64,000 nucleotides of DNA from the NCBI GenBank assembly GCA_016748015.1, contig JAAOMT010000675.1:372001-436000 (forward strand), written 5' to 3'. The stretch is from Geosiphon pyriformis uo1. Lineage: Eukaryota; Fungi; Glomeromycota. The stretch's first letter is position 1. Every line of letters starts with the position of its first letter. A program made the translations under genes and the position numbers. This document shows positions 1-64,000 of this stretch, piece by piece. The notes under the pieces were generated by a model. That model searched no databases, was not told the origin of the DNA, and saw nothing but the letters and a program-made list of their open reading frames with translations.

Positions 1-629
1 TGTAAAAAGAAACGATATTCAGTAATAATAATCAATTCAATAACATCAAAACCATTTTTTTTTCAAAATGCTCAAGTTAGATAATTGAATATTTTACCAA
101 TAATTTCAAAAGTTATTATGTCCAATTTTCTAAATAATAAAATTTTAGATAAATAATGAAAAATTATTCATATTGTTAAAGATCACTGTCATTATTATAT
201 TTAATAATTCTTGAAAAAAAAATTTTTTTTTTTTTTTTTTTAGATAAGAATATTTGAAAATAATTTAGATATTTCAAGTGATATAATTAAATAAAAATTT
301 AAAATAATAGCCAAAGATTTGAATGTTTTGTTCTTTAAGTATATATAATTTTCATTGTCGAAAAAAAATTCAATGAAAAAGATATCTCAAAATCTAATTC
401 TTGGATAAAATTCCAAATCGTTTCAGAAAGTTTTCATAATAATCTAAATATTATTAATAACTTAATCAAAACTAGTTTATCCTAACGAAAATCAAGGTCA
501 TTTTATTAGCAGAAATATTAGTCACTCTGTTTATTTGTAATTCGGTCGTCGAATTATTAAAGGAAAAAATTCCGAACAATTATTTCTTCTCGAAAAATTT
601 AACAATATTCTAAAAGTATAATAGTATCA

Positions 630-2166
630 ATGGAATTGCAAAATGTGTCTAAAAATATACTTTACCTGATTCGTATGATAATAAACACTTTCGTAGCTTT
701 CCTACAGTTAATTTTCACAGAAAAATCGTCTTTTAAAAGCATCAGGCATGTTTTTAAATTTTGGTTATCCCTGCTAATTATCATGATAGTATGGTTATTA
801 TCCGAACATTATTTTGGGCTAAAAATAATGGTTTGCCTAAGGAATATTTCCAGAACATATATCAGTTACCAATATAAAATCATAAATTTTGAGATTTCTG
901 ACTCTCGGTTTAAACCCAAGTTTCCTCCCCAGTTTTTCTATAATCGTCAAGCTAAAGCTGATGTAGATTATATGATACAGCAACATTCAAAGTTTCAAAA
1001 AAGATCCGATTCCCAAAATAATGGGGTTAAAGCGATCGTGAAAAATCCATCGCTCCTGAAAAAATTACGTTTATACGCATGGTATGCGGGACAATCTTAT
1101 TGTTTGAATGATAATAATGGATATTTATCTCCTGGGATTTATGGTAGGGAATATTTCAAAGTAATGAAAAGAATTAAATTAGAAATATGAAAAGTGTTTC
1201 ATTATTAGATCATATAGAAACGAAAAACTTGACCTCTGAAAATTCTTTGCATCACAGTCGAAAAAAAAACTCTTACTGAAGAGAAAGAAATAATTCTGAT
1301 AATTCGTGGAGTAATCTATACACCAGAAAAATGGTTAAAGAGAACTAAGAACGTACTCACCTCATACCCTAAAATTCCGGATGGACAAGTAGATGCATTC
1401 TTTTGGCAGCAATTCAAGGGAGCAAGATCTAAAATTTTTCAAATGTTAAAAGAGGCAGTGACAACGGTGAACATAATTAAAATTACATTTATTGGGCACG
1501 GAGTCGGTGGAGGTATGATTGATTGGATGAGTTTGTTATGAATTTATAATTTTTTCTATTAATAAGATCTTGAAACTTTCTTTATTTATATAAACTTTTA
1601 AATATTCAAGTGCATGCAATATTCGCCATGCTCGATTTTTATTCTTTTCTCAAGGATATTAAATTAAGAGCCGTCACATTTGGCCAACCACGCATAGGTG
1701 ACCGCGTATTTGCTCATAGGATCAATACTTTAGTTTCCAACAAAGAAATTTCAATTCTGAGAGTTACAAGATTCGATGATCGGGTCCCTAGATTACCAGA
1801 AAGAATGTTGAATGGTAAATCTCGATATCAACATTCGTTGTTAGAATATTGGATTTCGGATGAAGATGACTGTGAATGTGAAAAAATTCATCTTTGGAAA
1901 TGTCATGGACCATTGGAGAATAATCTTGACGGGAGTTCATATACGACGGAGAGTTTAGTAAGATTTTATTTTATTTTATTTAATTTGAGGCTGGAGATGA
2001 AGATTTATTGTGAGGGTCAGTGAATAATTGTATTATTAATTCTTAGGAGTGTAATGGGAAATTCCCTAATCCAACATTCGTCCGCCACAATGGAACTTAC
2101 TTTGAAACATTTATGGGTCATTGCGATCGAATAAAACCTGATTGGATGGAAAATCTAGAATCCTAG
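630..2166 (+). CDS. Class-3 lipase-like protein with N-terminal membrane anchor, probably catalytically dead; exons 630-1143, 1258-1512, 1611-1957, 2047-2166
   Basis: Manual GT-AG splicing gives one frame with lipase_3 motifs: YAGQSYC, IILIIRG, ITFIGHGVGG, VTFGQPRIGD, RVTRFDDRVPRLP, YQHSLLEYWI, RHNGTYF. The nucleophile elbow reads GHG rather than GHS. Confidence 0.85.
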
Positions 2167-2633
2167 ATTGATCAAATTAACACATTTTCAAAGTGTTTTG
2201 AAATAATCAAGTCAAGTTTTGATATTATTAAATTGGTTTTTATTTAAGTATTTGCGTGTTTGATTCATATAAAAAGTATATTAAATTCATTTTATTTCAA
2301 AACCAATTTTTTTCTTTAATAATAAATAGATCTTTCTCTAATTTTTTAAAATTTTCTGTTGTCAAATATTTTCGAAATAGTTTGTACGCGAAAATTAGTT
2401 TTATATTTTTTGATTTCGTGTAATTTAAACAAAGAAAATATTTTTCGAATAATGATGATAATAATAATAAAATTGTATATTTTTTTTTACATTGTTTTAT
2501 AATGTGAGTACTTGATCATTTTGACTGTTTTCAGAGTCTTGCGTGTAAACTCGTTGTATTTTATCCCAATTTCTTAATTGGACTAATAAAGCTCAAATTA
2601 TGGATTAAAGCCCTTTAAAAATAAACTTTACTC

Positions 2634-2739
<106 letters not shown>

Positions 2740-2900
2740 CTTTAATAATTTTGGATAATGAAATCAAAAAATAAATAAATAAATTGTATATTGTTAAATT
2801 TTAATCACAATTCTTTGAATCAATCACGATTACTTAAGCTTTTAGGGACAGTGCCTTACAGTTTGAATGCACACGCTAGTGAACTTTTAGCTTATTAGGT

Positions 2901-3210
2901 NNNNNNNNNNNNNNNNNNNNNNNNNNNNNNNNNNNNNNNNNNNNNNNNNNNNNNNNNNNNNNNNNNNNNNNNNNNNNNNNNNNNNNNNNNNNNNNNNNNN
3001 NNNNNNNNNNNNNNNNNNNNNNNNNNNNNNNNNNNNNNNNNNNNNNNNNNNNNNNNNNNNNNNNNNNNNNNNNNNNNNNNNNNNNNNNNNNNNNNNNNNN
3101 NNNNNNNNNNNNNNNNNNNNNNNNNNNNNNNNNNNNNNNNNNNNNNNNNNNNNNNNNNNNNNNNNNNNNNNNNNNNNNNNNNNNNNNNNNNNNNNNNNNN
3201 NNNNNNNNNN
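2901..3210. other. Assembly gap (N run)
   Basis: 310 N bases. Confidence 1.
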
Positions 3211-4060
3211 TTTTTTTTTTTTTTTTCGCCCTCTTATCATTCGTTAAAGATCATATTTCTCACTACTTCAAAAAAAAATTATTTACTTTTTTAGCATCTA
3301 CTTGGAAGGCCTGTTTTTCGAAATAACTGCATTTAACTCGGTGGTTTTCGTTCTTTGTTCTTCAATAGGAATTATTTTAAAAAAAATCTCGTTACCATTT
3401 TCAGGCTTTTCAGCCAAGGATAATGTTAGGATATGCAGTTGAGGTCATAATATATGTTTCAGAATTGAATTTTTCAGAAGCGGGGCTGAACATGATAAAA
3501 ATTTTTCACAGAATTTTCAAGGAATTATAATCATAAAAATTCTTGGTATCTAATTTTCGCCACGAATATTCAAGAAGGCTTTTTTTTTTTCCAACTTGTG
3601 CTCATTTTTATTTTAATGAGAAAAATTTTGACATTCGATAAAGGAAAATATATGCTACAGTTGTAAGTATTTGACCCTTGTTCAAACTTTTTTTTTAATA
3701 GGATAAAAGCATATGAATAATAAAAGACTCGAACGACAGGGAGAGCTTATAGTACAATAAGTTAAAAAAAAAAAAACCTAACTTATTAAAAAAGTTTATG
3801 CAAAAAAAAAACACAAATGAAATAAGTATTTGATATGATACAATATTATTTATAAAATGCTATAGACAAAATTAAAAGTATGGTAATTTCCCTACTATAA
3901 AAAAAGGAATTTCTAATTTCTAATAAATTAATTGATCTTTTGATAATTTACTCCGAAAAAGATTAAATCCAAAAGCCAAAAATACATATATATATTTACA
4001 ATAATTTTTTTTTCTTTCTTAATATCGATACAAGAAAATAAACTTAAGTATTAGCTTAAT

Positions 4061-5821
4061 TCAACACACACCGTTCCAATGTTTTTGATATTGTTTAGGA
4101 TGTGCTGCTGGTTTGAGAGGGATTATGTCTTTAGCAATTTGTTTATCGAGTTCACCATTATTCGGATCCAACTTTCGATGTTGGCGACCATTTGTCCAAA
4201 ATGATCCTTTACTGGACGTAGTACTTGACGGTGAATCTTTTTTGTACAAGCTTTCGTTCATAATGTACGCTAACGAATTACCTATACCACCAAGGTTGAT
4301 ACCTAATGACGGAAATCAAATAAAAATATTAAAGAAATATTCTCAAGAGGGAAAGAGAAAAAGAAAAGAAAAGAAAAGAAAAGAAAAGAAATGAAATGAA
4401 ATGTAAAACTAACCCACTATGACTGTGATCAGAGTCCATGTTGAAGTTTTCTGTTATGTGAAAAGTTATAAATTGGTTAGATCATTAAAATTTTTTAGAA
4501 ATAAAAAAATTTAAACGAGGATATGAAACTAACCTGTAAGATGTTTGTTACCAAGAAAACTAAGACAGGAACCTGGAAATTATTTTGAATAATTTATAAA
4601 TTAGAATGGCTAAAAGCTTCCTAAAAAAAAATTGTTTTAAAAACCTACCCATTGCAACATAAAGACAAGCACATAACTAGCAATCTTTCGCGTAACTTTA
4701 TCTTCGAAACCATGATAATGACTCATAGTGTTTGCTTGGATGTTATTATCTACCAAGGTATCTAAAGAATCGCATCGACGTCGAGCCAGTACCAAGAAAA
4801 TTTGAAGAAAGCAAAAAGAAGTTACTATGACGACGCTCAACATCGTTCCGATTACAAATGATGTGTAGATAAAATTGTGTTGGGCTTTCAATGCACACCT
4901 ATTGAAAATTGGGTTTAAAGATAAGGTTGAGATCATGCATTTGAAAAACGTATTACCAAAAATGAGTAACATATTTAAAATACAAGAGAAAACCTACCAA
5001 TACAAATTTTGTTGACCAAAACCATCTTTGAATATCCCAGGTAGTACCGTTGACATGGTCAGCAATATTATAAGCGAGAATAACTTATAATCATATCGAC
5101 CGAAATCCACTATAATTCTACGATTAACCTTAAGATATGTGGAAACGGCAATAATACCGTATAGATAATAATTCATGCAAATGGCAGTTTGTTGAAATAC
5201 ACCGATTATTTTACATTGAGGATTTAACCATGGACGAATATTAATTGCTGTGTATGTCTTGAAAATTTTTAAAAGGTAAAATTTTAATTCTAATATTCAA
5301 TAGTATGTAAAGAATTAAAAACGACTTTAGATGAAATTAACATACCGTGTTCATCGCGTGAAATACCACAATTAATAAATCTGATCAAATATAAATATAT
5401 TTTATTTCAAATTCGATCAGCGAAATTTATTCTTTCCTTCTAAAAACTTGATCCACTTACAGTAAAAAAGAAAAAAGAAAAGAAGAAGCTAATTACCTGT
5501 TAAAGCGGTATAAAAAGGTAGTCTATAGGACATTGCCAAAGGTAAACCTTTCCTTGTACACGATTTCATAATGGTTCGATAGAAAACATAACAACAACCC
5601 AACAGATTAAGAGAGGTAGTGCTGATAGAAATAATCATCAAGAGATAGAATTGTTGATCTCGTTTATATGCTGGAATTCTTATTGATGGTTTAGTGATAT
5701 TTTGTGGTATGTATAGGTTATCATTGGTTATCGGTTGAACATTTTCTTGAGCAAATATTGTGATTGATGAAGAAATAAATGTAAGTAATAATATCGATGA
5801 GAATAAAAGTGATTGAATCAT
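4061..5821 (-). CDS. Multi-exon 7TM GPCR-like protein (Git3/cAMP-receptor-like) with signal peptide
   Basis: ORF fragments 5489-5821, 4994-5176, 4637-4972 and 4061-4261 are joined by GT-AG introns. Hydrophobic N-terminus, serial TM helices, motifs YRLPFYTALT, DFGRYDYKL, KIASYVLVFMLQW, GINLGGIGNSLAYIMNE. Confidence 0.8.
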
Positions 5822-8352
5822 TATTTGATTATGATTGAGTTAAATGATTTTTTCTAAATGTAAGTTGGGATTTAATGAAGAGAATGTAAAGTATCTTTGT
5901 TTTTTTTTTACAAAAAATGCTCAAATTGAAGGGTAGTTCGTGAAAAAATAATAATAATAATTTAGAATGAAAATGATTTAAACAACAAAGGATTAAAAGT
6001 TTCGAAATATGATTTGATACTCCAGGGTCTTTTATATTCATGCGTGGTGATTCAATGAGGAAGGATAGGGAGGGGGAGGGGGAGGGGGAGGGGGGGGGGA
6101 ATGTGATATATAAAGGTGGAAATAAAAGGTGATAATTTTTCATTTTCAATTACGCGTCTTTTACTCGATTGTCTACCGGGTTAGCCAATTGACATCATCC
6201 TCTTGTTTGTTATAAATGGAGATGAAAGCCGAATAAAAAATTCTACCAATCTACTACTTTACATTAGTACTAGCATTTAAATTAAGTTTTTGAACTATTA
6301 TATCACTGTATAACCTGACTATTGTATACCTCGACCACGATGGAATTTCTTTTGCATTCAGACATAATTTTTAGAATACAAACCCGTTTTCGGCCATGAT
6401 AATTAGCCTTATTTTAAATGTGAGTAACATCCCATCCCCCATAACATAAAGTAAGGATGATCTTAATTATATTCTAGTCTAGAAGAGAGATACATGTACA
6501 TGATACAATGCGAAAATGGTACATTATCTTCACAATTTAGGAAATTCTTTTTTTCTTTAAACTGTCTTATTTCATTTAGGATGATAAAAGAAAAAGATTT
6601 CAATTGTTTTTTCTTTGTCGTATAAATTTAGATTAAAAATGTGTTTTTGAATAAAAAATCATGATTATCAGTGGTCGAAATTCTTGTAAAGATACAAAGA
6701 ACTCGATTTTATTATCTTTCTAAAAATTTTTTTTTTTTTTTTCATAAAAAGATATAAGAGATTCAAGAAGGTTACATCGTTTTTTTGGGGCTGATTTTAA
6801 ATTCAAGAAATAAATAAAAAAATAAAAAAATAAAAAAATAAAAAAATAAAAAAATTTGAATTTACAACTTGATAAATAACTCTTTCAATCGATTAAACTA
6901 CAATAAAGAGTAGAACTTTTAATCACTTGTGAGTACACTTCTTCGGATGAAACAGTTAGTTGGTTTTTTTGTACATTTCTTGTCCTTCATTTAAATATAA
7001 TAGTATATTAAAAGAAGATTATACTCGTAAATACTTTTATATTGTACATTGTTCTCCATATTTTTAATTTTGAAACAATGGAAAATGTTAAATGAAAAAA
7101 GATTTCCATGTCCTAGTTCTATAAATGTGGTATCCTTAATTGTGTAATATATTATGTACCCCGCTAAGTACATGTATACTATTTTCTCTATTAAAAATTT
7201 CTTTTATACAGAATCTCGAACTTTATTCACATGAATAATTATTTTGGATTTCTCGCTTAGAAAGGCAGCTTTTATTGAAAGGAATATTTTTATCATTTTT
7301 TTGGAAATTTTATTTTTGAAGTTTTTTAAAGTTTTAAGGATTCAAGATTCTAAATAGTTTCGGAAGCCTCCTTAATGGTTTCAAATTTCATGGAAAACCT
7401 GTACTCGTAAATACTAAATATTTAAACTCTTTATTTATTCAACTTACTTACAAAGAAATTGTGAAAAAAAAAATAATTCAAATGAAAGTGACAAAACGAC
7501 TCGATATTAATAAAATATCTTGTATGTTATGATTTAATTAAAAAAAAAAATTTTTTTTATTAAAATAATAAGTGAAAATATACCATATGAAAAGTACAAA
7601 TAAACTTTTGTATAAGTTTCATGATATTTCCCAATTTTAATGATGATATTAAAAACCTAAATTTAACTATGTAAAATTAATATTTCAGTAATAAGCCATC
7701 GAGGAAAATTGATCATCAAAGATACACTACCAGTTTGGTAAAAATAATTCAAGAGCCTTGGGCTTTGATTATATTTCCAAAGTTGAGAAGAGACGATCAA
7801 AAGTAACAGCGAATAGATACATTAAAAGACTCCGAGGCTCAAGAAGGTCCAGGAACGATTAGATAATTTTTTTTTTTTTTTTTTTTTTTTACCGGGAGTC
7901 CCTTTTTCAAGATATGTCGAGTAGATTTACTAGGACTCGGACTAAAGTTCTATGATGCACGTTTGTAATTGAAACCCGTCAAAATCGAAATTTCAATATC
8001 AATCATCGTTTCTCAAGATTGTGAGGAAGTTTCAGAAATTGTAAAATATCTTTTAGGGCCGCACAAGAAATTTTTAAAATTTCGGGCTAGGCTTGTATTT
8101 CAGAATCCTATATTCTTTAAGCAAAAAATCCAACCTTCAAATTGTTACCGAATTTTTAGATAACATTAATTTTTGATGAGCATAACTTTTCACTTTCCTC
8201 TTTCCTTTTCCTGCAATTTACTAGCGAATCATGGATGTTGTTAAACTTTAAAATGCAAAGTTGTCATTTCATTTATTTAGTAAAGCAGAATTATTTGGAA
8301 ATTTGAATGTGACTCTAGAGCGAAAAATGTTCCCTCAAGTTCTTTAAATATT

Positions 8353-9577
8353 TCATATTAACAGAACGTATTCAGGAAATGCAGAGAATCCAAAAACAAC
8401 TGAATTCTAAAGGAATAAACCAGAATTAAAAATCAATATCAATCAACTAATATAAAAAAATTCTCATTCTCAACTCTATCTTCAGGCCCTGTCAACGGAT
8501 TCTTATTTTGACTAAACCCTTCATATTCCTTGATAATTTTTCGCCTTAACATTCCCCAAGCTCGTTCAGTGAATGGATGGGTCGAATAAGATTTTAAGGC
8601 TTTGTTGTAAATAGTACCATTTAAAATCCATTGTTTGTTCCACTTTTGTGTGCCATCTTCTTTCACTTCGCTTATCATTACAGCGACTCGTTCCCTGATA
8701 TCTTGACGGCGTTTGATTAATTTCTGCCTTGATTCTTCTGCTTGTGAGTGTCTATCGTTGATTTCATTCATTCTTCGAGAATCCTGAGTGGTTAAAATTT
8801 CAATGGCATATTGTTTTTGCTCTTTCAGAAAAATCTCTTTGGTATCTTCTGGAAGTGTAAGATATTGCTTCCACAACTTTTTTGCATGTGGAAGCCAATA
8901 GAGAGAATGACTGGTACTGTTAACCCGACAAGGCAACGCTTTACAGAATTCGGGTGGAATTTGATAATGTCTTTCTAAAACATCTTGACTAGATAATATT
9001 AATAAATCATAAATATTTATAACAGTCTCCTGATATTGAATTATAAATAGTTATTATTTTGATTGCTTACCCACCCGCACAAGTTCTTTTCATAACAATC
9101 AGAGCAAGCTTTCACCAAATAATACCAATTGATCCAAGCCATCCTGGCTCGCCCTTCATCACAAAATTGACAGCCCTTTTTCAAGATTAATCGAATATAG
9201 TTTCGCTCCGACATCAAACCTGGAGGTGTTACATCAAAATTAGGCAAATATTTTAGCCTCGATTCTCGCCAAATTAGTTGCGTACAGGTTGACGAATCGG
9301 ATGTCAAATAGTTGTTAAAGAGTCGACAAACTTTAGCGAGTGAAAGAAGATCCCGAGGTGGGAGAAACTTGCAAATGTTGATAAAAAGTTCTGGAGCGAG
9401 AGTTGTTAAGTTTTGTGTAGAGAAATCGGTTCCTTGATCACTTTTGAATTTATTGCCGCGTTGTCTCCTAAGCACAATAAAAAAATCATATACCTCAGTT
9501 GCAAATGCCCAATATTGAGATTGTTTAACAAAGGGCTTTTTCCACCACTCTCAAACTACTTACTTTCGCTTAGACAT
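8353..9577 (-). CDS. F-box domain protein (multi-exon; 3' end uncertain)
   Basis: LAPELFINICKFLPPRDLLSLAKVCRLF F-box, followed by IWRESR and CQFC...CSDC. A micro-exon ATGTCTAAGCGAAA|gtaagt at 9577 splices in frame to 9467. Confidence 0.8.
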
Positions 9578-10529
9578 ATTTTGTTTTGAGGTTTATAAAA
9601 TTTAAGCAATTTTGATTTTGGTAAAACAAAAGCCTTCCAACTGAAAGTAAACACAGGAAGAATGTAATCAGGAAAGCAATCTCGTGGGGTTTCACTCGTA
9701 ACATAAATAGAGGGCCCATCTAATTGCAAAAATTGTCTAGCTTATATAAAGGTTTTCATCATTTAACCATCACTACTAATCGATCAAGCGAAATAAAAAA
9801 TATGACTGCGGTAAAATACCGTCATATTGTCTTTAATAATAATAATAATCATGGATTGATTGGTAAGACTGATGTATTAATGTTGAGATTAAACTTTTTC
9901 AAAGACATATGCAAGCCTGTACGACCTAAAAAAAAGTGAAACTCATTTCACTTTGTGTCAGTTTTCATTGAATAAAAGCGAGAACAAGGGGGGAGGGAGG
10001 GAGGGAGGGAGGGAGGGAGGGAGGGAATTCCAATGTAGAAAATTTTTTGAAACTATGAAACAATTTGAACGTCGAGAATTGGTAACTTTAAAGGAGCAAG
10101 GATTGAGAATGAGAAGCATCTGAAATATACAGGAATTTCTTCCTAATTTTAAAAAAAATTGATTTCCTCTTGAACCAATAAGAAAGTAAAAAAAAAAGTA
10201 TAATGTTCGAAACATTGAATTATTAAAATCTACTGAAAAAAGTTCCATTTTTAAAAGATTTTGAAAATTTTCCACAAATTGTAAAAATATTTAAAAATAA
10301 AACGTTAAAAATTTTTTGAGACTCATCAGATGATCTTTTAAATAAATTTCTTCTTATTGAAGTCAAAATTAGGAATATAAAAGATTAATATGGATGTGTA
10401 TCGCGTCAATTTGTCGCATATCTTGACGAAATGATGTCACTTTAAAGAAAATTATTATATCTACAGACTTATCTTCCAGGGGAAGATAAAAAAAAGTTTA
10501 TCGTTTTATTTAAATTTGAAAATTCAATA

Positions 10530-10976
10530 ATGAATACACAGGCCAATTCAAATTTAAAGAATGTTCGGATTGATTTAACATTAATGAACCACCTCGACAG
10601 TCCGTGCTTTGAAATTTATAAGCTTACCATTTTAACATGTCTTGAGATGTGGATCTGGTTTTTAAATATCGTTGGTTTCTTTACTGTGTCGACTCCTTTA
10701 ACCATTTCTTTGATCGTGTTTATATGTTCGGCTATCTCTGTTGCTTTCTGGGTTCTTGTTGCGATCTTTGTTGGCATTTTCCTAGGTTAGTGGGTTAAAT
10801 TGAAATCTATTTTTTTGAAAATATAATTGAAACACATTTGATAATTTGGAATTTTTTTTTTTTTTTTTATAGGAAATATCCTTCTAATCCCGATTTTCAT
10901 TTCATCATGTGTCGCAGGAATCTTAGCTACCGTTTTGTATATTTTATTTTATATCACTTTTATCCTAGATTCTTAA
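10530..10976 (+). CDS. Small multi-pass membrane protein, promethin/LDAF1-like; exons 10530-10785, 10873-10976
   Basis: Long continuous hydrophobic segment with prolines (STPLTISLIVF...IFLG|NILLIPIF). Clean GT-AG intron. Confidence 0.6.
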
Positions 10977-11813
10977 GTTTTTGGTTTTGAAATTTAAAAA
11001 GCTTTAAATTTCATTTTTTTTCTTCATTCAATTCTGTTCATTACGGTTGCTTATGAACGGATTTTCAAAATATTATAATAGTGATTTCGACGATATCATT
11101 CATAAAGGAAACGTATGTTGAAAAAAATCATTTCCTCATTTATTTTTTAAAATATTTTTCGATATAAATGTAGTTAGTGGAAACAAAAAATTATTCATTT
11201 TTTTCTACACTATTCTTTGATGATATTCAATGTTTCCTGAGAAATTTCCCCATTCATGATGCGCAACACAACTCTATGTTAAAAATCAATAATGAAAAAA
11301 ATTTTTTAAGCCGGTATAAGAAATCCATTTGCCTCAAAAGTGAATATTAAAAAAAATTGGATGACTTATCGAAAAAGGGAATGGTAGTTGCACAAAGCAT
11401 CTCAATGAATGACCAAAAATGAGTCTGAGCCCTTATCAAAAGCTCACAATCAATATATCATCCAAATATCACCCAGCTATTTGAATAGAAAGATTCGGAC
11501 AAATGAATGTTCATTGATCGCTGAACAATTGATGACTCAATCATTCGAATAGGAATTGCAAAATTTTTAGCCTTTTTTCATTTGCTAATCTTAGACAAGG
11601 ACCTTGATTTAATTAAAGGTAAATATTTAATAGTAAATTTTCGAGATTCTTTGAAACTTTTCAATTTCACGAAAAATCATAATACCTTTAACTCTATACT
11701 CTTATCCATTTCCTGATTAAAGCATTGAGGGTGTTTTCATAACTTGTCAATTGGAAAAACTATCGGTAGATCTATTATATCTAAAATTCCATCGCCAAAA
11801 TTAAAGAAAAAAA

Positions 11814-12962
11814 ATGTTTAAACCTCATACGCCAACTTTAAAAGGAATTATTCGAAGAGAAATATTGCCACGGCTCCACCTTCTTTATATGCATTTACGT
11901 TTTCGACGTCTTGGTAGAAACATTGCTGAACCATACACCAACATCGTATTTTTTCTTCGATATTCTCAACGAATATCAAATCTGCAGTCACCTGAATCAT
12001 CATTGAAAATCCCCAAAATACTCAAAGTCATCAAATCTTTGCAAGAAACTCTTGCAGTTTCAGGAAATCAAAAAGGAAATCAAAATTTATCCCATCCTTC
12101 AATGGTATCAACGTTAATAAAAAATTCAATACAAACCCAACAAACCTCACAACCTACTAAAGAGGACCTACCGGTTACACCACTAAGAACTTCAAACGAC
12201 AAAATACCAAGTACTGTTCGGAATCAAGTAAAACCAGTAAAGCCTTATATAACATCAAGCTGGACTCCAATCACGATAGCTTCAGAAACCACACATTGGA
12301 CGCCATCTTCCAATACAGGAATAGTTCAACCAAAATTGATTCATCCCTTTAAAGATCAAAAAAAAAAGACAATTCCCAGACCAGGAGCTTATGCTCTTCC
12401 AGTCATATTCGACAAAGAACTCCGAGAAAAAGCCATTACCTATGAAAAAGCCGAAAATTCTACTGAGCTCGGTCCTACCACTTTTAGGGCACTTGCTTTT
12501 CTAGGTGATAGTTTGGTTTATTCAGAATTTGCCATTATCATTAGAGAAATATACCCAAAAATAATGCTTCGGCATATTGGAGTTCTTCGTTCACAATTGG
12601 CCACACGTGCACAATTGGCAAAATTCTCAAGATTATCGGGCTTGGACAAAATTATTAAAAATCGGTCTGGGCTTGTTATTTCAATTAATAACGTAAACAT
12701 TCTAGGTGAAGCCATGGAGGCATATATCGCGGCTGTTTATCTCAATCGTGGGAGCGAGGAAGTAAGAGATATGTGTAGGGTTTTTGTTAGTTGGTTCATC
12801 GAAGAAAACGAAGAAAAATTGCTGCCTTCATTAAGTTTAGGAAAAACAGATGGCAGTTTAATTTCAACAAACCTATTATTACCACCACCAAAGAAAAAAT
12901 CTTTGATAATCACATCGACTAAAGCCGCCCGTAAAAAGGCTAAACTTCTAAACATGATTTAA
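11814..12962 (+). CDS. Single-domain RNase III-family protein, intronless, no dsRBD
   Basis: RALAFLGDS (signature ERLEFLGD), LATRAQLAKFSRLSGL and ILGEAMEAYIAAVYLNRG. Long S/T/P-rich N-terminal region and basic C-terminus (PPPKKK). Confidence 0.8.
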   Translation: MFKPHTPTLKGIIRREILPRLHLLYMHLRFRRLGRNIAEPYTNIVFFLRYSQRISNLQSPESSLKIPKILKVIKSLQETLAVSGNQKGNQNLSHPSMVSTLIKNSIQTQQTSQPTKEDLPVTPLRTSNDKIPSTVRNQVKPVKPYITSSWTPITIASETTHWTPSSNTGIVQPKLIHPFKDQKKKTIPRPGAYALPVIFDKELREKAITYEKAENSTELGPTTFRALAFLGDSLVYSEFAIIIREIYPKIMLRHIGVLRSQLATRAQLAKFSRLSGLDKIIKNRSGLVISINNVNILGEAMEAYIAAVYLNRGSEEVRDMCRVFVSWFIEENEEKLLPSLSLGKTDGSLISTNLLLPPPKKKSLIITSTKAARKKAKLLNMI

Positions 12963-14075
12963 AAAATCTTGTTCAGAATAAAAGGTAAGCCATTAAAATT
13001 ATTTTCCAAATGATTTTTGGTTCTTTGTAAATTTTCTGTATTTATTTTAGTTATTTTTCAGAAAAATATGAGATTTCTGGGAAATCAATGATAGGTTGAT
13101 ATTTCCAAAATAAAAATTGACGTTTTTTGGCATGAGAATTTTAATAAACTAAGGACTTGCCTCTTCTAAATCCATGTTACCTGAGAACATTGATTTTGAT
13201 TCAATTAAAAATGTTTTTTCATTAGTGCAATATGTTTCCAAAAACAAAAGTAAATCTAGAAAGCAATCTGGGACATGCATTATTTCGTCTCCTTGTAATT
13301 TTTCAAAAAAGATTTGGCAGAGTGTAAGGAGAAATATGGTTAAAAAAAAAAAAAGGTCCCGAAATTTTGATGAATTTTGGAGATCAAGGCTTTTTTTTGT
13401 ATTAATTTCCGGAAACTTTAAAAAAATTCCGAATCACAAGTTGAATTATCCTAAAATTTATTTTCAAAATTTGAATCAAGTTATGAACTTTCCACTAAAT
13501 TAAAAAAAGTAACAATTGATTGTTAATAATTTTTTACTTGCTTTCTAAGATTTATTTAAAAACTACTCTCAAAAAGTTTTAAGGATTGCCGGTCTTTTTT
13601 TATTAACGTTCTAAGATATTCCCTTAAAAAAAAAATAGCTTCTTGTATTTTATTTATATATATATCGATGATTGCAAGAGTTTTCAAGTTTTAAACTTTT
13701 CTTTTTTGAAGGGTTGACGATCACCAAAATCTTGAATAAATATTTGTTATAAAGTCTTCCTTTGTATGAAATCATAGTCTCGAAATCAGAAGAGATAAAA
13801 AAATATCTCAGCATTCTGCATGTATCGTGGCTGTTCTAAACCTCTGAATCTATTTCGTCACCTATAAAAGCTTATCAAGAAGCTTTTTTCTGAATTTCAG
13901 TTTCACTGAAATGATGTTTTTCGGTTGATCAAGTTACATGATCTTTCGGTTGAAATTATAAATGTTGAAGGTTCATAACCGCCATATATTCCGTGTTCTT
14001 TCCAACCATGCTTGCTTCTTTGTGATTGATGAAAATTCTGAATCGGTGCTGGTAGAACTGTACAAATGATTCTGA

Positions 14076-15221
14076 CTAAAAACCGAGGAACCTAGCAGTG
14101 AAAAGCATTTCCATCGCTTTGATACCTCCCCATTCCAATATTTGCTTTAATCTCTCATCATCAACAGCTAGATCCCAACTAGCGGCAGCGAAAGCTAGCC
14201 CACCTTTTTTCAAATCGTTATCACCATGTCTCCATCCAAGCATAAAGAGCACATCCCAATTTCCAAGGTTGACCGTCTTCACCATTTTATAGACGGCTAT
14301 TCTTGCCAGTTCAGGAATTACCCTCATGCAAGCCTCATCATACAATTCTGGAAGATTTTCGGTGGGAAGATTATCTTGTAGCTTATTTGTGTACAAGTAA
14401 CAAAGAATGGCCCGAAAAGTGACGTAAGTAACATTAGGGATGAATATTCTTTTGTCCTGAGATTCTTTCCAATCACCACGTAACATTCGGTCGAAATAAG
14501 GCGAAGTTGTAGAAAGGATTGCTCGATGTGCAGGAATTTTTGAGCCGCATTCAAAGGTGAATAAAATATCTGAGAAAGTTTCGTCATCAAAAAGATGGGC
14601 AAATGGCGAAACATTCGTGCTACTCATCTCATTGGTCAAACAGTTTGAAGACTGTTGTAAACATTCATACTCATTTCTAATATCGATTCGAACATACAGA
14701 TCAACATTTGTGAATTTATCACCATCCGGAAATATGTCATTGATGGCACAGAATTGATTGCGACCCCAAGTACATTTCACCGTGCCGAATTCGAAAACTT
14801 GTTCTTTCTTTCCAATGGTCCCTAGAGGTCGGTAGGAATTTGGAAGATTTTCATTTGGTCTTTGTGAACGAAATATTCTCATTTCCCAATGAACCATTCT
14901 CGTATTTACTCCTTTCAACCTCTCCTCGGAACTTTTAAATGCCTGTAAGAATCCGGAAACATGGTCAGGGGACTCTGGGGTACCTTTTGGTTTGAGTAGT
15001 ATTCGCCATAAATAGGGTTGTTTTAGAGGAGGACAGGCAGGAGACGCAAAAAGATCACTACAAACACTGCGATCCAAACTGGCTATTTCATAGAGTTGTT
15101 GAAAAGATTTTATTTTCCAGGTATAGTTGAATCCTGCCTGAGGTTCTCCTGAATTATTAGTATTAGTTTCTTCGTTTAACAATTGCGACATATCCATGGC
15201 TGGAACGGGTAAAACAGACAT
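14076..15221 (-). CDS. MATH-BTB/POZ domain protein
   Basis: MATH motifs YTWKIKSF, WRILLKPKG, TWGRNQFC. BTB motifs FSDILF...IPAHRAILSTTSPYFDRML...FRAILCYLYT. Confidence 0.9.
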   Translation of the reverse strand: MSVLPVPAMDMSQLLNEETNTNNSGEPQAGFNYTWKIKSFQQLYEIASLDRSVCSDLFASPACPPLKQPYLWRILLKPKGTPESPDHVSGFLQAFKSSEERLKGVNTRMVHWEMRIFRSQRPNENLPNSYRPLGTIGKKEQVFEFGTVKCTWGRNQFCAINDIFPDGDKFTNVDLYVRIDIRNEYECLQQSSNCLTNEMSSTNVSPFAHLFDDETFSDILFTFECGSKIPAHRAILSTTSPYFDRMLRGDWKESQDKRIFIPNVTYVTFRAILCYLYTNKLQDNLPTENLPELYDEACMRVIPELARIAVYKMVKTVNLGNWDVLFMLGWRHGDNDLKKGGLAFAAASWDLAVDDERLKQILEWGGIKAMEMLFTARFLGF

Positions 15222-15305
15222 GAAGTACTGTGAAAATATTAGACAATCGTCCCGAAGTCGGTGACTTGAAAAAAGAATGTAAAAAAAGAAAGGTTAATGG
15301 TAGTT

Positions 15306-15336
<31 letters not shown>

Positions 15337-16039
15337 ACCGAAAAAGGTTATCGAAATATAAGATTAAAAAGCAAAAGCAAACGATATATATACTGCCAGG
15401 GCTACAAGCTGCGGTTTAAATTTTTTTTGGTGGTTGTATCTGCTATAATGCGGGAAATCAGTGATGTATTAGCTATATATAAGAATTTATTTAAGCTCAC
15501 CTGATTGGGTTAAATTTCCAAGGATAAATTAATTGGGTATAGGTCATAAATGCTGATATTGAAATTTAGTTTTAGGTGAACGTGACTCACCATTTAATCA
15601 GGCTATTAAAACACAGATCTTTTGATCATTGATGGGAAGTTTTTCACGCACTAAAAGATTTTGATCTCATGAAATTTTGGAAAAAACAGCGACATATATA
15701 TCAAAAGTTTTCCAAAATATAAAATTCCCACATATGGGCAGTTTGATTCATATCATGACGATTTCGTGAAGAAATGATCTTATCAAAAGAAAGTCTAGAT
15801 AACGATGAAAGAGACTATATCTTTGTGTTTCTAAAGCTTAACCATAAGAGGAATTTACAAATATTAATTAGTCACAAAAGGTGAATGAATCACGGGAGGA
15901 GGAGAAGGAGGAAGAGGAGGAGGGTTTGATAGAGTGGATATGGAAGAGTAACTTGACAATTCTCAAGATTTACAAAAGAACAAATAAATTTACTTTGAGC
16001 CTGCGAGGAAAACTTCTCCCAAAGATAATATGGATGCTA

Positions 16040-16592
16040 TCAAAATTGTGAGGCAAATATTTTGTAACCACACCATATTAAAGTAATCCATGATGATATT
16101 AAGAGGGCTCCCAGCATGGCTGGAATAAAAAAGAATAGTCCTATAAAAACTGTAATTGATCGCAGAAAACATTAAAAAATTGATTCCTTTGAATGGGGTT
16201 TCGTTAATTAATTTACATTTATAAGATTTCTTACCAATAAACAATGAAATTCCAGTCCCAATAACAGCACATATCAACAGACCGAACCAACAAATCACGG
16301 CCGGTACGCAGGTAATCAAACCGCCAATTGCGAATGCCATTGCCAGCCATAGTGAAAGTGGGGTATAGGTAATGGTCGCGAAGACTGTAGTAAAGATGTG
16401 TTGCATTTCTAGCAAATTAATACCAAACATGCTTGTTCCTACTAGGAATTGTTGTCTATATTGGTGCTGATGAATTTGAAGCTCAGGCTGATATCTTGGG
16501 GGTACATTTTGCTGTTGCGTTCGCACGTTAGGTGGGGGTCGTTGAGGTATTTGCGGATGCTCTTGCTGAGACATTGTTATTCCAGGAACCAT
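16040..16592 (-). CDS. Second promethin/LDAF1-like membrane protein; exons 16592-16235, 16140-16040
   Basis: Q/P-rich N-terminus, then hydrophobic YTPLSLWLAMAF...SLFIG|LFFFIPAMLGALLISSWITLIWCGYKIF*. GTAAG..TAG intron. Confidence 0.6.
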
Positions 16593-18529
16593 ATAATCAA
16601 AAATTACGGAACCACTTGAAAGATAATATTTAATATTTTGGATGATGATGAGCAAAGAAGTAAAAGGGAAAGTGAAATTTATGAAGAAAGCAGAAGAGAA
16701 GAAATTATATAAAAGAATTAAGAAATAGATAGTTATCTATGGTTCAAATTAATCAACCGTGAAACCTCGATGAATTTCCTGGCTCTAACAGATGGTTAAT
16801 TTTTATCAAAGCAATAATCTCAATGTATGGCATGATTTTTTTTTTTTTTTAACGATGAACTTTTGTTCTGTATGTTGGAAAGCAAATTTTCATTGGGAGA
16901 CATTTTAAAATCTGGAATTTATATAAATTCATTAATGAAGCTCATTCATTTTTTACTTGAGATGAAATTTGACATTCATTCATTAACTAATCATGCTTTA
17001 CAGTTTTTTAATATTCTAAACTTTTTTCAAAGTTTTTTATCAAATTTATCTTTGTTTTTTTAAATTAAAAAAGGCAAATAATTTTTTTTTCGAAGAAATT
17101 CAAATTTTTCATATAAATTTCTGTTCGAAATTTCAAACAATATCTTTTGAATAAAAATTTTCGATAAAATATTTAGCAAAATTGTTTTGCTTAAATTTAT
17201 TTATTTTTTTATAATGAATGAATCAAAAATATCATATTTTTCTACCACTTTGGATTTTTCAGTCTTTAAAAATTAAAAAGTTATTTAAAGAAAAATATTC
17301 CTTTTTTTATTTTGCCAATTTTGTTCAATTTAATTAATAGGATTAGTGAAACAGGTAAACATTTTTATTTTGTCATGTCTATCGTTTAAATTGAAACAGT
17401 TAATCAATTGTTTTTTTTAAAAAAAATTTAGAACCAATATTAATATTTTATGTTTCCAAACTGGAAGGATCATTTGAATTTAAAGAAAATAACATTTTTT
17501 TTTTTCTGTTTTTCCATATTTATATTGAGAGTTTTATTATAATCAATTAACCCTTTGATTTGAGGCTGATTCACTTTTGAAAATAATTGCAAAGGTTTTA
17601 CTATAAATAAAATATTCTCTTCTATTTAAATTTCTTAAGCCCTAAATTACGATTTCTCCCAAAGATTCCGACTTTTAATTGGAATATAGCTTAGCCTTGT
17701 GTAAAGCATCATTTAAGTCATTGATGATAAATAGAAACTTGAAAGATTCCACATTTTAAAGTAATAAAAGATCCACGAAAAATTAAAAATGTTCACAAGC
17801 AGGATGAAAATACACTGAACAGAAAAAAGTTACTGAATAATCTACAATAAAGATATTTTTATCCATATCATAAATAAGTTTACTATAATTGAATACGTAT
17901 AATAATAATATACATGTCACAGTCAAATAGGATTGAATTTCTTTGGGGAATTATATTTAACTTTGGGAAAAATGATCTAATATTGTACAAATTCATTACA
18001 AGTTAAATTACCACAGATGTAATTAGAAGTGTATTGAATAACAAAAAACACGAGTAAATTATTAAATAATGCATGTATGTATGTCATATACTTGATCAAA
18101 TACAATTTCTCTTCATAATTTTGATTATTTTAAACAAAAACAATTATTTCAATAAAAGAGCGTTGACATACAACCTTAATATTTTATTTTTATTTTTAAA
18201 ATATTAAAACTATTTAATAAAAAAATTAAAATTATTTGCATAAATTAAAATTTAATATTTAGTATTTCCCTTTTGTTTGCAACAATTACAATTTGAAGTC
18301 GATTGAACATTTATAATACTAAATCACGAGATACTTTTTTGTGTAAAACGTATTCTATTATTTTTTTATTGTTTTTTCAAGTTCTTAAAATACTTGAAGA
18401 TTGAGGATTGCATTTTAATAATAATGCTCCTTAATAATTTTTTGCAATTATTGTATTACTATGACCTGTACAATTAATTAAAATTATTATTGTACATGAG
18501 TGTCTTTTACACAATAAGATTTAAGTGAA

Positions 18530-19620
18530 AAAATGAATTTAATTTGGGTTTTGTTAAAAAATTGTTTTTTATCTTAAATTTTGTTTTTTAATTTATTAGA
18601 ATTTGTTAGCTTTTAAATTATTAAGCATAAATCTTGTTTATTATTTTGTTTTTTGTTAAATTGTATTTATATATATATTATATAAATAATATAAAATTTT
18701 AAAAAAATTTTTTAATTATTAAATTTTTTTCATAAATAAAATTTTTAAAACTATAAAATAAAAAATTAAGTAATTTTAATTTTAGCATATTTTTTATTTT
18801 AAAATTAGAAATAATTTAATTTTTTTTTATAAAGATTAGTTTAAAAGGTAAAAAATTTGCATATATAATATATTGAATAAATAAATATTAATAATTGATA
18901 TTTGTTATTAAAAATTTTATTATTAATGTATTTACTGTTATTTTATTGTGTTTTTTCGTTAATATTTTTATTGTTATTTTTTTATTTTATTTATTAAGTA
19001 GTTTTAATTATTGTTTTAATTTAAAAATTTTTAAAATTTCTATTTTTTTATTTTTTATTTATCTTATTTATTTATTTTATGTATTTATCATCTATATATA
19101 ATATAACCAAAAAATTTAACTATTTAATATTAGGTTTAAAATTATTAAAATTATTTTTCCTATTAATATTGTTTTTTATTTGTTGTATACAAAAAAAAAG
19201 TTATTAATAACTTAACAAAATTCTAAAACAAACCAAAAATACAAGACAAAAAATACAAAATAAATTAAAATATTTTAATAACATATTCAATTATATATTA
19301 TTAATCAAATAATATATATAAATTATCTTCAAAAATAAATATTAAAACAATAAAAAAAATTTACAAATTAAACTTATATAACAAATATAATTTAAAACAC
19401 AATTTATAAAAAAATTTTTTTTTTTGATAATTTTTAAACTTAAAAAAATATAGATTAATAATATAATTTAAGTTTTAATAAAAAGCAATATAAAACAAAT
19501 AATTTTTTTTCAAATAAAAATACTGTTTTAAAAGTATATTTTCTAAATATTATTGATAAAATATTAATAAAGTTTTAAAATATAATATGCCAAATGCTTT
19601 ATTATATCATTTTTTTATTC
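18530..19620. other. Extremely AT-rich degenerate segment, probably a decayed repeat
   Basis: Almost no C or G. Same texture as 23400-23760, 30520-31230 and 32780-34030. Confidence 0.5.
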
Positions 19621-20025
19621 TTATGAGGCAAAACAATAACTATTTTTAATTCATCGTGAGATAAGTCGACGTCATGTTTTCCTATCTTGATTATTTCTTC
19701 GTAGGAACGTTTGATACCTCGACGTCACTTGCTAACCTAGCCTCTCGAATTAACGTTTCAGTTAATAGATCTCTCGTCGACAATTTTGATACACCCTGAC
19801 GCTACGCGATCTGACAAACAAAGTGAAACACTTCCCCATTCTTTCTTGATATAACATATCTTGTCACTCGTACACAATCCCCGAGTTGCGTGCTGAGTCC
19901 GGTGCTAATAATATATTTTTTAACATAAGGTGTAAATCTAACGGCAAACTGTTATTGAACTAGCCACAAAATATTGAGGTGATTATGCACTTTCGAAAAC
20001 ACGACATACTAAGTATACCCAACAC

Positions 20026-20410
20026 TAGGGATGTTAATCGGTCCTAACTTCAGGACCATCGGTCCCGCAGTAATTTTAGTCATGTGATAAAACAGACGAT
20101 TCTATAGGTTCGTCCCACCTTATTATTTAGTAATACAAAGATTAACGGTCAGCGTTTGTGATATTTTTATCATGAACACAAAAAAAATGAACGCGACATA
20201 CTATAAAATGATCATGACACGACTTTCTTTTATACGTGACAAAAAGAATTAGTTATGAATTTCGAACACACCATTTTTTCATATATAATGCCAATATTCT
20301 CTCTGACTCATTAACGGCAATAATTAAATCGTAATTTTTTAATCACGTCATAAACAGTCCAAGGACCGTCAGTTCCAAACAGGACTGGACCGGACCGATT
20401 AACATCCCTA
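20026..20410. mobile_element. Non-autonomous hAT-type DNA transposon (MITE), 385 bp
   Basis: Perfect 19-bp TIRs TAGGGATGTTAATCGGTCC (20026-20044) / GGACCGATTAACATCCCTA (20392-20410). Perfect 8-bp TSD CCCAACAC (20018-20025, 20411-20418). Subterminal GGAC/GTCC repeats. Confidence 0.93.
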
Positions 20411-20938
20411 CCCAACACAATACTTGAATGGCTGACCAATCACTTATGAGAGTAAAGACACGAAAAAGCAACTGATGAGACGATCTGCGCTGAGTATTAA
20501 TCAAAAATAACAATGTACCTGGCTTGGGTCGAAAGTGAAGAACGGCACGCAAAATTTCTGATTCGACAGTAATATGGATGTATGATCATTTTGCTCTATC
20601 AATAATATTGATTTTGTTCTTTATTAAGACATTTTTTATTATAGTGGGCACTACAAGACGGTTTCTCTTGCGACATACTTATATAGGAAATGAAAAAAAG
20701 GTTTATGATGTATTACTAATTGGAGAAAAAAGACAAAAGCGACACTTTTCAATGAACCGTTAGGATTTTATTCTTAGAGCCAAGTCCTACTCATCCACGT
20801 AAATGGTCTTGCTATGCAAGAGAAGAATAGCGTTTACTTTCACGTTAAAAAAGAAGCATAGGAATCCTATCATATACCCGATAAATAACGCGCAACGATT
20901 CTTTAAAAAAATAATCTCCAGAACCATCTTTATTAATA

Positions 20939-21114
20939 TAAAAATAAAATACATATAAAATAAAATACATATAAGATAAAATACATATAAGATAAAATAC
21001 ATATAAGATAAAATACATATAAGATAAAATACATATAAGATAAAATACATATAAGATAAAATACATATAAGATAAAATACATATAAAATAAAATACATAT
21101 AAAATAAAATACAT
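20939..21114. repeat. Tandem array of 11 x 16-bp ATAA(G/A)ATAAAATACAT
   Basis: Units counted directly. No spacers, so not CRISPR-like. Confidence 0.95.
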
Positions 21115-21124
21115 CTAACAAAAT

Positions 21125-22933
21125 CTAGTAATGTCGTGGAGTGGAAACTGTAGTACTCCCTTCCATTTGTCTTTCCGATGAGGAAACAGATGCATGGTAT
21201 AGTAAGGATAAATTAGTAATTACTATATTACGTAGAAGTAACAAAGTTTCTATAAATTTTGTTACAACAGCTACTTCTGAAAATTGTACGGGAATCTCAG
21301 CAGATTGTAAATGGAAATATCGGTGTACATTAACCATATCTCGTAAGAGAAGATTCAAGTACAATACATTACCTGCTACTTGTATACCTACAACACCAAA
21401 CTGATCTTTATCTGGTTTAAGAGTTTGGCGTATCCAATATAGTCCATCATTAGTCTCTCGCCATAACTTAATCTCATCGTCGGTCTTTTTTTGTGAGGTA
21501 CAAGTTAATCGAGAGCATTCCACGTACATAAGTTCAAAAACTGTCTCCAGATATTTGACTTCAAGCATAATATCTGGACGTCTTCCCGTGTGCCCTTCTC
21601 CCTTTCTATCAGCACTTGCAATACTTTGCTTCTCTGATGTACTAATAAAAAGGGAGTCTCCAAAAGGAAGATTTTTCAACGCCGCCCGGATGACAGATAC
21701 TATAACGGTTGATTGATACGTCCCTTCATTTAAAGTTTCTGCGAATTCCGGGCTGAATGCTGAATTATTCCAAATATCTTTCAAAACATTAAGAATTTCA
21801 TCAACCACGCATTCGATATCTTCTTTCGATTCTTTCCAAGCCCCATCGTGTATCAATTTAGCTGGTTTCGTCTTGGTTTCATGCCTTTTAAAACCAAGTA
21901 CAAATCTTCCACACTTTTCTTCAACCATTGACAAAGATGTAGGTATCATTTTACGGATAGGTTTCTAATGCAAATTATATATCATTAACATTGTTAATAA
22001 AGCATAGCCGAAAACATATATAATTCTTTACCATAAATCCTTTTTTTAAATTTGCTGGTAGGTTATTTACAAATTCGCAGTCATCACTAACCACCTGACT
22101 GGCTAAAGGATCTTTCCAAGATAGTTCCGTAATTGATACTCCATTTACACCAGATAATAAATGTTGATATAGGGAGCCCGTATCTCTTTGGAGTTTCCTC
22201 TTAAGCTCACTCATATTGTTTTCGATTTGGTCCGAGCTAAGAGGCTTTTCTTTAGTTGTTTTAACAACTCCAAGATCGTACAATGTGGAGACTCCCTCGA
22301 AAGCATCTTCAAACTAAAAAATAGATATACATTAGTTTTCAGTACTAAAAAAAACCATCATTCAAAAAACCATCATTAAAAAAATGTATATATTATCAGA
22401 ACATATGCAAAGTTATCATTTTTGTGCGGCCGTCACGCCAATGAAACTCTGTGTGATACTAAATTTCTACACAACAATATAGCCCTCTTATCCCCCGTAG
22501 AGGCGATAAGCTTTTCTCACAATAGGTTAGTAGGATAAACTACATTACTGCGTAACAGTCTATAGCTTAGATATCCCTCTATCGTGAGCAAGTGTTTATC
22601 GGGACCGGATAAATAGGATAATTGAGCTAATCTTCGGTAGTGAATCTTATAGTCGACCACATAATATCATCATATAATGAAATAATTTATAAAAAAAAAT
22701 CAATAGCTAACCTGTGAATGAATCTTAATAAGCTTTCGCCGACGCGAAGACCCATCCGCACGTAAATGATTGATAGTATAATTAACGACTTGGTTTAAAA
22801 TCGTTCTCAAATCATTTTTCGGAATCCAGGGGTTTTCTTCTAAGCCTTGATGAACAACGGAGGTGGCATTTATATGACGCTCTTCAGCATTGATTAAAAA
22901 ATTGTGAATTTTGTTGTGTAAAAAAGCAGACAT
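21125..22933 (-). CDS. Crinkler-type PD-(D/E)XK restriction-endonuclease-fold protein, 447 aa; exons 22933-22712, 22313-22032, 21964-21125
   Basis: Three phase-0 exons (74+94+279 codons) join with no stops. Motifs LNEGTY, GRRPDIM, YVECSR, DDEIKLWRE, FGVVGIQVAG. Confidence 0.8.
22392..22678 (-). ncRNA. Candidate intronic box C/D structured RNA (~287 nt)
   Basis: Box C AUGAUGA at 22673-22667, box D CUGA at 22399-22396, terminal stem AUUA/UAAU in K-turn register. Internal helices contain G-U pairs on this strand. cUACGg hairpin present. Confidence 0.6.
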
Positions 22934-23891
22934 ATTGATTAGTCGAATTGGAAGAAATAAAAGCTTTGTTATATCGCAAGTAAAAAAGCAATGAAAAAGC
23001 ATAACGTGGAGATACTGTCCTTTTAAAACGTTTCCCTCCGTTCATTTCTGGCCTCATTTAGGTATGGACGACGCAATCCACAACGAAAAAAACTTTTCAC
23101 AAAGAAAATGCATATGCCATGAGTTAGTCCATGACCTTCGAATTGCTTCTGTAGTATAGCATGGGATTTGTTGATCGAAGATCGGTGATTGCAACCCGAT
23201 GGATTATTTAATCAGCGGATATTAATGATATACGGCACATGTTATTCATGTTTCAGTACACGTTAATTGGTTATTTATATTAAAATAATTTTTTTTCATT
23301 GATCATAAATTTCACTAATAAACGAATCCACCTTTTTTTATACAATAATACTAATTCGAGTTAACTTGCTCTATGTATTATAACCCCTTATAATATAGAT
23401 GTAATAAAGATAACAATAGTATAAAATTTTAATTTACATAATAACAATTATCAGTTAATGTTAATAGCAAATACTATTTTATAATAACAGCAAGTACTAT
23501 ATTATAATAGCAATTAAAATAAATTATTATAATAAATTATTTTATAAAACTATAAACATATATATATATATATAATAATTTTAATATTAAGAAAAAACAT
23601 TTTTAGCTTTAAATTTAAATTTAAAAATCTAAAATTATTCTAAAATAAATATTTAATTGAAAATTGAATTATTATTATAAAACTATTATAAAACTTATTT
23701 TGTATTTATTATTAAACAAAATTATTATTTATTAATTAAAATTATTTAAAGATTAATTTTTTATTTTATTTTATTTTAACGAGTGAGATCCAAACACAAC
23801 CTAGCACTATACATCAAGAAGTTGATCTAAACTAGGCATGAATCATGCACTATCTACACATGACCAGCCATTCAGGCTGATTAGAACAATA

Positions 23892-26800
23892 CTATGCAGC
23901 TATATGAACTGACACCAAATCACCTATACCTGAAAAGAACAAGCAAGACTTGTGAAAACCAAAATGAACACCTAAAGCATTAGCGACACCAAGTAATCTA
24001 ACTACCCCTGCAGAGAACCTCAAAGCCAAACCATGAACTGAAACAACGGCCGAACCATCTAGTGAGATCAGTCCATTCTTCTTCATATATGCATGATGCT
24101 TAGCACAGACCAACCAGACATCCTCCCTGAAAGCAAGACCAAGAGAGCACACAAACTTGACAGTCTCCAAAACAGCAATCTTGGGGTTGTGAAAGATGAA
24201 AACAGCCTCGCAAAACCACCCATTAAAAACAAAGCTCTTAAAAAAAGCCATGAACACAGAGGAATCAGAAACACCGGATGATAACAGCTGCAATATTCCT
24301 AAGGAAGAATGAGGGTAACCAGAAATCACCTTCCAGAACTTTATATGAGACTCCAACAACTGACGTTTAACAGACCCGTTAACCTTGCAAGAGAACACAT
24401 AATCTGACATCTCCACCTCACCACAATACAAGCACAACACACTAGAATAACGTCTATTATAGAGGTGCTTTCGAACAGCAACTGGCAGCCGATGGTGTAA
24501 AGACTTTATAAAGTAAGTATGCACACTAGACATAGACCTGCTAGTGAAACCTGCTGCCATGTGCAAATCAGAATGCCATACCAACAATAAGCAAGGCCAA
24601 TCAACCTCAGAAGACAAGCTGCTCACCAAAACCCCAGAACCAAAACCAACCTCCCACTGTGCACGACAAACAAAATGATAAATATCACGTACAAAATGTC
24701 TCAAATTACCAGAAACAATATCACCATCAGCTGATAAGAAATGCTCACTCAAGTGAGAAGGAAGATATCAATTGGAGAGAGAAGCGGCACCAGCAATTGC
24801 ATCAGCATGCTTGTTTCCCGAAACACCAGAATAATCTTTTATCTTGTGAAAGCTAACCCTCAACTTCTTACTGCGAATCACGTTAACAATATGATGACGT
24901 TCAACCCAACACTGATTACAATAATTGGGATACACCAGACCCAATTCCGACCTGTAAGCATCCAAAGCCAATTAACTATCCGAGAATAAACAGACAGAGC
25001 TTGATGAGGGAACACACTCCATAGCCAAGGCAATGGCCTGCAATTCCGCCAAAGTAGATGACATCAAATCCAACACACTAACACCCAAACCCAAACCAAT
25101 GTTCTCAAAAAAAACACCAGCACCAGCTCTACAGCCAACTGTGCCTAGATTACTAAGGGACCCATCCGTATATACTGACAGGCTGTTAGCACTGGCCGCC
25201 AAAAGACAATCACAAACAGATACAAAATCACCAGGCTCAAAAATGTTCGAAGGCCCACCATTACCCAAAACTAAAGACTGAGCACGAGAAGATCTCACAC
25301 TATTGAGAAACAAAACAGAAAGCTTGAACCACTTAGGAACTGGACCACGGGGGTCCAATCTCTTCCACCACTTGAAAGTGTACCAATTAAAGACAGCACC
25401 ATGACAGTCACAAAGTTGATCCACAAAGGCAATACCATACCGTCGAAGGGAAGGAAGAAACCTGAAAAATCTTAACTCACCCAAAACCTCAGACATAGGC
25501 ACTCCACCATGAGACCGAAAGAAACCAACTAAAGAGCCACCCAGAGACAAACTGTAATCGAGAAGAACACAAACCATGTCTGCCAGAAAGTTATTAGATG
25601 CATTGACACGAATATGAACAGGAGAACTCAATGGATGAACAGGACACCAACACAGAACTTACAAGTCATGAGACCTGTGAGAAAACAAACGACCCAAGAT
25701 ACCACCAGAGTTCACAAAACCGACAAGGGAAGCAACCTTGCTCTCAGATTGAACTTGAAAAAAAAACTTTAAACCATAAAATGAAGGGTGATAAATCACA
25801 TCATTAGGAAAGTCAAGCGGCAAACCAGACTTGAGCTTCAAGCCTTTACAAATCAGAGCATCCCACTTGTTGCACACGCCAACAGGAATAAAACTGAACT
25901 GAGTTCTATAGCTGACTATTGGATGCAGAACTGCTAACACCAAATACAAGAACTGCTTATCTGAGACCGCCTTCCTTAACACCAGATTGGTGAAAAAGCG
26001 AACATCCGAATGCATCTTAATCAAGCTAGGCTTCGAAAGACCCTCAGTCGATAGAAAAATGCTCAGATATTGGTGAGGTTCTCCCTTTTTGGCAATAGAA
26101 ATGGGCAAACTGCTGATAGAAAGAGAGAGATTGCTAATTCTGCTATTGATAAGAATGGCTACCATTTTGTCACTATTAATAGAGATGTTATTGACACAAA
26201 AAAATTCACTAGCAATATTGAAAATATGTTGAGTAGCCATCTGACTGCTGCCAACCCAAATTGTATCATCAACAAAAGCACCAGTGGCAAAAAAAGAAGA
26301 AAACCTGGCCTGGGATTTGGAACGACCATTCTTGGAAACAAAGTGAGAATTCAACCTATACCCACATACACTCTCCTGTCTTTTGACTTCACACAAAAAA
26401 GGATTATAAAATATGTGCCAGAGAAGAGGAGAAAATACCTCTCCCTGGTCCAAACCATCATGCACACGATAACCACTAGTCAATTCAAAATCAGTCATAA
26501 CTCGGTTGGTACAATCCCCATGAATACCACTAAAAAACTGAATAAATTTGCTATACATCTTAATCCTGACCAAACTCTTCTCGAGATGCTCCCAGCCAAC
26601 TGAATTATACGCCTTTCGCATGTTCTGTAGAACCAGCCAAAGCTCTCTGTTTTTTTCCAAAGCATCCTCAACTACCAAACCAACTGCAAAAATAGGAGAC
26701 TGGGTTGTTGTGTCTTTAAGAACCAAAAAATTGTCCCCCCGAAGCACGTCAAAAGTACTGTATGCCAGAGAAATCCTGTCAAAAAAGATCTTGGAGAAAA

Positions 26801-28581
26801 TCTTGCAAGCCGTTTTGATTAAAGCAATAGGATGTGTGTTTGTCAAAACATCTTCCCACTCATAAGGTTTGGGAATCATTGAGACCCATGCTTCCTTCCA
26901 AGGGCTGGGCACTGATTCATTAGACAAACAAGAGTTCAAAAGCACCAACAGCAAATCTAAAACCGACCTATTACAATGTTTCCAAAGCTCATTTGAAATA
27001 CCTGACAAACCAGCCGCTTTACTATCCAGAAGATCAGAAACCACCTCAAAGAACTTATCATACTCAATCGAACACATAACACCAGAAAAAGCTCCATCAA
27101 AAACATACTCCAGCAGCCGATATTGGAGGCGCCAATCATCCAAAACATCATCAATCACCTGATGCTTTCTAGTCCAATCTTCCATGATTTCATCTACCTT
27201 TGATTTAACAGATTTAGGCTCTAAAACCAACTCATCTCTCACAACCAGATGATCTAAGACCACCTTGTGAAAGGGACACTCCAAGACACTCCTAATGATG
27301 TGACCTTTATCTAGTTCAAAACTCTCCATTCTCTTATTAATAGCCTGCTTGATTGAAGAATTCTCAGCACATTTGGATTCCAACAACTTAGAAGCATGGT
27401 ATAACTTCCTTGCTTTGGCCAGTACAGAATGAATGTGATCAAAACCAGAACCTGAAAGGAACAGGGACTTCACTTCTAACACACCAGAAGAATCAAGCTT
27501 ATCCCATGTCTCCAACAAAGAAGCAAAATCCCCACCAGAAACCAAGCGAGAATTCCTAACCAGCTTAGACACCAGCAGCTCCAGACAATGAAACCTAAAC
27601 GAAACCTTATTAAAAACACTATTGTAACCCTTGAACCATTTTTTCTTGAATGTCCCACCAGCAGAAAGCACTACAACCTTATGAACAATGTCCCATATTG
27701 CATCCAAATCGGAAAACTGCTTAGCCGCAACAAACTTATTCAAGAACATAACAGCATTAGCAGCCATAGCATCCCTGAATTCTGACCACTTAATCTCACT
27801 GGCATTTTTGATATCATACTTCCAATGATTCCTATTGGCCTGCTTGCACATTGAGTTCAGCTAAACATCAAGCAGGCCACCCAGTCCTACAAAAACATAA
27901 ACAGCCTTGTGATTGGTATCAAAATATTCCTTAACACCATCCACACCATGATCTACCACCACACCAACCAAATTAGAAGAAACAAACATGTAGTTGATAG
28001 TCTTAGTAATACCACGAGAATTGCACTAAGTAGGTGTCTTTACAAAAAAGCTCCCCCCCCAGAGAGTTAACCAAACCCAAATCAGAACATTTCTTGAAAC
28101 TGGCACATTTGTGTGAACCATCCTCATTAAAATCACTACCAAGAATAACAAAGAAGAACTCATTAACGGCTTTAGTAATGAGAGAGTTGATCTCACCAGT
28201 CTGAGAAAACCGAGTTACTGCTAACGCACCAGCATAAATCCCCAAAATAGACACTGAGAGTTTATTTCTGAACAACAACTTGATAGATAGGGGCCGACCA
28301 GACACCTCAGAAATCTTGCAGATGTGCTTTGCTAAAGAAGAATTCATGACGATTAACACTCCAGCACCCAAAGAACCAGAATCCAGACCAGAAGTAAAAA
28401 CCCGAACACCATTAAATTTGTTGGCCAACCACGGATGAACTTTCCCTTTAAGCTTTGACTCAGTAAAAATAGAAACTAAATTGTTTATATTCCTATGCCA
28501 ATGAATGACATCATCTTGCTTCGCAGGGTTGTTCAACCCACGAACATTACACGTAGCAATTTTCCACACCAGATCACTCAT
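23892..28581 (-). pseudogene. LINE ORF2: AP endonuclease, reverse transcriptase, RNase H, C-terminal Cys finger; disrupted
   Basis: IATCNVRG, FTESK and SDFNE (APE). PIALI, GLDQGEVFSPLLW and AFVDDT (RT). VYTDGS, AELQA, SDS* and GNKHADAIA (RNase H). CLYCGEVE. Stops at 27861, 25659 and 24972, plus frameshifts. Confidence 0.9.
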
Positions 28582-30378
28582 TGAGAAAGAGGTAGAGAAA
28601 GAGCACCACCTGCCAAAGCCAAACCATCCAAGCGCGCCGATAGGCTTATGACCAAAGCAGAGAGATCTTCCAACATGTTTTCCAATTTCACAATCTTAGG
28701 TGAGGCAGTTGAACCTGTAACAGCAGCAGTCTTGTCACTAGTGGCATCATCCGAACCCACTTCCATCATTATATCCTCCCCTTGATTCTGTGATGGGAGG
28801 GTCACTGGCAGCTGACATCCAGGGCTAGGCTAGGAAACTGCCAGCATGAATGAGTCCAACCTCTTAGCCAACTTACCAATTTGTCCCACAAGACTGACAA
28901 GACTGCTCTCAATATTCTTCAAATGGTCTTCCAATTCATCACTAACAGTCAAGAGAGGTTTACCATAAGATACAGAACCAAATTGAGCCGAACCACTAAA
29001 TGGTGCCAATAGAAGTGATTTACCAACCATGGAGGCCCAGGTTTTTCCACTGAAAGCCAAAGGGCGGGAAACAGGAGCAGATTTTTTTTCATATATCTTA
29101 GCCAGACGGAGCTGATCCTGAGCTGAAAGAGGAGCTCTTTTGCTTCTAGGACTTGAGGACACACCAGCAGTATGACAAGCAAGAGAAGTATGACTGGAAT
29201 TTCTGCAAATTGAGCACAGTGCAGCAGTCAAATGAGACCAATGGAGACCAACACTTTTTATAACAGAAGTGTTTACCATTGCCTGAATAAGGCTACCCTC
29301 AGAATCGAAGCACACAGTGGCACAGCGTGCCCGGACATAACTGACAGAACTGCATTCAATAACACATGTTTTCCCACCAACCAAACCAATGAAGTTCCAA
29401 AGATCATAAGCGGTAGTGCCCATAGGGAGAGTGCAAAGCAAAGCCCTGAACTCATCTCTGACATCTCACGTTTGTTTGTTAACATTGGCTCGAGCCATAC
29501 ACACTGCATCTTTCCCAATAAAGACAGACCACTTAGCTGCCAAGAGATTAGCCTGAATTTGATCCTCCAATTCGATGATTGCCTTTTGCCATAGACCGAC
29601 CAACTGCATTTTGATTGACTTAATAAGCCCAAATTCAGAAATGGCTGCATGCACTGCCTCGATAGAAGTTCCCACAGGAATTTCTTTCAACACAATTGTC
29701 TGATTTATATGATTGTTGATGGAGTGCTTAAGATCGGTGTTTACCACAACACCATGATCATTTGCCAATTGAGCAGCTACCATCATTGCCTTTTCGGAAG
29801 TGAAAGATGCCTGGATGATACCACCAAATTTTGAGGAAGCAGAAGCTCCCCCCAAAACCATTCACATCTGAGAAAATTTTTCTGACAAAGTTCAATTTCT
29901 CCTAAGATGATTTCCTAGCAACAGCCACAAGATTAATATTCAAAGCAAAGGACTTGTAAACAAGCACTTGAATGGATGGTTTGATAGACAAAGGGGGTGG
30001 GAAAAGGAAGGAATCATCCAACACATCATCATCTACATTGACAGTACCATAATCAATCACACCCAAAGGCTTCCCTAACACTTTCTTGGTCTTTACACAC
30101 AAATTCTTAGGCGTTTGATCAGAATCTCTTCCTGTGAAAGCACCATTCTTATTATAGTCAACACTGGTTTCCTCAACCAAGCACTCCTCCTCCATGTCAA
30201 TACTCTCAGATTTAGTAGTGTCACTTGCCTCAGAACCCCATGAACGATTACCAAGAGCTTTATCAGCAACCTCACTATCATCAACACTCTCTGCCAATAC
30301 ACCACCCTTTCTCTTCTTTCTCAAAGCAACTGTCTTAAAACCATCCTCAGGACCAGAAACTTTGGTAGCCTTCTTCAT
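28578..30378 (-). pseudogene. LINE ORF1 (gag-like: RRM-like region, CCHC knuckle, C-terminal coiled coil), disrupted
   Basis: IVLKEIPVGTSIEAVHAAISEFG and CSICRNSSHTSLAC. Broken by stops at 29902, 29466 and 28830 and by a frameshift. Confidence 0.8.
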
Positions 30379-33300
30379 AACAGCAATAACAGAGCCAATA
30401 GTGGCCTCGTAATCGAAAAATGGTTTTGATTTATTGTACTGAATTGTAAAAAAACTTCTTTCGAAAAAACTTTAGACTCTTTTTTGGAAATTTTGGACAA
30501 AAAAGAGAAAGAAGTTTTTTAATTTTTATTAATATTTTATATTTTTAGATTAAAAAAATACTTTAAACAATTACAAAATTAATTTCAAAAAAGATTTTAA
30601 TAGCAATAAACAAAATTTAAAATTAATTTTTAAAAAAAGTATATTAGATATATTATAACATAAAAATAAAAAAAATAATTTTAATAATTTTAATAAAAAA
30701 CTCTTTATTATAACAATAACAATATTAAATAATTAAAAGTAAAAAATTTACAAAAAATTAATCATAATTTAAATTAGAATTTTAAGTATTAAACATACTA
30801 AAAAAACAGTTTTATAATAATATATTATAATATTAATATAACAAATTAAAAAACCAACTTATTTTTTAATTGTATTTGTTAATATATATAATAAAATATA
30901 ATAAGCAATTTTATTAAAAAAGTTTTTAAAAAAACCAGTTTTAATTTTTAAATGCTTTTTAATTATTATTTTTTATTTAACAGATATACTTTTAAGAATA
31001 AAACTTATTTTTATATAATAATAATAATAAAATACAAAATAACAAAAACCAAATAATTAAACTTTTTTTTTGAAATAATTTTTTTTAATACCAGATCCAA
31101 AAAAAATTTAATATTATTAAAAGTTTTCTTTAAACTAAATTTGTTTAAATTTTATATAAACAAAAAAATGCCAAGATACTAATATAATTTATTAAACTTA
31201 TTAACAAAAATAAAAACATTTTATTTTATTTTATGGTTGTAAAGAAAAAAATAAGAGTTTGTAGATCGATTTTGGTTGGTGATTGAGAATAAAAGAGAAG
31301 AAATGTATACCATTACCTTTGATCAAGATGAATAAAATTGCAACCAATAGATTTTTAAAATAACAAACAACAAAATGCGTTAAATATTACCATTCAAATT
31401 TCTTGAAATGAAAAGATCAGATTGATAATGTCTGCACGTGGAGATCTTCGTGTGCTCAGTAAAATGGTACATTTTCATAACATCGTGGATTTGGAATACA
31501 TTATGGATGTCAAGGGCAAAACTTTGATTCACTTGGGAGTGCTTGACAATAGTGCTGTAAAAAAAAAGCCACCGAAGCTGTAAATCACTATTATTTTCAC
31601 ATATTGAGTAATTTTTCACACCATAGCAACTATTTCTGGAAAAAAAATTATCAAGATTTCAATTATACATGAGATCTGAATAACCAAATTGGACTCTCAC
31701 AAATACTAACATTTTATTCTTTATAGATTTGACGTGTGCCTGACCAGGATGAAAAATCAGCTGGTTGGAAGGAATGTGTCAATCTTGTCATTATTACCAA
31801 AACTTTGTCATTATTACCAAAACTTTGGGATTATGTTATTTTAGTATATAATGAAACATTCAAACACTTATCATATGACATCGAGCCACCTCATGTAATG
31901 CGCTTCGTGATTGGTGCCAATTGATTAACATTGTATATATATATGCGCATACTGATTATTAATGTAACTTCTCACACTTCTTTTTTTCTTGCAAAATGCT
32001 TATACAAAATGAAAAAAAATAACGATTATTCAAAGTTGTAAAATTACGCAATTATGCATGACCCACGAACTTCTATATGCTAAATCTACACATGATATCG
32101 CCTCATTATAACGTGATGTAATTTGCTCCATGTGTCAAAGACACTAGCTCCGCTATAAAAATTCTTTACGTACCTTTGTACAATAATATACCTTGTTCTT
32201 ATTTCGCTTCTTTTTAGACTTGTGTATCTTTTTTAATGGGTAAAGTATCAAAACCAGATGGGTTGGAATCAGAACAATTTGAATCCGAGGTATCCCTATT
32301 ATTATTATCATAATTATTACTCCTTTCTCTATACTTTGATTTAGGGTGCTTATTCAACTTAGCATTAGACTCAAATTCAGGTAATCCACACTTACATCTT
32401 GCCTTTCTATCCCTTAGCTCAAACTCGACTAAAAATTAATCTGAAATAAATATGATTTATATGGTATCCTAATTCATCAATCATAATGGGGATATCTTTA
32501 TATAGTTTAGTATTGGTTGATCACTTTTTGTTACTTTCTATTTTTGAATGATATATATTCTATAGCTGAAAAAAAATCTTTATTTATCTTTGTTTAATCA
32601 ATGAAGCTAAGCGAAAAAATAACTAATAAATAATTTCCTATTTTCCATTACTAAATGCAATTATTTGTAAACCATGATGGGCAATTAGGATTAATCCCAC
32701 TAATTCTCTGAGATAATTACTGAATGCGGAAATAAAATCGATATTATTATCTTGAATTAATATACTTATAACTGGGAGAGGCAAATTATATTTTAACTTT
32801 TATACCCAAACAAAGAAAACAACAGCTTTTTTTTAACAGATTTAAAAAAACCATAATATTTTACAAAACTATTTATACATATTGTAAATTCAAAACAATT
32901 CAACTTATATAAATTAAATACAATAAAACCAAACTTAATTAACTTTTAAAAAAATTTTAATTAAAATAAGCAACAATATTCTTAAACTAATATAATATTA
33001 AATTTTTTAGATTGAAATTTTTTTAATAATAAAAAGTAGTTTAAATAAATAAATATTTTTTTGTTTAATAATTAACTTACAAACATAATTCCAAATCTTT
33101 TAAAGATTTAATTATTTTAAAATAAAACTTTTTATTAGCAATAATAAACAGCAATATGTTATTATAAAAATAAAAAACATTTAGATAAATATTAACAAAA
33201 AAAAATCACAAACCAAAATAATATTTATTATGTCAATTAGAAAATTGTTTACAAAGTTTTCAAAAAATCTTATAGAATAATATAATAGATATATATAGTC

Positions 33301-34775
33301 TTTATTTGCAAACTTATTTTGTAATAATTAAAATATAACTAATGCTTTGAATTTTATAACAAATAAAAATTTGCTATAATTTAAATATTTTGTTAAAATT
33401 AATTAAAAATTTAATTTTTTTTTATAATAATTAAGATAAATACAATTTATTAAACAAATTAAAAATTAATTTTTATAATAAAATTTAATAACTTTAAATA
33501 AACAAAATTTGAATTTTAAACCTTAAAAAATACTTATTAAAAATTTTTTTTTATATATATCAATTAAAATATTTAATATTTAATTGTGTGAAATGTATAA
33601 TTATAAACAATTACAATTATTTAAATTTTCAAAAAATTAAAAAATTAAAACTAGAAATTTAATTATTAGAAAATATAATAATTATTCAAATAAATTATTC
33701 AATCGATAATAACTTGATTTTTAACTTTTTTAATTAAATTATAAACAAAAATTACTTACTTTTAAATTAATTTATAAATTTTTTATTTGTATTTATTAAA
33801 ATTAATTTAAAAAACAAAAAAACTTGTTTTTTTGTAATTTATTTAAATAAATAATTCTTAAATAAACAATATTTGTTACAGAATTTTATAAAACATTAAT
33901 TAAAATATAAAACTATAACAATTGTATTATTTTTTATAAACTTTTTTATATTTTTTAATTATTTGTTAAATAAAAAATAAATATTTCAAACTTAATTCTT
34001 TCAATTAAATTAATTATATTTTTTCTGTTTTCAGTAGCTAGAAGCTTAATGTTTAGTCATAAATAACCTTTTTTTTTTTTTTTTTGATAATGAACACTTA
34101 TTTTCAATATTTTTATGTCAAATTTTTGTTTCTTTTTTTTTGTTTGCTTTCTTTGCTTTGTTTGTTTGTAGAACTGAAAGTATTCTTATATTATATTATA
34201 TTAAATAAAATTAAAATACATAATTATTGTAATTAAAGCAAAAAAAGCTGCTTGATCATTGATCCATAAACTCAATTTTCAATTTAAACTTTTGAATTTT
34301 AACATTTTTGTGATTCAATTTTAAAACATAGAAAAATATCTTGTATTTTTTTTGGTATCAAAATCAAATTTTTATAAGATTTAATCAGCTTGAATCACTT
34401 TCAATAATTATGATATAGTATTAATGAATAAAAATTACAAAAAGGTAAAATTGAGATGTAACCAACTCACTAAAATCTGATTTTCAAATGATTTATTCCA
34501 ATTTTTCATTTTAACAATTTTAAACCTACTAATTCCTCAACTCTATTCCAGAACGAGAAACATTCATAAGTCATTAGTTTTTTCAAAGAAAAAAGTTTGA
34601 TTGCTAGTTAAAAATTTATGGTATAACTTTAAACTAGCAAGAATTTAATGTAAGTTTCATTTAAAAGATTGAATTCGAGCGAAAAAAAATCATTCGAAAC
34701 TAAAAATTAAGATTAACTAACACATTATTCACCGACATATATAAAATATCCCGAAAATTGATAAACTCTTGAAAA

Positions 34776-36051
34776 TCATTGATTCATGAGACATGGAGTC
34801 GTCGATTTGTTGGAAGGTTTCATATTCTTTGGGTTTGGGTAAAACTTCAATTGATTCTCATAAAACTGGATCAACTGTTTTGAGAAAATAGCCTAGAAAT
34901 AAGATTTACAAGGGAACACAAAAAAGAATCTTTTAAAGGTTGAGTATTACCTTCTGAGGCCATCGTTCCCTGACGTACTCATTTTGAAACATCGATATGG
35001 TTCCATCAGTCCTTTATGAATAATTTAATTTAAGGTTGATATTAAGTTCCCAACAAGCAGATAGACAAAATTTTTTTAAAGTTTTACCACTTGACAAAGA
35101 CTTTTAATTCACCGGTATCATTATCAGGTGAGACCATTTCTATTGATTCAAATTTTTTTTCAATCAAAAGTAACTCATGGACTTTGCTGTCACTTTCATC
35201 TTCATCACTTCCTTCATATTGGTCGTCTTGAAACAATGAAATCAAGATTGTTCTGGTTTAAAGGTGAATTTTAATTTATGCTTTAAAAAATTTTCTGACT
35301 ACTAAAAATATTTTAGAAATACCTTCATCACTCATTCCAGAAACTCTTTCCCAATACTCCTGAATGAGATTTTTAGCACTTGACGAAATGGCAATGTGAT
35401 TCGTAAGTTTTTTTTTGAATGGAATATGGGATATTATAAAAAGAAAAAGCTTACTTTATATCCTTTTCATGTACCCAAGAATTTTCATCTTGGGTATAGC
35501 CTTTGAAATATACCATTTACATATATTTTTATAAATTTCACATATAAAACAAAAATTTCTTTATGCTCAAAGAAAGAACTCGGAAATATCCCACCTTTCC
35601 ATGTAACAAGATAGCTTATTCGTCCCTATATTCAAAAATTCAAAACTTTATAATTTCTAAATATTTAATAAGCAGTTCATCAACAGTAGCAAACCTTCTT
35701 CTCGGAGTGGCTGTGAATGTATTCGATTTCAAATTCTTCTTCATCCATGCTATCACTTTCTATGCTATCATTTTGTGTTTGTACAGATTCCACCTCAAAA
35801 TAGTCATCATCTGAATCTTTCTGTTTATCTTTCGTTTCAATCACGACCTTTACTTGATTGAATCGGCGGCTACTTTCATCACTTGAGGCTTCTATTATAA
35901 TGACCGAGCCTTCATCTTCCAAGGATTCTGCTGACGACGAAATATCATCTTTGAAAATAGATGAAGATTCGATTCTAATTTTTTTATGGAATAGTTGATC
36001 GTTCATTAAATCTTTGAAGAACAAAAATTTTTTATCAATTTGTGAAAACAT
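34776..36051 (-). CDS. HP1/Swi6-like chromodomain plus chromo-shadow domain protein (7 exons)
   Basis: Spliced chromodomain EEFEIEYIHSH..GRISYLVTWKGYTQDENSWVHEKDI..AKNLIQEYW, acidic hinge, chromoshadow GELKVFVKWTDGTISMFQNEYVRERWPQKLIQFYENQL. Most of it is missed by the ORF track. Confidence 0.88.
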
Positions 36052-37025
36052 TCGAATAAATCTAAATCATCAGGTGACTAAAAGTAGCATGTGATATTTA
36101 TATTCCTTGGGGGGGGGGGGGGGATCATCACTGATAACTTTTCACTCCTTAATTAATTCTAAAGATTCATGTGCCCAAACTTCCGAGTTAATAACTTAAA
36201 TCGGAAGTTTGAGATCAGGAATTTGTGTAGACTATCAAAGTGTTATCAAATAAATGGGGGGGGGGGAAAGGGAAGGAGGTTTTTTTTGTTTCTTTAATTA
36301 AACAATAGCAGTTGTTTAATAAACTGAGCATTATTATCTTGAAAAAATATCTTGCATGCTACTTTTAAAGTGGATAGAAAAACTATTTTATATACAAATT
36401 TCTATATATATTAAATGATAATTATTATTTGATTAAATTTCATTTTACATTTACTGATTTTTGAATAATTTTGATCATGTTTAATTTATCTAGGGTTAGT
36501 TACTCCGTATTTAAATGATATCATAAACTCGTGGTTCATTGTTAACAATAGATGAAGTTTGACAAAAAACTGCATCATTACAATATTGGGTAATTATGTA
36601 TGATGATGACCCTTTTTTCTGGTAAGTATTCGATATACATGTACATGTTGTAGTAGTACATGTAGTAATAAAATTCAAAATGTCCAAGTTAAAAAAATAT
36701 GTTTAGTCACAATAAAATAATCAAAAGTAAATAACTACCAAATTTTTATTCTCCCCCCTCTTCATTGTTTCAAAAAAATAATAAAAAAAGGTTTTTTTAT
36801 CTCCTTTTTCTTAATTGATCATAATTATATCTTTCGCATCAAATAAGATAAATTTGAATTAATTCAAAGGAGAAACAATACACAATTATCAAAGTCTGTT
36901 ATAAATAAGCAATCATCATTGCCCCCCGCTACGTTTGTTTTGAAAAAATTCTCACATTTGTTCCCTAACACTCTACTATCAATATTTGTTTTCTCAAAAA
37001 AAAAAAGGGAAAATCAAAGTTTGTG

Positions 37026-38781
37026 ATGCCATTGAACCTTAAAAGACCAATATCAACAAAGAATTCGGACGATGAGAAAATTCTAAACAATAAAGGAATT
37101 GTTGAATCATTTAAAAAGGCAAAAATTGAAAGAGGGAAAAAGGTCAGGCAGTTAATTCATAAAAATAAACAACGAAATAGTCGGTCCGTACCCAAGACAA
37201 TCTCCAATTCTGTTGTCATAAAAGGAATAAACAATGAAAATCCAAAATTAAAAAGGATTGTGCGAGATGAAAATGGGTTTTGGAGGCGTTATAGTTTGAT
37301 CGAGACGACAACGAAAACAACAACAACAACAACGACGACGACGACGACGACGGCGGCAACAACAACAACAACAAAAGTACCAGAGATTTCGAAGAGTAAA
37401 ATACCAAGGTTGTTCAAGATTGATGATAAATGGGTTCGAGGTGAAGATGCCCATACAATATCCCTTCAAGGGCTTGGTAAAAGTATCAAACTACCTTATA
37501 TAAATATTCGAAACAAACAAAAGCAAAGTGCGATAAAATCATTTCCCAAAAGATCCTTGCCAAAAAAGGCTTTATTACTTGAGAATAATATTCAACCTAG
37601 ATTATTGTCCTCTGAACTGTCGGGTAGTTTAATTGCGGCCAAAAAACGAAATCTAATTGCAGGTAACGAAAATTTTTGCTTTAGATTTCTTGACAATCTT
37701 GTGACAAAACACTAAGAAATGATTGGTTTTATTTTAAAATCAATTTATTGGGAAAATCTTAGAGGAAGAGCAATTAACCAATTCATCTCAAAGATCGCGG
37801 GTCAAAACCCTCCAATTAAGTATTCGATCACTCGCCAAACTTAAACCAAACACATTTCTACCAGTGGGTTTTGAAATAGCCGAAAGAATTTTTGGATATT
37901 TAGAAGTCGAGGATGTTATCGCAGTCAGTCTTACTTATAAACCTGTTTACTATTTCATCAATTCCTCTCTGGACCTATGGAGGGACTTTTACCGACAATT
38001 AACTTCCGAAAAAATAGATGCTATAATGAAACCTTTAATCATGGTACAAACTTTGGCCAATCCAAGTTTAAATCCTGCCACTGCATGGAAAAGACAAGTG
38101 TTTAGTAGACTTAAGTATCGATTATTCTACATTGCCTATTCATATCTCGATGACCCTGACGACTTTACCATCATGTTTCATGGAACCTCCTATGACCAAC
38201 AAACTACATATCAAGAAGCCATTGATTATGGATTTTTTTTTAGTGGCGAGCCAGGTAGCCCAAGTGAACCACAGTTTGTAAAACATCAAAAACAACAATC
38301 ATTTGATGAGAAACAAGAAGGATTAGATAATTGGCGAATTGCAGTTGCACCAATCAAACCTGATTTTAAATATCCATTAAAAACGGCAGATGGTGACCAA
38401 GTGTATATTGTATATACTTATATGGATGTTCAAACGAATTTTCAATTTGAGCTCAACAAACTTTTCAATGATAAAGAGGTGGCTCTCGAATTTGCATTCG
38501 AGTTATCAGCATTTGAGGATAACTCCTCGGCAATATTTGTTGACCATGCTGGAGAATTATTTGATTCGAAACATGCCTCGATAAAAGGAGCTCGAGTGGC
38601 TGTTGATATGTTAAAGTATTGGCGAAAACGAGAATTCAGACAAATTAAGGCTACTGACTATGAAGAGGAGGAGGAAAATTCATCTTTTGAAGAAGACAAC
38701 GAAATACTTGCTGATTATGAAGAGGAAGAACAAGATGAAAAAAAAGATGGCAATGGTAGCCAGATGATAATTTTGCTTTAA
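37026..38781 (+). CDS. F-box-like protein with K-rich, poly-Thr N-terminus and acidic C-terminus; exons 37026-37662, 37763-38781
   Basis: A GTAAC..TAG intron joins the two ORFs in frame. LPVGFEIAERIFGYLEVEDVIAVSLTYK..LWR resembles an F-box. Confidence 0.7.
37305..37375 (+). repeat. Coding (ACA/ACG)n repeat giving a poly-Thr tract
   Basis: Direct trinucleotide repeats inside exon 1. Confidence 0.9.
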
Positions 38782-40342
38782 AAGAAAGTTGGCGAGCAAT
38801 TGGTTTATTAAATCATACATTCCCTATGAAGTCCATTCTGCTATTCATAAAAGAGGGGTTAGAAAAACAACGAATTTTACTGTGCTCCGTAAAAACAATA
38901 ATTCGGCTTTGAATCAAAACTTTGTAATTGATTCGGAAATGCGATGCTACTTTTAGAAGATTTTAATGGAAATCTTAAAAATCAAAAAGATTTGTAATAA
39001 ATGTGATTGAACATTTTCTTTCCATGCGGAGAATAAACATGTTTGACAAAAAGAAATTACCATTCAATTTATGTCCTCTTGCAAATTTCAAGGATATTTG
39101 CGATGTTTTCAACCAAGTTTCTCAAAAAAGAATTTATAAAATAAAATAAAACGTTTTGAATTCATTGCTTCTTTGAATGAGAATTACTTTTTAGAAAGTC
39201 ATTTTCAATTTGACATTATCAATTTTCCTAAAATAAAAATGTGCCAAGCTAAAAGCTTTGAATGATTTTTCCTTGACAATATTCTATCGTACCACTAAAA
39301 ACTGTGAGAAATTTAACCACCTTTTTAGCGAGTTTCATCAATTAGTCCGTTATTATTATTTTTTATAATAGTATTTTTCCAATGAGAAAAACAAGTTTCG
39401 TAAAATTCAATCGATACGGATCAAATCAAGGAACATAATGACAAATAATAAGAAATAAAAATCCTCAAAGACACAAGCACCTAATTTCCCGGATCCCATA
39501 CTCAAAAAACCACATGAATAAAAAGTTTTTTTTAGATTCTAAATAACAATAATAATAAAAACTTGATTGCCCATTTTGCCTCTTTGTCATGATACTAAAT
39601 TTAGAAGGATTATGAAAAGGCAAAAAACTTTATCTACTTTTACTATCGCAGGCTGCAGGCTAAAAGAATAGTGTGATTGGGCTTTTTAAAATTCATAAAG
39701 TTTTTGAAACTATTCCGATTTCGGAGATAGAACAAATAAAATAGTAATCAAAAGAAAAACAAAAGCATCTGCTGACGTTACTAAAAATATTTGGTAGTTT
39801 CAAATTCTCTTTGATGGTATTAACACATCCCAAGGATTTCATTTACTAAAATCTATAGCTTTTTAATTAAAAGCATTCATTGATTTGATAAATTCGGTTA
39901 CAAATGTGATACATTGACGGTTTTAAATAGAAAACCAAAAACGTTTTTCTATTCCGAATCCATATAATGTTTGACTGCATTTTTGGATTTTCCACAATGC
40001 GAGAGACATACGATCTCAAATGTCACAAGCTTCAATTAAGATTTTAAACATATAAATTCATGGTCGATTTTTTCGTCATTTTAACACCCTCCAACTCTCC
40101 TTGAATCTACATATTCTTTCAAATATAAATTAAGAAAAAATATCCTAACAGATTATCTCATTTTTTTTCTTCAATTCATTTTCTTTTGAAAACAAAAAAG
40201 AAAGTCTTGTAAAAGAGATATTATTAGTTAAATATTATTGTCTTTGCACGTATTCCTCCTCCCCCCCTCCCCCCGTTATTTCTTTAAGTAAATAGTTTCC
40301 TTTTCCAGTTTATTAAAAATCTAAAAAATATTTTAATTCACA

Positions 40343-42340
40343 ATGAGTTATAGAATTAGGTAATATTTCCGTGATTTTCGTGGTTAACTCGTTTCAATCC
40401 CTATTTAACATGTAAATTTTCATCATAATTCCTCTAAATTCTTTCATAGTAATCCAAATCAATATTTAGTGCGCACCGGGGCATTCATTGAGGATCTTAA
40501 ATTGAGCAAGAAAGGATGGGTACTTCCTGGCCAAAGGTTTTCATTCTTTGACATAACCCCCGCAAATTATACATTGAATCTCCAGGCAATGAGTGCCGAA
40601 AAGTTGGAGTTCAACTTACCTGCTGTATTCACAATCGGTCCAAAAGATGAACCTAGCTCTCTTACCCGATATGCGAGATTATTGGTATTTTTCATTTTTC
40701 AAGTGATTAGACTTTTCATTTCATTTAGGAATGCTGATTAATTTGATTTTAAAGTCATCAAAGGACAAGAAATCCGATCATGTACAAGATATTGTTCGTG
40801 GGATCATAGAGGTGAGTAACAAAATTTGGCAGTCAAAATTTCCATAAAAATTTGTCTTTTTCTTAAATGATACTCTTCGATCAAAAATAATAGGGCGAGA
40901 CCAGAGTTATTGCAGCCGGAATGACCATGGAAGAGATTTTCCAAGCAAGAAAGGGTTTCAAAGATCAAGGTGAGCTAATAAAAATTCTAAAGTACAATAT
41001 TTTTGTCCTCAACATGTTTTGAAGATAGAACTATCGATCTACAAGGGACCTAAAGTTTCAGTTTTCTTTATCTTTCAGTCATCAAAAATGTCCAGGCTGA
41101 ACTCGAACAATTTGGGCTTTTCATTTACAATGCCAATGTTAAACAGCTACAAGATACCCAAGGTTCTGAATATTTTGCATATATGGTATGTTCAAATGAA
41201 TTCGTTGTTGATTCCGGTTCATATTTAACCACAATCTCACTTTTTGTGATTAACAGCGAATGAAAACTCATGAAGGTGCTGTGAATCAAGCTAAAGTAGA
41301 TGTCGCCGAAGCTAAATACCGTGGTGACGTTGGTGCTAAAGAAAGAGAAGGTTTAACACGTCGTGAAAACGCGAAAATCGAAACAGAAACAGTTGTTCTC
41401 GAGAATGAACGTAAGGCGGACGTGGCAAAAGCTGAAATGAACTATGCCACTCAGAAATCTGAATTTGAACGTAAAACCAAAATTGCTGCCATCGAAGCGA
41501 GCCAAGCTGCTGTGATGCGTGAAGCTGAGCTTCAGAAAGAAGTTGAAGAGCGTCGTATGTTGTCAGAAACTGAGCGCCAACGTGTTACTCTCGTGGCAAA
41601 AGCTACAGCCGAGCTTGAAGCATCGAAAGCAAAGGCTGAGGCCCAGCTTTTTACTGCGCAGAAGGTTGCTGAAGCCGAATTATACCAAAAGACTAAAGAA
41701 AATGAAGCAATCAAGGTTAAAGCTGATGCCAAACTTGTTGATGCACAGAAAATCGCTGATGGCAATTTATACAAATCGAATAAAGAATATGAGGCTGCTC
41801 TTTCCGGATACGATACATGGAAAGTGGAAGCTGATGCAAAGCTATATAAAATACAAAAGGAAGCTGAGGCTAAATTGTTCAGTAAGCAGAAAGAGGCCGA
41901 AGGTCTTCTTGAGATTTATAATGCTCAAGCAAAAGGTTTAGAAAGCATAGTCAAAGCCTTTGGTGGCAATACAGCCGCTGCACTTCAGTATGTCATGATC
42001 GATCGCGGAATTTACACGGAGTTGGCTAGAGAAAATGCTTCAGCCATTCGAGGTTTGAGCCCAAAGATCACGGTTTGGAATACTGGAGCAGAAGGAAGTT
42101 CTTCGAACCCTATCGCCAATATATTTCAGGTAAATGATAAATCAATGAATCAATCAATTTGTTTTTTGATTCAACCATGAATGAAAAGCATTCAACTTCA
42201 ATTTTATTTTATTCAAGTCCTTGCCACCCTTACTTTCAACAATTCAAGACCAAACTGGCATCAACCCACCTAGCTGGCTAGCAGAAATGCCTCAGACCAA
42301 AGGAACTGCACCAAATCCCAAAACAGTCCTAAAATCTTAG
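40343..42340 (+). CDS. Flotillin-like (SPFH/band 7) protein, multi-exon
   Basis: [68 protein letters not shown]-rich coiled coil, [33 protein letters not shown]. Confidence 0.93.
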
Positions 42341-44446
42341 ATTTTAACAATAATTTAAATTTTCAACCGGAATAAATTTTTGTAAATTATATATATAAAT
42401 AAATAGTGTTTGGTAATTTATCGATAATATATTATTTGAACTTTGTATAAATATCTTTTTCTGTTTACAGACCTACAGTCATTCGCGTAAATTTAAAATG
42501 AAAAAAATTTTCGTTAAAAATATTTAAGTTTATGAAAAAAGTTTATTACTAATTTTTTTCGAATAAAAATTTTGCATCAAAGAAGTGAAAAGATAACTAC
42601 TAAATTTTTACAATCCTGAAATAATCGTACCTATTCAGGCTTACTTTTACCGTATCGATTTCCGTGTTTTTTTTTTATTGGAAAAATTATGTGTTTAGCC
42701 TTATTCAGATTTCAAAATGTTTGGTATAAAGAAAAACCCATACAGCTAAATAGAATTTGATTGGGTAGATGCAAACATTAAAATTACCACTCCATGGCTA
42801 TTTCGACTTTCCAAAATATTTCTCTTGGTGAAGGTAGATTGACAGCTAGAGGTATATCCACAAAGTTTATAATGTTGAAGTCTAGGTTTCTTCTTTGCTG
42901 AAAAGCCTTGTATCACTTAATATATGTGGAAAGCGAGAAATTGAAAGTGATGAATTTAAGCTTTATATGTAAGGGGCTTAAAGATCATCAAAAAAAGATC
43001 CATTTAAGGTGAATAAACTAAAAAGTTGAATACATAGTCGTCGATTTTCTCTCTGCAAACAATCATTGGGATGAAAATAATTGGTGGAAGGAATCAAAGT
43101 TGAAACTCAAGAAATCACTCGCAATAAAAAATTGGTTTCTTAACTGCGAGGTTCTCAATGTGAAAAGTTGTTTGGAAAGACGCGAAATGAGATAAAGTTC
43201 TGATGTTGCAAAGATCCCTTCCTTTAAATATGGGCAGCTAGTTGAAGAAACCTTTCTGGTGAAAGTCTTCCATCGAGCAAGTAGCGTTTAAATCGTCGAT
43301 GAGCTTTATCTTGAAGCACTCTTATCCTTCTTCCAATTGTTAATTCATAAAGTTCAGACGTGGTTTCTCCACATGATCGAAAGACAAGAAATTCTAAAGT
43401 TGCTGCAATTCTATATACTTTGCATTCTTGTTCTATACATAGATTTGTGTAAATAACGAATTTAAAAATATGAATTAATATTGGTTAAATCTTTTGTAAA
43501 AATGGAATTTGATTCAATTTTAAATGAAAACAAACCAAAGTCAATTTCTTTTTCTTTTTCAGTTGTGTTATCACTCTTTAATAAAACGTTCCTTAAGTAT
43601 TCGATGACTAAAAATTTTGAATTATTAATATGCTGTATTTTTACGACGAACAAAACAATTAAAAAAGCTTTTTTCTTTTTAAGAGAAATAATTACTTCTT
43701 CCTCGAACGTTATCACAAGTGTTGTCTGTATTACACATTTTATTTCTTTTTTTAATAATATTTGTTTTTCGGTGAAATAAGAAAATTGCAGCGGCAACTT
43801 AAGTCAAATTTGAAAAAAGAAAAAAAGAAAAAAAGCTTTTCATAAATTTATTTAAATGATATATTCACAGATCTATTTTCATAATGTAAATCAGGACCCT
43901 TTTCTGATAGAAATTGATTATAACTTTATCCCTTTTTTTATGCTTGTACAGGTCTCACATTTTCAAAACAAATACGCCATCGAGCCGGGAATATGCACCA
44001 ACCGTATGCAAGATCAAGCATGAAAAATTTTGCGCTAAAAAAAATTTTTCTTCTCATATCTATAAAAAGCGAAATAATGAAAGAATAGCCCATTAAAATC
44101 ACATGATCGATCTCAACGAATTGCAATTTTGAGCTACCCTAATTAATCAAAGAAAAAAAATTTTCATACTTGAAGGAAAAAAAAAGTTAGTAGAACAAAA
44201 TGGGTTGAAATTGAAAATTTTTGAGGTATCTACTAAGTCCGCATTTTCATTAAATAGAAAAAAGTGGATAAAGGGAATAGTTTAAATATCTAGTGGCTCA
44301 AATAACTCTAAGTTTCAGATAATATTAATATGCTGCATAGTATGCTAATCTTATTATTGGCTATTAACTAACTTAAATTCATGTAAAAATATATGTATAT
44401 ATCTTTGATATAATTTTATAATCTTTTAATATTTTAAAAATCTGTT

Positions 44447-45460
44447 TGTAATGTTTATTCTATTATGTTATCTATTCATTAATCCAAAATCAATTATTGT
44501 TTATTAAAAGTTCTAATTGTTATTAATATAATAAATGATAATGAAAACAAAAACTTTGTTATTCGAATATGTCCAAAAATCTGATATAAAAAAAATTTTG
44601 GAATTGATAGTATTTAAATATGCTGTTACAGATAATTATTTGGAGTATGAAAACAAATAACAAACTCATAACTTAGTGCTTAATAGCTGGTTATGTTGGT
44701 AATATTTGAAGATTTTTGTATCTAAAAGTTTTAGATTGGAGTTCTTTGTATAATAAACAGAGATTCAATGGTTGTTTCAGTAGTCTTTCAAAATAATTAT
44801 TCCGTCAAATTTCTTTTTTCAGCATGATGGCCAGTTTATTTTAGCAGTTATGCTCTTTTGATAAGCTATCCTTAGATTTTTACACTCTATACTCTTATTT
44901 CTGAATCTTTTATCAGACTATTCTTGATGTTAATTACTCAGTGCTTAATTTTTTTAATCAATTAATAAATTAACAAACAACAAAAAAAATAAAAAAAAAT
45001 AAAATAAATAAAGAAAATAAGAATTAGTATTTTATTAATAGCCATAATTAAGAGCTATTGTTCTAGTGTGGTTAAGTATTAGATATTATCAACATAAAGT
45101 GTTGATAACAAATAAATGGTAAAGATTTTTAATCAAACAACAATAATATAGATTGAATAATAATAAGTATGTTTATTGAATATTTTGGTGAATTCATTTC
45201 AGTTGATATTAACTATTTGTAAAGTGAAGATTAATAGATAAAAAAGAGAATGTTAAATTAAAACTGAACTGAATACTTTTTTTGCTTCTAATACTATTGT
45301 TATATATACATAGTTGGTATTATATAAGATTTCTGAAATTCCAAAATTCTTTCAGAAGAATTTTGGAATTTTACAATTCTAAGTAAAGAATTCTGGTATT
45401 TTGAGATTCTTGAATTCTGCAATTTTTTCAAAAAAATTCTGGAATTTCTTTGTTATTACA
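44447..45460 (-). repeat. Putative 3' LTR of element A
   Basis: Inverted termini TGTAAT...ATTACA. Preceded on the minus strand by the purine tract AAAAGTAGG. The partner LTR is not in the window. Confidence 0.65.
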
Positions 45461-46675
45461 CCTACTTTTAATTGGCTATTTTTCTAACTATAATATTTCT
45501 AATTTCTATAAGTAATATTATTTTCTCCTTTTTAATATTGAGCTTTGTTAAAATCTTCTAAACTTTTTAGATTTTTTTGGATTAACTTCATAACTTTCTT
45601 CTCCAGAATTGCTTTTATAATTTTTGTTTGCAATTTTTCAAATTGAGCATTGGTTAATTTTTTCAACTGATTAATGATTACAGTATCTATTGTTAAGTGT
45701 AATAATATTTCTGGTCTGTCTTGAAATTCCATCTATAGTCAGTAAATGGCTTTTGCATATGTAAATAAATTGTTTTTTTTGACAAGTTTTTCAATTTGTT
45801 TTAGTCAAATTGGATTAAATTTCCTTCTTGTTTTGTCAGTGTATAAGTTTTTAATGCTCAACTATTATCCCAATTAATAGTAACAAAAGTTTTTTGGATT
45901 TTGTTGTATCTATTGGTTCCAATTTTTTAAGATCAATTCTTTTTTTGGTATTGATATTCTTGGATTTTTTAATGTTTTTTCTATTTTTTTTATTATTTTA
46001 TTTACAGTATTCTTAGAAATATAGTATCTAGAATATCATTCTTTGATTTGGTTTTTTTATGGTATTTTTTTGTTTTTGTATTGTATTATGTATTTATTGA
46101 TGGTAATTTCTAAGCTTGATTTCTGTTGTTGAATCAGTTGTAATAGTTGTTGTGTAAGTAAGTAAATGTTGTTAGTGATTTCTATCTTTTTTTGTTATTT
46201 TTGTTGTGTATTTAGGTTCCTTATATACTGTTTTGGTAGCTTAATTTGACATGTTTGCTTTAATAATAATAATTGGTTTTAGATCTTGTGAAATCTTATC
46301 TGGTTTGACTAATATTCTTTATACTTTTAGTTGTGAAATATTATTGATAAATGATAATATTATATTGTAATATGGTTTCAGTTAATCTCCATATGCTGCT
46401 TTAGCTAAGATTTTATTGTTTCATCTTAGTTTATAAGTTCTATTTTCTAGAATTTTTTTAATGTAAAATAGTCTATTCTATTTGGAGTCAAATTTTCCAC
46501 TCTATTGTTTTTCTACTTTGGTATGATGTAAAAATACTTTGTTTTTAATTTTAAATTCAACTGGTTTATCTAGTAATTGGTTATTATGTTATTTTTTTTG
46601 TTTTTTTTGTGATCTTTGAATGTTATCAGCTGCTTTTTATCCTTTGTTTTTCAATATTTCTATTAATTTGTATAT

Positions 46676-47629
46676 TGTTACTAGAGATTTTTGGTCTTTT
46701 TTCTTAAATGCTGTTAGTGTCTGTTTGTTGTAAATTCACGTTTTTTGAAAGCTAGTCAACCTCTAATAACTGAATTTATTTTCAAATTATCTCTTATAAT
46801 TTGAACTGCTGGACTTATAAGTAGAATAACCAATTTCATGCCAGTTATTTTATATAGTTATGTTGTAGTAAACATTAACTCTTTCCTAAGAATTGTTTAT
46901 CTGAAAACTCACCAAAAATGTGTAGTTACTTTGCTGTAAAAGTCAACTTTTCTACAGAAATCTTGTCTGTAGGCTACCTTAATAATTACACTAAAAAAAG
47001 TAAAAAAAATAAAAGAAATATAAAAGAAATAAATTGTTGTCAAGAGAAACGTTTTCTGTTCAGGCCTAAAGTTACTAATAGATTATTGAAATTGATATCT
47101 AATCAACTTTAAAAATGTTAGTTAGGTTTTTGTGAATTTTAAGTATAATAATAAAAGATTTGTTTTTAAAATATTTAATTTTTATTTGATTTTGTGAAGA
47201 TATGTAAGAGATGATTTGTTCTAATTAAGATATCTAAAGTAAAATATATTTTCTTGAAAAAAGAAGCTTTTTTTTTATACAACTTGTTATAGTACTAGTT
47301 TTTGAACTTGTACTTTTCTTTTTGCTATAATTTTGGCAAACTAAAGATACATTTTGGCAAATTACAAGTTATTTCTAAAAATTATTGATTATTTCGGCCA
47401 ATTTTTGCTAATTTTGGCGAATTTTTGAATATTAAATGGTTCAAGATATTGTGTAATTTAATTATCTTAATTTTTATAGTACAAATCAGGTTATTAATTG
47501 AATAATAATATTTGATAATTTGATTAAATAATAAGTAATAATTGAAATAATAATAATATGTACTAATTGATAATAAGAATTATAAGAGTAATTTTATGCT
47601 AATTAATAGTTAAAATTCTACTAATAACA
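46676..47629 (-). repeat. 3' LTR of element B
   Basis: TGTTA...TAACA termini. Direct repeat of 55544-56494. Degenerate PPT adjacent at 47630-47643. Confidence 0.92.
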
Positions 47630-50600
47630 TAATTTTCTCCTTAAGACTGAGCTCTGTCGAAGTCCAAGCACTATTTGTAATGTTAAGATAATGATCCAAA
47701 ATAATTAAAATGATTTGATTTGAAAATTGTTAAAATTTCAGTTCTGTAAGCTTTTCAATATACTGAATTTTTATTGGATGAAGTATTGAATTTTGTAGAA
47801 CGTTTTTGCAAATATTGAATAAATTGTAGAATCTAAAAGCTGTTTTAAGTTTGTAGCAAGTGTTTGTTGGTCTGGCTGCTGTCTTGAATTCATTATGAAT
47901 TTGTTTTTGTATAGCTTTAGGAGTGAAATTTGTTGCTTCAAGTTCTAGTTTTTGTTTATAAAGTGTTTTTCTAATATTAAAATATCTATAGATAAGAGTA
48001 TATTTATTGTTCTGTTTATTGAGAAATAGTAGAAGTTTTTGTTAGATTGTGGCATTTGGTAAAATGTCAATAAAAGCAATTAAAAAATTTTCTTTTAAAG
48101 CTTGCTTTAAAAGTTCTGATAAATAATTTCAAGAATAATTTCTTGTTTTTTTTCTATAAGAGTGATAATTCTGAGAATTATTTACTACTGGTGTTGTAGT
48201 TTTTTTTGGGTGTAATTAATTTGACTTTTATTAATCGTTATGGATAAGTCAGAAAGTGTTTTTAAAGCTAACATTAATTTTTGAGATAATTGTTGAATAT
48301 TTCGAAAAATAATCATGGTAAAATAATTAATGATAAAATTTGAAAAAAAATAAAGAGATTATTTTTGGGCATAGGATTTTTATGTGTTTTTGGGTTTAGG
48401 TATTTCTTGTAATTATTTACTTTTGTTTGTTTATTATCAAAAAAATTTATAGGGAGTACTATTAAATTAAGTATTTAAGTTTGGTTGTTGTTCTACTATA
48501 ATTATTGGTTCTAAATTTTGAAGAATATTTTCAGGATTAATTAAAGGAGAATATGTACCAATTTGTGAAATTAATGGTTCAGAATTTGTTTTAAAATAAT
48601 AGTGTTTTAATTGATCTCCATATGCAATTTTTGCTAGAACTTTGCCATCAAGTCTTTACTTATATGATCTATTGCCTAAAATTTTGTAAATATAAAATGA
48701 TTTATTCTATTTATGTTCAAATTTTTCACTCTATTGTTTTTCAGCTTTAGTTTTGTGTAAGAGAACTTTATTTCTAACTTTAAATTTATTGGTGGCTGGT
48801 GACAGTTTGTTGTCATGTTGTTTTTTCTGTTAAGCTTATAAGTGTTCAATATAAGTTGCTATTATTTATTGTTCTCCTTCCAAAGTACTAAGCAAGATAT
48901 AAGCTCTTTATTGAAATGTCTTTTGAAAGTTTTCTTTAGTAATAAGTTGCACTGAATATGTTTCTACTATAAAATTAATTGGTAATATTGCTATTTTTTC
49001 ATAGATAAGATTAAATAGTGTGTGTTTCATAGTATTTTGTTTTAATGTTTTGTATGCTAATAACACTAATAGAATAAAAATATCTTATTTTTGTTCAAAA
49101 TCAGTTGAGATTTTGGCTAATGATTCACATAATGTTTTATTGAAATGTTCTACAAGTCTATTTGTTTGTGAGTAATAGAGTAATGATAGAAGTCTTTTAA
49201 TATTGAATTGTTCACAAATTTTTTGTATTAGATTGTTTATAAAATGTGTTTTTTGGTCTAATAAAAGTTCAATTGAGCATTTATGTCTACAAATAATGTC
49301 TCCATAGATGAAATTTGCTACTAATTTTGCATCTGCTCTTTGGATGACTCTAGGTTTAAGTTATTTGATAAAATAGTTTATTGTAACCACAATGTAACAG
49401 TTTTTTTAAGTGGTAATAAGTAGTGATTCAACTAAATTAATTCCTACTCTGTCAAAAAATTGTCCAACTTTGATTGAATTTAAAAGTTTAGTAGGTCAAA
49501 TTTTTTCTTTTTTTTGACAACTATTACATAATTCTACATACTGTTAAATGTTTTTTTGTATCTAAAGCCAAAAATAATATTCAAGTGTTCTTTGTATTGT
49601 GCTATTTTTTTCTAGATTTTTTGATAAAAAATTTGTGTATATGTTGTATAAGATTGTTTCTTTTTTATTTTGTTGGATTAATCTGAATAAATTGAATAAA
49701 TTTCTGTAATTTTGATAATAAATTTTGTTATAATGAATAAAATATTGTTTTGCTTGGTGTTGTAATTAGTGTTTTTTACTTGAAGACCAATTTTTTGACA
49801 TAGTAAGAGTTTTCAAATAGTTTTTGATATTGTTGTGGTTTTTAGGATCTATTGTTTTTTTGTTGATTGTTATTAAGTTAGTGGTTTGTTGGTATGAATT
49901 CTAATTTTGTCTTATTTTGGAAAGGCTATGTTGGTATGTAATTTGCCTGGTTTGTGGTATACAATATATTTGTAATCTGCTAAAAAATTATTCTATTGAG
50001 ATTGTTTGGTACTTTGTTTAGATTTCTTTTTATTGAGCTATTTGAAACCAATATTGTTAATTATGATGTTAAATTTTTTTCTATTTTTTAAGTATTGTTG
50101 AAAATGTTTAACAGCCTAAATGACTGCAGCAGCTTCTAATTCTGTTAATTCATATTTGAGTTCTGTTCATTTGAGTGTTTTACTAACATAGATGATTACT
50201 TATTTATTGCTATTATTATTTAATTATAATAAAATAGCACTAAAAACTATGTGTGAAGCATTAGTGACTAATTGAAATCATTTATTAAAGTCTAGATAAG
50301 CAAGAATTGGTGTTGTTGTAAGTTTTTCTTTGAGAATATCAAATGCAGTTTGTTGTGCTGAAGTTTATTGATATTTAAAATTTTTGTTAATAAGATAATT
50401 GAAAAATTTGGCAATTTCTGAAAATCCTTTGATAAATTTTCAGTAGTAAGAAGCTAGGCCAACAAATCTTCTTAGTTCTGTGATATTTTAAGAAATCTTA
50501 TAATTTTTTACAGTACTGATTGTTTCTGAATTGGGTAATACTCCATTTTTACTAACAATATGACCAAAAAAGATCAAATTTGTTTTTCCAAAGTGACATT

Positions 50601-53600
50601 TTTCATTGTTTAATTTCAATCCTGCTTTCCATAATTATTGAAAAACTTCTTATGGGTGAATCAAATAAGCTTCAAAGCTTAAAGAATACACATCAGTGTT
50701 ATCAAAATAAACAACTACTAATTGTCATAAAAATTCTTTATAAACAACATCTATAAGTCGCTAAAATATTACTGGTGCATTACAAAGTTCAAATAGCATA
50801 ATGTTAAATTCATAGTTTTTTTTTTAAGTTGTAAATGCTGTTTTGGAGCGATTTTTAGGGTCTATTTCAACTTGCTGGTATTCACTTTCCAAGTCTAATG
50901 TTGAGAAAAACTTGACTTTTCCTAAAGTATTTAGCATGTCATTAATTTTGAAAAATGGATATGCATCTTTAATTATAATGCTATTTAATTGTTAATAATC
51001 AACACAAAATCTGATTTTTCTATTTTTTTTTAACAAAAACTATTGGTAAAGTCCATGGGCTTCTTGATAGTTGAATAAAACTATTGTTGAGCATTTATTG
51101 TACTTCTTTTCTAATGAATTGATAACTGGCAGATGGAATTTAATAAGCTTGTTAATGTTTTGGTAAAACATCTCCTATGTAAATTTGGTGTTGAACAATA
51201 TTTGTTTTTTCTAGATTATTGTTGTCTTTTGTAAATATATTAGCAAATTCAGCTATTAACTGTTTTAATTGTCTTTGTTGTTAAAGTTTTAAGAAATTTA
51301 TGTTGATTTAAGAGAGTTTTTCTTCTAAAAAGTGGTAGTTTTTAGTAGTAGAGGTGACATTTAAATTTGTAAGTATGGTATGTTTTATAATTTCGATAAA
51401 ATTAGAAACAATTTGAAGATTTTTATCTTAAAAGATATTGCTATGTATAATTTTAATTTTTAATTTATTTAATAAAACAATGGGGTGCTTGTTAGAATTG
51501 TAGAAGATAACTCAAAATTTCTTCATTTTTTTGGAAATATAAATGTTTGGTAAACAGATTTGTTTATTAGATTCAAAGATTTGTTAAATAGTAATAGGTT
51601 TTGAGCAAGTGTAGATTTCATAATGTTTTCCAAAAAGTAATATAATAATTGGTTAAGAAAATTGAAGAATCTGGTAAGATTCATTCTGTATATTAAGAGC
51701 TATATTTACTGGAACTGTAAATCATTCAGTTGAACCAAAATTTTGTATTTTTTTTTCACTTTTGCTTAATTTTTTTCTGTTACTAACTAATTATAACTCT
51801 AAAATGTTAATTAAGAGTAGATAAATTGCTTGAGCAATTTTTTCAGCATGTTTTATTCTGAATAGTTTTTCAGTTTCATTTTATAGCATAATAGTAATGT
51901 TTCTAGTGTATTTTGTATTTATAATTTTTCCTCTAACATTGATTTTTTTGCTTGTCAATAATAATCAAGACGCAATTTGAACTATTGCTCTTGGTAATAT
52001 TTTAAAAGCAATTTTTAGATTGATTTTGGTAAGAGATTTTGGTTGAAAGACCAAAGTATCTTTGCCAAGATATTATAGGTCATATCTTTTATCAATTTTA
52101 TGAGCTTTTTTAGGCTTAATTTCTTGACCATTATTGTCAAAATATTTAAGTTGTAGAGCTGATTGATTCTTAGTAAAATAGATTAGAGTTGTTGCAATTT
52201 TTTCTTCTTTTGGCTTAGATTTTTCAAACTCAATTTTTTTCTGGTCATTTTTACTGGACAAAAAAGTACTAAAAACATAACATTCTGAACATTATTTGTC
52301 ATTATAAAGCATAATGCATTTTTTACATAATTAAATATTCATTTGTTTTAATTGTTGAATTTAAACTTCTTAGATTAGATAAGTGTGACTTATAATTTGG
52401 TAATATGTTTCTATTTCATTTTTATAGTTAAATCTAGCTAATTCTATAGTGTATTTAATATATTTAGTTTCTTTTATTTGGTAGATATCTTTCTATGTGG
52501 CTCTATTAATTAAAGTCATTATTAAGTCAAAAATTATTTCAGTATTGTAAAGGTAATAGTAGAGTTTGTTAAGAATACTGTTGTATGCTGCATCAAAAAG
52601 TGTTTTTTTTCTGATTTTATTAAGATTAATAGGACATATTGGCAGATTTAATCATATATTTTTCCTCTTATTACAATATCAATCCAGTTGCATTCTTTTG
52701 GTAACATATTTCTATATGTAAAACAAAGAGTGTTATTCTATTTTCTATTTTGTTTGGAGTATCTAAATTGTTTTCTATAGCATGTTTTATAAAATTAACA
52801 GATGTGTGTTTCATATTTCTCTTCTGGGAAAATACAAGCTTCTATTAAAGAAAACTTTTTTTGCAATTCTTGTATTTAAAAGAAATATAAGATAGTTGTT
52901 TCTGAGGTTCTAGTATAGAGTATCAAACTTTATTCCATTTACTGGTTTCTTCAAAAATCTTTTGTTCTGTTTTTTTTGCCCAATTAAATGTTAATTTAAG
53001 AGCCATATATGTTTTAATAATTGGCATTTTTTTTTCTTCTTTAAATTTAAATACTGGGGCTTTTTCAAATTGTTTATTAAAAGTACTATAGGTGACAGAT
53101 ACTCTGGTGTATTGTTCTTAATATGAAATTTTTAGTTCTTGGGTTTTTCAATCTAGATTTGTATTGGTCTTAAGAAGCCAATTGTTTCTGATAAGAGTTT
53201 AGTATTAAAATGCATCTATGATTAAAACTTTGACTAGAATAGTAATTCTATTAATAATAAATAGAAAATTGTTAATTTTTCCTACTGAAATTTTCTTTAT
53301 GCCATTTGTTGTAACAATTATAGTTTGAGCTGGTTTGTCAATATTTTTTTCAAGCTGTTACATTAATTGGTAAGTAATAATACTTTTAGCAGATCTACTG
53401 TCTAAAATTAAACAGATTTGTTTTTTTTCTACTTTAGCTTTAGTATACATAGCTATGATTGCTTTTTGTTCATTAACTGCTGTATTGCTAAGTAGAAATA
53501 GTGATATATTAGCTTCAAATTCGAATAGAAATATATTTAAAAGGTTGGTATTTTGGGCAATTGGAGCTGGTGGAATGGTATTACTGGAAGGATTTGATCT

Positions 53601-55527
53601 TGTTGCTGCAGTTTTATCTTTAGAAAGTTCAGTTTATTAAAAATCTTATTCTTTAGACATTGTTAAATAATTTGGTTAAATATAATAGTAATTGGGTTTT
53701 TGCTAACCAAAATTCTGGAAAACTAATTGATTATTTGAGTTAATTTTGTTGTTGATATTCTGAAAGCAATTTTGAGATGTGAATTGGTTTTGTTGAATCA
53801 ATTTTTAAGCAGAGATTTGATATTGTTAAATAGATAGTGATTGATATTGCTGAGCTGATAAAGATTGTTGATATTGTTATTGCATTGATTATGAAGCAGA
53901 TTGATAGTAACTGTATTAATTTTGTAATCTTGATGAGTAATAAGTTGATGGTAGAGATTGGTAATAAAATTGCTATAATAAAAAGTAATATTAATTGGTC
54001 TTGTTTTGCTGGTTTTGTTGTAATTTTCTGCAATCTCATTTTCAATGTCTTGGAATTTTACAATAATGACAGCTTTGTAATTGATTGTTGGATAATAAAG
54101 AGTAGTTGTTTTAATTGCATTGTTGAAGTAGCTAATATCTTTGTAATTATTGCTGTTGTTGTTAATTGGTGAAATAATTTTTGACTTTCTTTGTGAGTTG
54201 GTCAATTTTCTTTTCAGCTTCTAAGCTGGTTTTTCTAATAGCAAGATTTACAAGCTTGGTATAATTTGCTTTTTCTATTGTCATCTTATAGTTTTTTATA
54301 TGTTAAATAGCTGTTGTTAAGTTTGCTGGAGCATGAGAGCAAACTTTTTTGATTAATTTATCTTTTAATCCTGCAATAAACTGATCCAAAATCTGAGCAT
54401 TGAGATAATAATCATTGGTTTCTAATTGTTAAATTCATTTGAAAAGTTTGTTGAATTTTTTAAGATAGGTTATAATAAATTTAAATGGTTCTTGTTTAAT
54501 GTTTTGAAATTGGTTTTGGAGTATAATAGATGTGTTGTTATTAATAAATTGTTGTAAAAAAGCATTTTTAAATGCTTGCCAATTTTTAAAAGAGTCAGTT
54601 AAGTTTTCAAACTATTCTCTTGCTGTTTCTTGGAAAAAATACAAAATTGCTTTTAACATTCTTATTGCAGTTTATCTATTTACATTTTTTGCTTTCTGGA
54701 CTTTGTCAAGCTATTCTTGTGAATTAGTGTCAGCATTTTCTTCTGTGAATTCAGTAATTTTTGCAATGTATGTAGTTGCCATTTTTTCTTTATTTTCGGT
54801 AGTTTTTTCTTGTTCTAATTTGGTTTCTTCACTTTTTAAGTTCTTTAAATGATTACTTTGATTTTTTTCTAAGTAATCAAAAAAATTAGTGCTGGTTAAT
54901 ATTGGTTTCTGCTGTTGAATAGGACTTTTAGATGACTGAAAATCTTTTAATCTTGAAAACCAAATAAGTGGTGAATTAGAGATTTGTAGTTGAGCAAGTG
55001 AAATTAAAAATAATGTAATAAAAAGTGGTAATTTAACACTGGTTCTTTGTTTTGGGGTTTGTAAGTGTTTAACAATTATTTTTGGTGTTTTTAGAATGTT
55101 TGGAGTGGTTCCTGAGTGTTGTTTTAATTTTTGTTGCCTTTGTTGCTTGTTTTAATTTCTAATTCAGAATTAAGAAAGAATTTAAATTGGACAGAGTATT
55201 TTTTTTCACAATATTAAATGATATTGTAGTTAAGTTCTTGAAAATAAGTGTTAAGTGTTTGACTATTGAAATCTTCAGTATTTAGGTAAGAATAGTGTAG
55301 CAGGTTTTTGTATAAGTTGTATTTGACTTCTGAAATGTTATAGTTTCCAAAAAAATAATTGTTGATACAGTTTTTGATGTACTGGTAGAATGTCTTTTTA
55401 ACAATTTCAATTCTGTTTGGAATGTTGAATCTCTGCTTGCAATAAGTGTAAATAATTTGATAATATTTTAGAGTTGTTGTGTTTAGTGTGATCACTACTT
55501 TGAAGCTATTATTGCTATATTATATTT

Positions 55528-55541
55528 GTGAAAGAGCACCA
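55528..55541 (-). promoter_or_regulatory. Primer binding site of element B (TGGTGCTCTTTCAC)
   Basis: Starts with TGG, 2 nt inside the 5' LTR, complementary to a tRNA CCA end. The priming tRNA was not identified. Confidence 0.7.
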
Positions 55542-55543
55542 AA

Positions 55544-56494
55544 TATTACTGAAGGTTTTTGGTCTCTTTTTTTAAATGCTGTTAGTGTCTGTTTGTTGTG
55601 AATTTATGTTTTTTAGAAGCTAGTGAACCTCTAATAATTGAATTTATCTTTAAATTATCTTTTATAATTTGAACTGCTAGGCTTATAAGTAGAATAACCA
55701 ATTTTATGCCAGTTACTTTATGTAGTTATGTTGTAGTAAATATCAACTCTTTTCCAGAAATTGCTCATCTAGAAGCTCACCAAAAATGTGTAGTTATTTT
55801 GCTATAAAAGTTAACTCTTTTACAAGAATCTTGTCTGTAGGCTATCTTAATAATTATGCTAAGAAAAGTAAAAAAAAATATAAAAAAAATAAAAAAAATA
55901 AATTGTTAAGAAAAACGTTTTCTGTCCAGGCCTGAAGTCATTAACAAATTATTGAAATTAGTATCTAATCAATTTCAAAAATATTAGTTGGATTTTTGTG
56001 AATTTCAAGTATAATAATAAAAAATTTGTTTTTCGAATATTTGATTTTTATTTGATTTTTAAAGGTATGTAAAAGATGATTTGTTTTAATTAAGATATTT
56101 AAAACAAAATACATTTTCTTGAAAAAAAAAGCTCTTCTTTTATACAACTTGTTATAATACTAGTCTTTGAACTTGCACTTTTCTCTTTGCTATAATTTTA
56201 GTGAACTAAAGATATATTTCAGCAAACTACAAGTTATTTCTACAAACTATTGATTATTTCGACCAATTTCTGCTAATTTCGGCGAATTTTTGAATATTAA
56301 ATAGTTTAGAGTATTGTGTAATTTAATCATCTTAATTTTTATAGTACAAATCGAATTATTAATTAAATAATAATATTTGATAATTTGATTAAATAATAAG
56401 TAATAATTAAAATAATAATAATATGTACTAATTGATAATAGAAATTATAAGGATAATTTCATGCTAATTAATAGCTAAAATTTTACTGGTAACA
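55544..56494 (-). repeat. 5' LTR of element B
   Basis: Direct repeat of 46676-47629. Terminus TATTA is a mutated TGTTA. Confidence 0.92.
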
Positions 56495-59400
56495 ATGTTC
56501 TTCTTAGCAATGTTTTTTGGAAGTTGGTTTCTATTATTGGTTTTATTGGATATGTATTGATGTTTATCTCAACTGGTAATATTGCTGTTTTACCATAAAC
56601 AAGTTTAAATGGTATTGTTTGTATAGTATCTTGCTTCATTATCCAATAAGTAAATAGTACTGATGGTATAAATAAATCCCATTTGTTTTGGTTTTTTTGG
56701 CTGATTTTTGCTATCACTTTACACAATATTTTGTTAAATCTTTTTACTAAGTCATTTGTTTACAAATAATATGATAACAATAATGGTTTTTTGATTCCAA
56801 ATCTTTGACTTAATTTTGTTAATGTTCTGTTTACAAAATGAGTTCTTTGATCTAATAATAATTTTTTTGAACATCTGTGTTAACAAATCAAATTTTGATA
56901 GATAAATTTGGCTATAAATTTTGTATCTGCTTTTTGAATTGTTTTTGCTTCTAACTATTTTGTAAGATAATCCATAGCTACTGTTATGTAACAATTGCTT
57001 CTGCTGGTTATTGTTAATTGTCCAACCAAGTTAATTCTAATTTAATCAAATGATTGTTTTATTTTGATTGGTCTTAACAGTTTACTGGGTTTTGTTTCTT
57101 TTTTTTTTTGACAAACATTACAATTTTGAACATATTGAATAATATCAAAATATATAGATGACCAATAATATCTTTTTTTGGTTCTTTTTATAATTGCTTC
57201 TTTATAAAAATGTCCTGCTGTTGGGTTTGAGTACATGTTGAATAGTATTGTTTTTTTTTCTGATTCTGTGATAACTCTAAGTGGTTAATCTAGATATATT
57301 TTGATTGTTGTTTTATGTTGTTTTATTCTTTTTAAGATAATTTTCTTTAAACTATTAAGTATTAATATAATATTAAAATTGTTGATATTTTTGTATGTTT
57401 ATCTTTTGTTATATTTTTAAGTTAAAATGTTTTTAGATTTGTTTTATTTATAACAAACCATCAGTATTTTTATTTTTTTTTTCTTTTTTATAATATATGA
57501 TATAATTGAATAGTAATAGTTCTATTTTCTATCTTGTATAATAATTGTTTTTAAATTTTTGCTTTTAAATTGATGTCAATCTTTTGTGATTAGTGTACAC
57601 ATTAAATTTTTGATTCAAATATTTTTTTTACTTTATAACAGTCTAATAAATAGTCAAATGTTCTAATACTGGGATTCCATAATTTTTTTTAGCTGGACTT
57701 AAGCTTCAGCTAACATATATTACTAGGTGTTTTCTTCTATCTGGTCTTTTTTGTAACAGTACAGCTCTAAATATTTAACCTAATACATCAGTGATAATAA
57801 TAAATGGCTTGCTGTAATTTGGATAAATCAATACTGGGACTTGAATAAGCTTTTTTCTTAAGATATTAAAAGCTTCTTGTTGAATTTCAGTTCATTTGTA
57901 TTTCACATTCTTGGCTTAAAGCTGGTAAAGTGGTTGAGCCAGTTTGGAGAAATTTTAGATAAAGCAGTAATAGTATCTAGCAAATTTCAAGAATGCTCTT
58001 AATTCTATAAAATTTTTTGGTATTGGAAAGTTTTTGACAATCTCAATCTTATCTGAATCTGTTTTGATGCCATTTTTGTTCACAACATGTCTAAAGAATT
58101 TCAGTTCTGTTTTGTCAAAAAAACACTTTGTAATGTTTAATTTTAGTCCGGCTCTTCTTAGTCTTTCAAATACTTGTTGTAAATAATGAAAACAGTTGTT
58201 AAATGTTTTAGAAAACACATTTGTGTTATTTAAATATACTATTATTGATTTTCATAGTAATTCAGTATAGACAATTTCTATTAGCCATTAAAAGATGGCT
58301 GAAATATTTATTAAACCAAATAACATAACATTAAATTCAAAATTTTTTTCTCTGATTGTAAATGCTGTTTTTTCGTTGTTAGCTGAGTTTATGGCTACTT
58401 ATTAGTAACCACTGTCCAGATTTAAAGTAGAAAACCATTTTTTTTTTCTAAATACATTAAATAGTTTTTAAATTTGTGAAGTTGGATAGCTGTCTCTATG
58501 AGTAATACTGTTGAGTTTTCTGTAATTTACACAAAAGTGGATTTTTTTATTCTTTTTTTGGATAAATACTATTGGTAATAATCATGAACTCATTGATAGT
58601 TGAATTAACTTATTGTTTAACATTTTGTTGATTTTTTTTGAATGATTTTATGACTTGCTGATAGTATTTTGTATGCTCATTGTTTTATTGGCATTGTATC
58701 TCCAGTTTTGATTTGGTGTTAGATAATATCAATTCTACCAAATTCATTTTTACTGGCAAAGATGTTGGTGAAATTGTTGAGTAATATTTTGAGCTGCATA
58801 TGTTAAGATGAGTTTAAGTTTTCTAAGTTTATTTAATCCAATTGTTTTAATTGAAGCAAATAACATTCTTTTTGTTTATATATTGATTGTAATATAATAT
58901 TCACATATCTACACAGTTGTAAAAAATCTGAAATGGTGTTTGGTGGTTGGTTTTCAACTTCAGTGTTCAAGTATCTGATAATAGTTCTACTTGGTATTTT
59001 AATAATATCTTCAGTTGTATTATAGATAGGAATTTTGATATGTTTACAGTTCTTGGCCAATATATAGAGATTAGTAATTCCAATTTTCTCTAATTCATAA
59101 ATATTTGGTTCTAATTCGAAAATCTGGGGCTGGTTCTTCATTTTTCTCTCTATTATTAACATATACTGATTATATAATAAAATAGAAACTAATTGATTGG
59201 TAAAGATAATTTCTTTTTTATTAATGATTTTTTTTTTCTGCTATATTAACTGGTATATCTATTTTACTCATTGATCCAAATCTATTTTTCCTTTTGACTG
59301 TAATTCTTAAATCTTCTCTTGTTTTTACTGGCACTAATTGAACTATTTTCATTAGAGATAAAAATATTGTTTGTGCTATCTTTTCATTTGGTTTAATTGT

Positions 59401-60450
59401 ATATGGTTTTTTTAATTAATTTTATAGCATTATAATAATTTTTTATATATATCCTGTATCAATTATTTCTCTTCTAATGTTGATTCCTTTCTTTGCTAAG
59501 CTAGATTTAAATACTAATTGAACCATTGTTGTTGTTAAGATTTTTAATGCTATTTTCAAATTAATATAAGTGTGTATATTGGGTTTCAATATTATAGCAT
59601 ATTTTTCTGAATATCTTAGATCAAATTTTGCATTAATATTATGTATGTGTTTTAACATAATATCTTTATTATTATCATTGAACTATCTTAGTTTTTGTTC
59701 TATGAATAGATCTGAAACCACAATATATTGCTTAGGTTTTAAATCAGAGTTTGAATTATTGTTGTCATTGCCATAGTAAACAAAGTTAGAACTATTGTTG
59801 TCATCATTATTGGAGTCTAAATCAGAATTGAATTTTGATTCCAATTTCATGGCACATTTGCTAATTGGTTTTTTTTTTGGGAGATTGAATAGATTATGCA
59901 TAGTGGTAGATTGTAGATAAGATTACAATTGTCACAATATTCAAAGTTATTAAAAATAAGGCAGTATTTACAGAGTTTTGTATTTAATTGTTCTAAATAC
60001 TGTTTTTGCTCTTTTTTAGTCGATATTAGATTCTGATAATGTTTATAAAATTATTTTGGATTATCCTTAATATTATTAAAGATGTTAAAAGTTAAGATGT
60101 ATTCAGATTTAAGAAGTGTAAGTGGATTATTTTTGATTTCTAGTATTTTATTAATTGTAATGCTTTCTGCTTTTGCATTTGCCATTCTTTAGATCTTATG
60201 TTCATTATGTAGATAATTTTTCAATTGTCTTAGTATTTACTTCCATACATTATTGATGAGCGTTTTTTTTCATATCCAGTTATTAATTAGAATTATGTAT
60301 TGGCACAATTTGTCACAAGTTTTTTTTTTATTTAGTAATATTGTTTCATATTTTTTGGTCTAAAAAAGTTTTTTACAAGCAAAACATGGTTTGTTGTCTT
60401 ATATTCTTTGTCTTTTAGGTTATCTAAAGTGTTTAAGAATACATGGGTAA

Positions 60451-61326
60451 TGTTACAGGATGGTTTTCTTGTTATATTTAATTGCTGATATCCCGCTTTA
60501 ATTGCAATCAGTCTTTCGTGAGTTTCTCAATTCTATTTGTGTGATAATGTCACTGTTACACTGAAGGCTTTCTTTTTACTGTTGCGATGTAAGTTATTCT
60601 TTAATTCTTGATTGTTGTGTGTATTTATGTACTCCTTCTTAGAGGCTGAACTGAAATCTACCCACTGTCTGGGGTCTTCTCTGAGGCTATCCTTGCAATT
60701 GCCTGATGTGTTTCTCTAATCTAGAAACACAGAATGTTAATGGTCTTTAGCGCTTTTCTAATTCTCACAATAAATCTTTTATCAATTAGTAACAACGTAA
60801 ATAATCTTGATCAAGGATTATTCTTCCAAAGGATTCAGTTGATGAATGATAGTCTCATTCAATAAATAATACAAGTAAGTTTCTTAATACTTTGGGTTGT
60901 GATAGTTCAGTTTTAAATATTCTTTTTCATTTCTTTTTGATTTTAAAGGTTTCTTGGGATATTTAATTTAAAAGTATGATTTAAAGTGGAGTTTGTTGGA
61001 TAAAATTGGATCTATTGCTTGATAAGTTATGATTTTTATTACTTGATTGATTCTTTCCCAATATTAAAACTACTGTATATATACATGTTTGTAGTTCTAC
61101 AAGAAAACACATTGTAATACTTTCTTTTTAATATTTCAATCTGATGCTTGCTGCTATCACCAGTTGGTGTTGGCTGCTATTGTGAACTGGTGCTTGCCAC
61201 TATTGCGAGATGGTGTTTGCTACTATGTTAATCATTACCTTTCTAAGATTATTACTGTGCTATATTATGATTGAATAGTTTGTATTATTTTTATAATTCT
61301 TTTTGCTAAATTCTTAAACCATAACA
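60451..61326 (-). repeat. 3' LTR of element C
   Basis: TGTTA...TAACA termini. Abuts the PPT at 61327-61337 and interrupts the coding relic of element A. Confidence 0.8.
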
Positions 61327-61418
61327 TTATCCCCTCCTTTCAAGATTGAGCTCCGTCGAAATCGAAGTTAATTTCTTCATTAAATTCTAAGTTACTATAG
61401 TGGTTCAATACTGTGTTA

Positions 61419-63881
61419 TTAATTTGTTGAAGTGAGTTCACAGTAGAGGGCGATTTCTGGGAAATTTAGAATTTCTTGTGGTGTTGACACGTTTTCTAGC
61501 TCCGTTCCGAAGTATCCAATGATGGTATCTTCCGGAATGTAGACGGGTTCTTCTGTGGTATTTGCGATAGGAATTTTTATCCATTGAGCTTTATCAGCTG
61601 GAATAAAAAGGTTAGTAAGTCCTATGAAAAACTGTTGGCAAGTTTCTGGGTAGGGCTCAAATATTAGGTCTTTTTCTTTAATTGTCCCTTTTATTTTTAT
61701 TTCTGATTTTCTATATGGTAGGAGCATGATGGACCGCTCATTTTTAATTACTTTGCCTTTTTCCTCTATTGTTTCAGCGAAATTCGCTTCAATTCCTTTT
61801 CCTGTCAATCCGAAACCAAAAGTTCCTCTCGTTGTTTGTGACAATTCCTCACAATTTTCCACTGACACGAATTTCCCAATTTTTACCAATAGTAGGAAAA
61901 TTGCTTGTGCAATCTTTTCCTTAGATTTAATGGTATAAGGCTTTTCTGAATTGTTCTGTAGCAAAACCATCAAATTTCCAGTGTATCCGGAGTCAATTAC
62001 TTCTCCTTGAACGCTTATTCCTTTTTTCACGAGGCTTGATCGCGACACCATTTGAACCATTATTCTTGGCGGAATTTCAACCGCTAATTTTAGGTCAATT
62101 TTGGTGATGCTCCTGGGTGGTAACGTTGTGGATTGGTCTTCCAGATAACGTAGATCGAATCCGGCGTCAGTTGGATGGGCTCTTTCGGGTATTATTCCTA
62201 AGTGCCCGTTGTCGAAGTATCGGATGTCGGTCACCTGTTCTAGGTCGGTATAGGCTACAAATTTTTCTGACTCGGGACCCTCAAGTGAGTCTTGTTGATT
62301 TATTGATTGATTTTGAGACTGCTGATTCTCAATTTCCATTTTTCTTTCTAAGTCCCTTTCATCTTGACACTCTTCACAGCACTGACTTTGGCACGGGATG
62401 AGACAGTTTTCGCAGAGGTAAGTGTTGATTTGGGCGAGGTATTGTTCTTGCTCTTGTCGAGTGGGGCATAGTTGTTGGTAGTAGTCCTGGAATTTGTCCA
62501 CTGGGTCAAACATGTTGTAGCTGGCGACTTCGTCGGCTACTTCGGCTGACTCTTTCCAATGTCGTATTTCTTCGGTGGTTCCTCCTCTTACTTTGGCTTG
62601 TGCAGTGTTGTACAACTCGTCCTCGTCGTGTGGGTAGTGCTGTAGTCTTTTTAATGCTCTGTTAAATGCTGCTTCAAACGGCATTCCTCCTCTTACCCAG
62701 TCACAGATGAGAATCATGTATTGGCAAGTTGCGTCACACGTTCCTCCTCTGCCTGGTAAGTCGTTCCAGTCGCACCCTCTTGGTAACGGTTTTTCACAAG
62801 CGAGGCACGATTCCTCATCCCATTTTTCGTGTCTTTCTGGGTAACCATATTTTTCTTTGTTACAACAGTTACAATAGTAGTGGGTGGGGTTTCTTGGGTC
62901 TTCATCTGGTGCGCTGCACGCAGTCATAGACGAGAGTTTCTTTTTGCAAACCGAGCATTCTAGCTTTGGTCTGCGTCGCTGGTGGTTTCTTCGTGAACTT
63001 ACCTGGTTCCATTCAGATCTTTCTTCGCTGGTCCACGTTGGTACGGCTGGTAGTCTTGTTCTTTGGTCATCAGCCCAAGAGAGCTGATAGGTTTTGATGG
63101 CTGATAGTGCTGGATTTTCCTCAAATTCGAAGGTAGGTCTTTGGTTAGCACTGGGTTTTTGGAAGTGGCCACAGGTGGCTGGAATTTTGGCCTGGTGGCC
63201 ATTATAATTGATCAGAAGCTCTTGGGTGGTCCAGTCTAGAGTGGCGTTGGCTTTTGTTAGCCAGTCATTCCCTACTAACGCTTGATATTGTGTAGCATCC
63301 ATTACTAATACTTTTGTAGGTATTACTATGCCGTTAATTTTGAAAGGGAATGAGTCGATTTCGCCATAAGGCAGCTTTGTACTTCCATCGGCTGTTATGA
63401 TTTGGGACGTCGCAGCACGATCAACTTTGAAACCCAGTTGGTTTACTAGTTAAAGCGTTACGATGCTTCCAGTGGATCCACTGTCTAAGATAAGTTTGAT
63501 TGGGGTATTGTTTACAGTGGCTTCCATATACATAGCAGTGATTGGGCGTTTTTCGTCCAATGCTGCTCCACTGAACATAGCCTCGTTTTCCTCTAATTCA
63601 AAAGGAAAAATAGCTGCGAGGCTGCTATCTTCGATGGCAACTGCTGGTAGTATTGTCTGGCTCAATTTGGAGGAATTTTTGGTTCTGTTTATGTTTCTAC
63701 TGTCATTGTTTCCGATGATCAGGTTTTCCAGTATATTAAGGTAAGTTTGTTGATAATTTTGGTAGTTTGGATTGGTTTGCTGATTGGTTCTGGCGCAGTT
63801 TGGATTCCTCTGGACCAACGTGTTCTGGTTCCACATGGGCTGATTTCGGGCCTCGGGACGCCAATTCGGGTTGGCTATCAT
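61419..63881 (-). pseudogene. Element C polyprotein: gag end, aspartic protease, Cys-rich domain, dUTPase, second dUTPase-like domain
   Basis: LILDSGSTG and ALVGNDWL (protease). Several CxxC pairs. dUTPase motifs DAGFDL, SRSSL, VIDSGYTG, KIAQAI, RGTFGFGLTG. In-frame TAA at 63450. Confidence 0.88.
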
Positions 63882-64000
63882 GGGCTGTTGCTAGTAAGCT
63901 CCTTGATTTTGATACGTGGTGGGATATTGGCGTGGTATTGGCGTGTACTGGTTTCTGGGCATTTGGGGTGGCGCGTAGTAATTATTTTTGCGTGCTTCCT

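Follow-up and report, generated by a model that had tools for sequence, protein, structure and literature searches.

The window analysed here, a 64,000-nt stretch of contig JAAOMT010000675.1 of Geosiphon pyriformis uo1, carries on its minus strand the three-exon gene G9A89_023775, whose first intron is 398 nt long with GT..AG borders and whose second intron is 67 nt (Table 1). A 719-nt spliced cDNA contig joins 22712|22313 and 22032|21964 and thus confirms both intron borders, and the three-exon model encodes a product with 100% identity to annotated protein P0001. An earlier, sequence-only reading of this DNA had placed a large RNA with box C/D ends on the sense strand of intron 1 of an intact gene, ending 78 nt before the 3' splice site, and both the spliced cDNA and the coordinates agree with that placement. 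The same reading had called the host protein a PD-(D/E)XK nuclease. No Pfam family matches the protein, but its AlphaFold model (pLDDT 82) has the restriction-endonuclease-like alpha/beta core of the PD-(D/E)XK superfamily in the C-terminal domain, where residues 221-423 match the nuclease domain of DrdV (Z 10.6, rmsd 3.0 Å over 142 residues), BpuSI (Z 9.5) and 9y1l (Z 7.0), and Foldseek returned E 0.028 with a probability of 0.98 for the host protein. Residues E248, P298-D299 and K334, which may correspond to the catalytic E...(P)D...(D/E)xK set, do not vary across 28 homologs.

Table 1. Features of the G9A89_023775 locus, in positions of the window
Feature	Positions	Strand	Evidence or remark
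Host exon 1, coding part, 74 codons	22712-22933	-	cDNA contig
Intron 1 of G9A89_023775	22314-22711	-	spliced cDNA contig; P0001 equals three-exon model
Predicted mature box C/D RNA, ~287 nt, terminal stem to terminal stem	22392-22678	-	ortholog alignments A4 and A6; metatranscriptome contigs
Terminal stem, 5' strand AUUA	22675-22678	-	pairs with 22392-22395
Box C, AUGAUGA	22667-22673	-	present in 10/10 copies retaining the 5' end
Stem A, 5' strand (UGUGGU, 2-nt bulge, ACU)	22651-22661	-	100% of cells paired with 22452-22460
Internal domain, ~190 nt, mostly rod-like	22461-22650	-	RNAalifold model
Stem A, 3' strand (AGU-AUCACA)	22452-22460	-	pairs with 22651-22661
Stem B hairpin	22408-22451	-	17 sequences of alignment A7
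Junction CAUAUGUU, nearly invariant, stem B to box D	22400-22407	-	alignment A7
Box D, CUGA	22396-22399	-	CUGA in 15/17 copies
Terminal stem, 3' strand UAAU	22392-22395	-	pairs with 22675-22678
Downstream pair: AAUGAUGG 22377-22370 (duplicate 22362-22355) and CUGA 22342-22339	22339-22377	-	ortholog comparison
Host exon 2	22032-22313	-	cDNA contig
Host exon 3, encoding the PD-(D/E)XK-fold domain (residues ~221-422)	21125-21964	-	cDNA contig; structure model

The ends of the predicted RNA are those of an intronic box C/D snoRNA, with box C near the 5' end, box D near the 3' end, and a terminal stem that leaves a 3-nt bulge, all in sense orientation within a spliced intron and tens of nucleotides before the branch point. 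These boxes and the AUUA/UAAU stem had been proposed from the single sequence, and comparison with orthologs now supports them. Both boxes are kept in every copy that retains both ends of the RNA; the type-2 copy L086 has AUGAUGG as box C, and in L084 and L085 a box C of AUGAUAA occurs jointly with a box D of UUGA, replacing the G6-C1 Watson-Crick pair between the boxes with A-U (G-C in eight sequences, A-U in two). Among ten sequences the terminal stem has compensatory changes at three of its four pairs (UUA/UAA, CUA/UAG, UCG/CGG), and a second CUGA, considered as box D of another architecture, was rejected because the stem covaries with the first. When kink-turn and core helices are taken together in the same number of sequences, 97.5% of cells are paired and 11 of 29 pairs show compensatory changes, a result equalled by none of 500 shuffles and compared with at most 53% for slid controls; about five independent lineages are sampled, so that counts of covariation are modest throughout. 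Box C, box D and a terminal stem of 4-5 bp thus have the geometry of a kink-turn and covary as one, and the distance from box D to the downstream 3' splice site is 64-78 nt in most complete copies.

The interior of the RNA is also structured. Folding energy, for which the sequence-only reading had suggested shuffled controls, surpasses that of all 200 shuffles on the sense strand (z -3.1), the effect being weaker on the antisense strand (z -1.6), and the G.U pairs of stems A and B are compatible with the sense strand only. Stem A carries compensatory changes, with G.U, G-C and A-U at one pair and ACU/AGU against AUC/GAU. The domain that it encloses includes the helix 22588-22579/22525-22516 and an apical hairpin at 22559-22547, and in its RNAalifold model 92% of cells are paired and compensatory changes occur at 26 pairs, which none of 500 shuffles equals. 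Between clades this is the most divergent part of the RNA, for example in L050 and L059. Stem B, which directly follows stem A, consists of CAGAGUU/AACUUUG, then UCAUU/AAUGA, then an apical GUG-A-C[GGCC]G-CAC with an invariant GGCC tetraloop. It is 98% paired with four compensatory pairs, its lower helix is changed on both strands in L086 alone, the loop-closing pair is U-A in seven sequences and C-G in three, and single-sequence folding recovers the hairpin in four of five sequences. The junction from stem B to box D reads CAUAUG in all but one of the 16 type-1 sequences in alignment A7, the exception being Rhizophagus with CACAUG; no consistent internal pairing partner was found for this junction, and CAUAUGYW is the only unpaired stretch adjoining box D.

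Several internal elements of the sequence-only reading fared differently under comparison. Its basal stem UGUGGUCG/CGGCCGCA, its 10-bp pseudoknot helix CUCACGAUAG/CUAUUGUGAG and two hairpins can all be found in the sequence, but the basal stem shows no compensatory change and is outcompeted by stem A, and the 10-bp helix, while conserved, can be nested, such that a pseudoknot is not required. UAUCCU/AGGGAUA is paired in 93% of cells, with covariation, but covariation is also seen with a rival partner, GGGGAUAA. The ACUGU/GCAGU hairpin is supported by the orthologs, and UCAC/GUGA, UUUAUC/GAUAAA and the cUACGg hairpin are not conserved among them. The AUGAUAA at 22419-22413 and the 13-nt CUUUGCAUAUGUU at 22412-22400, once read as a C'-like box and a guide, are likewise present, but the first of these and the first half of the second form the 3' strand of stem B, and AUGAUAA covaries as a helix strand rather than as part of a C'/D' pair. 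A weak YYGA motif follows box C, with no conserved guide before it.

A methylation guide has a free antisense stretch of 10-21 nt upstream of box D or D', a position at which the Geosiphon RNA has AACUUUG, the 3' strand of stem B. Complementarity to rRNA, by exact, G.U and RNAduplex scans of the 5' ETS, 18S, ITS and most of the 28S, was no greater than that of shuffled guides; the rDNA locus was located by pattern, and the scans covered all of it but 466 nt (5.8S and the 28S 5' end). A 16-mer antisense to the segment before box D, searched in the whole genome with up to one mismatch, found only the RNA genes themselves; the scans run gave no rRNA or genomic target, and there is no free 13-nt guide of the kind proposed earlier. 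Two candidate contacts were set aside: a 12-nt Watson-Crick match of 22446-22435 to 28S (L079:6448-6459) lies within covarying stem B and is at about chance level, and a 7+4 split match to the 5' end of 18S (CAUAUGC...AAAG) is not significant and is broken in Rhizophagus. Since there is neither a free antisense element of at least 10 nt nor a C'/D' pair, guiding of 2'-O-methylation is most likely not the role of this RNA. Rfam 15 gave no match at gathering thresholds in the window and chance-level matches only (E of at least 0.1) for the element and three orthologs; a strong match to a known snoRNA, which would have spoken against the novelty claimed earlier, did not appear, no family matching even at E 10 in that check. 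No description of this RNA was found in the literature.

The 128-Mb genome holds one full copy of the element and one truncated copy in a paralog that arose by gene duplication. Outside Geosiphon, the element occupies the same, orthologous intron in Diversispora epigaea, Rhizophagus irregularis, Ambispora leptoticha and Paraglomus occultum; some ten further contigs, from metagenomes or Logan, also have it, and without exception the homolog of exon 2 follows immediately after it. It is carried by four orders (Archaeosporales, Diversisporales, Glomerales and Paraglomerales). The earlier reading had staked itself on conservation and covariation in homologous introns, and both are present across the orthologs. 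Between Geosiphon and Diversispora the RNA is 80-81% identical, as against 73% for coding exons, 57% for third codon positions and 51% for four-fold sites (n=109); at the level of sequence, this shows that the RNA evolves more slowly than the exons flanking it and supports strong selection on the element. The 3' domain keeps a constant length of 73 nt; complete copies and their closest partial relatives are 79-92% identical in it, and identity falls to 69-75% where copies are decaying or have diverged most, namely in L045, Ambispora, Paraglomus and the type-2 copy L086. A hidden exon or other coding role is excluded by stop codons and 1-nt indels. At some 20 loci, in two paralogous subfamilies (type 1 and type 2), RNA and host gene were never found apart, and they have been inherited together through speciation and one gene duplication, with the sequence before box D differing between the two subfamilies. 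Other paralogs of the host protein lack such an RNA, and where Gigaspora (L039-L041) and a second Ambispora locus (L043) have a homolog of the C-terminal exon, the 3 kb upstream contain neither exons 1-2 nor the RNA.

Words of the element occur in 18 RNA runs. In three metatranscriptomes, contigs from a close relative cover the element and not the exons, and these contigs are silent on ends, strand and level; contigs were placed at a threshold of 82% identity, and the exons of the closest known relative (ENA L034), at 84-86%, lie above it. The cDNA run of Geosiphon itself yielded no contig inside intron 1. Among the metatranscriptome contigs, one is circularly permuted and others continue for 40-43 nt beyond box D. 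These features recall archaeal circular C/D sRNAs and the sno-lncRNA and SPA transcripts, a likeness seen in single contigs, for which an assembly artefact or a tandem copy of the gene accounts equally well.

Taken together, the element is probably a lineage-specific RNA of about 285-305 nt, intron-encoded and similar to box C/D snoRNAs, and the earlier proposal of an unrecognised non-coding RNA with genuine C/D-type ends, much longer than the usual C/D snoRNA, holds up in the light of the orthologs and the lack of an Rfam match. It would be made as intronic snoRNAs are: the intron is presumably spliced and debranched, and exonucleases would then trim it to a core snoRNP of Snu13, Nop56, Nop58 and fibrillarin assembled on the kink-turn, leaving a stable nucleolar or nuclear RNA. 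With canonical intronic C/D snoRNAs it shares the sense intronic site, the distance of box D from the 3' splice site, the RUGAUGA and CUGA boxes, the bulged terminal stem and, presumably, this route of release. Unlike them, it is three to four times longer, lacks C'/D' boxes and an Rfam match, shows no complementarity to the rRNA scanned, and has the sequence before box D largely base-paired. A parallel is also offered by the 3' domain of U3, and by U8, snR190, snR4, snR45 and SNORD13, in which a C/D kink-turn likewise closes a structured RNA. These act by pairing or chaperoning rather than by methylation (snR4, snR45 and SNORD13 are acetylation guides), and they are usually single genes conserved within a lineage. 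The Geosiphon RNA is more likely a structural or chaperone-type RNP, like U3, U8, snR190 and snR4/snR45, than a methylation guide. It differs from this group in having no similarity in sequence or covariance model in the Rfam scans, no 5' extension as in U3 and U8, and no identified antisense blocks.

The ncRNAs of arbuscular-mycorrhizal fungi are, to our knowledge, almost uncharted, and an orphan C/D RNA of about 290 nt that changes more slowly than its neighbouring exons across four orders must matter functionally. It offers a new Rfam family, a marker visible in soil and root metatranscriptomes, and a case in which to study what C/D RNPs other than guides do beyond yeast and animals. For a snoRNA, so unbroken a link to a single family of nuclease-fold host genes is unusual.

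One alternative reading, which we hold to be possible but rather unlikely, is that the element is not a released RNA but a structure acting in cis on the host pre-mRNA, where its kink-turn or kink-turns and the 3' domain adjoining the branch site would bind Snu13, an L7Ae/L30-type protein or the host protein, and so control splicing of intron 1 and expression of the host. The constant association of RNA and gene in both subfamilies is consistent with this, as are the contigs that continue beyond box D, the conservation of copies that lack box C, and a second UGAUGR...YUGA pair downstream of box D. This second pair, whose CUGA lies just upstream of a branch-site-like CUAAU (22335-22331), is found in most orthologs, including copies without box C, and is absent from the RNA-less paralog intron L010:1003-1068; it gives only weak matches to C/D models (E 0.95 and 3.2). 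Copies that have lost box C and the 5' strand of stem A stay conserved, at 87% identity versus 72% for four-fold sites (ENA L034/JGI L035), and the 3' part is retained in all four truncated copies found through the protein, which hints that it may have a role of its own. However, canonical boxes with a covarying terminal stem, spaced as usual from the 3' splice site, are what marks an intronic snoRNA that is released, the metatranscriptomes show the element without exons, and a regulatory structure rarely needs some 290 nt at 80% identity between orders.

It is unlikely that the element is some other trans-acting ncRNA with a C/D-like closing motif, for instance a composite scaRNA, or the scaffold of an RNP that has no part in ribosome biogenesis. 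U85 (~330 nt) and other composite C/D-H/ACA scaRNAs are also intronic, about 300 nt long and closed by C/D ends around a large insert, and the failure of the scans to find an rRNA target and the invariance of the GGCC loop and junction would fit such an RNA. In contrast to the hairpin pair of these scaRNAs, the Geosiphon insert is a single rod without recognisable H or ACA boxes, the only conserved ACA lying inside stem A, and we know of no composite scaRNA described in fungi. A telomerase-like template (CUAACC) fails as well, since the motif varies (CUACCAACC, CCAUUAGC) in L051, L050 and L059, none of which retains CUACUAACC; an internal UACUAAC was rejected as a branch point because of the same variation.

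Quite improbable, in our estimate, is that the RNA works in trans as guide, scaffold or inhibitor of the PD-(D/E)XK-fold protein of its own host gene, with the kink-turn merely stabilising it. Co-inheritance through speciation and duplication, the nuclease fold of a host protein that, over its full length, is closest in structure to RNA-bound mitoribosomal proteins sharing this fold, and the difference in pre-box-D sequence between the RNA subfamilies are what such a partnership would predict, but other paralogs of the protein do without the RNA, the 16-mer antisense has no other genomic match, and snoRNA host genes are normally unlinked in function to their snoRNA. The idea is speculation, as are the earlier reading's suggestions of a guide, scaffold or antitoxin RNA or of a ribozyme, the constant linkage of RNA and gene being the sole fact that speaks for them. 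Its fullest form, to which we give slightly less credence again, makes gene and intron a two-part module, kept through the whole history of the Glomeromycotina, in which the spliced-out RNA would bind the protein of the same transcript and direct, scaffold or restrain it. If true, this would be a eukaryotic RNA-dependent nuclease or RNA-binding system with its RNA delivered by splicing, and the type 1 and type 2 RNAs would be specificity variants.

Although a distant paralog has a 66-nt intron matching just the two ends of intron 1, which makes the element look like an old insertion of ~330 nt, a functionless origin as neutral insertion, decayed MITE or other mobile element, or assembly artefact is barely credible and, on the conservation data, already refuted, the element being single-copy as a full unit and without terminal inverted repeats rather than dispersed at non-syntenic sites in many copies, syntenic in four orders, more conserved than exons and marked by compensatory changes.

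The palindromic YGGCCR at the tip of stem B was also considered as a dimerisation loop; a Y-R pair closing the GGCC tetraloop is the simpler reading, and in L086 the motif becomes a stem.

The element at 22392-22678 on the minus strand is real and better than a chance motif match. Intron 1 of a conserved Glomeromycotina gene here carries a structured RNA of ~285-305 nt that is deeply conserved and whose box C/D ends are authentic and covary. The motifs listed by the sequence-only reading were all found where it placed them, and its borders of intron 1 match exactly a splice seen in a 719-nt cDNA-type contig (run X1). Both junctions, 22712/22313 and 22032/21964, are present in this one contig, and introns 1 and 2 are therefore really spliced. 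The host gene, G9A89_023775 of Geosiphon pyriformis (window at G000:C790:372001-436000), encodes a product of 447 aa; exon 3 agrees with database protein P0001 at 100% identity, and P0001 is as long as the three-exon model predicts. Protein searches used one exon at a time, with the complete protein available only via its database id, and a joined CDS was assembled solely for counting codon positions. Directly after the host stop codon (20944-21118) lies a perfect-looking tandem array of the 16-nt unit ATAAAATACATATAAG, with 10.9 copies and 98% matches.

Coordinates of the host gene, the RNA and its relatives
Feature	Position	Strand	Remark
Exon 1	22933-22712	-	three-exon model
Intron 1	22711-22314	-	three-exon model, splice in cDNA-type contig
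Exon 2	22313-22032	-	three-exon model
Intron 2	22031-21965	-	three-exon model, splice in cDNA-type contig
Exon 3	21964-21125	-	three-exon model
Terminal stem AUUA/UAAU	22678-22675/22395-22392	-
Box C AUGAUGA	22673-22667	-
Stem A	22661-22651/22460-22452	-
10-bp helix	22588-22579/22525-22516	-
Stem B	22451-22408	-	three tiers
Unpaired CAUAUGYW	22407-22400	-
Box D CUGA	22399-22396	-
Downstream UUUU-AAUGAUGR...YUGA-AAA pair	22339-22377	-
First unit of this pair, tandem copies	22377-22370; 22362-22355	-
Branch-site-like CUAAU	22335-22331	-
Type 2 RNA	G000:C510:14701-14783	-	L088-L090 set
Type 2 RNA	G000:C567:42343-42425	-	L088-L090 set
Type 2 RNA	G000:C525:73242-73324	+	L088-L090 set
Type 2 RNA	ENA L086:1370-1603
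Ortholog, Diversispora epigaea	L036
Ortholog, Rhizophagus irregularis C2	L038
Ortholog, Ambispora leptoticha	L037		5'-truncated
Ortholog, Paraglomus occultum	L042		3' domain only
Orthologs			~ten metagenome or Logan contigs

Orthologs were sampled by fetching DNA around exon 3 homologs, together with one pattern scan of metagenome contigs, and in every case the element sits in the orthologous intron, directly 5' of the exon 2 homolog. Between Geosiphon and Diversispora, identity is 80-81% in the RNA, 73% in CDS nucleotides, 57% at third codon positions and 51% at four-fold sites (n=109); the corresponding values for Rhizophagus are 68% in the RNA and 43-53% at four-fold sites. Judged from such identities, the intron sequence itself is under purifying selection. 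The last 73 nt of the RNA begin with the 3' strand of stem A and include box D. This segment is exactly 73 nt long in 14 of 17 sequences in alignment A7, with identity to Geosiphon of 79-92% in complete copies and the closest partial relatives; L045, Ambispora, Paraglomus and L086, a type-2 copy, have 69-75%. At the place of the internal domain Paraglomus has a long perfect palindrome (GTACCCCGGGTA...TACCCGGGGTAC; L042:3230-3330) that looks like a small inverted-repeat insertion. A hidden exon is excluded, since stop codons occur and the orthologs differ by indels of 1 nt.

The structure was examined in alignments of 7, then 10, copies having both boxes (A4 and A6). The model of the sequence-only reading leaves 77% of cells paired, and an RNAalifold model to which the terminal stem was added reaches 92%, with 26 compensatory pairs and none of 500 shuffles its equal, although the latter was derived from the same alignment and is therefore favoured by construction. 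A trusted core of five elements (terminal stem, G6-C1 pair, stem A, stem B and the 10-bp helix) was counted separately on the 10 sequences of A6: 97.5% of cells are paired and 11 of 29 pairs are compensatory, with 0/500 shuffles as good and slid controls at 27-53%. The terminal stem varies as UUA/UAA, CUA/UAG and UCG/CGG. In eight sequences G6 of box C and C1 of box D pair as G-C; L084 and L085 have A-U instead (AUGAUAA with UUGA), a switch that is a compensatory change within the kink-turn. In stem A, UGUGRU-NN-AYY pairs with RRU-AYCACA, one pair being G.U, G-C or A-U, and ACU/AGU alternates with AUC/GAU. The lower helix of stem B, CARAGUU/AACUUUG, is altered on both strands in the divergent L086, to UAAAGUC/GGCUUUA; the middle helix, UYRUY/RAURR, has several compensatory changes, and in the apex, GUG-N-Y[GGCC]R-CAC, the loop-closing pair switches between U-A and C-G.

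Other parts of the earlier fold fared unevenly. The 10-bp helix holds, with five compensatory pairs, and its pseudoknot topology is not required: UAUCCU covaries both with AGGGAUA, which makes the helix pseudoknotted, and with GGGGAUAA, which leaves it nested. The proposed basal stem UGUGGUCG/CGGCCGCA has zero compensatory support, and neither UCAC/GUGA nor the UUUAUC and cUACGg hairpins are conserved. The argument that G-U pairs point to one strand stands, the G.U pairs of stems A and B being compatible with the sense strand only. Folding of that strand gives -77.1 kcal/mol (z -3.1), better than all 200 shuffled controls, a comparison the reading had itself proposed; the antisense fold is weaker (z -1.6). 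G+C is ~36% in the element and falls to 8-20% in adjacent intergenic DNA.

The 128-Mb genome holds one full copy, and a second in a 5'-truncated paralog (C553:306.7 kb) lacking the 5' half and two internal pieces, so that a repeat, including the dispersed MITE considered earlier, is ruled out by copy number. In this paralog (P0002; G000:C553:305236-308329; L002, L005) exon 3 is open, at 85% aa identity, and unrelated sequence stands in place of exon 1 and of the intron RNA's 5' half, the RNA remnant having two internal deletions. The metagenome copies L034 (ENA) and L035 (JGI) contain neither box C nor stem A's 5' strand, and their remainder is 87% identical to Geosiphon (four-fold sites 72%). 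Diagnostic changes are common to them and the truncated Geosiphon paralog, and a metatranscriptome contig with those changes has box C; by these shared changes they are therefore probably truncated paralogs coexisting with an intact copy. The 3' part is retained in all four truncated copies found via protein (C553 paralog, ENA/JGI, Ambispora and Paraglomus). A search with R1, a covariance model of this 3' domain, revealed a second subfamily, type 2, with a 9-nt insert AGUAGCUAA in the apical loop of stem B and a pre-box D sequence that differs from type 1. Each of its loci lies just 5' of an exon 2 homolog, at 45-48% aa identity. Among themselves the Geosiphon loci, three in number, are ~95% alike, and their box C appears degenerate. 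A distant broken paralog (L010) has an intron 1 of 66 nt that matches only the first ~33 and last ~35 nt of Geosiphon intron 1, so that the element behaves like an old insertion of ~330 nt.

Words of the element were found in 18 RNA runs, for the most part metatranscriptomes from soil, plant and sediment; three of these runs were mapped on the window at a threshold of 82% identity. Metatranscriptome contigs assigned to a close relative, 205-351 nt in length, cover 22325-22678 only. Two contigs extend 40-43 nt beyond box D, and those of an L059-like relative, which are deeper (depth 9-13), share 22394-22471 only. No contig matched the exons in the three metatranscriptomes at this threshold, and ENA L034, the closest relative known, has exons at 84-86% identity, above that threshold. 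Contigs on the element and none on the exons argue that the element exceeds host mRNA or DNA in abundance in those samples, the contigs carrying no ends, strand or level. Geosiphon's own cDNA run has nothing in the intron. One contig of the close relative (X4 record 9) is circularly permuted, 22325 being joined to 22678, which may reflect circularity of the RNA, gene copies in tandem or an artefact of assembly.

We consider it somewhat probable, and more so than the alternatives, that the element is released as a stable RNA of snoRNP type with a function other than guiding. The C'-like AUGAUAA of the sequence-only reading is a helix strand in stem B, and of its candidate guide only the CAUAUGYW ahead of box D is unpaired. 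Ribosomal DNA was located by pattern at L079 (G000:C659:983000-992900; 18S at 2958-4774), and the scan covered the locus on either side of 466 nt of N after ITS1 (5.8S and the 28S start). Within this scope, complement scans (exact and with G.U pairs) and duplex energies gave four conserved segments no advantage over shuffled guides, and the complement of the 16 nt ahead of box D has no other genomic occurrence at up to 1 mismatch; the proposed guide thus found no target, and the RNA was therefore not filed as a methylation guide. Rfam 15 gave nothing for the element and three orthologs at gathering thresholds, and chance-level matches only at E up to 10, leaving no strong match there to a known snoRNA family; the element represents an RNA family that is new and, within the box C/D class, an unusual variant. 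Rfam at gathering threshold also gave no 28S match in L079. Four contigs together carry 18S 5' ends at five or more scattered positions, suggesting that the rDNA copies are not arranged in tandem.

A cis-regulatory role within the intron seems improbable to us. The intron has a further UUUU-AAUGAUGR...YUGA-AAA pair ~20 nt past box D, just 5' of a branch-site-like CUAAY, and this pair, whose first unit is tandemly duplicated in Geosiphon, could by its sequence form a second kink-turn. It is kept in most copies, including those without box C, and is absent from the RNA-less paralog intron.

We regard a dedicated partnership between the RNA and the nuclease-fold host protein as very unlikely; the RNA is absent from other paralogs of the host gene. 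Exon-wise search gave no Pfam match for the protein. In an AlphaFold model built with 28 homologs (pLDDT 82), residues ~221-422 match the PD-(D/E)XK nuclease domain of DrdV (Z 10.6, rmsd 3.0 A, 142 aa) and the PD-(D/E)XK domains of BpuSI (Z 9.5) and 9y1l (Z 7.0), so the predicted structure supports the PD-(D/E)XK fold assigned earlier. E248, P298-D299 and K334 are invariant in the 28 homologs, and the complete model has a match at Z about 12 to a large-subunit protein of the mammalian mitoribosome (~390 aa).

Window positions 23850-26000 form a long stretch of 40-45% G+C with very strong A>T skew on the plus strand (AT skew 0.3-0.48), probably another gene or a purine-rich repeat. A third gene copy on the same contig (L006; G000:C790:454901-458722), ~20 kb past the window end and 75% identical in aa, has five stop codons, is cut off within exon 2 by AT-rich sequence and is a pseudogene.
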